Shown here: piece by piece, positions 1 through 64,000 of the stretch
Numbering within the stretch: position 1 is the first letter of the stretch
Layout of the letters: every line of letters starts with the position of its first letter
From: Vampirovibrionaceae bacterium NZW_1234
Lineage (GTDB): Bacteria; Cyanobacteriota; Vampirovibrionia; Vampirovibrionales; JAGQHJ01
Direction of reading: 5' to 3'
Length of the DNA: 64,000 bases
Assembly (NCBI GenBank): GCA_041697335.1
Contig: JBGUGD010000025.1
Location: 1 to 64,000 of the forward strand
The notes under the pieces: model-generated
What the model saw: only the letters and a program-made list of their open reading frames with translations
Database searches by the model: none
Told to the model about the DNA's origin: nothing
Program-made: the position numbers and the translations under genes

Positions 1-388
<388 letters not shown>

Positions 389-476
389 ATTTTTGGCAAT
401 CCAATAAGTTGCAAAAAACATATTTCATCGCCTTTAGTGGCGGCTATGCAGTTCTCAGGGAACACCCGAAAGCATT

Positions 477-594
477 CCCTGGTGGTTTAGTGACTGGAAA
501 ACACCCGTTCCCATTCCGAACACGATCGTAAAGACAGCTCACAGCGACAATACTCGGACCGGCAGGTCCCGGAAAGATAGCCTTCTGCCAGGGT
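477..594 (+). rRNA. rrf: 5S rRNA
   Basis: CCCTGGTGG...CTGCCAGGG terminal helix, conserved CCCATTCCGAAC, about 118 nt, follows 23S. Confidence 0.93.
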
Positions 595-603
595 ACTTAT
601 TTT

Positions 604-639
604 AAAAAGCCTCTTTGTTTTATACAAAGAGGCTTTTTT
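604..639 (+). terminator. Rho-independent terminator of rRNA operon
   Basis: AAAAAGCCTCTTTGT-loop-ACAAAGAGGCTTTTTT hairpin with U-tract. Confidence 0.85.
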
Positions 640-964
640 CATGGAATAGGTTTCGCTTTTCCATATGGTTCTTAATAACGTGATCTTTGGACGATTTTGT
701 TCATAAAGATTCATAAACGGGTAATATATCAAAAAATATTGGTTTTATACCATTATTAATACTAGGCTGTTTGATGATGCGCAGGGTGCTTTGAGCATAG
801 GCACTGAGTTGCGTGTCTTTTGTGCAATAAGTTCATCGTGAGTTTGATCTCCATTAATCAAGCTTTTTTGAATCGTGAGCACCTTACGAGTTTAGCCTAG
901 GAGTTGATCGCTGGGAGAGACTCTAAGATCCAGGATTGGTTTCCTGTTGGGATGGTGATGACTT

Positions 965-1549
965 TTATTTGCCTTTCTCTTTCATGGATTTGAAAAGAAA
1001 GAATAGAACGAATGGATTCAAGGGTGCTGGACCCTGGGGTTCATCTTGCCACCGCTGGATATCTTGTTGTGGGGGATAGCCATTAATACCTCGATTGTTC
1101 CGTGACATTGGCGGCTGAGGACCTCGTTGCATGGCTTGCTGATTTCTTGGTGGTCCATTTTGTTCTGGGTATCCCGGACCATTGGGTCTTCGATTCTGTT
1201 GCGGGCCAGGTTGTAATGGGCCTTGTCTTCTTGCCGCCTGTCTTTGGGACGGTGGGGGCCCACCCATGGGGTTTCTCATTTGAAAGGAATCTTGTCTTTG
1301 TTGATTATCAAAGGAAGGTATATTCATCAGAAAAGAAGGGGTGTCCAGAGTTCCCACCACGCGACCGCCGCCGCCGCCCTGAAGTTTGGGCAGCACAGAC
1401 GTACTTAAGATGTCGTTAACCAATTGCATTGGGGGGGCCGTTTCCTCTTTCTTCTCTTCGCTTCTCCCTTGGGTGTCGTTTATTGCCCAAGTCATGTGTA
1501 GGAATAAAAAATATCTCCTAAACAAATAAAAAAAAGTAAACGTCTGCAA
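965..1549 (-). CDS. Hypothetical Pro/Gln/Gly-rich protein with C-terminal hydrophobic tail (start uncertain)
   Basis: 194-aa ORF of low-complexity PQG sequence ending FVLFFLFKSMKEKGK. Confidence 0.5.
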   Translation of the reverse strand: MQTFTFFYLFRRYFLFLHMTWAINDTQGRSEEKKEETAPPMQLVNDILSTSVLPKLQGGGGGRVVGTLDTPSFLMNIPSFDNQQRQDSFQMRNPMGGPPPSQRQAARRQGPLQPGPQQNRRPNGPGYPEQNGPPRNQQAMQRGPQPPMSRNNRGINGYPPQQDIQRWQDEPQGPAPLNPFVLFFLFKSMKEKGK

Positions 1550-1613
1550 TTGCCCCGAATCGGGTCTGCGTTTTTCGATTTGTTACATAACACACAGAAA
1601 AGCCAGGATAGAT

Positions 1614-2285
1614 TTAGTCTCGTTTCTGAAAGAGAAATATATGACTGCTGTAGGGTGTTTCTTTCGCCATCCCCTGACCGAGAGAAGACTCGGCCAACAA
1701 CGTATAACCTAGCCCTTCAATGCGGTTTCGAAGTTGGGAGGAAGGTCTGAAAACGGCCTGTAACGGAGCCCGGTTAATGGTTACAGGTTCTTCCCCGACG
1801 GCCAGCATATCCCGGATTAAAAGATAACCTGAAGGGTTGATGTGTTGGGTAACTGCCTCAATATAGCCGGATAAATCGTCTTCATCGCAGTAGTAACGTG
1901 TTGTTCCGATACAACAGGCAAGGCTGTACCTGCCTTCAGGCAGAGGGGGTTTAATGGATGCCACGTGGAAATGAACATTCTGAATGCCAAGGGCATAGGC
2001 ATCCTGAAGGGATGGAAGAATCAATTTTTCAGAGAGCGCATAGCCTTGAACACGTTTACAATGGTTCGCTAACACCAGAGGCAGCCATCGATTTCCACAG
2101 CCATAGTCCACAACGGTATCCGTGGACGTCAGAATCGGTATCAGCATTTGATGGATAAACCACAGTTCTGCATGGAACTGATCCGCTTGCCGGTACCAAT
2201 CCTGATAGGCTGCCCGACATACCCATTTGAATTCGGCATAATCCGGTGGCGGCTGGTTCAAGTTAGGGGTCGCTATTAAGGGCAC
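1614..2285 (-). CDS. Class I SAM-dependent methyltransferase
   Basis: Motif I VVDYGCGN; later INPSGYLLIRD. Confidence 0.8.
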   Translation of the reverse strand: MPLIATPNLNQPPPDYAEFKWVCRAAYQDWYRQADQFHAELWFIHQMLIPILTSTDTVVDYGCGNRWLPLVLANHCKRVQGYALSEKLILPSLQDAYALGIQNVHFHVASIKPPLPEGRYSLACCIGTTRYYCDEDDLSGYIEAVTQHINPSGYLLIRDMLAVGEEPVTINRAPLQAVFRPSSQLRNRIEGLGYTLLAESSLGQGMAKETPYSSHIFLFQKRD

Positions 2286-2555
2286 AATCGTTTGGGGTCT
2301 CTCTGTTGACTTAAGTTCATTGTATCACTCGCCTATCGTGTCCTGCTTGCTGGCATGGGCTTGTCCCTATTGCATCATCTTTTTGAACTCAAGCGGCTCT
2401 TTTCTGCTTCTCCCAGTTGTCTTTATGTATTGCCAGCTTCTTCAGATTTCGGCGTTATCCTCTTCTTCGCCAAAAAGAGGAGGAGTTTTGGGGCGTCAGA
2501 AAAATGCCCTCAGTGCGTTGTCGCACCAAAGGGCATTTGAAAAGCGAATTTAAAG

Positions 2556-2975
2556 TTATTTGGACTTTTTAATGGCGTCCATCACCAAGCTTCGAAGCTC
2601 TTCCGGGGTAATTTCCCGCTCAACTTTCTGAAGGGGTTTACCTTGAGCGTTATAGAGAATATAGGCCGGAATGGTGGCCAACCCATATTTATCAATATAC
2701 TTCTGTGTGCCGGGATCTTCCACATTCAAATCGACGAGATGCATTTTATCGCCGGTCTCTTTTTTCAGCACCTTCACATAGGGCTTTAACTTGCGGCAGC
2801 TACTGCACCATGGAGCCGAAAACTCCAATACGGTTACTTTCAAGCCCGGTTGCTTAACTCGGAATTCCTGTGGCAGATCGGGAATCCCGGCGGCAAAGGC
2901 ACTTAACGTGATACAGGAGGACAAAAGCAATCCTGCCATTGTCCGAGAAAATAGAGGTACAAAACGCATCATCAT
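2556..2975 (-). CDS. Exported thioredoxin-family protein
   Basis: Signal peptide, FSAPWCSSC, cis-Pro motif TIP. Confidence 0.88.
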   Translation of the reverse strand: MMMRFVPLFSRTMAGLLLSSCITLSAFAAGIPDLPQEFRVKQPGLKVTVLEFSAPWCSSCRKLKPYVKVLKKETGDKMHLVDLNVEDPGTQKYIDKYGLATIPAYILYNAQGKPLQKVEREITPEELRSLVMDAIKKSK

Positions 2976-3016
2976 ATCAATCCTTTTGCTTTGTGAAACT
3001 ACGTCCTCTACACAAG

Positions 3017-3745
3017 TTAGATCAGGCCCAGCATCTGGAGAAACTGGTTCCAGACACCCAGCCCTTGGGCAATAAACATCGCCCCAACCAGAAGAAACGC
3101 CACGGCGCTGACTTTATTCAGAGTGGACCCAACTTTGCGGAAGGTGCCCATATGCTTGAGCATTCCTGTTCCCAGACCCACAATCATCAGCAGCACACCT
3201 TGGCCTAAAGCATAACTAAACAGGCTGGTCCCTCCCAGAAGGATGTCATTCTCGTGACTGATAAAGCCCAAAATGGCTAACAGAAACGGAGTGCCGCAAG
3301 GGGACGATGCCGTACCAAAAGCCATACCCAAAACCAACGGGGTCAGGTAGCGGCCATAATTGGTTTCAGGAAGTTTGGTGACAAACTGCGGCAAGGGCAG
3401 GTGAATGACTTCCAGAAGCTGGAGGCCCATTAAAATGGCCAGAGCCCCAATCGTATAATACCAGCCACTGCCTAAAACGTTCCCGAATGTCAGTCCAAGA
3501 ACGCTGGCGGCAACGCCCAGGATGGTCATGATAATGGCAATCCCCAGAATGAACATGGCCAGCTGGAGAAACAGTTTGAACTTGGAATCTTCACCGTACC
3601 CGGTAATGTAACCGATAATAACCGGGAGCATTCCTACGGCACAGGGTAATAACGAGCTAATGATACCGCCCACAAAGGCAATACCGATGACGCCAATCGA
3701 ACGGGCACCGTAGTGCTCCAGGAGCAGTCCGCTTAAATCCATCAT
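3017..3745 (-). CDS. ccdA: CcdA/DsbD-family transmembrane disulfide transporter
   Basis: SLLPC and SPCGTP Cys motifs in a multi-TM protein. Confidence 0.88.
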   Translation of the reverse strand: MMDLSGLLLEHYGARSIGVIGIAFVGGIISSLLPCAVGMLPVIIGYITGYGEDSKFKLFLQLAMFILGIAIIMTILGVAASVLGLTFGNVLGSGWYYTIGALAILMGLQLLEVIHLPLPQFVTKLPETNYGRYLTPLVLGMAFGTASSPCGTPFLLAILGFISHENDILLGGTSLFSYALGQGVLLMIVGLGTGMLKHMGTFRKVGSTLNKVSAVAFLLVGAMFIAQGLGVWNQFLQMLGLI

Positions 3746-4284
3746 GATTGTTTGGGGGCCTCCGCTGTCATGGCATTCAGATTTTCCATCAGGGGTTTTA
3801 ACTCTTCAGCGGGGTGATAATCGTATTTCACATTCACGATTTTACCGCCGGGGGCGATAAACACCAGCACAGGGACGGCCGTCGGCTTAAAGAGTTTCAA
3901 GATGTCCCCATGGGCTTGCCGATCCCGCATGACATCAAAGCCCTTAAAAACAATATTCTTATATTGCGGCATCATCGTATGAAGCACCGGCTCCAGTTTC
4001 TGGCAATCCAGGCAATACTTTGAGGAAAAATCAATCAGTACGGGCTTATCCTTGGCTTCAGGTAAAACCTGAACCAGTTGCTCCGGAGTGACCCGGTTAA
4101 TGCCAATATAAATGGCAGCATCAGCAGACTTGACACCACCTTTAGGGTGAAGGCTGCACGACGTTGCTCCCGTAATCAGCGCTGCTCCCAGCATGAGGGC
4201 CAGGGTCATTTGGGTAAATAAGGACACCTTGCTACGACTTGTCTTGGAAGGCTTATGGGGGGCCTGTTGTGTCAGTTGTGGCAT
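3742..4284 (-). CDS. Membrane-anchored/lipoprotein thioredoxin-family protein
   Basis: PVLIDFSSKYCLDC, AVP cis-Pro motif, N-terminal hydrophobic segment ending ATSC. Confidence 0.85.
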   Translation of the reverse strand: MPQLTQQAPHKPSKTSRSKVSLFTQMTLALMLGAALITGATSCSLHPKGGVKSADAAIYIGINRVTPEQLVQVLPEAKDKPVLIDFSSKYCLDCQKLEPVLHTMMPQYKNIVFKGFDVMRDRQAHGDILKLFKPTAVPVLVFIAPGGKIVNVKYDYHPAEELKPLMENLNAMTAEAPKQS

Positions 4285-4435
4285 GTAAGAACTCCATTTC
4301 CTATCTGACTTGATTCAACGCAATGCACGGGAGGCAATATTTAAACCTGGGAAGCAGGACTTCGATCTCGGCTGTAAACCAATCAAAATCAACGGACGAG
4401 GGTTCACTGCCCCATGCATTCATTATAGGCTTGAA

Positions 4436-6244
4436 TTACTGATTGGTAATCCGGTGGACCAGACTTGCCAAATCATCAGCCTTGAAGACCGGCAATGAAC
4501 AACGACTGTTGGTGCACACGAAGGCAGCCGCTTTTTCCAATTCGGGGTATTCGACATCGGGGTTTGGCATCGGACCTTCACGCTTATCCCACCACTCAAC
4601 CCGCTTATAGAGCGAGGGATATTTTACGGCCGCCTCGAACAGCTGTTGAGCCTGCTGATCGTCTTTGTGACCCACAATGGTAATGTGTAGCGGTGGCTGG
4701 GATAATTCACTGTCTGCCAGCAACACGGGAGCCGGAAAGTATTGGTCGGCAATGCTGGGGGTCGCCAAAAAACGCATGGAATTGGCTGCAATCGTCCGGT
4801 ATTCGGGGTCTCCGGTGTAATGAGCCAATAAATTGGCAAAGCGGGCCACCAGGACGTTTTCATCCCTGGAGGTGAGCGGTTTTGCCGGATTGTTGGGGCT
4901 GTGGTTTTCGGCACTGATGTATCCCGGAGCCCCATCCGGATCCTTGAACCGGGTGTCGATAAATTTGGCGGCAGCCTGGGCTTTGTTGAGATAGTCCCGG
5001 TTGCCGGTAGCCTGATACAGTGTCAGAAAGGCGCGACCCATGGAGATGGTATCACCCAGGTAAGGGCCGGCAACATCCTTTTCGTCGTGGCGAAAACCGC
5101 CATCGGGGAGACTCCTGTTTTCGAGAACCCAGTTCATTGCTTTTTCAGCCCGCTTCAAATAGGTTTCGTCCTGGGTTGCAATGTATAAATGAGCCAAGGC
5201 ATTAATTACCCAGCCGTTTTCCCGGGCATAGGAGTGCTTATCGATGCGGGGCATTCCCAGCTTGCGGCGCTCGGCATCGTTTAAGGCAAAATACTCACCG
5301 CTGTGCTCACCTTGGATCAGGTCGGCATCCTGGCTGGTATAGTAGGCCCCTTCCGGGCTGGACAGGAAATTCTCCAGGTAGCTGTAAATCTTTTCTGCGG
5401 TATCCAAATGAGCTGGATCTTTCCATAGGCTGTAGGCTTGAGCATAGATGCGCAGGTTTTCGGCCTGGACGGACATGATTTTTTCAAAGTGGGGGTGCTT
5501 CCAGTCCCCATGGGTGGAGTACTGGTAGATCCCACCCCAGACCGGGTCCAATAGATTGACCTGAACTTTAAGTGTTTCTTTGACTTGGTTCTCAGCTTCT
5601 TTATCCCCGGTACGGGCTTTGGCCATGGCATATTCCACGCTGTCCCAATCCATGAATTTATGAGAACCGATGCTCCAGCCACCCTCTTCGGTATCGTACT
5701 GGTTGGCTTGAATTTCCTCCAGGTCCTTGCGTAAGTCTTCGGCCAGGAAGGGATCCGTCGAGTAATCTTTCGAACTCAGTTTGAGAGACTCATCGTCATC
5801 GGGCTCCGGAACAGGGTTTGCAACCAGTTTTTTAAGCAGGGGCACCATTTCTTCCGGTGGGATGTACCCAGCTCGCTTAGCCAATTCGGTACCATTGGGA
5901 GCATAAATCACGGTGGCGGGCCAGCCATAATCCATGTAGCGGTTCGAGAGGTCGGGGCGAGAGTCCTGATCCACGCGAACAGGAATAAACTTGGATTTTA
6001 AAATCTTCATGACTTCGGGGTTGTGATAGGTTTTTTCTTCCATGACGTGACACCAATGGCACCATACGGCTTCCAGATCCAGAATCACAAACCGGTTTTC
6101 TTTCTTGGCTTGCTCAAAAACACTGTCGGACCAGCCAGACCATTGAAGTCCAGAACTCTCAGATGCAAATACAACAGAAGGAAGGCTGGAAAAACCCACA
6201 GACAAGCTGGTGGCCAGCATGAAGGAGATGATTCGTTTTTTCAA
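4436..6244 (-). CDS. YyaL/SSP411-like thioredoxin-domain protein (DUF255 + alpha/alpha toroid)
   Basis: WCHWCHVME, GWPAT, PHFEKI, C-terminal AFVCTNSRCSLP; signal peptide. Confidence 0.9.
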   Translation of the reverse strand: MKKRIISFMLATSLSVGFSSLPSVVFASESSGLQWSGWSDSVFEQAKKENRFVILDLEAVWCHWCHVMEEKTYHNPEVMKILKSKFIPVRVDQDSRPDLSNRYMDYGWPATVIYAPNGTELAKRAGYIPPEEMVPLLKKLVANPVPEPDDDESLKLSSKDYSTDPFLAEDLRKDLEEIQANQYDTEEGGWSIGSHKFMDWDSVEYAMAKARTGDKEAENQVKETLKVQVNLLDPVWGGIYQYSTHGDWKHPHFEKIMSVQAENLRIYAQAYSLWKDPAHLDTAEKIYSYLENFLSSPEGAYYTSQDADLIQGEHSGEYFALNDAERRKLGMPRIDKHSYARENGWVINALAHLYIATQDETYLKRAEKAMNWVLENRSLPDGGFRHDEKDVAGPYLGDTISMGRAFLTLYQATGNRDYLNKAQAAAKFIDTRFKDPDGAPGYISAENHSPNNPAKPLTSRDENVLVARFANLLAHYTGDPEYRTIAANSMRFLATPSIADQYFPAPVLLADSELSQPPLHITIVGHKDDQQAQQLFEAAVKYPSLYKRVEWWDKREGPMPNPDVEYPELEKAAAFVCTNSRCSLPVFKADDLASLVHRITNQ

Positions 6245-6501
6245 GGGATGCCTCTTTCGACAGGTGTCACATCATACATAAGGTTGCATTACTTCCTTAT
6301 TCTATCAGAGCGCAATGGGGGGCAGACCCATCAACCACATGAGTCTTCAGGGTTGAGTCTGCTACGGGTTTCCTGAGAACAGACGGTTGGAATGGATAGA
6401 GAGGACTAGGTGTTACAAGAATGCAACACGGGCTCAAGAATTCGTGGATGTCGCTCGATACCATGGGCATCTCTCAAGAAATGTAACGTGGATCGCTTGA
6501 A

Positions 6502-6945
6502 ATGTACCCGAACACCTCCTCGTCGAGGAAATCACCTGAGACTATGAAACGCCAGAAACGATGGTACGAGAAAAACCCCCTGACCCGAGAAGCGATGGAA
6601 ATTTGGCGCGATATGCCGCACCCCATTCGTCGGGGTCTGGGTAAATTCATCTTTAATATCTGTACCAGCTCCCGTGCCTATCGGGAGGGGCGCTTGGACT
6701 CGGTACCCAACATGTTTCCCGAATTGTACCTGATGTTCCGCAAGCGTCGCTGGTATGACCAAGACCCGATTGTTCGCAAGGCTTTTATTGCCATGGGCTA
6801 TACCAGTCATCGCGAGATTGTCTGGCTTGCCGAACGCATTGTGGTGCTGAAAAAGCTCCTGGAACAACAGGCTCTGGATGGGGATTATATGTCCGAGGAT
6901 CAAATCGATCGCATGTTGTCCTCTGTTTTTGCCCGAAGCCATTAA
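6502..6945 (+). CDS. Hypothetical protein with duplicated RWY(D/E)xxP motif
   Basis: KRWYEKNPLTREA and RRWYDQDPIVRKA. Confidence 0.7.
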   Translation: MYPNTSSSRKSPETMKRQKRWYEKNPLTREAMEIWRDMPHPIRRGLGKFIFNICTSSRAYREGRLDSVPNMFPELYLMFRKRRWYDQDPIVRKAFIAMGYTSHREIVWLAERIVVLKKLLEQQALDGDYMSEDQIDRMLSSVFARSH

Positions 6946-6998
6946 CGCCTCAGAATTTCATCCTTCCTTCGTGCCCAGGCAGCCTTCCCGGCCCACAG

Positions 6999-7790
6999 TC
7001 ATGCTGACTTTTCAGCGGAAGGTGTGACGCGGGTTCCCAGTGTTGAGTCCATCGCGGATGCGGGCTTGTATAAGCCATTATCGAAAATATACTCTTCCAC
7101 TTTTCGAGGCACCAGCTTTAACAGACGTTTACCTTGGGCGGCCAGGGTTCTGACCAAGGTCGAGGACACCTTCATTGGGGGTGTTTTAACGGGTTTAATG
7201 CTGAGTGGAATCTGTTTACCGTTATAATTCAGCACGGTGGGCAAATCGGCTTGGGTCTTGTCTCGGGGCGAGATGTACAAATCACAATTCTCAAGAATGA
7301 TGGGGCCCCGATCGCCCCAGAACTGGGGCATGGTTTCCAGAACATCCAGACCCATACCCATGGGGTAGCGAACCCCTTTATCTTTAAACAGGGTCCGAAA
7401 GCCGGGACACAGATGTTCAAGGGTATTGATGGTGTAATTGGGTGGAGGCAGATGATTCTCAATGTCAGACACAGAGACATCCGTCAGGTTTTCCATGGCC
7501 AGTTTCGCCATGGCCAGGCGATGATGAAACGGCGTGGCTTTTTTGGCATCCTTGACCGGGTGGGCTGCTGCAGGCACAAATTGAACCTTGATGTTGTACT
7601 GGTCCCGGATAGCTTTGGCTAAAAACCAGTGCCCCCAATGGGTGGGGTCGGCGGCGCTGCCCAGAAAACATTCATTCAGGACGGGCGTGCTCTGCCCGAA
7701 CCGAACCGAAGATTGGCGATTGGCCTGTTGCCCGCGACGGGCAAGGGATAATGACGCAAGGGAGGAAGAAAACCGGATCACACCCATCAC
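6999..7790 (-). CDS. nadD: NadD-like nucleotidyltransferase (HxGH family) with N-terminal RFG leader
   Basis: DPTHWGH, HRLAM, YTINTL, VSSTLVR, VEEYIFDNGLY. Confidence 0.8.
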   Translation of the reverse strand: MMGVIRFSSSLASLSLARRGQQANRQSSVRFGQSTPVLNECFLGSAADPTHWGHWFLAKAIRDQYNIKVQFVPAAAHPVKDAKKATPFHHRLAMAKLAMENLTDVSVSDIENHLPPPNYTINTLEHLCPGFRTLFKDKGVRYPMGMGLDVLETMPQFWGDRGPIILENCDLYISPRDKTQADLPTVLNYNGKQIPLSIKPVKTPPMKVSSTLVRTLAAQGKRLLKLVPRKVEEYIFDNGLYKPASAMDSTLGTRVTPSAEKSA

Positions 7791-7904
7791 ACCTCAAAAA
7801 ACCTCATCCGTTGATGATACTCATTCAAGAGAAAGAGCAAAGTCTTCAGCAGGATATTGCAACGAACGGTAACAATAGCGCCTCAGAAAACTGTTGTGCA
7901 ATGG

Positions 7905-9203
7905 CTAGCGTGTGGGATTCGCAGGGGCGGATGTCGGTTTTTTCCCTGATCCGATACCGGTCAGGGCCCGAAGGAACCAACCGCGCCAGGTCTTCGGATC
8001 GATCTGGCTGTCAATCAGTTGGCTTAACAACTTCGTCCGTCCTTCCTCCGTATGTAGATCGCCGGCTTGGGAGAGGATCTGGTTAATGATGGCTTCCTGC
8101 CCTCCCAGGGCTTCAACGGCGGTATTAACCAGTTTCTTCTGGCCTTCCGGTGTGTTGACATCGTTGATCACCGGGAGGGCCTCCTTGAGTTTGGCAAATA
8201 ACGTGTTGATCAGTTCTTCTTTGCCGCCCAGGGTTTCAACCAGGGCCCCCATCAATTCTTTTTGGCCTTGAGGGTCATTAATTTTCTCCACCAGCGGCTT
8301 AAACTTCCGGGCCAGGGCATTCACCAGATCCCGGGACAGATCTTTATCCTTGATGGCCTGTGCCAGGGCATCGACGAGGTTGTTGTCCTTAATGGCTTTC
8401 CCCAGGGCCTGGCTGAGTTCTTCCATGCCGTTTTCGCCCTTGAGCTTTTTGGCCAGATCCGGGTAGCGTTGCTCGGCAACCGTAAGCAGCATATCGATGA
8501 GTTTCTTTTGGCCCTTTTCGTCTTTCAGGAGTTTAAGAACAGGATCCAACTGGGGTTTAACCGCTTCGAGGCCATCTTTAATGATCTCCTGGCGCTCTTC
8601 CTTGCGTCCGAACATGTTTTTCATGTATTCGGTTAAGGAGTTCCATTTGAAGGCGATGAACGCGGCGGCCGAACCCACAATGGCGAGGATACCGCCCACG
8701 GTTATCCAGCGACGGTAGCGGCGATAGAAGGAGCGTTTGATGGGTTTTTTAGGTTCCTCTGGCGGGGGCTCTGCCGATTTGGTTTCGACAGGGGCTTCTG
8801 TCTGTGACGCCTCTTTTTCAGCCAGCAATTCCTGTAACGAAGGGAAGCTCATGGGTTGGTGGCGCATGGGCAACCCTTGGGCATGGCGATAGCGCTGCCA
8901 ATAATCCGTTTGCCCATACCCTGAGTTGGAATAAGGTGAATACTGACCGGCATATTGGCCATAGTATCCTGCCTGTCCCGTTTGGGCACCCGAGTAGCCA
9001 TAGGGCGAACTCCCCTGGCCATATCCTGTTTGTGAATAAGGAGACCATGGCGCCGTACGCGCAATTTGCGCGTACGGAGAAGAAACATATCCCCGTTGCG
9101 TATAGGGAGACCCGGCAGATGGATAGGCCGTGGTGGTTGTGGGTATGGGTGAGTACAAGGGAAACCCCTCCGTCATGAATGCAAGGATTCGTTTGGGATG
9201 CAT
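7905..9203 (-). CDS. Hypothetical membrane protein: Tyr/Gly/Gln-rich N-terminus, one TM, helical repeats
   Basis: YGQ-rich region, TM WITVGGILAIVGSAAAFIAF, repeated (P)xGQKxL...LGGxE units. Confidence 0.75.
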   Translation of the reverse strand: MHPKRILAFMTEGFPLYSPIPTTTTAYPSAGSPYTQRGYVSSPYAQIARTAPWSPYSQTGYGQGSSPYGYSGAQTGQAGYYGQYAGQYSPYSNSGYGQTDYWQRYRHAQGLPMRHQPMSFPSLQELLAEKEASQTEAPVETKSAEPPPEEPKKPIKRSFYRRYRRWITVGGILAIVGSAAAFIAFKWNSLTEYMKNMFGRKEERQEIIKDGLEAVKPQLDPVLKLLKDEKGQKKLIDMLLTVAEQRYPDLAKKLKGENGMEELSQALGKAIKDNNLVDALAQAIKDKDLSRDLVNALARKFKPLVEKINDPQGQKELMGALVETLGGKEELINTLFAKLKEALPVINDVNTPEGQKKLVNTAVEALGGQEAIINQILSQAGDLHTEEGRTKLLSQLIDSQIDPKTWRGWFLRALTGIGSGKKPTSAPANPTR

Positions 9204-9501
9204 TCGTGTTGTGTCGTCAGTAATAAAACCCCTCCAGACGGTTTTGTGACAGGCAATTTCCCAGGCGTGAAACGGACGCTTTGAGCTTATTTCACATGGT
9301 CTATCCTGAGGGGGGGATCAGATTCTATGAGAGGAACGGAAAAGTTTTCCGTTCCTCTGACTTGAAATTGCCCAACACACATCATTCATGGGGCTTCTAG
9401 GTCATTCAGCGGATTTTTCACCAAGATCCCTTAGATGCTACAGGGACAAAATGCAGGGGATTCGATACAATAGGGAAGTCGTATTTTGAAAACAGGCTGA
9501 A

Positions 9502-10491
9502 TTGCAATCCCCTATGTTATCTGATCACAAGACCATTATCGTCCTGGACCTCGAAACCACAGGGTTGGACCACCGTACGGAGCGGATTTTGGAGTTTGGG
9601 GCCGTTCGCCTCGAAAACGGCGAAGTGGTGGATGAGTATGAAACCCTGGTGAATCCGGAAGTCCCGATTCGCCACAGCAGCTTTAACATTCATGGCATCT
9701 CCGAGGAGATGGTGAAGGATGCCCCCAAGATCGAAGAAGTGATGCCCAAGATTCTGGAATTTATTGGGGAACATCCTTTTGTGGCCCACAGCGCCATTTT
9801 TGACTACAGCTTCCTGAATGAGACCATGAAGCGCCTTTATGAAAAGCGCCTGACCAATTTGCGGATTGATACCTTTGATATGTTTCGGGTGGTCTTTCCG
9901 GAAGAGCCCAGCCATGGGTTGTCGGCCTTGTTGAGCAAGTTTGGCTATGCCTCGGATGTGAAGCATCGGGCCCTGGACGATGCCAAGAATCTGGCCCTGG
10001 TGTATCCGAAACTTCGGGAACTTTATGAACAGCAAATTTCCTGGCAGCTTTCCCAGTTGACCAATGTGCCCTATCTGGCCGAGCGTTACTTGCGGTTGCA
10101 GAAAACCATCCAGATGCTTCAGGCTGAAGCCGGTGATCTGCGTGAGATCTTCAAGATTTATTTTCAGGAGGGCGGTAAGCCCTTGCTCACCACGTCTGGT
10201 GAATTAATGGTGTCGTCCTATCGGCGCAACTATGAATACAATGAACCGGCGCTTCGTCAGATTATCGAAATGGCGGGCTTGGGGCATCAGGCATTTAAAG
10301 TGAACACCAAAGTGGTGGATCGACTGATCGATCGCAACGATACCGATGCCGATGTTCGTGCGGCCCTCAAGGAAGCGCGAGTTCAGATGTCTGAGTCACG
10401 TCTGATTTCCTTCATCAAGCCGACCGAGACCGTTGAGATTACGTCCATTGCCGAAGAGGAACCGGCGAAAGAAGAAGTCTCTTCCGAGTAA
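9502..10491 (+). CDS. DEDDh 3'-5' exonuclease (DNA polymerase III epsilon-like)
   Basis: VLDLETTGL, VAHSAIFD, HRALDDA. Confidence 0.9.
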   Translation: MQSPMLSDHKTIIVLDLETTGLDHRTERILEFGAVRLENGEVVDEYETLVNPEVPIRHSSFNIHGISEEMVKDAPKIEEVMPKILEFIGEHPFVAHSAIFDYSFLNETMKRLYEKRLTNLRIDTFDMFRVVFPEEPSHGLSALLSKFGYASDVKHRALDDAKNLALVYPKLRELYEQQISWQLSQLTNVPYLAERYLRLQKTIQMLQAEAGDLREIFKIYFQEGGKPLLTTSGELMVSSYRRNYEYNEPALRQIIEMAGLGHQAFKVNTKVVDRLIDRNDTDADVRAALKEARVQMSESRLISFIKPTETVEITSIAEEEPAKEEVSSE

Positions 10492-10516
10492 TTCATCGAA
10501 TACTTCACGATTAGGG

Positions 10517-11437
10517 TTATTCAGTCCCCTTCGTTTCACCAGGGGGAACCAACGGCGACGGGTCCGGAAGCTTTTCCAGCAGACTTTTGGCAATCGCTTC
10601 TGCCTTGGGATCGATTGGGATCTGGCGGAAGTTCTCGAGCTGTTTTTTTACCATTGTTGCCGTTTCTCTGGCAGAGAGTGAAAAATAGGAGGCATATCCT
10701 CTGAGTGTGCCGGAGCGCTGCTGAACCTGGAGTGCTCCGAGACGTTTCAGGAGTCCTTGATAATAACGTTGGACGAGATTATGTTCGGTACCCCAATACA
10801 GAGCACGCCCCGGATTCTGAGCGAGCGCGGTTGTCACTAATGCTTCCACCAATCCTTGAAATCGCCCGTTGAGGGGTGGGGGTGGCTGAAGGTTATTGGC
10901 ATAGCGATCCCGTCTGTTCCAGTAGGGCACCTCTAAACTGTGAAGCTCAACGCTGAAGGGATATCGGGTTGCCTGGATGACGCCGGCTACTTTTCCGTTC
11001 ACCATTCGGTCGCCTTCCCGATGTCCTCCCACCGTGATGACATAGGTCCGGTTTCGTTCAACGAGATGTGCTATTCGGGTGACCAGGTGAAGTGCTTTTC
11101 TTAAGGGCCAGGGCAGAGTTTGCACCCTGTCATGATGACGAGCCAAAAACTTGGCATCAAACCTGAGCCGATCGGAAAAGGTTTGTTGATAAGGCGGGCC
11201 GGCATCACTCCAGTGCGAAAAAATGGTTTCCAGCCGTTTGTAATCATCAGGTTCAACCTCCCAGACCTGCGCGGGCACATACCCGCTGGTCCCCGATGAC
11301 ACAAAACGGACCGGAACGTCATTGCAGAGAATGGCGCCAAAACGCATGGCGGAATTCGATGGGACCAAAGTTGAGCAATGTGGAAGTGACAGCTGCAATG
11401 GGAGAGACCTCTGTGGCCAGCTGAAGTTAACCTGCAA
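10517..11437 (-). CDS. Hypothetical protein with RFG leader, possible GNAT-like fold
   Basis: VAGVIQ...VELHSLEV...FQGLVEALV...YYQGL pattern resembles GNAT motifs A/B. Confidence 0.6.
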   Translation of the reverse strand: MQVNFSWPQRSLPLQLSLPHCSTLVPSNSAMRFGAILCNDVPVRFVSSGTSGYVPAQVWEVEPDDYKRLETIFSHWSDAGPPYQQTFSDRLRFDAKFLARHHDRVQTLPWPLRKALHLVTRIAHLVERNRTYVITVGGHREGDRMVNGKVAGVIQATRYPFSVELHSLEVPYWNRRDRYANNLQPPPPLNGRFQGLVEALVTTALAQNPGRALYWGTEHNLVQRYYQGLLKRLGALQVQQRSGTLRGYASYFSLSARETATMVKKQLENFRQIPIDPKAEAIAKSLLEKLPDPSPLVPPGETKGTE

Positions 11438-11690
11438 CAGTAAACGCCAAACAACACTCGAAATTGACTCCCAACTCCGCTACTGAGTTTCAATAGCGCG
11501 TGTCGGGGATCGCTTATCTTGTTACAAAGTTAATAAATTAACAAAAAATTTATTATTGATTGTTTTTATAAATACAAATGGATTCGTCGTACGGAGGTTT
11601 CGCTTCTCATCTCTCCTGTCTTCCGTACGGGGCTCTCTGAGCCAATTCCCATGAGCAATCGTAAAGAGTTTAGAGTTAGGAGTTTCGCCG

Positions 11691-12434
11691 ATGTTTTCAC
11701 CAACAGCTTTTCAACCGCAACGATCTTTTTTGCCCCCGCCAACGGGTCGTATTTCGCGATTTGATGATATTGCCGCCCGTATTGCTGCGCATGATGTTTT
11801 GATGAACGGCAATATGAACGGGACCATCTATTATCAAACGTTGTTCAACCCCAAAGGCAGTGGTCAGGGTGAAGTGTTCCTGAGTGATCCTGAACGTGCC
11901 TCGGTATTTATGAACATGCTTCAGCGGGATTATTACGATGATGGTGTCGTCAATGGTTCGGCTCAGCGCAAAGTAGTTGTGGATAACTACTACAACACCA
12001 CAGGCCATTATCTGGCACCCATTATGAATGCTCCGTTGCGTCCGGCGGATACCAGCTATGAAGCTATCTTCAAGCCGGGACTCAGCAATCGGGATCCTGA
12101 TTTCCTGCAAAAGCAGATGCAGTATGCCGGATTAAATGCAACCCAATTGGGTGCTTACGCACTGTGGGGGCACGCAGCCGGACAAAATGGCTTCTTGACG
12201 GATCAAAACGTTCGCCCGTTTTTGGCCAACAGCTATAGCAATCCCCAGGCGATCGACTATCGTATGATTCAGTCTTCTCCGGAAATCAAGCGCTATGTCG
12301 AGAACCTGTACTGGAGTCAGAGCCCGGCACAAGGCCTGAATAACGGGTTCCTGAGCGCCATGGAAAAGGTCTTTAATTTACCCGGGCAACTGGTCCGAGG
12401 CCCGCAACCTCGTCCTTTGACATCGTTTAGCTAA
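11691..12434 (+). CDS. Hypothetical protein
   Basis: 247-aa ORF, AGGAG RBS, downstream terminator. Confidence 0.75.
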   Translation: MFSPTAFQPQRSFLPPPTGRISRFDDIAARIAAHDVLMNGNMNGTIYYQTLFNPKGSGQGEVFLSDPERASVFMNMLQRDYYDDGVVNGSAQRKVVVDNYYNTTGHYLAPIMNAPLRPADTSYEAIFKPGLSNRDPDFLQKQMQYAGLNATQLGAYALWGHAAGQNGFLTDQNVRPFLANSYSNPQAIDYRMIQSSPEIKRYVENLYWSQSPAQGLNNGFLSAMEKVFNLPGQLVRGPQPRPLTSFS

Positions 12435-12487
12435 GGCTTTTCAGTGCCTCATAGGCACTCCGGATATTCTTCTCTTTATGATTTGAA

Positions 12488-12524
12488 CCCACCCAGGGTT
12501 TACTCTGGGCTGGGTCTTTTTTTT
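12488..12524 (+). terminator. Rho-independent terminator
   Basis: ACCCACCCAGGG-TTTA-CTCTGGGCTGGGT followed by a T8 tract. Confidence 0.7.
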
Positions 12525-12641
12525 GGTTTCACCGTGATAAAGCCGAGTGATCACGAGGGCAGATCTCTCTACGGCCTACGGCTATCCTGAAGAAGGAGAA
12601 TCCTCGATCTGATGGGAAGGCCTCGTGATTTTGGGACAGTC

Positions 12642-13142
12642 TTATTCTGCTTCCGGGGGGATACTGCTGTGAACGGAGCCGGGTTGATGCTGCGTCAGGA
12701 TATCTTCCAAGGTGACACCCAGGGCAGAGGAGGCCTGATGCGGAGCTGTGGGATCGGTTTTTTTGAATTTTTCAGACAAACGGCTCCACAATCTGGGTTT
12801 GTCCGGTTTTTGTTGACTCGCATGGACGGAAACCGTTGAGTGTACCGGCAATTGGTAGACACGCTGGTAGACCTTTTTCAGGTGTCTGGGCAAGTCGTCG
12901 TAGCGGACTTGGGCAACCTGCTCCAGGGGCAATGGCAATCGTGGTGAAACATCGTTTTGAAAGAGCGACATCGGGAGGGCCAATTGCAGGAAGTTGGGCT
13001 GGGTGAGCATCACTCCCTGATGAACGGCATGGGTTGGGGACACCAATACCAGGGTGGTGGCAAAGGCGGCGGTCAGTATCATGGCTTTTTGAGATAATCC
13101 GGTCCACCCGGACAGTCGATCTCGCATAATCCTCACTCTCAA
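12642..13142 (-). CDS. Hypothetical exported protein
   Basis: Signal-like segment ILTAAFATTLVLVSPTHA. Confidence 0.55.
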   Translation of the reverse strand: MRVRIMRDRLSGWTGLSQKAMILTAAFATTLVLVSPTHAVHQGVMLTQPNFLQLALPMSLFQNDVSPRLPLPLEQVAQVRYDDLPRHLKKVYQRVYQLPVHSTVSVHASQQKPDKPRLWSRLSEKFKKTDPTAPHQASSALGVTLEDILTQHQPGSVHSSIPPEAE

Positions 13143-13341
13143 AATGATAAGGGTTTTTCTAGCGCATTCATACGGCCCCCATAAATCCCAAGGAGGGATA
13201 TAAACCCTTTTAGTATCAACACACCTGAGTAAAGAAGGGGCCTACTCCTATCATAATCATAATGGATCTGAAAGCAACGGTCGCCATCTAATCAGAGGAG
13301 GCGAGGCCATGGTGACGTTGAATATAGGATGCTTTAATAGA

Positions 13342-14088
13342 TTATTGGGTTAACCGGGGATTGTCCTGGTGTGAGGGTTTACACAAGGATTTGGCCTGAT
13401 CCAGGGTATTCAAAAATTGATTTGGGTTTTCCAGTTGGGTGCCCAGACGGATGTGGGCAATGTTGTGGGTAAACACCCGATCTTGCATGTTTTTCCAGTA
13501 TTGGCAGTCTCCCGTACAGGAGGTTGCATAGACCTGGGTGGTGAAGGTGGATTTGGGAGGGAGGTCTATCACCAGGTCACCCTGGCTGATACGGGCTGAA
13601 AGTTTTGCGAGATCCAGGGGAATCACGCCGAAGCTGCGGGTCATCGACTGGAAGTTCACGTTCGTGCCGCTGTAACGTGTGCTGGCATCGATTTTGGGCG
13701 TGAAATTCAAATGACACAGATCCTGTGTCGGCAAGATGGAATAGGAGCGCAAGAGATAGGATAAGCCATGATCATGGCGGACACGGGGATAGAGAACCGT
13801 TTTGGCATCACTGTAAAGTACCGGTCTGTTGGTGGCGGTGTTCAGTTTTTCATAGAGCCAGTTGATGGTTTCCTGAAGAGAAGGTTTGCTGTCCACCGGC
13901 GGGACAGGCGGCTTTTTGAGAACAGGGGATTTATAGGGTGAGGATGAGAAGGCAGGACCAGAAAGGCCGGAGAGCAGCATGAGACAAAGCCCCAGAGTCA
14001 AGGCGATCCCATATCGAGATCGAATTCTGCTACTCATCTGCATTGTCTTGGACTCTCCTCCGTTCGTGTTTCCTGCTCTCTTTCCCAA
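13342..14088 (-). CDS. Hypothetical exported protein (true start probably near 14044)
   Basis: Signal peptide YGIALTLGLCLMLLSGLSGPAFS, GGAG RBS before MQMSS. Confidence 0.7.
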   Translation of the reverse strand: MGKRAGNTNGGESKTMQMSSRIRSRYGIALTLGLCLMLLSGLSGPAFSSSPYKSPVLKKPPVPPVDSKPSLQETINWLYEKLNTATNRPVLYSDAKTVLYPRVRHDHGLSYLLRSYSILPTQDLCHLNFTPKIDASTRYSGTNVNFQSMTRSFGVIPLDLAKLSARISQGDLVIDLPPKSTFTTQVYATSCTGDCQYWKNMQDRVFTHNIAHIRLGTQLENPNQFLNTLDQAKSLCKPSHQDNPRLTQ

Positions 14089-14111
14089 TAACCCTTGAGT
14101 TCGTCGCTAAA

Positions 14112-15410
14112 TCATTCGTTTAAATTCAGTTGCCGAAATGCATTTATGGTTTGGTCGATATCCGCCTCGGTATGAGCCAGCGAAACAAAGCCTGCTTCGA
14201 AGGCTGATGGAGCCAGATAGACGCCCTGCTTCAACATACCGTGGAAGAATCGATTAAACCGTTCTTTATCACTCTTGAGCACATCGTCATAGTTCCGGAT
14301 GGTGTGCTCGGCAAAAAATAACGTGAACATGGAACCCACTTGGGTGGTTGTGACCGAGAGACCTTTTTCTTGGGCAACGCTGGCAAGGCCTGACATCAAT
14401 CGGGTTGTATTGGCCTCCAGGGTCTCGTACACCCCTTCTTCCTGTAACAATAGCAAGGTTTCAATGCCGGCTCCCATGGCCAAGGGATTGCCGGAAAGGG
14501 TGCCTGCCTGATACATCGGACCGGCAGGTGCCACGGTGTTCATAATGTCTTGGGAAGCACCATACGCCCCAACCGGGAGACCTCCTCCCACGATTTTACC
14601 CAGAGTGGTAATGTCGGGAAGAACACCATAAAGCTGCTGGGCACCGCCGTAGGCGACCCGGAAGCCGGTCATGACTTCATCAAAAATCAACAAGGCATGG
14701 TATTGGTCTGCCAGATTGCGAAGCCCTTGCAGGAATCCGGGCTCAGGTGGAATACAACCCATATTGCCGGCAACAGGCTCGACCAGAATGGCCGCAATGC
14801 TGTCGGGGAATTGCTGAAATAATGCGTCTACGGAAGCGAGGTTGTTGAAGTCGGCTAAAAGCGTATTTTCGGTCGCCCCTTGGGGAACTCCCGGGCTGTC
14901 GGGAATGCCCAGGGTCAAGGCACCGGAGCCGGCCTTCACCAGAAGATCGTCGCTATGCCCGTGGTAGCAGCCGGTAAATTTTACAATCCGATCACGCCCC
15001 GTGTAGGCTCGCGCCAGACGAATGGCACTCATCACGGCCTCTGTTCCGGAGTTGACGAAGCGCACCATCTCGATGGACGGAACCGCTTGAATGACGAGTT
15101 CGGCCAGTTCCGATTCCAGTAATGTGGGAGCGCCGTAGCTGGTGCCCCGCTCGGCTAAGGTTTTTAAGCGATCCACGACTGTGGGATGGGCGTGTCCTAA
15201 GATCATCGGCCCCCAGGAACCCACATAATCAATATACTTGTTCCCATCAACGTCCCAAAGATAAGCCCCCTTTGCCTGGTCGATAAAAACAGGTGTTCCA
15301 CCCACGGAACGAAAGGCCCTGACCGGGCTGTTCACGCCACCGGGCATCAGGCGCCGGGCCTGATCAAACAGGAGTTGGGATTGTGTTTGCGTGGAGGATG
15401 CAGTGGGCAT
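14112..15410 (-). CDS. hemL: Glutamate-1-semialdehyde 2,1-aminomutase
   Basis: [37 protein letters not shown]. Confidence 0.98.
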
Positions 15411-15744
15411 AACAGGGATCCTTCTATCTTCCTAACTAGCTTCCTGACCTTGCATTTTAGGTCGGAAGTGATTGTTCTCAGGGCTTGACCCGGGTGCTTT
15501 GCCGGAAATCATTCGGGGCCGGTCAAGCATCCAGATTAACGACGACATTATTATACGTCGAACTGGGATTCCCTGCATGGCAATTCCGGATACAACCATT
15601 GACTTTCTAAACCACCATGGCTTTAATGGAGAGGAGGCAGGCGGGGATGAACCGGTTCCGGCGCATTAGAGAGCGTATTGGTTCAGGAACCATGAACCCG
15701 CAAAGCAACCCCGGTTATGGGGTGGCGCAAGGAGGACTTATCCA

Positions 15745-16803
15745 ATGTCCCGGACATTACCCTGGGAACCCATCATTACGATTGAGCAGGCTGGCATCCC
15801 CGAGATTACGCTGTATGGGACGGTTTCCATCTGGAGTCGGCGTCAGCAATCGGTCGTGTCCGTGGGCAATACCATGGCCTCTGTTTGGACCCATGAAATC
15901 CTGGCTCCTTGGTTGTTGGCGTGTCAGTACCCGATTCTTAAGGCGGCTTATCCCCAATTGCAGGCCAAGCATTTTGCCCTCATGATGTCCTCCCATAACG
16001 GTGAGGCCCTGCATCGGGATTTGCTCCATGAGATTCTACTGATTGGCAATCTCCTGCCTTCGGATTTAAAATGTCCGGCCCGCTATCCGAATTTTGGGCT
16101 TGCGGAAGCGGAGGTTCGCTATAGCGGGAGCAAGGCCAGTGCCATCTACCATCCCAACAGCGGCAGGCACCTGGCGATGTTACTCACCCTGAAGGCCCAG
16201 GGACAGCCCATTGATAATTATCTTGATCCGGCTCATGAGCCTTACCAAACCTTAAAGCATCTGTTGCGATGGCTCCTGGGGAATGAACAACTGATTCTGG
16301 AAACGGCTTTGGACAGCTGCGGTATGCCCATGCTGGCCCTGACGGCCCAGGATATTGCCAAGCTCTATCAATCGCTGCTTCAAGGTGTCCCTGAGGAAAA
16401 CTGGCTCTCTGTGCCATCGGCCCTTGCGCCTGTGGTACACGGACTTTCTGAAATTACGATGATCATTCGGCAGTACCCCTATCTGCTTGGCGGAACCGAC
16501 CGTCTGGATACACTGATGACCTCGGGACAATACGCTGTCAGGAATAATCTGATTCTGCTGGCCAAAGAAAGCCTTCAAGGCGGCATGATGGCGATTGGAA
16601 CATCCCCGTTTCATCAATTCCCCGTAGGCATCGGTGTCTTTATCAAGCTCGCCTCTGCCTATCATCCCCTTCACCTGGAGCTTCTGTCGGATGCCATTTT
16701 CGAGTCCTTTAATCTGAAGGCCCCTGAACTGACGGCCGTTGAACATGGGGATACCACGATTACCCGCCTGCATTTTGCATTGCCTGTACCGCAACGAATC
16801 TAG
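15745..16803 (+). CDS. Asparaginase II (Rhizobium etli-type) homolog with degenerate active site
   Basis: SSHNGE, HPNSGRH (for NCSGKH), DSCG, RLDT; RSxxK absent. Confidence 0.75.
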   Translation: MSRTLPWEPIITIEQAGIPEITLYGTVSIWSRRQQSVVSVGNTMASVWTHEILAPWLLACQYPILKAAYPQLQAKHFALMMSSHNGEALHRDLLHEILLIGNLLPSDLKCPARYPNFGLAEAEVRYSGSKASAIYHPNSGRHLAMLLTLKAQGQPIDNYLDPAHEPYQTLKHLLRWLLGNEQLILETALDSCGMPMLALTAQDIAKLYQSLLQGVPEENWLSVPSALAPVVHGLSEITMIIRQYPYLLGGTDRLDTLMTSGQYAVRNNLILLAKESLQGGMMAIGTSPFHQFPVGIGVFIKLASAYHPLHLELLSDAIFESFNLKAPELTAVEHGDTTITRLHFALPVPQRI

Positions 16804-16881
16804 GGTGGCTGAAGGACGAATATGGATGCTCGCCGGGATACAATGACGACATGATGCCAGGGTAAGCAGAGCCGGAGAGCG

Positions 16882-17823
16882 ATGACTTCAGATCAGTTGG
16901 TTCAAACCCATCACGGGACTTCATTAGGTCAATATGAGGCCTATACGCTCCTGGATTGTGAAACATGCGGGTTTATACATGTGAATCCCCTGCCTACATG
17001 TGAGACGTTGAAGGCGGTGTATGACGAACAGTTTTACGCAGACGACAAGCCTGATTACCTTTTAAAGGAAGAAAAAGAACATCCATACTGGTGTTCGGCC
17101 TTGTATCAGCCCCGGTATGCTCGCTTCGAATCACTTTTATCGGTTTCAGGCTCCTCAGAAAAGGTCATTTTGGACATTGGGTGCTCCGGCGGTTTTTTTC
17201 TGCGCTACGGCCAAGAGCATGGTTGGCGCGTGTTGGGTGTTGAGCCCGGACGCCAGGCCGCTGCCTATGCCCGGGAGGTCAGTCGGATAGATGTGATTGA
17301 AGGCTATTTTCAGGATTTACCTCTTGAAGCACATCAAAACACGTATGATGTGGTCCATCTGCGTCATGTCCTGGAGCATTTGCCCAACCCTCAAGAGCTC
17401 TGCAACTTGGCTTACAAGGTTCTCAAGCCGGGTGGTCTGATTTGTATTGATGTTCCCAACGATTTTAACCCGCTGCAAAAGCTGTTACAGGATGAGCTTG
17501 GTTATGCGCCTTATTGGGTGGCGATTCCGCATCATTTGAATTATTTCAACCGAGATTCACTCACCCGGCTGCTTCACCGGTATGACTTTGAGGTGGTGTC
17601 TGAAGAGGTGTCCTTCCCCATGGAATTTTTTCTATTGATGGGGGATAACTATGTCGGCAACGAGACCTTGGGGCAAGCATGCCACCAAAAGCGGATGCTG
17701 TTTGAGCAGAATCTGGATATGACCCCGGAAGGCCGCCAGTTTCGAGAAAACCTGTATGCCTTTCTGGCGTCTCAGAACGTGGGGCGAACCATTACTTTGT
17801 ACGCGCGTAAGCCCTTGTCCTAA
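16882..17823 (+). CDS. Class I SAM-dependent methyltransferase
   Basis: CETCG, ILDIGCSGG, HVLEH, LKPGG, PHHLNYF. Confidence 0.9.
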   Translation: MTSDQLVQTHHGTSLGQYEAYTLLDCETCGFIHVNPLPTCETLKAVYDEQFYADDKPDYLLKEEKEHPYWCSALYQPRYARFESLLSVSGSSEKVILDIGCSGGFFLRYGQEHGWRVLGVEPGRQAAAYAREVSRIDVIEGYFQDLPLEAHQNTYDVVHLRHVLEHLPNPQELCNLAYKVLKPGGLICIDVPNDFNPLQKLLQDELGYAPYWVAIPHHLNYFNRDSLTRLLHRYDFEVVSEEVSFPMEFFLLMGDNYVGNETLGQACHQKRMLFEQNLDMTPEGRQFRENLYAFLASQNVGRTITLYARKPLS

Positions 17824-17953
17824 CCATCAGCTTGCTGGGAACACGCCGGGTTGAGCGGAGTCATTCATTGAAGACAGGTGGCGGCTGGTCTATAATCGGT
17901 GCAGGCGCTTGTCTGGTAAACGACCATAACGCCGGATACAAGGAGTCCCACCT

Positions 17954-20275
17954 GTGCTGAATCGATTGTTGGCCTTTCTCGTTTTGATTTGTTTTGTTGT
18001 GGGTGGCTATGTGGCCTACACGGCCGTTACCTTGCCCAATGTCAAGCGAGCCCTGGAAACCGGGATTGAACCCTCTCAGACCTCACAGATTCTGGCCAGT
18101 GACCGCTCGGTCATTATGTCTTATGGCAAGTACCAGCATAAGCCCATGACCCTGGATCAGATGCCCCAGGCGCTAATCGATGCGTTGCTCAGTACGGAAG
18201 ACCGGCGGTTCTTTCAACACAAGGGAATTGACCCCATTGGAACGGGGCGGGCGTTATTCCGTGATATTGCCCGTCGTGGTGCCCATGAAGGCGGAAGTAC
18301 CATTACCCAGCAGTTGGCGCGCAATATCTTTTTGTCCCACGAGCGTTCTGTTCAGCGCAAGATTCGTGAAGCTTTGCTGGCGATTAAGTTGGAGCAACAG
18401 CTCACGAAAGAGCAAATCCTCGAGCTGTATCTGAATAATGTTTACTTTGGCGAAGGCGCCTATGGAATCGGGGCTGCCAGTAATATTTATTTTGGCAAGA
18501 ACCCGAGTAAGTTAACCAAGGCCGAGTGTGCCCTGCTTGCAGGTCTGCCTCAGGCACCGTCGCTCTACAGCCCCTTTGCCAACCCGGAGTTGGCGAAGAA
18601 GCGTCGTAATACAGTCATTCAAAACATGCTGAGCCAAGGCAAGATTGACGAAAACGAAGCCAACATTATGCTTCATGCCCCGCTTCGTTTGAATCCCCAA
18701 GGACGGTTGCTTTCCTCTGCGGACAAAGTTCCATTCTTCAATCGCTACGTGATTCAAGATGCCATGAACATCACGGAGACCGATGAACAGTCCTTCTGGC
18801 AACAGGGGATGCGGGTCTACACGACCTTGGATACACGGGCTCAAACCATTGCCGAGCATCAGGTTGTTTCTCTCAACAATGCGTTTGGGCGTACCGGCGC
18901 CAAACAGCAGGCCGCATTATTGTCGGTGGATTCCAAGGGCCGGATTATGGCTTATGTGGGTGGCAAGAATTTCTCCGTCAGTCAGTTCGACCGGGTTTCG
19001 CAAGCCCATCGGGCTGCCGGCTCGCTGTTCAAGATATTTGTTTATACGACAGCCATTGAACGCGGCATTTCACCTCTGACCGTTTATAAGGATGCGGAAA
19101 TCAGTTTTGGTGATTGGAAGCCCCTGAACTACGACAAGCGCTATCACGGGTTTATGACCTTGGCCCAAGCCCTGGCCCAGTCTAACAATATCATTGCCGT
19201 CAAGCTGATTAATGAATTAACGCCCGAGGCCGTGATTCAGATGGCCCAGAAGATGGGTATCCATGCCTCCATGCAGCCGAATCTTGCCTTGGCTTTGGGC
19301 GCTGTTGACGTCAACTTGCTTGAAATGACCGGAGCTTTCAGTACCTTCAGTAATAACGGCGTATTCATACCACCCTATGCTATTGAAAAGATCGTGGATC
19401 GGGATGGGCGGGTCATCTATCAACACCAGCCCGAACAGCATGTGGTTCTCCAGCGAGCTGTTCGCGACACCATGGTGGCGATGATGCAAGGCGTCATTCG
19501 TTATGGTACTGCCAAGGGTGCTGCTTTTGGCAGAGATGCGGCGGGTAAGACTGGAACCAGCGATGATTACCGGGATGCCTGGTTTATTGGCTATACACCC
19601 GAAATGACAACCGGGGTCTGGGTCGGCAACGATGATAATTCACAAATGCCCGGGATCACAGGAGGGTCCCTGCCGGCCCGAATCTGGCGAGCCTACATGT
19701 CTCGGGTTCTCGGCCGTTTGCCTAAACAGTCCTTTGACTTGGCCTATGCCGCCCCAATCGAGGAGAAAGACTTTTTTGTGTATAACCTGGCCAATTTAAG
19801 CACTTCGGAAGGCAAGGCGGCAGAAGAAGGCGGCGAAGTGACCGAAGATGTCGAGTCCGAGCTCCCTGAAAATCCCGAGGGGGGTGTCGAGCAGCGTCTG
19901 GATGAAAACGGCCAGCCCGTCTTGGACAATACGGAAGCTCCCCAGGTTCCTGAAGTCATTGATATCAATACCAATCGTCCCAATTCGACTCCAACCAATG
20001 TGCCTGGACCGGAGCCTGCCACCCCGGTAAGACCACCTAGCGCACAGACTCCCACTACGGGGCCTGGACGTTTTACCACGCCAGCGGCTCAGAGCAGTCC
20101 GCCACCCCGAACCTTGAGTCCTGTCGGGCCTGCCGATCGGCCTGCACGTTTTGGAGCCGAAGCGACCACGGGAACAGGACGAGCCTCCGCTTTTTCCCGC
20201 CCTATTGTAGAGCCGGTATCCAGTGGCCCTCGCTCTATTCCGAAACCACCGCCCCGGGACACACAAGTGGAATAG
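17954..20275 (+). CDS. Class A penicillin-binding protein (PBP1A) with Pro-rich C-tail
   Basis: EDRRFFQH, GGSTITQQL, GSLFK, SNN, KTGT. Confidence 0.96.
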   Translation: MLNRLLAFLVLICFVVGGYVAYTAVTLPNVKRALETGIEPSQTSQILASDRSVIMSYGKYQHKPMTLDQMPQALIDALLSTEDRRFFQHKGIDPIGTGRALFRDIARRGAHEGGSTITQQLARNIFLSHERSVQRKIREALLAIKLEQQLTKEQILELYLNNVYFGEGAYGIGAASNIYFGKNPSKLTKAECALLAGLPQAPSLYSPFANPELAKKRRNTVIQNMLSQGKIDENEANIMLHAPLRLNPQGRLLSSADKVPFFNRYVIQDAMNITETDEQSFWQQGMRVYTTLDTRAQTIAEHQVVSLNNAFGRTGAKQQAALLSVDSKGRIMAYVGGKNFSVSQFDRVSQAHRAAGSLFKIFVYTTAIERGISPLTVYKDAEISFGDWKPLNYDKRYHGFMTLAQALAQSNNIIAVKLINELTPEAVIQMAQKMGIHASMQPNLALALGAVDVNLLEMTGAFSTFSNNGVFIPPYAIEKIVDRDGRVIYQHQPEQHVVLQRAVRDTMVAMMQGVIRYGTAKGAAFGRDAAGKTGTSDDYRDAWFIGYTPEMTTGVWVGNDDNSQMPGITGGSLPARIWRAYMSRVLGRLPKQSFDLAYAAPIEEKDFFVYNLANLSTSEGKAAEEGGEVTEDVESELPENPEGGVEQRLDENGQPVLDNTEAPQVPEVIDINTNRPNSTPTNVPGPEPATPVRPPSAQTPTTGPGRFTTPAAQSSPPPRTLSPVGPADRPARFGAEATTGTGRASAFSRPIVEPVSSGPRSIPKPPPRDTQVE

Positions 20276-20324
20276 ACCTGTTGTTTAGATCCCTAATCCT
20301 CGTTACAATAGGCACAACCCACAT

Positions 20325-20398
20325 GCGCTGTTAGCTCAGCTGGATAGAGTACTTGGCTTCGAACCAAGGGGTCGGGGGTTCGAGTCCCTCACAGCGTA
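20325..20398 (+). tRNA. tRNA-Arg, anticodon TCG (CCA not encoded)
   Basis: Cloverleaf with acceptor GCGCTGT/ACAGCGT, anticodon arm CTTGG-CTTCGAA-CCAAG and T-loop GTTCGAGTC. Confidence 0.93.
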
Positions 20399-20538
20399 AG
20401 TATTCCTCATCACTCCATTTCACATGCCGAGTTTGTTGTAACAAATTCGTTATACATGCACCGGTATTGGCAATTATCTAAAGGATATATTTTTTATTTA
20501 TTATATCTTTTGCTTGAATGTGCCAATAACTGGAGTGT

Positions 20539-23436
20539 GTGTGTCAGATGTCATTGATTGACACAATGTTTAAATTTCAGATTTTGTCCCAGCTCAGTGG
20601 GCGCAATTCGACATCGACCATGGGAAGTCGTTTCTTTGGACGTCAGGCGCAACCGCCGCAATATGGCCCGCCGGATCCCTATCAGGGTATGGCGCCGGAT
20701 TTTAATCGTTATGGGGGGGCCTATGGCGGGTATGATTGGGATCAATGGGAAGATCCCCATGGGTATGGTCATTCGGATAGCTTTTCGGGGTTCAATGTCT
20801 CAAAATATTTACCGCTCCTGTTTTTAAGCCGCCGTTCCAACAATTCTGGAAACACGCTGATTCTTGGAAATTCTCCGGGTAATACGCTTTACAATATTCC
20901 AGGCGCCTACCAAGGTGGCAATATACCGATATTTGGGGGAGGCTTCGGTAATGGTACCTGTGGAATGCCTACGGTACCGACATGCTTTCAGCCCCCAACC
21001 GCATGTTACCCGCCCCCACCTCCGGTCTATCCACCCGGGACATGTCCGCCTCCGAATTATCCTCCCGTTAATCCTCCTATTTATCCCCCTGTGAACCCAC
21101 CCGTGAATCCGCCGGTTCAGCCTCCCATTGTTATTGGCGTACCGCCGATTCAACCGCCGCCGGTCAATCCGCCGCCGGATGTGTGTATACAGAATGCGTA
21201 TGATGGTCGTAAGATCCAAATTTGGGGTGATCCGCACGTAACCATTACTCAGGGAACAGGAAGCAATAACACCGATTTCCATACCCTGGGCTGGCAGTCC
21301 GCCTTGACTTATGACTATAACCCCAATAATGGCAATGTGGGTTCAGGTGATGCCTTTGCCCTGAATGTCAAAAATACGGCGTGGAATAATAATGCGTCCG
21401 TTGCCGTCGTCACAGAAGCGCAGCTCAATATTGCCGGGGCCTATATTAATTTGAATGCCAATGGCACGGTTATTGTAAATGGCTTTACGATGGCAGGAAA
21501 TTCAGCGCAGATTAATACGCCCATAGGTCCCGTGATCATAACCAAAGATGCCAGCGGCAAAATTACCATCACCGATCCCATCGGAACCATGGTGCAAACG
21601 GAATTGCTGGGCACCTATATGAATATGGACATCACCAATATCAAAGCCAAAAGTAAATTAGGAGGCTTTGCAGGGGATGCCGTTGAAAACTATGGCAATG
21701 TGAATGTCAACGGAAATTATGGCGTTGCTTCGGCAGCATCCCTGGGGGTGGTGGAGGATAGCTGCGTCACCACGCCGCCGCCCAATATTATTCCGGACGG
21801 TCCGACCCAGAATGTCATTAACGATGCCTGTACCCTGGATCAGGCTAACGGTCTCAATAACAATCCCATGTGTACACCGCCATTTGTCATCGGTGTTCCG
21901 CCCATCAATCCGCCACAACCACCGGATGTTTGTACCCTGAATCCGTTTGCCAATACCACCAGTCTTATCTGGGGTGATCCCCATGTCACCATTACCGAAG
22001 CCGGCAATGCCAATAATACGGATTTTCATGCTCCGGGATGGCAGTCGGCATTGACCTACGATTATAACCCCAATAACGGCATCATCGGCGGCAATGAGGC
22101 TTTTGCGCTGAATGTCTTCAATACGCCGATTAATGCCAACGGTGTGGCTGTGGTCACCGCGGCAAGTCTCACCATTGCCGGATCCAACCTGCAAGTGGAT
22201 GTTAATGGGAATATGACGTTGAATGGCGTCACAGTGACCGGAAACCGGACCATCCAAACGCCACAAGGTGCCTATACCATCAGCGTGGCTGCCGGAAATG
22301 TCATTACGGTCACGGACCCGCTGGGAACGCAGATTAAGTTTACACCGGCCGGAGGCTCACTGAATACCGAAGTTTCCAGAATCGGGGCACGAAGTGGTCT
22401 GGGTGGTTTCCTGGGCGATGCCTTGGAAAATCAAGGGAACGTCAATGTGAATGGCAATTATGCTGTGGGCAGCGCGACCAGTTTATGTGCGATTGATGAT
22501 AACTGCGCCACACCACCACCGCCCATTGTGCCGGATGGCACTACGACTCAGGTCATTCATGATGCATGTATGTATGATGCCAATAACGGCATCACCGGCA
22601 ACCCGTTATGTCCCCCGATTCCTGTAGGCCTACCTCCAGTGAATCCGCCTATTGCTGTTGGCTTGCCAGCCATACCGCCAACGGTCTATGTAAAATCCTA
22701 TGGCGACACCCACGTTGTAACGGCCCTGGGCATGAAGTTTGACAATACTTTAGAAGGTAATTTGGTCGCCTTAAAGAATACTCTGGCAGATTTGGCACCG
22801 AATCTCTATACGGATGCCGAAAAGCAACAGTATCCGCACGTCGGTAAACTCACATGGTTGACGTATGAAAAAGCCAATCCCTTGTTCCCGGACTTAATGT
22901 ACACCAACTCGAATACGGGCCAGATGCTGCCCAATACCTCGATTTACAAGCAACGCCTGATATTTGGTGATGAAAACGACATTAATAACCGGATTGTTGT
23001 CACCGTTACAGAAACCGGCAATCCCATGATTAAACTGAGAGGCAGCAACACGGCGGTTGAAATGGTCTCAGGGCAAAATTATGAAGTGGGTCCCGGTGAA
23101 TTTATCAATTGGAATGGTGAAGCCGTCTCTCACAATGGCGACATTTACGTTGACAGTTCCAATGTCCTGAATGTGAGTACACGCTGGTTTACAGGGGTAT
23201 TGACCCGTTCCGACTGGGGATCCGGACCAGATCACACTGGCATGTTCAATAATGTTGCGGTAACTTCCAACAGCAAGGTCGGGTATTTAATGGACCCCTA
23301 TGTCACTGACGGGGTGGATTGTTCGCAGCCGGATCCGTTTGGTTTCCGAGACGGTGTCTGCGAGGCCGATGAGATAGCGGATAACATTGATGACAGATAT
23401 CTGCTGCCGGAAGGCGCTGTCAACTGGACGTCCTAG
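20539..23436 (+). CDS. Large Pro/Cys-rich protein with three VWD-like GDPH modules
   Basis: IWGDPHV twice, YGDTHV once, PPVN repeats, ~250-aa internal duplication. Confidence 0.8.
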   Translation: MCQMSLIDTMFKFQILSQLSGRNSTSTMGSRFFGRQAQPPQYGPPDPYQGMAPDFNRYGGAYGGYDWDQWEDPHGYGHSDSFSGFNVSKYLPLLFLSRRSNNSGNTLILGNSPGNTLYNIPGAYQGGNIPIFGGGFGNGTCGMPTVPTCFQPPTACYPPPPPVYPPGTCPPPNYPPVNPPIYPPVNPPVNPPVQPPIVIGVPPIQPPPVNPPPDVCIQNAYDGRKIQIWGDPHVTITQGTGSNNTDFHTLGWQSALTYDYNPNNGNVGSGDAFALNVKNTAWNNNASVAVVTEAQLNIAGAYINLNANGTVIVNGFTMAGNSAQINTPIGPVIITKDASGKITITDPIGTMVQTELLGTYMNMDITNIKAKSKLGGFAGDAVENYGNVNVNGNYGVASAASLGVVEDSCVTTPPPNIIPDGPTQNVINDACTLDQANGLNNNPMCTPPFVIGVPPINPPQPPDVCTLNPFANTTSLIWGDPHVTITEAGNANNTDFHAPGWQSALTYDYNPNNGIIGGNEAFALNVFNTPINANGVAVVTAASLTIAGSNLQVDVNGNMTLNGVTVTGNRTIQTPQGAYTISVAAGNVITVTDPLGTQIKFTPAGGSLNTEVSRIGARSGLGGFLGDALENQGNVNVNGNYAVGSATSLCAIDDNCATPPPPIVPDGTTTQVIHDACMYDANNGITGNPLCPPIPVGLPPVNPPIAVGLPAIPPTVYVKSYGDTHVVTALGMKFDNTLEGNLVALKNTLADLAPNLYTDAEKQQYPHVGKLTWLTYEKANPLFPDLMYTNSNTGQMLPNTSIYKQRLIFGDENDINNRIVVTVTETGNPMIKLRGSNTAVEMVSGQNYEVGPGEFINWNGEAVSHNGDIYVDSSNVLNVSTRWFTGVLTRSDWGSGPDHTGMFNNVAVTSNSKVGYLMDPYVTDGVDCSQPDPFGFRDGVCEADEIADNIDDRYLLPEGAVNWTS

Positions 23437-23437
23437 A

Positions 23438-24736
23438 CTAGCGAATGCCACCGGATAGTTTTAACGCTTCACCCTTTAGGGAAAGCGTTCCTTTGACGGC
23501 AACGGATTCTCCCGGTTTTAACCCGGAAAGAACCTGGACTTTATTGGTGTCTGTTTTGCCCAAGTCCACGCGACGCTCTTCATACCGGTGCGGACCCGTC
23601 AGAACATACACAAAAGTAAAATCGCCATTGCGTTGAATGGCGGATTTAGGCACTGTAATGGCCTTTAAGGAATCGGTTTGAATGGACATATGGGCGAACA
23701 TATTGGGTTTTAATATCAGGCCCGGATTCAGGACATTGGCACGCAGATCCAGGGTTCGGGTCTGAGGATCCAGAATGCTGCCCACGAATGTGACTTTACC
23801 TTTAAAGAGCCGATTGCCCAGACCGTCAACACGAACGTCCACCGCCTGGCCATGCCTGATTTTGGCAATATCCTTTTCGTACACATCCCCGACAAGCCAC
23901 ACCTGGCTTAAGTCGGCAATGGCAAACAGCTCTTTGCTCGGGTCCACAAGCTCGCCTGAATTGATATTGCGGGTCACCAGGCAACCACTACGCGGGGCTG
24001 TTAATGCAATAAGGGGTTGGATATGTCGCGATTTCACGACAGAAGCAGCTGTTCCCGCAGGCATGCCATAGAGCCGCAGACGCTCTTCATAGGTCTGAAT
24101 CAGGGCCGTTTGTTTTGATTTGAGGGTTTGAATGAAGACATTATCCTTTTCATATTGGGTGCGGGCCGCCTCCATATCCATGCGGGCTGAGACTTTTTCG
24201 TCATACAACATTTTTTCTCGGTCGTAGGCCGATTTTGAGAAGGCCACCTGGACTTTTGCCTGTTTCAGATCGGCTTCCAACTGCAGATATTCCTGGAGCA
24301 GTTCCATCTGGATCTGTCCTACGGCATCGGATTTAATGACAGCCAGTGTCTGGCCGGTTTGGACAGATTGCCCCAGGGAAACCAAAACATCCACGGCTTT
24401 CCCCGCAACCGGGCTATAAACGTGACGGCTCAGTTCGTTGACAGCTTCAACCTTGGCGTGAAGCTCTGTACTCAGATTGAAACGTTCATAGGCAGCGGGC
24501 TGGGTTTCAATACCAATCGTCTTTTCCTGTTTTCCGGTTAACTGGATAATGATGGGGCCATGTTCGCGAATCTCATGCCGACCCGGAACATGGGGGATTT
24601 TGGCCTGGGTGCTACACCCGGAACATAAAACAGAAATGCCGGTGAAGGCGGATAAAAAGAGGTAAGGTGCCCACTGGCCAAGAAATAATTTAAACTTCGG
24701 AAACCGTGGCAACCACGGATAGGTGTTCAACTGCAT
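23438..24736 (-). CDS. RND efflux periplasmic adaptor (CzcB/CusB-like)
   Basis: SPVAG, IADLSQVW, LDPQTRT, LKPNMF. Confidence 0.93.
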   Translation of the reverse strand: MQLNTYPWLPRFPKFKLFLGQWAPYLFLSAFTGISVLCSGCSTQAKIPHVPGRHEIREHGPIIIQLTGKQEKTIGIETQPAAYERFNLSTELHAKVEAVNELSRHVYSPVAGKAVDVLVSLGQSVQTGQTLAVIKSDAVGQIQMELLQEYLQLEADLKQAKVQVAFSKSAYDREKMLYDEKVSARMDMEAARTQYEKDNVFIQTLKSKQTALIQTYEERLRLYGMPAGTAASVVKSRHIQPLIALTAPRSGCLVTRNINSGELVDPSKELFAIADLSQVWLVGDVYEKDIAKIRHGQAVDVRVDGLGNRLFKGKVTFVGSILDPQTRTLDLRANVLNPGLILKPNMFAHMSIQTDSLKAITVPKSAIQRNGDFTFVYVLTGPHRYEERRVDLGKTDTNKVQVLSGLKPGESVAVKGTLSLKGEALKLSGGIR

Positions 24737-27700
24737 GAACCTTATCTCCTTTTCTGCCGCTAACCAGGGTATACAGCACCGGTATCAAGAATAACGATAA
24801 AATCGTGGACACCAAAAGGCCACCAATAATAACGATGGCAAAGGGTTTTTGGCTTTGAGACCCAATGCCGGTGGAGACTGCTGCAGGGACTAAGCCTAAT
24901 ATGGCCACGCTGCCCGCCATTAACACAGGTTGTAATTTGGTTCTTGCACCTTGAATGGCGGCTTTTAACCGGGAAAAATGACGTCGCCGAAGTTCTTTGA
25001 TATACGAGAGAATAATGACGCCGTTTAAAACCGACACACCCGCGGCTGCAATAAAGCCCACACCTGCAGATACGGAAAAATAGGTATGGGTCTGGTACAA
25101 GGCGGCAATGCCACCAATGGCTGCCAGGGGAATCGGGATCATCGCCAATAGACAGTCCTGGACCCGTCGAAACATGACATACAAGATGGCAAAAATCGCA
25201 ATCAAAGTCACCGGTAGAATCACCTGCATCCGGGCATTCGCTCGCTGCTGATTTTCAAACTGACCGCCCCAAACCAAGCGGTAGCCCTCTGGAATAACGA
25301 CGTTTTTATGAACCACCTCTTGGGCATCCCGAACAGCACTGCCCAAATCTCGCCCTCGAACATTGGCTTTAATGGTAACCAGACGGGAGTTTTCCGAGCG
25401 CATAATCGAGGTTGCACCGGTGGCTGTTTCAATGGTGGCCACTTCCGAGAGGGGAATGGTTTGACCTGCCGGGGTGGTGATGAGCAGGTTGTCCAAGGCT
25501 TCTATATTAGCGCGAAAGGGTTTCTGTAAACGCACAAGAACATTGAATCGGCGCTCACCCTCAAGAATTTCCGTCGCCACCTTGCCGCCAATGGCAATTT
25601 CAACCAGTTGATTGATATCGCTGACATTAATGCCATAGCGATCGGCCTGGGTCCGGTTGATCTGGATTCGGTATTGGGGTTGGCCGAGCAACTTGTCACT
25701 GGCCACATCCACCATGCCGGGAACATTGGTAATTAAAGCCGTCAGCTTATCACCGAGCCTTTCCAGCACATGCAGATCCGGGCCATACAGCTTGACCGCC
25801 AACTCCGCCTTGGCGCCGGAAATGGCTTCATCGACACCATCCTGAATGTATTGGGAAAACGTTGTTACAATCCCGGGAATGTTGTTTAAATCTTGATCCA
25901 TTGCATTGACAATGGCTTCTTTGTTCCCCTGCCACTGTTTACGCCAGGAGGTTGCCGGATACAAATCGATCATGACTTCGATATTACTGGGGTTGTTGGG
26001 ATCCGTGCCATCATCAGGGGCTCCGATTTGGGAGACCACGTTTTTGACTTCCGGATAGCGCATAATGTGTTGCCGGATATTGCGGGCGATGGCGACGGAT
26101 TTTTCCAAAGAGACGCTGGTGGGGAGGACCGTTACCCGTAACCAGATATTGCCTTCATCGAGCTTGGGTAAAAACTCAGACCCCACGTTCAGAAACAGTA
26201 ACACGCTGGTTACAAGGGACAAAAGGGTTATGCAAAGCAACGGCCAGGGTGTGCGAATGGCTCGAATGAGCAAAGGGCGATAGAGATTGTTGGTCAGCCG
26301 TACAAGAGGACTGATTCTTTCCACGATGGGTTTTCCTGTCATCAGGAAAGCCATAATCACGGGAATGATAGTAATACTGACCAGCAAAGCGCCCAGCAAC
26401 GCAAAGTTCATGGTGAAAGCCAGGGGATGGAAAAGTTTTCCGGCAACACCGTCAAAGGCAAAGATGGGAAGAAACGCGACAAGAATAATAAATGTGGCAA
26501 ACACAATGGGGCTTCCCACTTCCTTGGCTGCATGAAGTACTAGTTCAATACGCCCTTTGGGGCTTAATGAACGCCCTTCATGGGCAAGTCGGCGATGAAT
26601 GTTTTCCACCATCACCACTGTCCCATCGATAATGATGCCAAAGTCCACAGCCCCCAGGCTTAACAGGTTAGCCGGAATATGGCAGAGATTGAGCAGGATG
26701 AAGGAAATCATCAGGGACAACGGAATAACCAGTGCGGCAATGAGGGCAGACTTGACCTCAAACATAAACATCAGCAGAATGGCCACAACTAAAACAATCC
26801 CGGCAGCCACGTTATGGCCAATGGTATCCATGGTGTGGCGCATTAAATCCATGCGATCGTATAGCGGCACTAATTTGACGCCCAGCGGCAGGTTCGATTG
26901 GATTTCCGGAAGTCGGTCATACACTTTTTCAATAACTCGGGCAGGATTTTCATAGCGCCGCATCAGGACAATGCCTTCGATAACATCGTCATCGTTGTTT
27001 TTGCCGACTTGCCCCAAGCGGATACCTGGGCCGGTATTGATGGTTGCCAGGTCTTTAATGCGAATGGGGATGCCATCGACAGTGGAGCTGACCACGACCT
27101 TGGCCAGTTCATCAATATCCTGAATTAGCCCAAGGCCGCGAACCACATAGGCTTGCCCATTATTTTCAATATAATTCCCACCGGCCGAACCGTTGGAGCG
27201 AGAAACTGCCTCAAAGACCTGGTTAATGGATAAGTTATAGGCTTTCAGGCGACCGGCATCAATATTGACTTGATAATTTTTCGTGGGGCCACCAAAACCT
27301 GCCACGCTAACAACGCCCGGGATTTCGCGAAATTTCTTTTCCAATACCCAGTCCTGAATCGCCTTTAACGACATTTTGTCGTAGTAGTCGGACTCCACAG
27401 TGTAGCGGTAGATTTCCCCAACGGAGGAAGTCGCATCCGGATCGAGCAAGGGTTCAGCGTCTTCAGGTAACTCAGCCTGACCAATGCGTTCGAGAACCTG
27501 CTGGCGGGCAAAATGGGTCGGAGTACCACTCTCAAAGGTAACCAATACAGCGGACAATCCGAAAATTGAGACCGAACGGAGTTTAGTCTGACGGGGTAGT
27601 CCGTTGAGTTCTTTCTCCAAGGGGATGGTTACGGTGCGCTCGACTTCTTCAGCCCCTTTCCCAGGCATTAAGGTCAGCACCCGTACAATGGGATCGGTAA

Positions 27701-27833
27701 AATCAGGATAGGCTTCGATGGCCAGTTGTTGAAAGGCAATAATCCCTGCCCCAATCAAAGACAGAGTAAGAGCAACCACAATATAGCGATGGCGCAGCGC
27801 CAAAGTGATAAGACCGTTAATCAGGAAGTTCAT
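24690..27833 (-). CDS. Heavy-metal efflux RND transporter (CzcA/CusA family)
   Basis: ANLLSLGAVDFGIIIDGTVVMVEN, EFLPKLDEG; 1047 aa. Confidence 0.95.
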   Translation of the reverse strand: MNFLINGLITLALRHRYIVVALTLSLIGAGIIAFQQLAIEAYPDFTDPIVRVLTLMPGKGAEEVERTVTIPLEKELNGLPRQTKLRSVSIFGLSAVLVTFESGTPTHFARQQVLERIGQAELPEDAEPLLDPDATSSVGEIYRYTVESDYYDKMSLKAIQDWVLEKKFREIPGVVSVAGFGGPTKNYQVNIDAGRLKAYNLSINQVFEAVSRSNGSAGGNYIENNGQAYVVRGLGLIQDIDELAKVVVSSTVDGIPIRIKDLATINTGPGIRLGQVGKNNDDDVIEGIVLMRRYENPARVIEKVYDRLPEIQSNLPLGVKLVPLYDRMDLMRHTMDTIGHNVAAGIVLVVAILLMFMFEVKSALIAALVIPLSLMISFILLNLCHIPANLLSLGAVDFGIIIDGTVVMVENIHRRLAHEGRSLSPKGRIELVLHAAKEVGSPIVFATFIILVAFLPIFAFDGVAGKLFHPLAFTMNFALLGALLVSITIIPVIMAFLMTGKPIVERISPLVRLTNNLYRPLLIRAIRTPWPLLCITLLSLVTSVLLFLNVGSEFLPKLDEGNIWLRVTVLPTSVSLEKSVAIARNIRQHIMRYPEVKNVVSQIGAPDDGTDPNNPSNIEVMIDLYPATSWRKQWQGNKEAIVNAMDQDLNNIPGIVTTFSQYIQDGVDEAISGAKAELAVKLYGPDLHVLERLGDKLTALITNVPGMVDVASDKLLGQPQYRIQINRTQADRYGINVSDINQLVEIAIGGKVATEILEGERRFNVLVRLQKPFRANIEALDNLLITTPAGQTIPLSEVATIETATGATSIMRSENSRLVTIKANVRGRDLGSAVRDAQEVVHKNVVIPEGYRLVWGGQFENQQRANARMQVILPVTLIAIFAILYVMFRRVQDCLLAMIPIPLAAIGGIAALYQTHTYFSVSAGVGFIAAAGVSVLNGVIILSYIKELRRRHFSRLKAAIQGARTKLQPVLMAGSVAILGLVPAAVSTGIGSQSQKPFAIVIIGGLLVSTILSLFLIPVLYTLVSGRKGDKVHAVEHLSVVATVSEV

Positions 27834-29272
27834 GGAAGTGTTACCTTGCCGCCTGCTGCTTTTTCAAGGTCACCCCAGGCGTTTTGATAGGCGACAATGG
27901 ATTCCAGATAGTCATAGAATATCTTTTGCACGGTTTGCTGAGCCAGGATTACTGAGACAAGGCCGGATTTTCCGGCGGCATAACTTTTCTGCGCCAGGCT
28001 CAGCACGTCTTTCGATTCCGGCAGCAGTTTGCTCTGGTACAGCTGAATATTTTCCCGAGCGGTCATACAGGCCGTGTAGGCATTGTCGATGTCCAAGCGG
28101 ATTTGTTTTTCCGTGGCTTCGATTTCCAGGGCTGTTTTGCTGAGCATGGCTTTAGCACGCTGGATTTGTGCGCCCTGGTTGTGCCGAATCGGAAGAACAA
28201 GAGCCGAGGCTAGATAACCGCCTGAAAAAAAGCCTTTCTCAAAAGGACCATCAGGGGTAATGGCATTCACAAAGGTAAAACCGCCTGTTAATTCGATATC
28301 CGGAACTTTTTCGGCCCGGAGGGCTCGTAATTCCTTTTGGGAAACAACCGTCCGTTGCACCAGCGCCTTTAAATCCGGTCTCACTTCTCTGGCCTGGAGT
28401 TCCAGTTCTGCCTGGCTGGGAATCGTTGTTGTTAAAAGCGGTACCAGTTCCGTTTGTTGCGCATTGCCATAAAATAAGCCGTTATCACTAATGTCAAAGT
28501 TCGGATCCACCTGCTCACCCAACAGCGTGAACAGTGTCCGACGATCTTGCCTCAAGCGGCCTTTGGCTTCATTCATTTGGGTTTCCAGCTGGGAGCGTGT
28601 CAATTTTGCCAGAAGCAATTCCGATTCCGGTGCAGCACCGGCCCTGACCCGAATGGCTGCAATATCCACAAGCCGATCCAACAGTTCCGATTGGGTATGC
28701 AGGACACGCAAATTCTCTTTGGAGGCTGCCAGTTGGGCATAGGCCTGTCGGACCCGGGCCCGAATTTCCCAACGCAGGGTGTTAATTTCCTTATCGGTGA
28801 GTTCCAGTTCTGCCTGGGCAACTTCAACTCGCTTGGGATGTTTACCGGCAGTTTCAATGAGCTGGGTAATGCCAATCAATTGGGATTGTCCGAGTTGCCG
28901 TGCAATATTACCAAAGGTATAGGTACCTGAAATTTCGGGATTCGGTTCCTGCCGAGCAATCCCGACGTCGGCAAGACTAATGTCGTGACGCTTTCTGGCC
29001 GCCAGCAGATCCGGGTTGTAGTCCTCTGCCAGTTCCAAAGCGTCGCTCAGGCTAATCTGCACAGGGGACGGGGTGTTTGAGGACGGCGTTTCTTGAGCCA
29101 GAACCGCGCATGGGGATACCAGCAAAAGAAAGAAGCTGAGGCCAATCACGGGTAGTTTAAATCGTCGGGGATTGAAATAACGATTCAATAGGGGCCAATA
29201 TGCGCGAATAGAACCAGAGGCCAAGGTGACAACGGGAGTCCAGGGTCTAGATGATAGCAACAACAAAGGCAT
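27830..29272 (-). CDS. TolC/CzcC-family outer membrane protein
   Basis: YNPDL, RPDL, KVPDIEL, LPIRHNQGAQI; operon with adaptor and RND genes. Confidence 0.92.
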   Translation of the reverse strand: MPLLLLSSRPWTPVVTLASGSIRAYWPLLNRYFNPRRFKLPVIGLSFFLLLVSPCAVLAQETPSSNTPSPVQISLSDALELAEDYNPDLLAARKRHDISLADVGIARQEPNPEISGTYTFGNIARQLGQSQLIGITQLIETAGKHPKRVEVAQAELELTDKEINTLRWEIRARVRQAYAQLAASKENLRVLHTQSELLDRLVDIAAIRVRAGAAPESELLLAKLTRSQLETQMNEAKGRLRQDRRTLFTLLGEQVDPNFDISDNGLFYGNAQQTELVPLLTTTIPSQAELELQAREVRPDLKALVQRTVVSQKELRALRAEKVPDIELTGGFTFVNAITPDGPFEKGFFSGGYLASALVLPIRHNQGAQIQRAKAMLSKTALEIEATEKQIRLDIDNAYTACMTARENIQLYQSKLLPESKDVLSLAQKSYAAGKSGLVSVILAQQTVQKIFYDYLESIVAYQNAWGDLEKAAGGKVTLP

Positions 29273-29527
29273 GATTCCGGCAAAAACTCTCAGGACAATG
29301 GAGTATAAACCCCGTTTTAATCGATTATATCAGGAGATTCCACTTTTTCGTCAAAATCTTAACCTTGTAAGCCTTGGCGCGATAGTGATGATAGCGTTAA
29401 GTAGGGTGGGTTAAATCCCTTTGATGTTCTTGAGGGATTCTGTAAAGAGTTAATGCGTTGGCTTGAATGGGGAGATGGATCCTTTTAAGATGAAGAGAGA
29501 TAGAGATGGCAACATCAGGAGGGTCCT

Positions 29528-30727
29528 GTGATGGTACCGGAAATCGATTTAGAAGACGATAAGCGTGTTTATATTTTTGATACAACCTTACGAGATGGGG
29601 AACAGTCGCCTGGGGCTGCATTAAAGCCCACGGAAAAGATTCAAATCGCCAAGCAGTTGGCCAAGTTGAACGTGGATGTCATTGAAGCGGGTTTCCCGTT
29701 CAGCAGTCCCGGGGATTTCGAGTCTGTCCGTCAGATTGCGGCGGAAGTAGACGGCCCGATTGTTGCGGGTCTCTGTCGCACGACCCCTCAGGACATCGAA
29801 GCGACCTGGGATGCGGTGAAAGTGGCCAAGCGCCCGCGCATTCATACTTTTATTGCCACCAGCGACATTCATATCGCGGCCAAGTTCAAGAAAACTCGCG
29901 ATGAGATCCTGGTGATTGCCCGGGACATGGTCGCCCTGGCGGCGTCCAAATGTAAGGATGTCGAGTTCTCCGCCGAAGATGCCGGACGAACCGAGCGCTT
30001 TTTCCTGTACAAAGTCTTGGAAGCTGTCATTGATGCCGGGGCGACGACAGTCAATATTCCGGACACCGTGGGATACACCATTCCCGAGGAGTTCGGCAAG
30101 CTGATTCGCGACATCAAGTTGAATGTCCCGAACATCGATAAGGCCATCATTTCGGTGCACTGTCACAACGATCTGGGCATGGCCACGGCCAACAGTCTGG
30201 CCGGTGTGTTAAACGGGGCACGCCAGGTGGAGTGTACCGTTAACGGCATTGGTGAACGGGCTGGAAATGCGGCCATGGAAGAGGTGGTAATGGCCCTTCA
30301 TGTGCGAAAAGCTTATTTCGACGGCTGTTACACCAATATCAACACCCGTGCGTTTTATGAAACCAGTCACATGGTATCCGAGCTTACCGGAATGCCCATT
30401 CAACCCAACAAAGCCATTGTTGGCCGCAACGCCTTTGCTCATGAGTCGGGAATTCACCAGGACGGTTTCCTCAAGGGCCGTGACACCTACGAGATCATGC
30501 ACCCGGAAATGGTGGGCCTGGAGCGCTCCAGCTTGCCCCTGGGACCCCGCTCCGGGAAGGCGGCCTTGAAGGTAAAATTACAGGAGCTTGGCATTCAGGT
30601 CGGCGACGATGTGATGCCCGAGTTTTTTGAAGCCTTCAAGCGTCTGGCCGACCAGAAGAAATTCATCGAGGACGCCGACATTCAGGCCCTGGCATCGGAT
30701 TTCAAGGTGGTTAGCCGGTCCTTATAG
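29528..30727 (+). CDS. leuA: 2-isopropylmalate synthase, short form lacking regulatory domain
   Basis: [36 protein letters not shown]; 399 aa. Confidence 0.9.
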
Positions 30728-30732
30728 CGCCT

Positions 30733-31356
30733 ATGTCCTCTGCTCCTACTCAAACACCAGAAAGTCAACCGGTCGATCCGCCTGGCGGATTTCCCATGCC
30801 GGTGCCTCTTGTCAGTACGGAGCCGCCTGGGAACTTCTTTAACCTGTATACGGCCCACCCCTTTCAATGGTTGGGCTATGGTCTGTGGATGCTGCTCTTT
30901 GGGCTGGTCATCTATATTATCCTGTCCCATTGGCCCACCCCTCCCGAAGTATTAACGGTCTACACCCACCCGGTTGCGGCATGGCAATCCGTGTTGGATG
31001 CGCCTGTCCTGGTTCAAACTCCGCCGTCGGACGCCTCACCTCAGGGCTTGGCCATTGTCGAGCACGCCGGAACGCCCAAAGAATCGGTTACCCCGGTCAG
31101 CGGGAAGGGCCGATCGGGAAGCAAGGAGACCCATCGACCCGCATCCGGCAAGAAGACCTTTACCGGAACCCTCAATCTGAATACCGCGACAGTATCACAG
31201 CTCCAGCAATTACCGGGCATTGGCCCCAAGATGGCCGAACGCATTATCGCATACCGCAAGCAGCATGGCCGGTTTCAGCATATCCAGGAGCTAATGGATG
31301 TCGAGGGCATCGGCCCCAAGAAGTTTGCCAAGCTGGCGCCCCATTGTGCCCTGTAA
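30733..31356 (+). CDS. ComEA-like helix-hairpin-helix DNA-binding membrane protein
   Basis: NLNTA...LPGIGPKMAERII...VEGIGPK; N-terminal TM. Confidence 0.88.
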   Translation: MSSAPTQTPESQPVDPPGGFPMPVPLVSTEPPGNFFNLYTAHPFQWLGYGLWMLLFGLVIYIILSHWPTPPEVLTVYTHPVAAWQSVLDAPVLVQTPPSDASPQGLAIVEHAGTPKESVTPVSGKGRSGSKETHRPASGKKTFTGTLNLNTATVSQLQQLPGIGPKMAERIIAYRKQHGRFQHIQELMDVEGIGPKKFAKLAPHCAL

Positions 31357-31863
31357 TCAGACCCCCGTCGTCATCCATTGCACGTGGTCTTCAATCTGAA
31401 GATTTCCGCTGATGGTCTTATGAACAGGACACCGTGAAGCAACGGCTCTAAGCCGATCGATCTGTTCCGGGGTCAGGTCGCCGGTCATCTCGATGACCCG
31501 GTGAATCCGCTCGATACGTTTGTCGGCTTCGGTGCAGTCCACGCAGTCCTTCCGGTAATCCCGTTCATGGGTCAGCCGAATCCGAAGCGTTTCCAGGGGC
31601 CATTGCTTTTGCTTGGCATACATCCGAATGGTCATGGCAGTGCAAGAGCCCAGGGCCGCCAGGAACAGGTCGTAAGGGGTTGGGCCGCTGTCATCGCCAC
31701 CCAGGTCAACGGGTTCATCAACCACCCAACTGAACCGTCCGGCCTGGACCCGGTGTTGCAGCCGACGGTCCCACTCGACAGTCACGGCCTCATCCAGCTC
31801 GGTTTCAGGCGTCACAGGATTGATCGGGTTCATGGCAAAGCCCCTTTCTGTTTCTTGGGTCAT
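31357..31863 (-). CDS. OsmC/Ohr-family protein
   Basis: DEP..GG...GPTPYD, LGSCTAMT, CPVHKT. Confidence 0.9.
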   Translation of the reverse strand: MTQETERGFAMNPINPVTPETELDEAVTVEWDRRLQHRVQAGRFSWVVDEPVDLGGDDSGPTPYDLFLAALGSCTAMTIRMYAKQKQWPLETLRIRLTHERDYRKDCVDCTEADKRIERIHRVIEMTGDLTPEQIDRLRAVASRCPVHKTISGNLQIEDHVQWMTTGV

Positions 31864-31897
31864 TCACGGATGAACTCTATCATACGGCTCTTTTCCA

Positions 31898-31927
31898 AAG
31901 AAAAAACCCCGACAGATGTCGAGGGTT
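31898..31927 (-). terminator. Rho-independent terminator (minus strand)
   Basis: Minus strand AACCCTCGACA-TC-TGTCGGGGTT followed by a U-tract. Confidence 0.75.
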
Positions 31928-32276
31928 GCTGGCTCTAAGTTGATATGGATGCCCGTTTGGGGCGTCCAATCAGCTGTGATTCATGATGATAAAAGGGACA
32001 TGATTTGAAGGACGTACTGTAGGCTAAGTAGGAGTAAAGGAAAAGGAAAATGGAATTAGAAAGAAGAAGGGAAAAGGAAATCTGTAAAAAGAAGGGAGGG
32101 GGGAAGGATGATGCTGGGTGAGGTGGACATTGTAGGCGATATGTCTGTCTTCTCTGGTTTCTTTTGGATCTCCTGACATTCAATGCCTCTTCGTAATGAA
32201 TCCGCTTTGGTTCTCTCTCCCGAGAAGCTCTCTCCAATGTGACTTTGTGGTGTTGGTGTGGGGTGTGTCCCTCACA
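31901..32276 (-). ncRNA. Candidate sigma28-dependent sRNA (or small-peptide mRNA)
   Basis: Bounded by a sigma28-like promoter and its own terminator; long pyrimidine tract; no convincing ORF. Confidence 0.45.
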
Positions 32277-32282
32277 TAATGG

Positions 32283-32309
32283 GTTTCGGCAGCTGGGGTA
32301 GAAACTTTA
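32283..32309 (-). promoter_or_regulatory. Sigma28 (FliA)-type promoter
   Basis: Minus strand TAAAGTTT-N11-GCCGAAAC versus consensus TAAAGTTT-N11-GCCGATAA. Confidence 0.7.
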
Positions 32310-32391
32310 CAGGATATACTTGAAAAAGTCGCATATTTTTTGAGGGTAAATCCAAAAATGCAGTAATGGTAATGGTTTTCAGGGCTATAAA

Positions 32392-32411
32392 ATGTAACAT
32401 CCCTGTTACAT
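32392..32411. promoter_or_regulatory. Palindromic operator candidate
   Basis: ATGTAACA-TCCC-TGTTACAT, perfect 8-bp inverted repeat. Confidence 0.45.
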
Positions 32412-32471
32412 AAGGATCTTGAGGGGAGTGCGAGATATAACCAAGATATCCGGATAAGCCGTTCTCACGAC

Positions 32472-32501
32472 AAAAGCCACGGCCGTGAGGACGTGGCTTT
32501 T
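32472..32501 (-). terminator. Terminator downstream of 32525-34129
   Basis: AAAAGCCACG...CGTGGCTTTT hairpin. Confidence 0.7.
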
Positions 32502-32524
32502 AACGTAAATGAATGAAGGAAAAA

Positions 32525-34129
32525 CTAGGCTGAAGCTTGAGGCTGGGGCTCAAGAGCCTTTTTAAATGCCGAAATCTCAGTATCATCGGCATTGGTTCCA
32601 AAGTTCAGCTCAGCAGCAGGCAGGGCTTTGGCAATCGCTTCCATCGTCGCCACCTTCAGGCGGGTCGGTTGAAGGCCGGGCTCCGGCAGATCCTTCCGGG
32701 TGAGCACATGATCGATTGGTTTGCCCTGTTCAAAGTCATCAATGTCGGCTTGTGTGGCCAGCTTCAAGAATTGCTGGATGCGCAGGGCCACTGCATAGTC
32801 GACGCAATCCTGAAGATCAGTTGCATTTTTGCCTTTCAGGGCTTGCCCTTTTTCTTCCAGATAGGTTTGAAGTTCCTCGGCCTGTAAAATGCCATCATTT
32901 CTGCCGGTTTTATCGGTGGCTTTGGCCACGTTGCCATAGAGTTCCGGAGTGGCCCGCAGGCTAACCCGCTTTGTGGTAGCCGGTAAATCCTGGGGCAGCT
33001 GAATCTGGGCAAACGATTTGGTCGGACCGGGGGCTTCCGATGCTGCGGAATTCAGCGTGACGTCGGAGGAATTAATGGAAAAAACCTGGCTGGCATCGCC
33101 GGAGGTGGGTAAGCCAATCAACACCGGTTCTGTGGGGCCGGTGGCACTGGTGCTTTCAATAATAATGGTATTGCCATTTTGCTGGATTACAGGGGCTTGT
33201 GCGAAAGCGGCAAGAAGGGATTGGCCATCATTATGGAGCGAAGGCGCATCGGTTTGGATCGTGGATGCCGTTCCGCCGCCAATCTGACTGGTAATGTGGA
33301 AGGTGCCATTGGGGCCTGTTACGCTGGGTGCGCCAACGAAGACCACATTGTTGCCGCCTTGCTCCGCAGCCGGTCCCGACGCTCCGGATACTCCGCTATT
33401 GCCATTATTGCCGGCGTCGTCCTTCGGGCCGGTAGTACCTGTGGCTTTACCTTTGCCCTGTTGTTTTTCACAATGCGGTAATTCGTGATTCAGAATCAAA
33501 TCCAGGAATACACTGCCCAATTCGTCGTCATAGGAGCCGTCCTGGGCCAGATTGATAATCAATTCCTCCAAATCGGGTTTCTTAAACTCCTGGCCCGGAT
33601 ACTTCAACACGAAGTTATCGTTCTTTTTCGACTCTTCGTCGATATGAATAATCAATTCCAGGGCCGCAGCGGCGGCTTTTTTCAACGTCGCACTATCGAG
33701 TTTTTTGTCTTTGTCAAACTGTTTCAGCTTTTGCTCCAGCTTGACTTGGGTAAAATCATACTCGTCACCTTCCGGCGAGGTGAACCGATAGCTTCGCTCT
33801 GCTTCAGCGCTGGGCTTGCCCTTGGCCTTCTCTGTGCCTTTGGCGCCTTTGGCATTGGCTTTCTTGTCGTCTTCTCCGCTGCCACCAAACAGGCTCATAA
33901 TCCAACGGAAGGGTGCGGTAATCATGGACCATAATTTTGTCAGAAACGTTTCTTCTTCTTTTTTCTTGCCTTTGCCTTTGGATGCCGGGGTTTCGGTTTC
34001 CGAACCAAAGCGTGGCGCTATGACATCGCGGGCCTGGGCCATCCGGAGACCACCCGGTACGGATGATGCGGTGCGCTTAAAATTTCCGGAAACGATGTTG
34101 GTATTGGCAAAACCAGTTCTCAGGTCCAT
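32525..34129 (-). CDS. Hypothetical protein with RFG leader, paralog of 34284-35024
   Basis: MDLRTGF...RFGSE...PFRW...LIINLA shared with neighbour. Confidence 0.8.
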   Translation of the reverse strand: MDLRTGFANTNIVSGNFKRTASSVPGGLRMAQARDVIAPRFGSETETPASKGKGKKKEEETFLTKLWSMITAPFRWIMSLFGGSGEDDKKANAKGAKGTEKAKGKPSAEAERSYRFTSPEGDEYDFTQVKLEQKLKQFDKDKKLDSATLKKAAAAALELIIHIDEESKKNDNFVLKYPGQEFKKPDLEELIINLAQDGSYDDELGSVFLDLILNHELPHCEKQQGKGKATGTTGPKDDAGNNGNSGVSGASGPAAEQGGNNVVFVGAPSVTGPNGTFHITSQIGGGTASTIQTDAPSLHNDGQSLLAAFAQAPVIQQNGNTIIIESTSATGPTEPVLIGLPTSGDASQVFSINSSDVTLNSAASEAPGPTKSFAQIQLPQDLPATTKRVSLRATPELYGNVAKATDKTGRNDGILQAEELQTYLEEKGQALKGKNATDLQDCVDYAVALRIQQFLKLATQADIDDFEQGKPIDHVLTRKDLPEPGLQPTRLKVATMEAIAKALPAAELNFGTNADDTEISAFKKALEPQPQASA

Positions 34130-34283
34130 GACGTAATCCTTTTCTATCTCTCACGTGTTGGGTCGGTAGTGCTAAAAAATCCCTCAAGATTAAAAGTTGC
34201 TAGGTTTTGGAACAATTGCGAAGAATTTTACGAATCTCCCTTCAGCCAGAGGCTTCTGAGCTTTCGAAAACGAAAAACGCCGA

Positions 34284-35024
34284 CTATTCGTCAGCGCTTT
34301 TCGAGTCATCAACGTCCAGTTCCAGCGATTTCTGGTATGGAATTTCGTCTTTGATGAGGATGTCCAGAAATTCCAGGACTTTCGCCTTATCGCGTTTTGC
34401 CTCAGGTCGTGCCAAATTAATAATGAGCCCATTCAGCAGTTTGGTGGGCTTGGTCTTTTCAGCGCCGAAATTCACCACCTCTTTGCCCTGTTTAAGGGCA
34501 TCACTTGTCCCTTGTATCAGGCCCAGCGCATAATTGGCTGCTTCGGTAAAGACCTTTTTGCCGTTGGCTTCCCGGAATTTCTCTCGCTCGGCCCGATTGC
34601 CGACAGCCTGCATGAAGATTTTCCGGACCTGATCAAAATGAAACACCAGCGAGCGCTTTTTCCGGGTAATATACGTGGCTGGCGGATTTTCTTCTTCAAC
34701 GGTGATGTCCGTTTTCTTGGCTTTTTTGGCGCCTGCAGCCCCCTCGGCTTTTCCGAAGAAGGCGTCTTTTAGCTTGGCAAGCCAACGGAAGGGGGTGGCC
34801 AGGTAGTACAGAAGCGTTGCAAAAAAGCCCCGGGGCTTATCTTCGGCAGGCGTCGCGTCCTTCGATGTCTTTTTGGAGGGGGCGGCCTTGTCGGTTTTTT
34901 TCTCCGAGCCAAAGCGAATGTCACTCACATCTTGGGCATTGGCCGTTCTCAGAACCGGCCCGGCTTTCTGTTGTGGGGCAACACCACCGGAAAATGCAGG
35001 GTTAAATCCAGTTCTCAAATCCAT
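34284..35024 (-). CDS. Hypothetical protein with RFG leader, paralog of 32525-34129
   Basis: MDLRTGF...RFGSE...PFRW...LIINLA...FLDIL. Confidence 0.8.
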   Translation of the reverse strand: MDLRTGFNPAFSGGVAPQQKAGPVLRTANAQDVSDIRFGSEKKTDKAAPSKKTSKDATPAEDKPRGFFATLLYYLATPFRWLAKLKDAFFGKAEGAAGAKKAKKTDITVEEENPPATYITRKKRSLVFHFDQVRKIFMQAVGNRAEREKFREANGKKVFTEAANYALGLIQGTSDALKQGKEVVNFGAEKTKPTKLLNGLIINLARPEAKRDKAKVLEFLDILIKDEIPYQKSLELDVDDSKSADE

Positions 35025-35408
35025 AGGTCTTCCTTCGGTTGAGGTCTTTTGGGGGTGAAGTACTTGTAAAACACCCCTGAACCCAATTAATTGATAGTCA
35101 TGTAATGTTTTGTAAAGTTCAATCCATGCCGACGTGGTGATCCAGGGGCATGGCTCTTTATGTTTTCTGCCAGGCCCGGGCCTGTGGGCAACCCAATAGG
35201 CCGCATGCTGTCTTGGCGTCCGAGGATAACAACCTCACCCAAAACGCAATGGGGGTATCAATGCCTGTCAGATAGCGCTTTTATGCCAAATTCTAGCGGC
35301 TCGCGCAATTTTTCAGAGGGTGCTGTTTTCATTGAGCTACCTCGTTATAGGACTTGAGATGCCACTGACCGCACGTCGGGCATGGCCATGAATTAAGGAG
35401 CTTGGTGT

Positions 35409-35879
35409 ATGAGTTTGGATCCGGTACGCTTTGGAAGCCGAATTTTGTATGTCCCCGTGACGGATGGTTCTGGGGGAAAAGAAAAAGGGGGCGGCTCCGC
35501 AGCCGGTATTCCCAGAGCCGTATTGAACGATGTCTTGAGTAGTGCCAGCAACCATAACCGGGTGGCGGTTCAAGCCCAATGGCTCAAACATGCCGGTCAT
35601 GTGCAGGGCCACACTGCTTACATGTCGCCGTCTGCCAAGCCAGAGGGAGCGCCTCATGGCATTCGCCAGGATTATGTTCAACTCACCCTCACCTCCAAGA
35701 ACAAGTTGACAGGAGGCCAGCATCCCCACACCTTGCCCTCCACCCCGGACGAGGAAGCCCTGGAAGAGCATTTGTTAAAACTATTCCGCCGCTTCGGGCT
35801 CAACACGTCACCGGCCCCCAGTACCACCCTGGTGGCTGCAGCCCTGCTCCCCGGGACCAAGGTGAATGTGAAAGCCTAG
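35409..35879 (+). CDS. Hypothetical protein with RFG leader
   Basis: AAGGAG RBS; MSLDPVRFGS. Confidence 0.65.
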   Translation: MSLDPVRFGSRILYVPVTDGSGGKEKGGGSAAGIPRAVLNDVLSSASNHNRVAVQAQWLKHAGHVQGHTAYMSPSAKPEGAPHGIRQDYVQLTLTSKNKLTGGQHPHTLPSTPDEEALEEHLLKLFRRFGLNTSPAPSTTLVAAALLPGTKVNVKA

Positions 35880-35978
35880 ACAAATTCCCGTTTTGTTTTT
35901 CTCCCAACCAAAACAAACCAGACATCGTGTTGCAGGCTCGGCGACACGGTGTTTTGGTTTTTGGGCAAACTGGGTCGT

Positions 35979-37232
35979 CTAGACGTTCACGGTCCCCCTG
36001 TTCCGAGATTGAAACGGGTTGTCCTGACCCGAGGCGGGGTTCTTGGCGATGAAACTTCCCCCGAAACAGGTATCCAGGATCATCAGGGTCCGATTGTCGA
36101 AATTCTTGAAATGCGTGCCAATCAAGTCTTTCAGGCTGTGCTCATGAAGCATCTGATCCTTTGTTTTATCGGTCGGATGCGCCAACTGCAATGTGCCGCG
36201 ATGCATGCCTTCCGGGTCATCCCGATCCACGGCGTTATAGGATTTTGATCGTGAGACGGCATCCGTGGCATTGGGATTCTTCAGAGTCTCGTTCTTGGGA
36301 TCCAGAAACCCATGCCCGGAATAATAAATCATGGCCGCCGGGTTCTGGGCTGCATTGGTCTTGCCGAATTGTTCCATCTTGGCCATGGCCGCTTTCACTT
36401 CATCCGGGTTGGTTGCCACATGGATGTCGCTTTCCTTGAGGCCGTAATCTTTTATAAGTCGTTCTTTCATGGCGGCCAGATCCGTATCGGCGGCTTTATG
36501 CCCACTGCCTTTGATGAGTAAGGCGGTTTTCGGATTCTTATCGCTTTTTTTCCAGCCGTCGATTCCTTGATACTCCGAACTCACGGGCAGGGGTTTACGA
36601 GAGCCACCCTCGCCGCCGACTTTACTGCTGGCCTCGTCCAGACGCTTTTGGGCCGGTGCCGTGATGGCATCGCGTTTTTTCGACCAGTTGTCCCGCAGGT
36701 CCTGTTCCGGTTTGATGTCCAGCGCCTGCATCTCTTTCACCTGGGCAATCTGCCGATCCAGCTCGGCAACATCCTTAAGCCGCTTATCCTTTTCGGCTTC
36801 GGCCCGCCGTTGTTGCAACGATTTCAGCGACGGGGCATATTTTTCGGAGGTTTTGTCAATCTTCCTTTCAGCCTCATGAACCCCGGCATCGGCCTCTTTG
36901 TAGGCAGGTGTCCGCTTTACATTGTTGAGGGCTCTGCTGGCTTCGCGCTCTTGGTGGTTGTTATTCCAGGTTTCCTGCTCAAACCGATCATGGGCTTGTT
37001 GAAAGGAATCGCTCTCATTCAAGCCTTTTAAGAGTTGCTCCGTATAAAACCCGCCTTTATAGGGTGCTTTGGAGTTTAAATACCGGCTGTCGTAAGTTTC
37101 CTGTCCCTGGCGACCTGCGGAAAGAACAGCCATCCGAATGGGATAGGGTTTGTCCGGATCAGTGGTCGCACGCGTGTATCCCGAAGGTGCTTTCGCACGT
37201 TTCACATCTGACATAGCCTTGTCTCTCATCAT
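35979..37232 (-). CDS. Caspase-family (C14) protease, circularly permuted
   Basis: YYSGHG and LDTCFGG dyad near C-terminus; p10-like VLSAGRQGQETYD...GGFYTEQLLKGL at N-terminus. Confidence 0.8.
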   Translation of the reverse strand: MMRDKAMSDVKRAKAPSGYTRATTDPDKPYPIRMAVLSAGRQGQETYDSRYLNSKAPYKGGFYTEQLLKGLNESDSFQQAHDRFEQETWNNNHQEREASRALNNVKRTPAYKEADAGVHEAERKIDKTSEKYAPSLKSLQQRRAEAEKDKRLKDVAELDRQIAQVKEMQALDIKPEQDLRDNWSKKRDAITAPAQKRLDEASSKVGGEGGSRKPLPVSSEYQGIDGWKKSDKNPKTALLIKGSGHKAADTDLAAMKERLIKDYGLKESDIHVATNPDEVKAAMAKMEQFGKTNAAQNPAAMIYYSGHGFLDPKNETLKNPNATDAVSRSKSYNAVDRDDPEGMHRGTLQLAHPTDKTKDQMLHEHSLKDLIGTHFKNFDNRTLMILDTCFGGSFIAKNPASGQDNPFQSRNRGTVNV

Positions 37233-37378
37233 TAATAAATGATGTCTATATTAAAACGGGCTTTGAGATAGTGATGCCGAAAGAAATTCTTAGGAATGGG
37301 GCCGGCCCGTGACGGGTACAATGTTGGCTCCCTGCACCTGCCCTCTCGGCCTGTGACAGGTGAATTGGGCTGTTGTCC

Positions 37379-38074
37379 CTAGTATTTCAGCCAAAGCGGA
37401 TCCCATTCCGGACGAGGGGTCCATACCGGACCATTGTACTGGTGAATGTATTGTCCCCCCCAGAAACCGTCGGTATCGGTGCGGGCATTGCGTTGGCTGG
37501 TGACTTGGCCGTTATGATACAGGTGAATCTGGACCCCCTTGCTTCGGCCATTCGCCCGAGCGGCATCCTTGGCCTTGCCGTCGGGATCGAGGACAACGAA
37601 CACCATATTCTTCGGCTTGGTGCCCCCGAACTTGTTGTCGACCCAATAAAACAAGACACCGCCATTGTAGAGCTTAACGCATTTGCCAGGGACCCCATTA
37701 AAGGTGGTTGAGCCATTGCACGAGAGCGTTTTGTATTGCGGCTGGACATCCGCCCCGGCCCGATTATCGATGACCGAGGTGGTATCCGGCCCCAAGGTGT
37801 TCATGTACTTGAGAATATCGTCCATGGTGGTATCGGCCGTGGGCTTGTGATGATTGCAATACTCCTCATAGGTCTGGCTCAGACTGGTGATGAACTCCCG
37901 GTAAACCGCCAGGCTACGGCCGCTCTGGCTGGATTCCATGACCTTGGGGATGGCAAACATGGCAACGATGCCGAGAATTCCAACGGCCATCAGCAGTTCC
38001 GTGAGAGTAAATCCGGGTCGGGAGGTCCTTTTACGGCGAGAAACAGAGCGAGAAAAAGAGAAAAGGGGTGTCAT
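37379..38074 (-). CDS. Type IV pilin/pseudopilin-like protein
   Basis: Prepilin site G|FTLTELLMAVGILGIVAMFAIP; start MTPLF inferred. Confidence 0.85.
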   Translation of the reverse strand: MTPLFSFSRSVSRRKRTSRPGFTLTELLMAVGILGIVAMFAIPKVMESSQSGRSLAVYREFITSLSQTYEEYCNHHKPTADTTMDDILKYMNTLGPDTTSVIDNRAGADVQPQYKTLSCNGSTTFNGVPGKCVKLYNGGVLFYWVDNKFGGTKPKNMVFVVLDPDGKAKDAARANGRSKGVQIHLYHNGQVTSQRNARTDTDGFWGGQYIHQYNGPVWTPRPEWDPLWLKY

Positions 38075-38516
38075 GACCAAAGGTGTCTCCAAGGCGGGTT
38101 TCGTCCTGTCGTCATGCTTTCGGTTGGTGTTTCCGGAATCTTGATAATCTGCGAAGAACCTCCTCCAGATGCCTTGGATGACACCAAGGCAAAAAAAAAC
38201 CGTACCTTTTGGGATACGGCTACTACTTTCATTGGAAAACAAGAAAGGAGGAAGGAAAGAAGAAGAAGATTTGTATAACCACCTTCTTATACTTTAACTA
38301 TTCCCACCCCCAATATCCTCTAAACGGATTGTTTCAATAACGTTACAATCGGATCCGAAATTCCCGTGGGGGCGCATTTTGGTCTGGAGTTACTCCTTGA
38401 ATGTCACCCCGGCCTATGGGATACTTTTGCCGGGATCGGTTTCTGCAAGGCGACCCTGCCCCCGGAAATCCGATTCATCCCTGTTTAGGCTTTAAACACA
38501 TGAAGGAAGGGCGAGA

Positions 38517-39791
38517 ATGGCCGTGGAACAAGCAACAAAGAACGACATTAAAGCGCTGTATTCCGAAAGCATTCGGGATATGGAAACCTATATTATGTTT
38601 CGGATTGCCAAGCGGGTTGCCGAGCTGACCCCGGAATTGACCGCCAAAGGCCGTGCGCCCATCCGACTGAGCATGGGTGCCCCGGTGGTCGATCCGCCAA
38701 AGGTTCTCATCGACTACCTGAAGTCCGCCTTGGACGAACCCGGCATGTCCACCTACTCCACCCCCAAGGGTGAAATGTTCTACCTCAACGCCGTAGCTGA
38801 GCGGATGAAGCGTCGCTTCGGGGTCGAGATCGATCCCAAGACCGAAGCCTGCTCGTTGATTGGTTCTAAAGAAGGTCTGGCCAACATCTTTCGGGCCATC
38901 ATCTCCTACCGCACCAATCCGGCGGAACAGGATGTGGTGATGGTGCCGGATCCCGGCTATGCCTCCTACGTGGACGCCATCAAGATCTGTGGCGGCTACC
39001 CGTACGCCATGCGTCTGGCTCCCGAAAACCAATACAAACCCGACTTTGAAACCTTGTTAGAGGACATGAAAGCCCAGGGCATCACCCCGGATCGCATCAA
39101 GGGCCTCATCCTCAACTACCCCAGCAACCCCATCGGGGCACTGGCCGGCATGGACTATTACCAAAAGGCCGTGGATTTCTGCCGCAAGTACAATATCCTG
39201 CTCATTAACGACATTGCCTACGCCGATGTCTATTTCCCCGGAGAAGAACCGCCCCACAGCATTCTGGAAATCCCGGGAGCCAAGGACATTACCATCGAGT
39301 TTCACAGCTTGAGCAAACCTTATGCCACCACCGGCTGGCGCCTGGGCTTTGCCGTCGGTCACCGCGATGCCATTGACGCCCTGGAACGGGTTAAAGGCAC
39401 CCTGGACAGCGGCTTGTTCAAGGCCATGCAAAAGGCCGGGGCCTTTATGATGAACAGCCCCGAGTGCGAGGTCTTCGTTCATGAGCAAAACCGTCAATAC
39501 CAGCGCAACCAGGAAGAAATGCTGGCCGGGCTGAAAACCCTGGGCTGGCCCGTCGAGGAAATGGCGCCCCCGAAAGCTACGTTCTACCTGTGGATGCCCA
39601 TTCCGCCCCGGTACAAAACCGCCACCGAGTTCTGCAACGAACTGATGGAAAAATCCGGTGTCGTGGCAGTTCCCGGAACCGCCTTCGGGCAATACGGCGA
39701 AGGGTTCTTCCGGATGTCCCTGGTGGACACCCCGGACAACCTCAAGCAGGTCATCAGCCGGATGAAAGAAGACGGGTTCACCTTTAACTAG
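38517..39791 (+). CDS. Class I/II aminotransferase, probably LL-diaminopimelate aminotransferase
   Basis: IGSKEGL, LNYPSNP, DIAY, EFHSLSKPYATTGWRLG. Confidence 0.88.
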   Translation: MAVEQATKNDIKALYSESIRDMETYIMFRIAKRVAELTPELTAKGRAPIRLSMGAPVVDPPKVLIDYLKSALDEPGMSTYSTPKGEMFYLNAVAERMKRRFGVEIDPKTEACSLIGSKEGLANIFRAIISYRTNPAEQDVVMVPDPGYASYVDAIKICGGYPYAMRLAPENQYKPDFETLLEDMKAQGITPDRIKGLILNYPSNPIGALAGMDYYQKAVDFCRKYNILLINDIAYADVYFPGEEPPHSILEIPGAKDITIEFHSLSKPYATTGWRLGFAVGHRDAIDALERVKGTLDSGLFKAMQKAGAFMMNSPECEVFVHEQNRQYQRNQEEMLAGLKTLGWPVEEMAPPKATFYLWMPIPPRYKTATEFCNELMEKSGVVAVPGTAFGQYGEGFFRMSLVDTPDNLKQVISRMKEDGFTFN

Positions 39792-39813
39792 TCTCGAAAC
39801 CTTTTTAATGACG

Positions 39814-39843
39814 AACCCCCCTTGGCAGTGTCGAGGGGGGTTC
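39814..39843. terminator. Hairpin between convergent genes
   Basis: GAACCCCCCTTGGCA-G-TGTCGAGGGGGGTTC. Confidence 0.6.
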
Positions 39844-39863
39844 GCTTTATAAGAATAATTGCG

Positions 39864-40487
39864 CTACGCCTGCGGGGGATTTCCAAAGAGTTTGTCCAGC
39901 AGGGCCCCAATGGTGGATCCGGCCTTTTGGGCTTGAGCCACTAAATTAACCAGGGTTTGCGGTTTAACGACAATGCCGTCCAGCTTAACGGCTTCCTGGA
40001 TGCCGGAGGTTGCGGAGGCAGGTATTTTGGCGGCGGTCACCCGGCCCAGTTGTTCAGATAAGGCATCAATGTCGGCTTGGGTGGGAAGGCGTAAGACGTC
40101 ATTTCCTTGCAAACTGCCCAGATTGTCGTCATCGATCTTTACAATCCCCAAGGCTCCCAGATACCGGGCGGACTCGTAAAGGTCACTGAATTCCAGCGGC
40201 TTCCGGATCTTCCATTCTTGAGGGCGTAATTCGCTGAAGCTGGGGAGCCGAAAACCAGTTCCCCACCCATTTTCCATCATGCTTTCGGCGAGCCAGATGG
40301 CTGTAATCAGAAGCTTTGCTTTGGTTGTGTTTCGGCTGCCGGATTCCTTTAACAGATACACCGGTTTCAAATCCGGCTGTGTGTCCAGAAGCTCATGAAC
40401 GGGAATCGGTTTTGACGTCGAGCGGGCCGAGCCGAATCGGGCGGGCGCCGGAGGGCTCATTCTCGGGTGGAAGGCAAGTTTCATCAT
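39864..40487 (-). CDS. Putative DNA-binding protein (GntR-like wHTH plus C-terminal RHH-like region) with RFG leader
   Basis: GFRLPSFSEL...LYESARYLGALGIV; C-terminal GIVVKPQTLVNLVAQAQKAGSTIGALLDKLF; start MMKLAF inferred. Confidence 0.6.
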   Translation of the reverse strand: MMKLAFHPRMSPPAPARFGSARSTSKPIPVHELLDTQPDLKPVYLLKESGSRNTTKAKLLITAIWLAESMMENGWGTGFRLPSFSELRPQEWKIRKPLEFSDLYESARYLGALGIVKIDDDNLGSLQGNDVLRLPTQADIDALSEQLGRVTAAKIPASATSGIQEAVKLDGIVVKPQTLVNLVAQAQKAGSTIGALLDKLFGNPPQA

Positions 40488-40935
40488 GGGGTAAGTCCGA
40501 TCCTCATCATCACAATCTAAAGCAGGGGGTCGCGTTGCGACTGTCGTTACGGTATCAAAAAAGGTGGGCCTGATAAATCGCAAGAGTAATAAATCGCAAG
40601 AGTCAACGAGTGTGGAAATGTCCCCCCCAGCTTTGTCAGCAGAAATTGACGGTGATACCCATTTCCTTCGATGGGTAAAACGCCATGAGAGTAGGTAAAA
40701 TTAGCGAAGATCTCCTAAGAAAAAGCTCTAATAGAATAAAATATCTATGTTTATGGCTGAAAATAGTTATAAATAGATGAAAATGTTGCTTTAAACACGT
40801 TTAAGAACGAATAGACATGGGAATAATACCCATAAAGAAGGTCTTTTAAAAAGGTTCCATATGCTTCTCCACTCTCCTCAACCTACATCACTATCAATCC
40901 AGTCCGTCAATATCTGTATTGATTGTATGGATACC

Positions 40936-41162
40936 CACCGTGTGGCCAATTTGGCCACACGGTGCTTTTGGTTGTCGTGTCCGCGGGTGACCGTGGTTCA
41001 AGGATTAGGTAAAACCGAAGATTTATCGGCATGGGACCGTGCGGACAAATTGTCCGCACGGTGGAACCGCCCTCGAATGCTCCCTTCAAGGGCCTTATTG
41101 GATGTGTGTGTGGTGTGAACGTTGCCATCAACGCGCCGTGTGGACACGATGTTCACACGGTG
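40936..41162. repeat. Array of three 29-bp palindromes at 99-bp period
   Basis: Units start at 40936, 41035 and 41134; shared CCGTGYGG...CRCACGGTG frame. Confidence 0.9.
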
Positions 41163-41299
41163 ACCACCCCATCGGGGCCAATCTGAATTAGTTAACAAAT
41201 AAATGAATATTTAAACCCAGGCTGATCCCGGCCTCCGGGAGAAGTGTCGCTCGGAAAACAAGCGAAGGAGGATAAACCAGTCATGATAAAGATGAGAAA

Positions 41300-42319
41300 T
41301 TGGAAAGCATAAGGAAGACCTTGATGTGGCCTAGGCTTGTGAGGGATCATGAAGGTATTGTGAACCCAGGAACGCGAATCAATCCCCACCATTTTCGAGC
41401 ACGAGGCTCAGCCTTCCTTGTGCTGATGCTGGCCTTCGTTTTGGTCCTCTCCATTTGGCGGTGGTTTTTGCCCCATATGGGCTACCCGCTCTCGGTGACG
41501 CCGGAGCCTCAGCTCTCAAACCCTCAGGTCACCTGTAATGCCTTCGCCGCCATTGGTGATAACGGCTCCGGCTACCCGGCCCAGTATCGCCTGGCGGATG
41601 AAATGGCCCGGGAATACCAACGACAACCTTATTGTCTGGTGATGATGTTGGGGGACAGCATCTACCCCGATGGCAACGTCAAGAAATACGGGGAGCAGCG
41701 ATTTACCAAACCGTATCGTTATTTATTGGATCGCCATGTGGCCTTCTGGCCGGTCTTGGGCAACCACGACGTTCTGGGAGGCTATGCCGATGATGTGATG
41801 GCGTTTTTCAAGATGCCGGGCACCTATTACCAGGCCCGTGTCGGCTTGGCCCATATCATCGCCCTGGACACCAACCGTTTCGATGCCACCCAACGGCAGT
41901 GGCTGGAAAAGACCCTGAAAGGGTCGACATCCCCATGGAAAATAGTATACGGCCATCATCCCGTGGTGGCCTCGGGCTTTCACCATGTCCCCCGGCATAT
42001 GGTCACCGAGATAAAGCCGTTGTTGGAGCAGTACAACGTGGATCTGTATCTGTGCGGGCACAATCATCATTACGAGCGAAGTCGCTCCGTAAACGGGGTA
42101 ACTTATGTGGTATCCGGCGGCGGCGGGGCTCGAACCCATTTCTTTCGGCGAACCCACCCCGATTCATTGGTTCGTATCCGAAGCCATGAGTTTCTTCGCA
42201 TCGATGTCGACCCACAAACATTGACCTTAAAGGCCATTAATCCGCAAGGCGAGGTTATCGACCGTCTGACGCTGGAAAAACCCCAAACCTCCGATTTCAA
42301 TCCCCTGACCAGCCAATAG
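41300..42319 (+). CDS. Metallophosphoesterase (purple acid phosphatase-like), membrane-anchored
   Basis: IGDNG, LGDSIY, LGNHD, GHH, GHNH; start may be downstream. Confidence 0.9.
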   Translation: MESIRKTLMWPRLVRDHEGIVNPGTRINPHHFRARGSAFLVLMLAFVLVLSIWRWFLPHMGYPLSVTPEPQLSNPQVTCNAFAAIGDNGSGYPAQYRLADEMAREYQRQPYCLVMMLGDSIYPDGNVKKYGEQRFTKPYRYLLDRHVAFWPVLGNHDVLGGYADDVMAFFKMPGTYYQARVGLAHIIALDTNRFDATQRQWLEKTLKGSTSPWKIVYGHHPVVASGFHHVPRHMVTEIKPLLEQYNVDLYLCGHNHHYERSRSVNGVTYVVSGGGGARTHFFRRTHPDSLVRIRSHEFLRIDVDPQTLTLKAINPQGEVIDRLTLEKPQTSDFNPLTSQ

Positions 42320-42634
42320 TGCTTTGCCATTGGCCTGAGCATAATTTGGGTGACCAAAACAATAAACGAGGGGCCTGCTTACCCGGGGAATACCCGGCCG
42401 ATGTCGACTCAGACGTGAATGGGTGCGGCATTTTATGACCAAATGACAAGTCCGTGGCCGATGCTCACAGGTATCCTCGGGGGTATCCGCCCTGAATCCC
42501 CGTTAGCGGCCTGGGGGGCGCATCTGTATCTGATTCTTTTACTCTTTGAACGGATTTTTGCTTGTGGTATAGTTACGACGTCTAAGAATTGAAGTTCAGT
42601 AAACGTACGATTAAACTGAGGAGGAGGTTCGTTA

Positions 42635-43576
42635 GTGGTAGTAACAGCAGAAAGAACGACTATGAAAGGCACTATGACACCTGTTCGTCGCGTAACCCTT
42701 AATGAAATGGACCACTTGTCCATTGGTAAAAAAGCTCGGTTGCACCGGCTCTTGTACCAACATGGCCCGGGTAACGGCACCATGTTGTTGTTGCCCATCG
42801 ACCAAGGCTTAGAGCACGGTCCGATTGACTTCTTTGATAATCCGGAATCGGCCGATCCCGATTTTCAATGCCGTTTGGCTCTGGAAGCCGGTTACTCCGG
42901 TATCGTGTTCCACTTCGGCCTCGCTGAAAAGTATATGAAACCCTACGCCGGCAAGGTTCCCCTGGTGGTGAAGCTCAATGGCAAAACCGCCATTCCTTCC
43001 GACACCGATGCATTTTCGACCCTGACCGGGACCGTTGAGGATGCCGTTCGCCTGGGCGCCGATGCCATTGGCTACACCCTCTACGTCGGTTCTCCGTCCC
43101 AGGATCGGGATATCGAACAGTTCACCGCCGTTCGCAACGAAGCCGATCGCTTTGGCATCCCCACCATCGTCTGGGCCTACCCCCGTGGTGAGTTCGTCGA
43201 GAAAAAAGGCGGCAAGGACAGCTTGTATGCCATCGACTACGCTGCCCGTGTGGCGTGCGAAGTGGGCGCCGATGTCGTGAAAATCAACATTCCTGTTGAA
43301 AATAACCCCAAGAAAAACGACGAACCCGGCGAATACAAATCCTTGAACCTGTCTCTGGAAGAAGGGATGCAAAAAGTGGTCCGCTCTGCAGGCAAGACCA
43401 TGGTGCTCTTCTCCGGCGGCAGCAAAGTCAACGACCAGGATTTGATGGATAAAGCTCGCTTGTCGATGGAAGCTGGCGCAACCGGCCTGATCTTCGGCCG
43501 CAACATGTGGCAGCGCCCCATGGAGCAAGCTCTGGAGGTTAGTCTCCAGGTTAAAAAGATGATGCAAACGTTTTAA
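42635..43576 (+). CDS. fbaB: Class I fructose-bisphosphate aldolase (DhnA type)
   Basis: LPIDQGLEHGP, WAYPRG, GADVVK, FSGG, IFGRN. Confidence 0.93.
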   Translation: MVVTAERTTMKGTMTPVRRVTLNEMDHLSIGKKARLHRLLYQHGPGNGTMLLLPIDQGLEHGPIDFFDNPESADPDFQCRLALEAGYSGIVFHFGLAEKYMKPYAGKVPLVVKLNGKTAIPSDTDAFSTLTGTVEDAVRLGADAIGYTLYVGSPSQDRDIEQFTAVRNEADRFGIPTIVWAYPRGEFVEKKGGKDSLYAIDYAARVACEVGADVVKINIPVENNPKKNDEPGEYKSLNLSLEEGMQKVVRSAGKTMVLFSGGSKVNDQDLMDKARLSMEAGATGLIFGRNMWQRPMEQALEVSLQVKKMMQTF

Positions 43577-43608
43577 TCCGGTACCCTGCCTTGGAGGAAC
43601 AAACAACG

Positions 43609-44634
43609 ATGTCGAAACCCAGAGTTGCCATCAACGGCTTCGGCCGGATTGGTAGAAACACACTGCGTGCCTTGTATGACAACCCCCACGTCGACGTGGA
43701 TGTGGTTGCCATCAATGACTTGGTTGAACCCAAGCAACTGGCATTCCTGTTCAAGCACGATTCCGTTCACGGGCATTTCAAAGGCGATGTGTCCTACACC
43801 GAGTCGTCCTTGATCGTCAATGGCCACGAAATCCGGGTCACTCGGGAGAAAGATCCCGCCAGCCTGCCCTGGAAAGAACTCAAAGTGGATGTTGTCATCG
43901 AGTCCACCGGCTTCTTCACCGATGCCGAGAAAGCTCGCAAGCACATCGAAGCCGGCGCCAAGAAAGTCATCATCAGTGCGCCTGCCAAGAACGAAGACAT
44001 CACCATGGCCATGGGCATCAACGAAAATCTCTACGATCCCGAAAAACACCACATCATCTCCAACGCCAGCTGCACGACCAACTGCTTGGCGCCGATGGCG
44101 AAAGTCATCCACGAGAAATTCGGGATCAAAGAAGGCTTCATGACCACGGTCCACAGCTACACCATGGACCAAAAGCTGTTGGATTCGCCTCACGAAGACT
44201 TCCGCCGCTCTCGCGCCGGGGCCATGAACATGGTTCCCACCTCGACCGGTGCCGCCAAGGCCATTGGCCTGGTGTTGCCTGAGTTGAAAGGCAAGCTCCA
44301 CGGCTTTGCCATCCGGGTTCCTACCCCCGATGTCAGCATCGTGGACCTGACCGTCACCACCGACAAGCCGGTGACCCAGGATGCCGTGAACCAGGCTCTG
44401 AAAGAAGCGGCCGGTTCGTCGCTGAACAAAATCATGCGTTACTCCGAAGAGCCGCTGGTCAGCAGCGACTACATCGGCGATCCCCACAGCTGCTCGATTG
44501 ACGCCGAGTTGACCATGGTGTTGGGCACCAACACCTTGAAAGTGGTTGGCTGGTACGACAACGAGTGGGGCTACAGCAACCGCCTGGCCGAAATGACCCA
44601 GATGGTTGCCAGCCGCTTGCCGGTTACCGCATAG
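43609..44634 (+). CDS. gap: Glyceraldehyde-3-phosphate dehydrogenase
   Basis: INGFGRIGR, SNASCTTNCLAP, WYDNEWGYS. Confidence 0.98.
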   Translation: MSKPRVAINGFGRIGRNTLRALYDNPHVDVDVVAINDLVEPKQLAFLFKHDSVHGHFKGDVSYTESSLIVNGHEIRVTREKDPASLPWKELKVDVVIESTGFFTDAEKARKHIEAGAKKVIISAPAKNEDITMAMGINENLYDPEKHHIISNASCTTNCLAPMAKVIHEKFGIKEGFMTTVHSYTMDQKLLDSPHEDFRRSRAGAMNMVPTSTGAAKAIGLVLPELKGKLHGFAIRVPTPDVSIVDLTVTTDKPVTQDAVNQALKEAAGSSLNKIMRYSEEPLVSSDYIGDPHSCSIDAELTMVLGTNTLKVVGWYDNEWGYSNRLAEMTQMVASRLPVTA

Positions 44635-44656
44635 TCGGGTAGCGTCTACGGATCTG

Positions 44657-44684
44657 AAAAGGGGGCTGTATTGGCCCCCTTTTC
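44657..44684 (+). terminator. Terminator after gap
   Basis: AAAAGGGGGC-TGTATTG-GCCCCCTTTT. Confidence 0.65.
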
Positions 44685-44755
44685 TCAGACCAATTCAGGC
44701 TTTAAGCCCCCGAGAGAGACAGAATTTTCAACAATCAAGAAGGAGGATGTTCCCC

Positions 44756-45532
44756 ATGCACCCGAGTCGTAAGCCTGTGATGGCTGCCAATTGGAAGATG
44801 TTTAAAACCACGGCCGAGGCGGCCCAATTTATCGAGACCCTCCATGGGCTTCTCGATGGCGTTTCCAAAGACGATATGCCTACGGCTGTGATTTGCCCGC
44901 CCTACACGGCCTTATCCACCGTGTCCCAGTCGCTGGGTCAACTGAATTTGAGCAACACCGTCTTTTTGGGCGCTCAGAACATGGAATCCAAGGCCGATGG
45001 CGCCTTTACCGGTGAGATTTCCCCCCGCATGCTGCGAGACTTGAATGTGTCTTACGTCGTTCTGGGTCACAGCGAGCGTCGGGAATACTATAACGAAACC
45101 GACGCCGGGGTGAATGCCAAGGCCAAGGCGGCGTTGGAGAACAATCTGATTCCCATTGTCTGTGTGGGTGAATCCCTGGCCCAGCGTGAGGCCGGTCAAA
45201 CCGACGCATGGGTCACCCGCCAGGTGGAAGCGGCCTTGGACGGGATCACCCCCGAGCAGCGCAAGAAATTGATTCTGGCCTATGAGCCCATTTGGGCCAT
45301 TGGGACCGGGAAAGTCTGTGATGCAGCGGAAGCCAACCGGGTCATTGGCCTCATTCGCCAGACTGTTGGGGTGGCCGAAACCCGTATTTTATACGGCGGC
45401 AGCATGAAGCCCGATAACGTGGAAGGCCTGATGGCCCAGCCCGAGATTGACGGCGGCTTGGTGGGTGGCGCCAGCCTGGAGCCCGCCAGCTATGTGCAAC
45501 TGATTAAGGCGGCCATGCCCCTGAACGTGTAA
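44756..45532 (+). CDS. tpiA: Triosephosphate isomerase
   Basis: ANWKM, GHSERR, AYEPIWAIGTG, YGGS, LVGGASL; start approximate. Confidence 0.98.
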   Translation: MHPSRKPVMAANWKMFKTTAEAAQFIETLHGLLDGVSKDDMPTAVICPPYTALSTVSQSLGQLNLSNTVFLGAQNMESKADGAFTGEISPRMLRDLNVSYVVLGHSERREYYNETDAGVNAKAKAALENNLIPIVCVGESLAQREAGQTDAWVTRQVEAALDGITPEQRKKLILAYEPIWAIGTGKVCDAAEANRVIGLIRQTVGVAETRILYGGSMKPDNVEGLMAQPEIDGGLVGGASLEPASYVQLIKAAMPLNV

Positions 45533-45622
45533 ATCTTCTTCCGGGCAGGCAGAGCAAGAAACGCTTGCCTGCCTGGGCAAGTCATAGTTGAAGCAATAAT
45601 TCAGAACGAGAGAGAAATCACG

Positions 45623-46093
45623 ATGATGACGACGGATTTTCCGGCCACCATTGAAGTGGCCATTCAGCGTTTGCCCCATGCCCCTGAAGACGTGCCGACC
45701 TACCAAACCGAAGGTGCGGTGGGGATGGATTTACAGGCGGCCATCGACACGCCCCTGACGTTGAATCCCCTGGAACGGGCCCTGGTTCCCACCGGCTGGG
45801 TCATTGCCCTGCCCGAAGGGTATGAGGCCCAGGTTCGGGCCCGAAGTGGTCTGTCGATTAAACATGGCATTTCGTTGATCAATGCCGTGGGGACCATTGA
45901 TTGGGACTATCGCCATGAGGTCAAAGTGGGTCTGGTGAATTTGTCGAACGATCCCTATACCATTCAGCCCGGCGATCGGATTGCCCAGCTCGTGGTGGCC
46001 CCGGTGACCCGGGCCCGGTGGCGGGAAGTGCCGGAAGTTTCCCTGGCGGTCGCTTCATCTCGGGCCGGAGGCTTTGGATCGACGGGCCGATGA
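45623..46093 (+). CDS. dut: dUTP diphosphatase
   Basis: GMDL, RSGL, GTIDWDYR, RIAQ, RAGGFGSTG. Confidence 0.96.
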   Translation: MMTTDFPATIEVAIQRLPHAPEDVPTYQTEGAVGMDLQAAIDTPLTLNPLERALVPTGWVIALPEGYEAQVRARSGLSIKHGISLINAVGTIDWDYRHEVKVGLVNLSNDPYTIQPGDRIAQLVVAPVTRARWREVPEVSLAVASSRAGGFGSTGR

Positions 46094-46530
46094 AGTCCTT
46101 GTTGCAGCGGGTCAAAGAGGCCTCGGTTACGGTTGATGGCCAAATCGTGGGCCGGATCGGGCCGGGCATTCTGGTGCTGCTGGGCCTTGAAAAAGAAGAT
46201 ACGGAGGCCGACATTGAGTTTCACATTAAAAAACTCTTGAGCCTTCGGATCTTCCCAGATGAGGCCGACAAGATGAATCTGTCGGTGACGGACATTCAGG
46301 GTGAGCTGTTGATTGTGTCGCAGTTTACGCTGGCCGCATCCTGTAAAAAAGGCACGCGCCCAAGTTTTGATTCCGCCATGCCGCCGGACAAGGCGATTCG
46401 GTTTTATGAGCTTTATCTGGCCCGTTTGCGGGACGCCACGCCGCTCAAGGTTGAAACCGGGCAGTTTGGCGCGATGATGATGGTGTCTCTCGTCAACGAC
46501 GGTCCCGTGACCTTTATGATTGAGCGCTAA
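46090..46530 (+). CDS. dtd: D-aminoacyl-tRNA deacylase
   Basis: LQRV, LRIF, SQFTL, NDGPVT; ATGA overlap with dut. Confidence 0.96.
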   Translation: MKSLLQRVKEASVTVDGQIVGRIGPGILVLLGLEKEDTEADIEFHIKKLLSLRIFPDEADKMNLSVTDIQGELLIVSQFTLAASCKKGTRPSFDSAMPPDKAIRFYELYLARLRDATPLKVETGQFGAMMMVSLVNDGPVTFMIER

Positions 46531-46552
46531 AAAACCGCAGGCATTGATGTAT

Positions 46553-46588
46553 GAACCCCGCACCCGATTCGGATCGGGCGCGGGGTTC
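46553..46588. terminator. Hairpin between convergent genes
   Basis: GAACCCCGCACCCGAT-TCGG-ATCGGGCGCGGGGTTC. Confidence 0.6.
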
Positions 46589-46626
46589 TGACTTATCCAT
46601 TCCAGTAAATGGATGAATGGTGCGGT

Positions 46627-47163
46627 TTATTTCTTGCCTTCCAGGAAGGTTTTGTAGCGGGCTTTCAGAGGGCTCTCTGAAATGGCGCTGTCAAAGAACT
46701 GTCCGGCATCGGCAGGGTTTTTGAAGAACTTGTCAATGGCGGTTTTCATCTCGTCGTGGGTGATATCGCCATCGCCGTATTCGCCCTTGGCCTGATCCAT
46801 GTACATGAACAGGGCCCCGAGTTCCACGGTATCAATGGTGTTATCACCATTGCGATCGAGAATATCAAACATCAGGTCCGATTTCAGTTTTTCATCGACA
46901 CCAAAGATGTTGGTTAATCCGGCAAATTCCGATTTGTTCAACCCGGTTTTCCCGTCTTTGTCGAAGCTTTCGCGGGCGGCATCGGCGAACTTCACCATGT
47001 CCATGGTCAGGACCTGGCCGTTGTCGTTGCGATTGGCCATCTGTAACACAGGTTTGTCCTTGTTCAGATCGTCCAGCTTGCCGGTGTATTTCTTAGCAAA
47101 CGCCTGCCAGGATTCCGCCGGTTTAATATTGCTGCGTGCGCTGAGTGATGTTGTATCAGGCAT
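46627..47163 (-). CDS. EF-hand calcium-binding protein
   Basis: DKDGKTGLNKSE, DRNGDNTIDTVE, DGDITHDE. Confidence 0.82.
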   Translation of the reverse strand: MPDTTSLSARSNIKPAESWQAFAKKYTGKLDDLNKDKPVLQMANRNDNGQVLTMDMVKFADAARESFDKDGKTGLNKSEFAGLTNIFGVDEKLKSDLMFDILDRNGDNTIDTVELGALFMYMDQAKGEYGDGDITHDEMKTAIDKFFKNPADAGQFFDSAISESPLKARYKTFLEGKK

Positions 47164-47436
47164 AAAATTTACCCCCAAAAATTATTCTGTCCACGAAAAT
47201 AACCACCTTCATTGGTGTCCGATTGTCTATTTGTCCATCTGTCCAATAAATAAGTAGTAACTGTATAAAAACAAGAGTATTTTTCTTTTGAATGAATCGT
47301 AAAGTTTTAAGTCGAAGTTAAAAATAAAACGCTCTCAAACGCAGGAAAATTTTCTTTTAATAATATGGAATAGCGATTGATTTACGCTCACGTTCATAAA
47401 TAGTGGAGAATAAAGCCTTGCTTTTGGCCAAAACTG

Positions 47437-47892
47437 CTATTTCAGGCCTTCATATAAGGATGGATAGTTCTGGCGAAGCCAGACCAATACGTCCAGCCGA
47501 AATTGTTTCACCTCTTGAAGCAGTTCCTCGACGTCACTTTCTTCGGTGACATTCACACGGTCGTAATCCGTCTGGTTACGGGTTTGGCGGCATAGATTCA
47601 GGTATTTCATGCGGGGCTTGGCCGCTGGACCCATCGTATATTGAAGCGAGGTAAGTGTATGGTAATGATGGCCAGTTTTTGCTGTGATGCGATAGCCTGA
47701 AGCTAACGCGGCAATGGTGGCCAACTGCAAGGCTGCGTTATAGGCCGTCGCAAAACGACGATCCGGTGAAACGGCTTTTACCATCGCATCGGCAATGTCT
47801 CGATCAATCACCCTCAACAGACTTTGGATCTCTGCGGCAGTGGTCTGATGTCGCGTTGCTTTATCCGCATTCAGCCAGTCTTCTAAACTCAT
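47437..47892 (-). CDS. HEPN-domain protein (putative toxin)
   Basis: AYNAALQ, HH, RNQTDY; overlaps upstream MNT gene. Confidence 0.75.
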   Translation of the reverse strand: MSLEDWLNADKATRHQTTAAEIQSLLRVIDRDIADAMVKAVSPDRRFATAYNAALQLATIAALASGYRITAKTGHHYHTLTSLQYTMGPAAKPRMKYLNLCRQTRNQTDYDRVNVTEESDVEELLQEVKQFRLDVLVWLRQNYPSLYEGLK

Positions 47893-48460
47893 CGTCGTTT
47901 CCTATCAGCCAGATTTTGGGGCTTGCAAGCAGTTCTTGGGCAAAACGATTGTTTGTCTTGATTCGCTCAACAAAGCTGGCCTGGGTATAATTCACCGGAT
48001 TGACTTCTCGTCCCAGCTTTTCGTCTATATCTCCCATCGCATTAGCGATGTCCTTTAAACTGATGTCGCCGAGCAGGAAGAGATCGATGTCACTGTCTGC
48101 CCGGTCTTCCCCACTGGCAATGGAACCAAAAACAAAGGCAAAGTGGATTTTATCCATTAAAGGTTTCAACCCCTCTTTTAACACGTCTCCCAAGGCCACC
48201 GTTTTGAGAAATGCCCGCTTTAAATCATCAAATGCCGGATGGCTCCGTTGTGCTTTATAGTAGAGCCGGTTTCCGCTTTTTTTCTTGGTAACGAGTCCCG
48301 ATTCCTCAATGCGTTCCAGGGCATATTGCACTTGTGCCAAGGAGTAGCCGGTTTTTTCGGCTAATGAACGCTGATAATATTCTTGATCCGGCTGCGTTAG
48401 GAAGAGGATCAGAATATCCACCACCACCGGGCTTGGAAAAAGGGCGGCAAAAGAGGACAT
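47861..48460 (-). CDS. HTH-fused minimal nucleotidyltransferase (MNT antitoxin)
   Basis: N-terminal wHTH; FVFGSIASGEDRADSDIDL (GSx10DxD). Confidence 0.88.
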   Translation of the reverse strand: MSSFAALFPSPVVVDILILFLTQPDQEYYQRSLAEKTGYSLAQVQYALERIEESGLVTKKKSGNRLYYKAQRSHPAFDDLKRAFLKTVALGDVLKEGLKPLMDKIHFAFVFGSIASGEDRADSDIDLFLLGDISLKDIANAMGDIDEKLGREVNPVNYTQASFVERIKTNNRFAQELLASPKIWLIGNDDEFRRLAECG

Positions 48461-48462
48461 AA

Positions 48463-48510
48463 ATAATGACCTTGAATTACTGTCAATCGACCTTACTTTA
48501 AGGTCATTAT
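48463..48510. promoter_or_regulatory. Nested inverted repeats, likely TA autoregulatory operator
   Basis: ATAATGACCTT...AAGGTCATTAT and GACCTTA-CTT-TAAGGTC. Confidence 0.55.
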
Positions 48511-48700
48511 CGGGGGTTATGGAAAATAAGGCAAGATTGAAGTGAATGGGTTTTCAAAATTCCTGTGTCATCGTCTTTGGAAAAGCCCAGAATATCGCCC
48601 ATCGCTTCAGTAAATTTATAACGTTTACGGATGGAAAGGTACACTTGACTTCTGGATTCAGACCCAACGTTTTTTGAGTAGGCATATTCTGTGCATACGA

Positions 48701-48738
48701 GAAAGGCTCTTGAGGTATGACCGTCAAGAGCCTTTTTT
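48701..48738. terminator. Terminator hairpin downstream of 48758-49330
   Basis: AAAGGCTCTTGA...TCAAGAGCCTTT. Confidence 0.65.
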
Positions 48739-48757
48739 ATGTGGAATAGCGGGTAAA

Positions 48758-49330
48758 TTATCGTTCGGATTGCGGACGTTCGCGGTTGAGTTCCCGCAAG
48801 CGTTCACGAATGGGACTTTGTTGTAATGCGGCGTCTAAAAATTCTCCAGCCGATTGGGGATTGGTTAAAATCCGCAATGCGGCCAAGACTTTTTTCTTCA
48901 TGGTTAACGTGCCGTTATTAGGGCAATCCTCCGGTGTGAGGCCTTGCCCAACGGGTTGCTGTTGATCCTGCAGCATGTGAAAGGCGGCAATTTCATCGGC
49001 TTCCAGCTGGTTATTATTGTTTCTGTCCAGGACCCGAAACATCTGTGCTGCTTGATCGCCGGTGAAGCCGTTGATCATGGCAAACCATCGCAGGTTGCGA
49101 TCGTTGGGCGCTAAAAAGGTGTTATTGCCGGTGCGGAACGTGTTGATTTCCGCTTGGGCAAAGCGGGCAATGTCCATAGTGACCACCCGGCCGTCGGCCG
49201 TGAGGTTTGCAAACTGAAGCGGATCGTTCACCGATCGTCCACGGGTGTCGTTGTAATTCTGATACCACCGTTGCCAGTTCTGTGCCGGATTAATCGGCGC
49301 CTGAGGCGCGTTCGCTCGAACAGGATCCAT
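48758..49330 (-). CDS. EF-hand protein, paralog of 46627-47163
   Basis: DRNNNNQLEADE; shared G.V.TMD..FA.A and NP..AG.F.D.A...SP. Confidence 0.82.
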   Translation of the reverse strand: MDPVRANAPQAPINPAQNWQRWYQNYNDTRGRSVNDPLQFANLTADGRVVTMDIARFAQAEINTFRTGNNTFLAPNDRNLRWFAMINGFTGDQAAQMFRVLDRNNNNQLEADEIAAFHMLQDQQQPVGQGLTPEDCPNNGTLTMKKKVLAALRILTNPQSAGEFLDAALQQSPIRERLRELNRERPQSER

Positions 49331-49515
49331 AATGCCCCTCCATCAAATGTCCAACCAATGTTCGCTTTACCGAAATGAAATACAGTATTTATATAAAAAC
49401 ACCATGATTCATTTTGATGCGCGTTTTTTTATCCGTTGAAATGATCAGGGCGGAAACCTCTATTGGGGGTGGAAATGTGGGATGACAAACCGATTTCAGG
49501 GTGAGATGACGCTCG

Positions 49516-50193
49516 TTAGGCACGCAATTTTTTTAACGTTCGGGCGAGTGCTTGCTGAAATGGAGAACTGTCGGCTTGGCTGGGGTCAAAGTTGGACGGC
49601 GGCACGTCATTATCGTCGGAGTAGGTAATCAACAGATTGTCGCTTTTGGCTTTGCCTGTGATTTTGTTACGACGCTCCGCCCAGAAGGTGTCGTCAAACT
49701 CGTCATAATCATGGTAGACCGAGGTCCCTTTGTTCGGATCCGTCACCAGGATCTCTTGATTGCCGTTTTCATCCACGCGGTAGCCATTAATCACAATCCA
49801 GTGACCTGCTCCTGACGGCATTGTACCCAGGGCCGCCATCACGTTGCCGTTATCAATTTCCTGCTGAATAGTCGAAAAATCGGATTCGTTCAACGCCGAG
49901 GTGTACAGGCCATAATCTTGGCCCGCTTGGGTCATATTCTTGGTGGGTGTGCCCAGGTTGGGACTTGGCCGATAGGTGGCGTCTAACTGCTGGGGGGTCA
50001 CATTCATGCCGAAAGCATTGAAGATCATCGTCATGCTCGTGGTCCCGCAAGCCATTTTTTCTTGTCTCAGAGGCGTGACGGGGATGGTGCCTTCTGCAAC
50101 ACTATTTCCCGAGGGGGTGTTGCCTTGGGAGGCTTTGGCGTTTTGAATGGCATTTTGAATCTGATTGAACAACACACGGCGAAGTTGGGTCAT
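49516..50193 (-). CDS. C39-like cysteine peptidase (stand-alone)
   Basis: QEKMACGTTS, GHWIVINGY, VTDP (Cys-His-Asp triad). Confidence 0.85.
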   Translation of the reverse strand: MTQLRRVLFNQIQNAIQNAKASQGNTPSGNSVAEGTIPVTPLRQEKMACGTTSMTMIFNAFGMNVTPQQLDATYRPSPNLGTPTKNMTQAGQDYGLYTSALNESDFSTIQQEIDNGNVMAALGTMPSGAGHWIVINGYRVDENGNQEILVTDPNKGTSVYHDYDEFDDTFWAERRNKITGKAKSDNLLITYSDDNDVPPSNFDPSQADSSPFQQALARTLKKLRA

Positions 50194-50520
50194 GAGACAC
50201 TCTCCTAACAACACAAAGGGTGAATGAACCTGGGTACGATTGAATTCGGATGGCGATCGTATTAATAAAATATTTATAATTATATAAAAACAACTTATGC
50301 GGATCTGTTGCTAGGTTTTGTGTAAATCAGATGAAACAATTTTTTGAAAATGTCGGCTTGCTGACAATGTGTCGTGATGAATTCGCTAAAATAAAAAATA
50401 CAACGTTAGATTAAATAAACAATCTGTGACTGGGCGGGGGATCCCGCAATTTCATGGTGATTACTAGGTGGTTGAGCAACGGCGGTAGCTTACCGCGAAT
50501 GATGAATGGAGGCTGGCGAT

Positions 50521-50964
50521 ATGGCACGTATAAAGAACAGTTTGCAAACACCGATTTATGGCATTATTAGCCGCAAGGACTTACCCAATGCGCCAAGTGG
50601 TACTTATGGGTATGAGATTATCAAAGTGAATCCGGGAGAGACGTCTCCCAAGGGCCTTGATGTGGATTGGGTAACCAACAAAGCACCCAAGAATGACAAT
50701 GGCACGTTGAGATACGATAAAAGTACAGAAGGCTTTAAAATCCGAGACACTTGGGGTGTTGATACAGGCCAAGAGTACGATTTGAAGAGTATACCCGGAG
50801 GCTTGTCTCTGTCCGGCCCCGCCGGCGGAGGGTCCGTAGGCGATACCGTCGGCAGTATGAATTTCGATAATGATATTGACGACGATAACGGGTTTGATGT
50901 CCGGACCTATCAATCCTGGTCCGAGAAGGCCTATGACGCATTCTGGGATTACTTCAATAAATAA
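50521..50964 (+). CDS. Hypothetical protein, tandem paralog A
   Basis: GGAGG RBS; highly similar to 51479-51904. Confidence 0.8.
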   Translation: MARIKNSLQTPIYGIISRKDLPNAPSGTYGYEIIKVNPGETSPKGLDVDWVTNKAPKNDNGTLRYDKSTEGFKIRDTWGVDTGQEYDLKSIPGGLSLSGPAGGGSVGDTVGSMNFDNDIDDDNGFDVRTYQSWSEKAYDAFWDYFNK

Positions 50965-51478
50965 TCCGGACGGGTTTTAGCGGCTGGTTGCTAAATGGTG
51001 CATCAATAACCCTTGTCACCACTGTTTCGGCAATACTGTCCATGCGTATGTCAGAACTTAAGAAAGACTGGGCGATGGTTATTACAGATAGGCCAACAGT
51101 GGTGATTCGGGTGATGCAGCTCGTTGGCTGGCGCCTGACTGGGGTGTGGAACTTTTCCGATGGCTGTTTTGAAGAGCGCGAGAACCCGGCTTCATACGCC
51201 AGTGAGCATTTTTCTGAATGAGGCCCGTCTCGGTTAATAAGGCGCTGTGCGGGAATACGTTTATAACGCTACCGGCAAATGAATCGTCGCTCTGAATAAA
51301 GCGGGCCGTTTTGTTCAGGGGATGACATTCGGGAATTTTAGAGCAAAAGTATATTATTAGAATATTCTTAAGGGTGTCAAAAAATGATGTTTATATAACG
51401 TTATTATGGTATAGGCTATTTTAAATGGTGAGGAAGTCCGTGGGCCATGGCCCACGAGAAACAGTGGAGGCTGGCGAT

Positions 51479-51904
51479 ATGGCACGAATTCAAAACAATA
51501 TGCAAACACCGATTTATGGTGCAATCAGTCGGAAGGATTTACCCAATGCACCCAGAGGAACTGGCGGGTATGAAATTATTAAAATCGATCCGGGTGAGAA
51601 ATCCCCGGAAGGGTTGGATGTGGATTGGGTGACCAATGAGGCTCCCAAAAATGAGAATGGAACCCTGAAGTACGACAAGGAAACCGGAGGGTTTAAAATC
51701 AGAGATACGTGGGGGGTTGATACCGGGCAAGTCTATGAATTCAACAAAGTCGAGGGAGGGATAGGAATTAGCGGCCCGAGCGGGGGTGGCTCCTGGGAAA
51801 AAGTGAAGGATATGAACAGCAATTTTGATATGGATGATGATAACGGCTTCGATGTCCGCACGTACCCCGGGCTGGTCGATAAAATTAAAAACTTTTTTAA
51901 TTAA
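51479..51904 (+). CDS. Hypothetical protein, tandem paralog B
   Basis: Same RBS context TGGAGGCTGGCGATATGGCACG; shared GLDVDWVTN, FKIRDTWGVDTGQ, DDDNGFDVRTY. Confidence 0.8.
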   Translation: MARIQNNMQTPIYGAISRKDLPNAPRGTGGYEIIKIDPGEKSPEGLDVDWVTNEAPKNENGTLKYDKETGGFKIRDTWGVDTGQVYEFNKVEGGIGISGPSGGGSWEKVKDMNSNFDMDDDNGFDVRTYPGLVDKIKNFFN

Positions 51905-52101
51905 GTATCCCAGAGTCCTCTAACTCCTAATTCGAGAATAAGCTTTAAATAACCTGGTTACCACTGTCCTTGGCAGTCTGCTAATTTTTATTGCAGCGGA
52001 TGCCAACAGTGGTGACCAGGTTTTTAGATGTTGGATGGATCTATGAGGTTGTTATGAAATTTTACAGAAATGAAGGGTGTATGGAGGAAGAGCCCTAAAA
52101 A

Positions 52102-53001
52102 TCATTTGTTAGGAATGTTCTGATAGGTACAAATATGTTCTGTAACGATGTTGCCATCTGGGTCTCGGGTTTTAATTTCAATTCGATCCTCCATCCTCCC
52201 GATTAAAATGTTTCGTTTGAGGAGTTGTGCACTAACGAATTGATGCCCTTCTCGCATAGGCAGGGTGATGCTTTTATCACCCCAATTAATTGTCACTCTC
52301 GGGCTTGAGAGATGACGTTCTCTTGTCTGAGGATCTTCGGAAACATCCTGATAGGTGGTAACTGTAACTGGCCTGTTTTGGCTATCTTTCTTGTTCAGTC
52401 GCTCCCGATACTCGGTGTATTCTTTTCTTTCAGGTGGTTTTGGCGGGACCTCCTGTTTTTTCTTATTCTCAGGTGGGGCTGTGGGTGGTTGTGGTTTGGG
52501 TGGAGGCAATGTTGGCGGTTTTTCTGCATCCGGTAATTTATTTGCCTCATAGGTCCTTCCGGTGAGGTTGCCATCTTTGTCAAATTCCCGATAGACGATT
52601 CTCCCGTTGTTGCTGTCAGCCACCATGTATTTTTTTCCGTCTTTTTCAACGACACGGAAATTGGGATCGAAGCGATTGCGGGTGTACATTTTCTGAGGTT
52701 TGCCGTCAACATACACCGTGTATTCCCGATTTCCGTCCGAGGTCATGTCATAATAATTCGAGACATACACGGGCTTGCCATTCACGGTACCCACCTGGGT
52801 GAGCTGTTCTCCCGGTGCCAGTGACGGTTGCACGTTCGAGCCGGATGCCGGAATGGGTTTCATCGAAATTGAATCAGTCGAACTTGACCGAGCCAACGAC
52901 GGCGCCAGCCCCGCATTTGAAGCCGTCTGTTTTTCGATACTGTCCGTATTTTTCCACAGGCCAACCTGCCCCGGGGAAGGGGTATTCGTATTGATCATCA
53001 T
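52102..53001 (-). CDS. Hypothetical protein with Pro-rich linker
   Basis: 299-aa ORF, GGAG RBS. Confidence 0.7.
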   Translation of the reverse strand: MMINTNTPSPGQVGLWKNTDSIEKQTASNAGLAPSLARSSSTDSISMKPIPASGSNVQPSLAPGEQLTQVGTVNGKPVYVSNYYDMTSDGNREYTVYVDGKPQKMYTRNRFDPNFRVVEKDGKKYMVADSNNGRIVYREFDKDGNLTGRTYEANKLPDAEKPPTLPPPKPQPPTAPPENKKKQEVPPKPPERKEYTEYRERLNKKDSQNRPVTVTTYQDVSEDPQTRERHLSSPRVTINWGDKSITLPMREGHQFVSAQLLKRNILIGRMEDRIEIKTRDPDGNIVTEHICTYQNIPNK

Positions 53002-53458
53002 AGTCAGTTACTCCAGCGTCTGTCAGTAAACACATTGCCGATAAAAAATATCAAGAAGAAACAATTTGACACTATAGGGATAAACGATTGGTTCATAAAA
53101 AAGATGACAGTATATTTTTTTTTGTAAAAAATACGCCAGATTGCAAAAAAATTATTAAACTGACATTCGATGGGCAGCGTCTAAGACCAGCTCAAATGGA
53201 CTTTTTATCAGAAAACGGTTTGATTTGGATCGAGAGAGCGGATGAAGAAAATTAAAAATTCATGACAGTGATCCCATTCACGCAGCATGTGGCAATAACG
53301 AATCATAATAGGGAATTTGACGTTTGGACTACTAGAAATATTATTTAAAGTTTAACGAGACAATTGAGGTACGGAGGTCTTTAGTCTTTATAGGGGAGTT
53401 TGTTTGATTTATAATGCCGAAATCTTCCAATTGTTGAGATCGCATGGAGGACTTGGGA

Positions 53459-53917
53459 ATGCGAATTATGGGTCTGCCTACGGCCACCAGGCCTCGTTTT
53501 AGCAGTAGTGTGGCGTCGGCGCCACAACCGGTGACGCCGCAACATGTGTATCACGAGGTGGTGGCGTTACTGAAACCGGATAACAAAACCTTGCTGGTGT
53601 CGCCCCCGTCTTACGAAACCCGAGATGGGCAACGTTTTGAAGTCATTCAGGTTATTGCCCATCACAGTGCCATGGCGCAAAAACCGATTGAACAGGCGTC
53701 CCAAACCTTGCAGGCGCATCCCAAGTATACGCCGGTGCAGCGCTTTAGCAAGACCATCTCTAAGGATCCAGCCACGGGCCAGCGTGTCTATGGTCCGCAA
53801 CAACCCATTGTGGAGCAGCATCCCTTGGTGTTTGCCCACGTGGATAACCCCCAGATTCACGTGAAGCTCGCTTACGGTGGGGATCTTCACTTTGACCCCA
53901 CGATAAAGTATGCATAG
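53459..53917 (+). CDS. Hypothetical protein with RFS leader
   Basis: GGAGG RBS; MRIMGLPTATRPRFSS. Confidence 0.7.
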   Translation: MRIMGLPTATRPRFSSSVASAPQPVTPQHVYHEVVALLKPDNKTLLVSPPSYETRDGQRFEVIQVIAHHSAMAQKPIEQASQTLQAHPKYTPVQRFSKTISKDPATGQRVYGPQQPIVEQHPLVFAHVDNPQIHVKLAYGGDLHFDPTIKYA

Positions 53918-53999
53918 ACGCCTATTCTTTTCCGACGTGAATACCTATCCCATGATTCTCCCTGGCGAAATCATGAGAGGGTTCTAATGCGTATGCTGA

Positions 54000-56489
54000 C
54001 TAGTTGTTGGGATTAATAAAGCTGGATTTAAACTCACTGACAAAGCTGCTGAAGTCGGACGTCATGCCCAGTTTTTTGAAAATGCTGGCCCATTTGGATG
54101 ACGCATTGGCATCTTTCTCATCCATCCAGATTTCCCGACTGGTATCGGTAGAGAGCGCAATTGATCCGGGGAGCCCCAAGAAGCTCCCAATAGCCACAGT
54201 GCCGTAGGTTAACACGCTACGAGAACCTTCGGTGGTATCCATGTATTCCTTGATATACGGAACTGTTTCCCCGGCGATACGGATGCGATGAATTATTCCT
54301 TTACTGTCTTTAACCTCAAACTCCATATCTTTCAATTTAAGAGGATGATGGACGCTGTCGGAGTAAGTGCTGACCAGTTCTTCTTTGGTAAATGAGTTAT
54401 GAGGATAAGGGGTAACCACATGGCGCAGGTAGGATTTAATTCCAAGCTCAGCCATGGAACTGATATCGGACTCGTAGCTGCCTTCGCCGTTAAACTTCCA
54501 TTGGTCCTTGTGTTTATTGGCCTGAACATATTTTGTAAATGCCGACCAGATGCGGTATTTGTTGGGGTTGGATTCATCCATGCTATTGATGTTGTCTAAT
54601 AACGTTCCCAGGTCTTTGACGGATAATTCTTTCTCAGTCTTGGTATCTAGAATTTCGTTCACTTTTTGCAATGCAATCTCTTCTGCTTTCTCGGGAGTCA
54701 AGGGCGGTGTGGTATTTTCATTGCCCGTGGGTTTGGGCATGTTTTTATCGATCAGTTCTTCCAGCGGCGTGACCCACATATGCTGTACCACCTGTGCCGC
54801 CACTTGATCCCGGACGTCTTTCGGTAAATCCTTAAACCCGTTGAAATCCCGGTTCTCGATATCTCGTATTGGCGGGTTTCCAAAGTTTATAAGGGTGGGT
54901 GGGGTTTTTAGTTTATTCTCCAGGGCCTCAATTTGCTTTTGCAACTGTGCTTTTTCAAGGCCTCGCGCCCTGGTAATTTGCTCTTTGTCCATAATATTCT
55001 GGCGCTCTTGTGCTTCGAGATCGGTAAGCACTCGAGGCGCACGACTCAGAAACTGAATTTCATTTTGAATTTTGGTTTCCAGTCGGGCTAAGTCGGCTTT
55101 TTCGGTGTCGGAGAGCGTTAGCCCTCTGTTCTGCATGCCTTTAAGCCAATCATAATGAATTCTTTCTTCATCTGTTGGCATATTGAATACCTTTAGCATT
55201 CTGATGGCTTCTTCTTCATCAAGGGGATTGTCCGGATCCTCCCAGTTGATGTCATCAAGGGTTCTCTCCAGACGTGTCTGGACATCGCCGATGCGCTTGT
55301 CGAGCAACGCATTTCGCTTTTTCAACAGTTCTTCCTCGGTTTGGTGGTCAAACACGGCCAACTGTTTTTTCTTCGCATCAACATACGCTTTCATGGTGTT
55401 TTGGTATATTTCCAAAAACTTCTGAGGATCTGAAATTTGAAGCTTTCCTTGGCGTTGTTCTTCAATCTCTCTCTCGTATTGGCCTAAAAGGTTTTCCAAG
55501 CCTTTAATATCTTCTTCGGAGGGGACCTGGTTGTTCGCAATGGCGCTTTTTACGGATTCCAATCGTTGCGAATTTCGAAGCTTCTCAGATTGAGACTTGG
55601 TTCCCAGGTCTTGGAGTTCCGAGCGCCAAGCATCGAATACGCTTTGGCGGTCTTGGGTTGGTTGACCATGGACAGGCGCATTTACGTCGACCTCGTTTGC
55701 CGCGGCCATGGCCATACCTGCCTGCGAGATTTCTGAGGAGAATGCACCGCTATTTTCAGGAACCCCGGTCGGTGCGTTCATGTCATCAATATTTCCCGTT
55801 TGAGCGGATACAAAAGAAAACATGGATGCAGGGTTTGTTGGAATGTTGCTGTAGAAGCCAGGGCTTGGTCCCGTGCTTTCTCCAAAGGTGCCGCTTTCTC
55901 CGAAGATGCCTTGTGTGCTAAAGCTACCGCTTTCTCCGAAAGTGTTTTGTGGGCCAAAGCTACCGCTTTCTCCGAAGGTGTTTTGTGTGCTAAAGCTACC
56001 GCTTTCTCCGAAAGTGTTTTGTGGGCCAAAGCTACCGCTTTCTCCGAAGATGCCTTGTGCGCCAAAGCTACCGCTTTCTCCGAAGGTGCCTTGTGGGCCA
56101 AAGCTACCGCTTTCTCCGAAGATGCCTTGTGCGCCAAAAGTGCCGCTTTCTCCGAAGGTGGCTTGTGTGCCAGAGGGGCCTTGAAATCCTGAGGTGCTGG
56201 GATGGCCGGAGGGGCCTTGAATCGTATTCGTGTCACTTGTGGATGGATAGACCAGGGGGGTAGGCCAAACGGAATAGAGGAGTGCATTTGAAACACTGAT
56301 GAATTGATAGAACGTGTTAAAGTTGACAATATCGACTGTATACCCTGTATTACCGATGGGTGGGTTTGGGGGGAGATAGCTATTGGTTGATGAAGCCTCC
56401 CCAGTAACACCGTTGGGAGGGGTATGCGGTGTCACTGTATTATCGGTGCCATAGTAAAGATTAAATGCGTTGGGCTCTATCGTCGCCAT
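54000..56489 (-). CDS. Large hypothetical protein with FG-rich 12-aa repeats and coiled coil
   Basis: 8 x (T/I)FGESG(S/T)F.., long helical middle region. Confidence 0.8.
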   Translation of the reverse strand: MATIEPNAFNLYYGTDNTVTPHTPPNGVTGEASSTNSYLPPNPPIGNTGYTVDIVNFNTFYQFISVSNALLYSVWPTPLVYPSTSDTNTIQGPSGHPSTSGFQGPSGTQATFGESGTFGAQGIFGESGSFGPQGTFGESGSFGAQGIFGESGSFGPQNTFGESGSFSTQNTFGESGSFGPQNTFGESGSFSTQGIFGESGTFGESTGPSPGFYSNIPTNPASMFSFVSAQTGNIDDMNAPTGVPENSGAFSSEISQAGMAMAAANEVDVNAPVHGQPTQDRQSVFDAWRSELQDLGTKSQSEKLRNSQRLESVKSAIANNQVPSEEDIKGLENLLGQYEREIEEQRQGKLQISDPQKFLEIYQNTMKAYVDAKKKQLAVFDHQTEEELLKKRNALLDKRIGDVQTRLERTLDDINWEDPDNPLDEEEAIRMLKVFNMPTDEERIHYDWLKGMQNRGLTLSDTEKADLARLETKIQNEIQFLSRAPRVLTDLEAQERQNIMDKEQITRARGLEKAQLQKQIEALENKLKTPPTLINFGNPPIRDIENRDFNGFKDLPKDVRDQVAAQVVQHMWVTPLEELIDKNMPKPTGNENTTPPLTPEKAEEIALQKVNEILDTKTEKELSVKDLGTLLDNINSMDESNPNKYRIWSAFTKYVQANKHKDQWKFNGEGSYESDISSMAELGIKSYLRHVVTPYPHNSFTKEELVSTYSDSVHHPLKLKDMEFEVKDSKGIIHRIRIAGETVPYIKEYMDTTEGSRSVLTYGTVAIGSFLGLPGSIALSTDTSREIWMDEKDANASSKWASIFKKLGMTSDFSSFVSEFKSSFINPNN
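55873..56160 (-). repeat. 36-bp coding tandem repeat, 8 copies
   Basis: Repeated CCGCTTTCTCCGAA core at 36-bp period. Confidence 0.92.
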
Positions 56490-56728
56490 ACACAACTCTC
56501 TTTCCATTTGTGGGCAAGCATAATGTTGCAATTTCTTTCGGCAGGAAAAGAGACCTGCTACAGCATGGTTTATTGAAATGTTACTTTGTTACATGTGGCT
56601 TATGAGGCCATGGTCAAGTAAAAGCGAGCAATTCGATAACGTGGGCCATGTATGAACAAATATTAAATGGGTGACACAGTCGAATGGTTTTAAGCATACA
56701 ACGGACACGGTGAGGCCATGAAATGCCC

Positions 56729-57106
56729 TTAAGGCAGGGTGCGGGCGAGGAGGCGGTCGACCGGGTGGTTTTCGATCAGGTGGCTTTGGACGATTTCGGG
56801 GACATCTTCGGGTTGAACATGATAGTACCAGACGCCGTCGGGGTAGATCATCACGGCAGGGCCGGTCTGACACAGGCCAATAGAGCCGCAGGTGGTGACG
56901 ATGACGGATCCGTCCTTGGACCCGCGTTTGCCGTAAAGAAGCCCCTTTTCGGCCAGGACATTCCAAAAGGCTTCCAGAACGGCCTCGCTGCCGTTCGCAC
57001 TACAGGACTTACCGGTACACACAAACACGTGCCGGGTTAAGGGGGCCGTGACCACCGGGGATTTTTCAACAAGTGCTTCTCGGCTCAGCATCATTATCGA
57101 ATCCAA
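56729..57106 (-). CDS. Thioredoxin-like [2Fe-2S] ferredoxin
   Basis: HVFVCTGKSC, GLCQTGP, YPDGVWY. Confidence 0.88.
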   Translation of the reverse strand: MDSIMMLSREALVEKSPVVTAPLTRHVFVCTGKSCSANGSEAVLEAFWNVLAEKGLLYGKRGSKDGSVIVTTCGSIGLCQTGPAVMIYPDGVWYYHVQPEDVPEIVQSHLIENHPVDRLLARTLP

Positions 57107-57251
57107 TCAATCGCATCCATTCAATCGGTCAACTGTCGATACTTTACCGTGAGTGGCCGCGCGTTGCAAATGGCCTATAGGCAGCACGCTGTGCTTCATG
57201 TACACTCAATGCCAGAACACGGCACTTGAATTATAGGGAGACTATCGACAC

Positions 57252-57731
57252 ATGGAAGCTGTTTCATTGAAAGAGACCCTGGGAAAAGCCATTGGCAAAA
57301 TCGCCAGCGGGCTGTATGTGGTGACCACCGGATCGGGCGAGCAGAAACAGGGGTTTTTGGCCTCCTGGATTATGCAGGCCAGCTTTGAACCCCCGATGCT
57401 GACCGTCGCTGTCCAGAAAGACCGGGATATTCTGAAGCTTATCGAGGAAAACAAGCGCTTTGTGGTCAATGTCCTGAGCGACAGCAACTCCAACCTGATG
57501 GGCAAGTTTGCCAAGTACAGCCCGGAACAGTTCCAGGATGTGCCGGCCTATGAAAACGACCATGGCGTGGTATTGAAAGATACGGTGGCCTTTATGGCGT
57601 GCGATCTCGTTCGGGTCTGGTCCGAGGGCGGGGATCACGTCCTGCTGGTGGGGCAGATTGTGGATGGTGAAGTGATGAATGCCGATCTGCAACCTTGGAC
57701 GCACCTGCGGAAAAATGGGTTTTCTTACTAA
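57252..57731 (+). CDS. Flavin reductase-family protein
   Basis: SGLYVVT, ASWIMQASFEPP, GDH. Confidence 0.9.
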   Translation: MEAVSLKETLGKAIGKIASGLYVVTTGSGEQKQGFLASWIMQASFEPPMLTVAVQKDRDILKLIEENKRFVVNVLSDSNSNLMGKFAKYSPEQFQDVPAYENDHGVVLKDTVAFMACDLVRVWSEGGDHVLLVGQIVDGEVMNADLQPWTHLRKNGFSY

Positions 57732-57749
57732 CAAAGCCATGTTGGACGG

Positions 57750-58094
57750 ATGCCCGTTCTGATTCGTCGCACCAAACAAGGAACCTGGCTGTTCCCGGTG
57801 GTTGTGACCCCCAAATCCCATGCGGATGAGGTGGTGCCCGTCGTGGCCAACGATGAGGCGATTGCCGTGAAAGTCCGCGCGCTGCCGGATAAGGGGGCTG
57901 CCAATCAGGCGGTTATCGCTGTTCTGGCCAAAGCCCTGAAGCTCCCGAAAACAAGCCTCAGTGTCGCTCATGGGGCCACCTCCCGCCAGAAGCAAATTGC
58001 CCTGGAGGGCATTGCCGATGCGGCGCAGTTGCTGAGCCACTTCAGTGCCATTGCGGCGGCGCCTCCCGAGACCGTGTTTTTGTTTCGAGAATAA
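57750..58094 (+). CDS. DUF167/YggU-family protein
   Basis: VTPKS, PDKGAANQA, GATSRQK. Confidence 0.88.
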   Translation: MPVLIRRTKQGTWLFPVVVTPKSHADEVVPVVANDEAIAVKVRALPDKGAANQAVIAVLAKALKLPKTSLSVAHGATSRQKQIALEGIADAAQLLSHFSAIAAAPPETVFLFRE

Positions 58095-58209
58095 GGTTCG
58101 AGGGGCCGGTCTCCGGGTCATCGGCGTGGCTGACCTGAGGTTGCTCAGCCATGCCGGGTTCGGGTTTCTGGTATGATTGCCGATGTTGAAACGGCCTGTG
58201 TGCGACGCA

Positions 58210-58986
58210 ATGGACAAGCATTTTATCTGTGATATGGACGGCGTGGTATACCGGGGTAATCGGATGATTCCCGGGATTCAGGTTTTTCTGGAGCGGCTTC
58301 AGGCCCATGGGCGGCGGGTTTTATTTTTGACCAACAGCTCTTCCCGCACTGCCGAACAATGCAAGGCTAAGCTCGAGGACTTGGGGCTGTCGGGGATTGA
58401 AGCGCATCAGTTTTTTACCGCCGCCATGGCCACGGCGCGGTTTCTGGCCCATCAGACGCTCCCTAAAACCGCCTATGTCATTGGCGGCGAAGGCCTTCGG
58501 CAGGAGCTGCGCCAGGTCGGGTTTGAGTTAACCGACCGGGATCCGGCCTACGTCATTCTGGGGCATACGCAGGAGTTTAATTTTTCCATGCTGTCCACGG
58601 CCACCCGCTTAATTCGCGGAGGAAGCCGCTTTGTGGCCACCAACCCGGATCCGGTGGATCCGGTGGAAGATGGTGTGGAACCGGCATGCGGCAGTTTGAT
58701 TGCGGCCGTTCAGACGGCGACCAATAAAATGCCTTATATCATTGGGAAACCCAACGCACTGATGATGCGTATGGCCCGGGAGACCATGGGGCTGGAGGCT
58801 GAACGTCTGGTGATGGTCGGGGATCGGATGGATACGGATATCAAGGCCGGTCTGGAGGCAGGAATGACCACCGTGTTAGTATTGTCCGGCGTGACGGCAC
58901 GAGAAGATCTCAGCCAATATGCCTACCAACCCGATTATGTGTTTGACGATGCCGGTCAGATCGATTTGGCCCAGGTGGCGCTATGA
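58210..58986 (+). CDS. HAD-IIA hydrolase (NagD-like)
   Basis: DMDGV, LTNSS, TNPD, GKP, GDRMDTDI. Confidence 0.92.
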   Translation: MDKHFICDMDGVVYRGNRMIPGIQVFLERLQAHGRRVLFLTNSSSRTAEQCKAKLEDLGLSGIEAHQFFTAAMATARFLAHQTLPKTAYVIGGEGLRQELRQVGFELTDRDPAYVILGHTQEFNFSMLSTATRLIRGGSRFVATNPDPVDPVEDGVEPACGSLIAAVQTATNKMPYIIGKPNALMMRMARETMGLEAERLVMVGDRMDTDIKAGLEAGMTTVLVLSGVTAREDLSQYAYQPDYVFDDAGQIDLAQVAL

Positions 58987-60035
58987 AGATTACGGTTCCG
59001 GCCTTGCTCCGCATCAAGCCAAATGCCCTGGAAAAAGTCGGCAAGTATCTGTGCGCCTTGGACATCGACCATGTCGCTGTGCTGTATGCCGATGGCTTGT
59101 CCACCCAGCTGCATGAACAGGTTGAATCCTCGTGTCGTCAATGGAAGCGGACAATCACGGCCGTGCAGACGGTAACCTCCAACGAGACTCGTGTGTTGTT
59201 TGATTTGTCTCTTAACCTGCCCGAAAACACCGGAGGGCTGATGGTATTGGGGGGCGGACGAGCCATTGATGCCGGGAAGTACCTGTCGCACATGTTGCAA
59301 ATACCGCTGCTGGTGTGTCCGACCATTGTGTCCAATGACGGCGTGGCGTCGCCGTTCTCTTCTCTGCTGTTTGACGGGGTAAAACGTACCGTACGAACCC
59401 GCCTCCCCGCAGGTATCGTTGTGGATACCGCCATCGTGGCCCAAGCGCCGGTGCAATTTTATTACTCAGGGGTGGGCGATTTGGTGTCCAATCTGACGGC
59501 GATTGCCGACTGGAAGGCGGCCTATCACCATCATGGGCTTTATGTCGATGATTTTGCCGTGTCCGTGTCCCAAACGGCCGCCGAGAATTTTATACACTCT
59601 CCCGAGACGTCGCCCATCGATTATGCATGTTTGCGAACCTTGGCCAATGGCCTGATCTTGAGCGGTATTGCGATGGAGGTCGCCGGATCCAGCCGTCCGG
59701 CCAGTGGCAGCGAGCACCTGATTTCGCATGCCTATGACACGTTGCCCGAATCCCAAGCCAGCTTGCACGGGTTGCAGGTGGGTGTCGCCGCCTATGCCGT
59801 CAGTGCGATTCAGGAAAAAACACACAAGCAGGTCCGTCAGTGCCTTCTCGACAGTGGCTTTGTCGATTATATGAAGCATCATCCGCTGTCAAAGCAGGCG
59901 TTTCTCACCGCTGTCCAAAAAGCTCCCCGGATGAAAGAGAATTTTTACACGCTTCTTTCTGAATCGGACTCTATGGCCGCATTGTTGGATTTTGTCCATC
60001 GGGATGCGCTCCTTAACGAAATGCTCGCCGAGTAA
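58983..60035 (+). CDS. Glycerol-1-phosphate dehydrogenase-like (iron-containing ADH/DHQS superfamily)
   Basis: GGGRAIDAGK, SNDGVASP, SRPASGSEHLISH, HGLQVG. Confidence 0.85.
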   Translation: MKITVPALLRIKPNALEKVGKYLCALDIDHVAVLYADGLSTQLHEQVESSCRQWKRTITAVQTVTSNETRVLFDLSLNLPENTGGLMVLGGGRAIDAGKYLSHMLQIPLLVCPTIVSNDGVASPFSSLLFDGVKRTVRTRLPAGIVVDTAIVAQAPVQFYYSGVGDLVSNLTAIADWKAAYHHHGLYVDDFAVSVSQTAAENFIHSPETSPIDYACLRTLANGLILSGIAMEVAGSSRPASGSEHLISHAYDTLPESQASLHGLQVGVAAYAVSAIQEKTHKQVRQCLLDSGFVDYMKHHPLSKQAFLTAVQKAPRMKENFYTLLSESDSMAALLDFVHRDALLNEMLAE

Positions 60036-60146
60036 TGCTGGGCCGAGTTGTGCCGTGGGGCTTTACTCGATGATCATCCCTCGGGCATAATGATGGCGAT
60101 GGAAAGAGGCCCCTGGTTAACACACACGGCACATGGACCATAGACA

Positions 60147-61811
60147 ATGAACTTTTGGATGTTCCTGACGGCGTTGATGCCCATACTGGCAGTATTCGTT
60201 CTGTTGGTGGTGCTTCGACTCCCTGCCATGCGTGCCATGCCCATTGGGTTGGCTCTGACCGCATTGATGGCTTGGCGGTTTTGGCAGATGACTCCGGTCC
60301 ACCTTGCGGCGGCATGCGTGGAAGGTCTGTTTGCAGCGGCTTCCATTCTCTGGATTGTTTTCGGGGCTGTCTTTTTGCTGAAAGTGCTGACGTTGAGCGG
60401 TGCCATTGATACCATCCGCAATGCCTTCACCCACATTTCACCGGACCGGCGGGTTCAGGCCATCATCATTGCGTGGCTGTTTGGCGCCTTTATTGAGGGC
60501 GCTGCCGGTTTTGGGACCCCTGCAGCCCTGGGGGCGCCGCTTATGGTTGCGATTGGCTTTCCGTTATTGCCGGCTGTGGTATTGGCCTTGGTTGCCGACA
60601 GTTCCCCGGTCTCTTTTGGTGCCGTGGGAACCCCGATTCTCATTGGTATGAATCAGGGACTTCACGTGGGCGGGGATGTTGCTCCTGAAGTGGCCGGATA
60701 CTTGGATATGCAATCCCTGGACAGCTTTTTAAAACAGGTGACTGCCCAAACCGTGATGATGGATCTTTGCATCGGCACGTGGATCCCCCTGATGCTTGCC
60801 GTGATGCTGACTCGGTTTTTCGGTAAAAACCGAAGCTGGAAAGAGGGACTGGGCATCTGGAAGTTTGCTTTGTTTGCCGGGTTGGCCTTTGAAGTGCCTG
60901 CGTTAATCTCTGCCTTGTGGCTGGGGCCTGAGTTTCCGGCACTGATTGGCGGGTTAGTGGGTTTGGGCATTGTTGTACCAGCCGTTCAACGGGGCTTCCT
61001 CCAGTCTGATACACCATGGGATGATTTTTCGGAACCCCTGGACTCCGGGATGGCGTCATCGGAACGGCTACTCAATAGGCCGATACTCTCCATGAGCCTG
61101 CACATGGCCTGGCTGCCCTATATCCTCGTCGCCCTCGTATTGGTTCTGACCCGGATGGATGCGTTACCGTTGAAGGCTGCCTTACAGGGCATTGGGGTTG
61201 GGTGGTCGTCTATTCTGGGAACGTCCATGTCTGCTCGCCTGGAGCCCTTGTATCTGCCTGGGGCAACCTTTGTGGCGGTGGCCATGTCAACGACATGGCT
61301 TCATCGCTTGACCATCAAGGATATGGCCCTTCCTCTCCGGCAGACGGTGCACACGCTGATGCCCAGTGTGGTCGCTTTGGGGGCGGCGGTCCCGATGGTC
61401 CGTATCTTTACCAATTCGGACATCAACACGGCAGGCTTGCAGAGCATGCCGGTTGAACTGGCCACCCTGTTTTCCAATGCCCTGGGGACGCTATGGCCCC
61501 TTATTGCTCCTCTTGTTGGTTCTCTGGGGTCCTTTGTCTCGGGTTCGGCCACGTTCTCCAACATGATGTTCAGTCTGTTCCAGTTTTCCGCCGCGGTCCA
61601 GGTGAATATGGATCCCCATATCATTCTGGCGGCACAGATGCTGGGAGCCAATGCCGGAAATATGATATGTGTGCTGAATGTGGTGGCTGCGGCCAGTGTT
61701 GTTGGCCTTAGCGGCAAGGAAGGAGCCATTATCCGCTACACGATTGTACCGATGATCGGTATGATTTTGGTGGCCGGTTTGCTGGCCTTCTTATGGGCGA
61801 CAATGACTTGA
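60147..61811 (+). CDS. lctP: L-lactate permease
   Basis: [35 protein letters not shown]. Confidence 0.92.
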
Positions 61812-61959
61812 ACGCATCACGCTGCTTGTAAGACAGCCTACCTGCTGAATAGGCAAAGCCCATGGTTATCCGGGACACTGTTGAACACCACGATCGTCAA
61901 GCGGCTTGAGCAAGGCCAGCTGGTTTGAGTGTTGATTACCGGGAGGCTGCAGGAATCAG

Positions 61960-62424
61960 ATGAACGCCATTCATGTGCATTTGCTACTCAATCATATCCC
62001 GGTCCTAGGGGCCGTGTTCGGGTTGTTCATCCTGCTGCTGGGGATGGGGATTAAAAATAAAACCCTGATCTATACGGCCTGGGGGGTCTTTCTCCTGGTG
62101 GCGGTTGTTTCTCTGCCGGTTTATTTCAGTGGCGAACAAGCCGAAGAACTGGCAGAACAACTCCCGGAGGTGGTTTATGCACACTTGGAAGCCCATGAAC
62201 ATTGGGGAACCTATGCCTTGCTGAGTGCCGATCTGCTGGGAGGATTGGCTCTGGTCTCGCTCATTGTGGATTTGAAGTGCAAGACCTGTGGTTGGTTACG
62301 TGTCCTGGTGGTCTTGATGGCCTTGGTGACCGCAGCCCTGATGGCCCAGACGGCCTATTCCGGAGGATTGATTCGGCACCCTGAAATTCATCGGAGTATT
62401 GGGACCGATATGAATCAGCTTTAG
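61960..62424 (+). CDS. Membrane protein (His-containing, DUF2231-like)
   Basis: HLLLNHIP, HE, GGLIRHPE; four TM segments. Confidence 0.75.
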   Translation: MNAIHVHLLLNHIPVLGAVFGLFILLLGMGIKNKTLIYTAWGVFLLVAVVSLPVYFSGEQAEELAEQLPEVVYAHLEAHEHWGTYALLSADLLGGLALVSLIVDLKCKTCGWLRVLVVLMALVTAALMAQTAYSGGLIRHPEIHRSIGTDMNQL

Positions 62425-62819
62425 GCCAGCTTGTCCAGTCTCGTGGCCGTTTGATCTGTAAAGCGCTTGTCGTCCGGCAGCTTGACCCAGATGACAGCAC
62501 CCTGAGGGTGATTATAGGGAACGGGGGTTTCTAAGGGCCTGGCATCTTCCAGGACCCAGGCGAAGGTTTTGGGGTAAGGCATTCCCTTCATCAGCTGGTC
62601 TTTGGGAATCCGATGCTTATCTATGTTTTTCAGCAGGTCATCCCGGGAGAGCGGGCCAAGGCAATTTGCTAGCCGGGCCATGCCGGAGACCTGGCCGGAT
62701 GTCGAGCGGATCAAGGCAATCGGACCGCGTTGACGGGTGTTTGAACCTCGGATTTCCCAGGTCTTTCGCCCTGCCAGAATTTCCTCGATCCACGGAGATT
62801 TTATCAATAAGCCATTCAT
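62421..62819 (-). CDS. ASCH-domain protein
   Basis: PWIEEILAGRKTWEIR, RGPIAL, FAWVL. Confidence 0.88.
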   Translation of the reverse strand: MNGLLIKSPWIEEILAGRKTWEIRGSNTRQRGPIALIRSTSGQVSGMARLANCLGPLSRDDLLKNIDKHRIPKDQLMKGMPYPKTFAWVLEDARPLETPVPYNHPQGAVIWVKLPDDKRFTDQTATRLDKLA

Positions 62820-63057
62820 GAGGGTGCCTCTCTACTCTGGGATGGTTTTAGGGGTCTGCCACGGTGCGGTTGACCAGGCATACAATGTATCACCCTCCAA
62901 CCCCCGGAACAAGTGTGTATGGCCCGTATCAAATCGACAGGGACTGTTTTTTAAAGACTGAATTTAATCTGAATTAAAGTTTGAATCCGAAATGTTTCCG
63001 TGGTTATCTGGTGTCATTCAAAAATCATCACAGTGTGCATCAGAAGGAGAATGTGCC

Positions 63058-63864
63058 ATGCGTCCCATTGGCGTTGATTTGGTTTCCCCCCGTTTTTCAG
63101 GTCCCCGTCGGTCTTTGGTTCAGGCCAGTGTCCTTGGTTTAGGTATTGCGCTAAACAGCAGCCCTGCGCAAGTTCGGGCAGAAGCCCCTGCGAATGCTCC
63201 CGTAGCGGCTATTGAAAAACGCGAGGGCGAGGCTCCCAAAGTCATTTTGGCCAAGGAAACCGTCATTGCCGGAAAGTCTTTTGATGATACGCTGGAGCAG
63301 CCGCTGTTTACCGTGGTCCGCCGTTATGAACGTCCTGCCGATGCCAATGGCCACCGCGAAGGCTATAACGTGCAGGTCACACTGCAACTGAAACGGCTGG
63401 AACTGCACAACACCCAGAACGAGTTTGATAACGCCGATGATTTCCAGGCGGCGGCGAAACCGGCCCTGACCAAGATTGTGGAACAACGGGGCCTGGTTCA
63501 GGAATTGGATAACGCCGTGCTGGCCTTGAACCAAACCCCGCCGAATCCCAATCAGGGCCCAGTCAAGATTGATCTTCAGGCGTTGCAGAAGCAACTGGGC
63601 GCCATTCCGGCAGTGAAGCAAAAAGCCAACCTGGGCGTGGTCAATGTCGGTAATCAGCAGTATCAGGTGGAAGTCCAAGGCGTGAGTATTCTTCACAAGC
63701 CCACCATTACAACGCCTGCCACTCCGAATCTGCCCATTGAACAGCAAATCCTGAATGCCGCCAAAACCCCGGGTGGCCTGGTGGGGTTGGGTGCCCTGGG
63801 CGGCTCGGCCCTGACGCTTTTCCTGCGTCGTCTGTTTCGCCGCAAGCCGACGGCTAACGCATAA
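63058..63864 (+). CDS. Exported protein with C-terminal membrane anchor/sorting signal
   Basis: PRFSGPRRSLV...AQVRA leader; C-terminal PGGLVGLGALGGSALTLFLRRLFRRK. Confidence 0.75.
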   Translation: MRPIGVDLVSPRFSGPRRSLVQASVLGLGIALNSSPAQVRAEAPANAPVAAIEKREGEAPKVILAKETVIAGKSFDDTLEQPLFTVVRRYERPADANGHREGYNVQVTLQLKRLELHNTQNEFDNADDFQAAAKPALTKIVEQRGLVQELDNAVLALNQTPPNPNQGPVKIDLQALQKQLGAIPAVKQKANLGVVNVGNQQYQVEVQGVSILHKPTITTPATPNLPIEQQILNAAKTPGGLVGLGALGGSALTLFLRRLFRRKPTANA

Positions 63865-63938
63865 CACTGACAGTCTTTGAATTAAAAGGCGGGCACACAC
63901 CATCTTGCGGATGGAAATGGGAGCCCGCATCCCCTAAT

Positions 63939-63973
63939 TTACACCCTCTCCCCTCATCAGGGAGAGGGTGTAA
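63939..63973. repeat. REP-like hairpin CCCTCTCCC/GGGAGAGGG
   Basis: TTACACCCTCTCCC-CTCATCA-GGGAGAGGGTGTAA, perfect 14-bp stem. Confidence 0.65.
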
Positions 63974-64000
63974 GCTTTTAAGGATGTCGCTTCGGTAAGA

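What the first reader, a model, noticed from the sequence alone, without database searches (positions are those of the whole stretch)
35979..37232. Circularly permuted caspase-family protease (p10 before p20) with a coiled-coil insert
Seen: the catalytic p20-type half (KTALLI...DLAAMKERL...MIYYSGHG...MILDTCFGGSF) is at the C-terminus, with only ~25 residues after the Cys. The segment that normally follows the Cys (VLSAGRQGQETYD...GGFYTEQLLKGL, p10-like) is at the N-terminus. About 120 aa of charged coiled coil lie between the two halves. Known: C14 peptidases are normally p20-p10; reversed order defines type III metacaspases of some algae, and engineered 'reverse caspases' are constitutively active. 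Inference: a naturally permuted bacterial caspase, possibly an effector or death protease, with no Sec signal.
Basis: partly seen in the sequence, partly recalled or inferred. Interest (0 to 1): 0.85.

Follow-up and report, generated by a model that had tools for sequence, protein, structure and literature searches.

The report
Bacterial reverse caspase with helical arm
This gene encodes a caspase-family protein whose two halves are in swapped order, one of 11 such genes in this genome and of a wider bacterial family with the same order, and it is likely a protease that needs no internal cut to fold into its working shape, a layout so far described only in some algae and in engineered enzymes.

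Summary
Confirmed, with one correction. The 417-aa ORF (35979-37232, minus) has its catalytic half (His307, Cys389) last and the segment that normally follows the Cys first. A profile made only from post-Cys segments of ordinary bacterial C14 proteins hits the N-terminal part (0 of 500 shuffles reach that score). The AlphaFold model's best match among 48,161 solved chains is an engineered circularly permuted caspase-2 (Z 15.6, both halves aligned). It is no assembly error: the genome holds 11 such genes, and the same order recurs across several families of the class (Vampirovibrionia/Melainabacteria, inferred). Correction: the ~115-residue helical hairpin lies inside p10, before its last strand, and was seen only in this protein. 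The pocket residues point to cleavage after Arg/Lys. The algal type III p10 motifs and most calcium-site aspartates are missing, so it is not filed as a type III metacaspase. Two published surveys found no p10-p20 enzymes in prokaryotes; earlier unchecked notes of this scan describe similar genes elsewhere. Activity, substrate, export, dimer state and biological role are untested. New variant of a known kind.

The parts
35979..37232 (-). Whole ORF, 417 aa (P0001): circularly permuted C14 peptidase
   Evidence: contigs of four runs of one sample tile it with no differing letter, gap or joint
37149..37232 (-). Residues 1-28: hydrophilic, low-confidence N-terminal leader, no Sec signal, no RFG motif
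   Evidence: pLDDT <50 for 1-24
36957..37148 (-). Residues 29-92: first part of the p10-like half (strand 34-38, helix 62-71, helix from 77)
36603..36956 (-). Residues 93-210: charged helical hairpin (predicted coiled coil) inserted inside p10; seen only in this protein
   Evidence: helices 77-106, 109-148, 152-205 at pLDDT about 90-97; 136 residues between anchor columns against 12-48 in 42 relatives
36531..36602 (-). Residues 211-234: last p10 strand (P216 motif; short strand 218-219), conserved Trp227 and the linker joining the old C-terminus to the old N-terminus
   Evidence: alignments; linker 19 residues, 16-26 in 42 relatives
36051..36530 (-). Residues 235-394: catalytic p20-like half, with pocket residues D251, S305, D387
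36312..36314 (-). His307 codon (catalytic His)
   Evidence: His in 53 of 55 permuted and 47 of 47 canonical rows
36066..36068 (-). Cys389 codon (catalytic Cys)
   Evidence: Cys in 55 of 55 permuted and 47 of 47 canonical rows
35979..36050 (-). Residues 395-417 and stop: short low-confidence C-terminal tail; no room for a p10
   Evidence: pLDDT <50 for 399-417

Best explanation
This gene encodes a caspase-family protein with its p10 part before its catalytic p20 part, and it is likely a cysteine protease that folds as one chain without needing a cut between the halves and likely cleaves after arginine or lysine. Shown: the order of the halves, the His/Cys dyad, and that the order is a family trait. 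Predicted (AlphaFold): the two halves pack into one caspase-like core, and the 115-residue insert projects from p10 as a helical hairpin. Inferred: because the chain ends 28 residues after the Cys, the loop that caspases and type II metacaspases must cut is already open, as in engineered reverse caspases; control would then come from location, from the basic N- or C-terminal tails, or from a partner bound by the hairpin rather than from calcium. Inferred role: one member of an expanded, diversified set of proteases that act on targets outside the cell's own housekeeping, most likely in another cell or at the cell surface (about 0.4 for this role; the confidence below is for the fold and enzyme mechanism).
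For: Order: reciprocal split-profile tests. Fold: model pLDDT 82.9, pTM 0.78; top VIA hit cpCasp2 8vp4, Z 15.6, rmsd 3.9, 200 aligned, model 29-412, against Yca1 Z 9.7, 129 aligned, 222-396. A relative without the insert (P0020) gives the same: Foldseek ranks 1-4 are cpCasp2, E 2e-6, TM 0.59; VIA Z 16.9, 196 aligned, next 10.2. Family: 11 permuted genes in the genome and no canonical one found; 16 of the 22 matching genomes among 49 of the order end too soon after the Cys for a C-terminal p10, and 13 of these score a p10 upstream. p20 is closest to metacaspases by profile (AtMC4, E 2e-14). D251 and D387 sit in the columns that are Asp in 45 and 46 of 47 canonical rows, matching the two pocket aspartates described for TbMC2 (PMC6426788 section 17; the mapping is mine). 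cpCasp2 is constitutively active (PMC7760212 passages). For the role: expansion, scattered single genes with very varied N-termini, and pocket variation among members (Asp in only 27 and 30 of 55).
Against: No activity was measured and the dyad geometry could not be read from the model. The pocket Cys three residues before the first Asp is Ala here (A248); its loss cut activity by about 90% in AtMC9 (PMC5756287 passage), although canonical bacterial relatives also often have Ala there. The algal p10-p20 enzymes are not constitutively active: they need calcium and removal of the N-terminus (PMC5756287, PMC9626678 passages), so permutation alone does not prove an always-on state. The last p10 strand is only two residues in both models. 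The canonical-p10 profile reaches 10 bits in only 12 of 56 permuted sequences. For the role: this copy has no export tag; only 2 of 11 paralogues have RFG in their first 70 residues against 207 of 2451 ORFs genome-wide; VirB4 and T6SS sheath families were not found in this 95%-complete genome; the organism's way of life is unknown.
Confidence: 0.65

Rival explanations
1. Same fold and activity, but an in-house processing or regulatory protease. It would cut the cell's own proteins after Arg, possibly the RFG-type leaders that many proteins of this lineage carry, and the hairpin would dock it on a membrane complex or substrate.
For: No export signal. Arg-type pocket. Three RFG-leader ORFs lie directly beside the gene, and 207 of 2451 ORFs have RF[GS] near the start. 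Earlier unchecked notes propose that the leader is cut.
Against: A shared processing enzyme should be conserved and single-copy; here there are 11 divergent copies in one genome, none found in 27 of 49 genomes of the order, and pockets vary. With RFG-leader ORFs this common, adjacency means little. Co-occurrence of the leader and this family across genomes was not tested.
Confidence: 0.2
2. A cell-death or anti-phage protease that is held off until a trigger binds the hairpin and then cuts a pore-former or other effector.
For: Many bacterial caspase-like peptidases act in such systems (PMC8195603 passages). Weak match to the EACC1-associated caspase model (39.9 bits, cut-off 140).
Against: No PADLOC match for P0001 or its four tested neighbours. 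The 11 paralogues share no neighbour and mostly sit among housekeeping and orphan genes (judged by eye from ORF starts). An already-open enzyme is a poor fit for a switch.
Confidence: 0.1
3. A true bacterial type III metacaspase, sharing one origin with the algal p10-p20 enzymes (by descent or by gene transfer between algae and an algae-associated lineage).
For: Same order of halves (PMC3734836). p20 profile is nearest to metacaspases among solved structures. The three p10 motifs come in the same order as in the diatom patterns (PMC8455989). A cultured member of this class preys on algae (PMC4451040).
Against: Diatom patterns [QE]TSAD, Dx[QE]TSAD and QxPQL are in 0 of 56 permuted sequences, GGAx[ST] and SGCxD in 1 of 56 each. 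The calcium-site acids of type I-like rows are mostly absent. The p10 segment resembles that of canonical bacterial C14 proteins. No algal sequence was in the tree, so this rival is weakened, not excluded.
Confidence: 0.1
4. A folded but inactive or nearly inactive protein that only binds Arg/Lys-containing partners.
For: Pocket Cys replaced (A248); large insert next to the last p10 strand; a review warns that an intact dyad does not guarantee activity (PMC5756287).
Against: Cys kept in 55 of 55 and His in 53 of 55 permuted rows at about 20-30% identity, unlike known pseudo-orthocaspases, which lose the dyad (PMC6426788).
Confidence: 0.1
5. An assembly or frameshift artefact: the end of one canonical gene fused to the start of another.
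For: No single contig in the four runs spans the whole gene, and all four are one sample that may be the source of the assembly.
Against: Overlapping contigs cover the gene without joints and bridge both ends of the insert (36877-37159 and 36353-36891). The same order and a 16-26-residue linker recur in 42 relatives from other loci and genomes.
Confidence: 0.01

Closest known systems
Type III metacaspases of algae with secondary plastids (GtMC2/GtMCA-III, PtMCA-IIIc; Choi and Berges 2013, PMC3734836)
   Same: p10 before p20 in one chain; His/Cys dyad; predicted Arg/Lys preference.
   Different: Bacterial; diatom p10 patterns absent (0 of 56 for three patterns); most calcium-site acids absent; helical hairpin inside p10; expanded to 11 genes in one genome. 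Shared origin not tested.
Engineered circularly permuted caspase-2 (cpCasp2; PDB 8vp4, 9c2y; PMC7760212)
   Same: Best structural match, in chain order over both halves (Z 15.6 and 16.9); old C-terminus joined to old N-terminus by a short linker.
   Different: Natural; 10-12% identity; acidic rather than basic pocket (DTC in place of the caspase QAC motif, the latter recalled); dimer state unknown.
Canonical bacterial p20-p10 C14 proteins (PF00656; 'orthocaspase' or 'caspase family protein'; e.g. P0008, P0046, L050, L064)
   Same: Nearest relatives by profile; same strand-helix-helix-strand p10 segment ending in a Q-x-P motif and Trp; same dyad and pocket Asp columns.
   Different: Order reversed; chain ends 6-60 residues after the Cys; the permuted rows form their own side of a p20-only tree (SH-aLRT 92); pocket aspartates less conserved across the permuted set.
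Type I and II metacaspases (Yca1 4f6p, AtMC4 6w8s, AtMC9 8a53)
   Same: Best sequence-profile matches for the p20 half (E 2e-14 to 2e-7).
   Different: They align to the p20 half only; they have an eight-stranded sheet and mostly need calcium (PMC4357240); the model shows no strand after the Cys-bearing one.

Membership tests
Peptidase family C14 (clan CD) | His and Cys dyad after the third and fourth core strands | tested here: met
   H307 after strand 299-305, C389 after strand 382-387
Peptidase family C14 (clan CD) | Caspase fold / PF00656 above cut-off | tested here: met
   23.0 bits against 21.4; profile hits to metacaspases; fold matches
Peptidase family C14 (clan CD) | Proteolytic activity | not testable with these tools
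   Needs an assay
Type III metacaspase | p10 precedes p20 in one chain | tested here: met
Type III metacaspase | Metacaspase p10 consensus (SGCxDxQTSADV; Dx[QE]TSAD, GGAx[ST], QxPQL) | tested here: not met
   0 of 56 for [QE]TSAD, Dx[QE]TSAD, QxPQL; 1 of 56 for GGAx[ST] and for SGCxD; patterns from PMC3734836 and PMC8455989
Type III metacaspase | Four-Asp calcium site in p20 and acidic p10 loop | tested here: not met
   In the columns that are acidic in type I-like rows P0001 has R345, E364, H365, S366 and no Asp after the Cys; which columns form the site is my mapping, partly recalled
Type III metacaspase | Calcium-dependent activity | not testable with these tools
   Needs an assay
Type III metacaspase | Common descent with the algal enzymes | not tested
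   No algal sequence could be fetched for the tree
Metacaspase (structural class) | Eight-stranded sheet with two extra strands that block the dimer edge | tested here: inconclusive
Caspase (C14A) | Basic S1 pocket, Asp specificity | tested here: not met
   D251 and D387 in the pocket columns
Caspase (C14A) | Homodimer through the last strand | not tested
Orthocaspase (p20 only) | No p10 segment | tested here: not met
   A p10-like segment is present N-terminally; at 15.7 bits with my profile it would probably fall under the 30-bit p10 cut-off of PMC6426788 (a different profile)
EACC1-associated caspase (NF047832) | Score above the curated cut-off | tested here: not met
   39.9 bits against 140

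The most novel reading that the evidence does not exclude
Vampirovibrionia carry their own, independently permuted clade of 'pre-opened', calcium-independent reverse caspases, multiplied into an arsenal (11 in this genome) with diversified pockets and targeting arms, and delivered into prey or host cells by a non-Sec route such as the second flagellar-type export cluster on contig C32; this copy aims itself with a helical arm grafted into p10.
Probability: 0.25. Interest if true: 0.85.

Novelty: new variant of a known kind. Interest (0 to 1): 0.66.

Why it matters
Two surveys state that the p10-p20 order does not occur in prokaryotes (PMC3734836; PMC6426788), and it has been used to tie type III metacaspases to secondary endosymbiosis. 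A bacterial family with that order removes this premise: either the swap happened at least twice, or the algal form has bacterial kin. It also shows that standard p10 models miss these genes, so they are filed as hypothetical proteins or p20-only enzymes. The compact members are natural versions of engineered reverse caspases and allow a direct test of whether opening the post-Cys loop is enough for activity without calcium or cleavage. Eleven divergent copies in one genome give a set for asking how pocket changes alter specificity.

Tried and rejected
Word-seeded search with P0001 alone found nothing among 5,807 candidates; relatives came from whole-genome and full HMMER searches. The p10 profile gave no significant PDB sequence hit (best E 0.9; caspase-8 residues 188-216 at E 1.7, not counted). 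Foldseek on the full-length model put p20-only metacaspase matches first and cpCasp2 at ranks 10 and 12. The hairpin has no relative in the genome or in the 103 collected C14 sequences, only Atlas scores of 0.77, and only generic coiled-coil fold matches. No telling repeat flanks the insert; promoter and terminator scans were at chance level. Pattern scans of genome contigs could not be run on two alignments; the viral scan found 3 pattern matches, none confirmed. No RNA holder was listed, which says nothing on expression. RFG enrichment among paralogues: 2 of 11 against 8.4%, not convincing. The tandem pair on C34 reads as p20-stop-p10 across its junction but both genes are permuted sisters (support 99), so it is not the ancestral intermediate. 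By-sequence look-ups in earlier findings were blank for P0001, P0024 and P0034. The TbMC2 structure paper was not held under its DOI; it is cited second-hand.

Full report
Observation. The window holds a 417-aa ORF at 35979-37232 on the minus strand. Pfam PF00656 matches residues 246-390 over profile positions 20-128 of 233, that is the p20 part only (23.0 bits, cut-off 21.4); residues 1-100 alone match nothing. His307 and Cys389 are the dyad and 28 residues follow the Cys. Upstream lies a pilin-like gene, downstream unrelated ORFs; neither supplies a missing half. Contigs from four runs of one sample, which may be the source of the assembly, tile the gene with no differing letter, gap or joint; no single contig spans it, but pieces bridge both ends of the insert. 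The runs are labelled hot spring or microbial mat metagenomes.

Is the N-terminal part p10? A profile built only from 45 post-Cys segments of canonical p20-p10 proteins hits residues 23-117 at 15.7 bits (E 3e-5); 0 of 500 shuffles reach this (max 4.6). It is a weak signal: only 12 of 56 permuted sequences reach 10 bits and none 30. The reverse profile, from 11 permuted rows, hits the post-Cys segment of canonical proteins of family f5 at 22.7-33.8 bits in four loci; a larger version places its best match after p20 in 28 of the 38 canonical proteins among P0008-P0017 and P0046-P0073, and has no match in the other 10. The AlphaFold model (44-row alignment, pLDDT 82.9, pTM 0.78) was aligned to 48,161 solved chains: the top hit is the engineered circularly permuted caspase-2 8vp4 (Z 15.6, rmsd 3.9, 200 aligned, model 29-412), while unpermuted Yca1 covers 222-396 only (Z 9.7) (repeated with 9c2y, Z 15.5). 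Foldseek on this model ranked p20-only metacaspase matches first and cpCasp2 at 10 and 12. The nearest complete relative without an insert, P0020, was folded as a control (pLDDT 79.2): cpCasp2 takes Foldseek ranks 1-4 (E 2e-6, TM 0.59) and VIA rank 1 (Z 16.9, next 10.2). The models rest on my alignments and are predictions.

The insert. Between the anchor columns A80 and P216 this protein has 136 residues, 42 relatives 12-48; from P216 to the first p20 strand it has 19, relatives 16-26 (P0019 lacks the region). In canonical relatives the same Q-x-P motif and Trp close the domain. So the hairpin (helices 77-106, 109-148, 152-205) is inserted inside p10, before its last strand, and the old C-terminus is joined to the old N-terminus by a short linker. 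The hairpin has no detectable relative. Several paralogues instead carry long helical regions before p10.

The family. P0001 alone found nothing by word search but matched 7 of 49 genomes of the order and 12 cluster representatives. With a 37-row profile 22 of 49 genomes match: 16 carry proteins that end too soon after the Cys for a C-terminal p10 (13 with a p10 scored upstream; G017, G020, G036 weak or partial), 6 only a canonical TPR-fused form. Permuted members also occur in families f6 and f9 of the class; 0 of 189 genomes of f7 match. One member is named by its source as Candidatus Caenarcaniphilales, and a same-family genome's protein as an unclassified Cyanobacteria bacterium, from which I infer Vampirovibrionia (Melainabacteria). 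Outside the class, all 24 listed matches in 21 genomes of a 251-genome sample start at profile position 115 or later, p20 only; the p10 profile alone hit 2 of 301, this genome and one canonical protein, and missed known f9 members, so it is insensitive. The genome itself has 11 permuted genes and no canonical one was found; they are scattered, with one tandem pair and no shared neighbour. A p20-only tree (80 rows; 23 of 103 dropped as redundant; 155 columns; quick search, LG+G4) puts the 47 permuted rows on one side of a branch against 33 canonical rows, SH-aLRT 92, unstarred and unrooted. One origin is compatible with this, not shown; both groups were gathered with the same profile and no algal sequence was included.

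Mechanism. Cys is kept in 55 of 55 and His in 53 of 55 permuted rows (L012 left out). D251 and D387 occupy columns that are Asp in 45 and 46 of 47 canonical rows but only 27 and 30 of 55 permuted rows. By my mapping these are the two pocket aspartates named for TbMC2, so this copy likely cuts after Arg/Lys while its paralogues may have diverged. The pocket Cys is Ala here, a caution. The acidic columns of type I-like rows read R345, E364, H365, S366 with no Asp after the Cys, so a metacaspase calcium site is unlikely (site assignment partly recalled). Caspases and type II metacaspases are opened by a cut in the loop after the Cys; permutation removes that need in cpCasp2. I infer the same here, noting that algal p10-p20 enzymes still need calcium and N-terminal trimming. 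The model has no strand after the Cys-bearing one, which fits the six-stranded caspase layout rather than the eight-stranded metacaspase one; whether it dimerises is untested.

Role. Expansion, scatter, varied N-termini (hydrophobic segments, long helices, RFG-type leaders) and varied pockets suggest a set of specialised proteases rather than one housekeeping enzyme. Against export: no Sec signal or RFG motif in this copy, 2 of 11 paralogues with RFG against 207 of 2451 ORFs, and no VirB4 or T6SS sheath match. For it: two secretins, a second flagellar-type export cluster, and a predatory cultured relative. No defence model matched P0001 or four neighbours. I put an outward-acting role at about 0.4, in-house processing at 0.2, death or defence at 0.1.

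Comparison with what is known. It works like an engineered reverse caspase in layout and like a metacaspase or orthocaspase in predicted specificity. It is a member of C14. It is not filed as a type III metacaspase: order met, p10 patterns not met (0 of 56 for three patterns), calcium site not met, common descent untested. Choi and Berges did not detect type III in bacteria; a survey of more than 11,000 bacterial p20 sequences found none in prokaryotes, using a 30-bit p10 cut-off; a 2022 paper and a 2026 review still place type III in algae. Nine literature searches showed no description of a natural p10-p20 C14 in bacteria; the library lacks most subscription papers. Four earlier AI notes of this scan report the same layout in other genomes, two as exported proteins and one as a widespread family; they are leads, not support, and no sequence link to this family was found. 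They suggest the layout is not confined to this class.

Papers seen: PMC3734836 parts 1-2 of 5 of the text; PMC6426788 passages and section 17; passages only of PMC5756287, PMC8455989, PMC10235996, PMC9626678, PMC4451040, PMC4357240, PMC7760212, PMC8195603, PMC13304501. No supplement was opened; the sequence tables of PMC6426788 and PMC3734836 could list members of this family under another label.

Verdict. Real, ordinary in chemistry as far as can be predicted, unusual in architecture: a new variant of a known kind, interest 0.66.

Noticed in passing
G000:C32:10113-21070 (L111, L112): A second flagellar-type export cluster: FliI-like ATPase, FlhA-like gene below both the FlhA and SctV cut-offs (678 of 772; 586 of 692 bits), FliH-like, an unassigned ORF, FliF-like, and four rod-type genes. 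The FlhA on C2 passes the FlhA cut-off. A candidate non-Sec export route; whether FliF and FliI are also duplicated was not checked.
   Followed up: partly
G000:C34:176098-177885 (L004): Two permuted C14 genes head to tail; across the stop they mimic a canonical p20-p10 order. The upstream one has no ATG near its start.
   Followed up: partly
window 32525-35879 and 39864-40583: Orphan ORFs with RFG-type leaders beside the gene; the two at 32525-34129 and 34284-35024 begin with the same seven residues and look like paralogues.
   Followed up: no
window 37379-38242 (-): Type IV pilin-like gene (TIGR02532 above cut-off) upstream on the same strand; likely start near 38074.
   Followed up: no
L086-L091 (family f3 genomes): A separate TPR-fused C14 in canonical order, with DACR at the Cys, in six genomes of the same order, so both arrangements coexist in the lineage.
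   Followed up: partly
G000:C34:31637-32815, P0023, L096: Permuted members in which the catalytic His is replaced (Glu or Ile) while the Cys is kept: possible pseudo-enzymes.
   Followed up: no
family f7 genomes: No match in 0 of 189 small genomes of one family of the class, and 2 of 19 in family f2: the family is patchy within the class.
   Followed up: no
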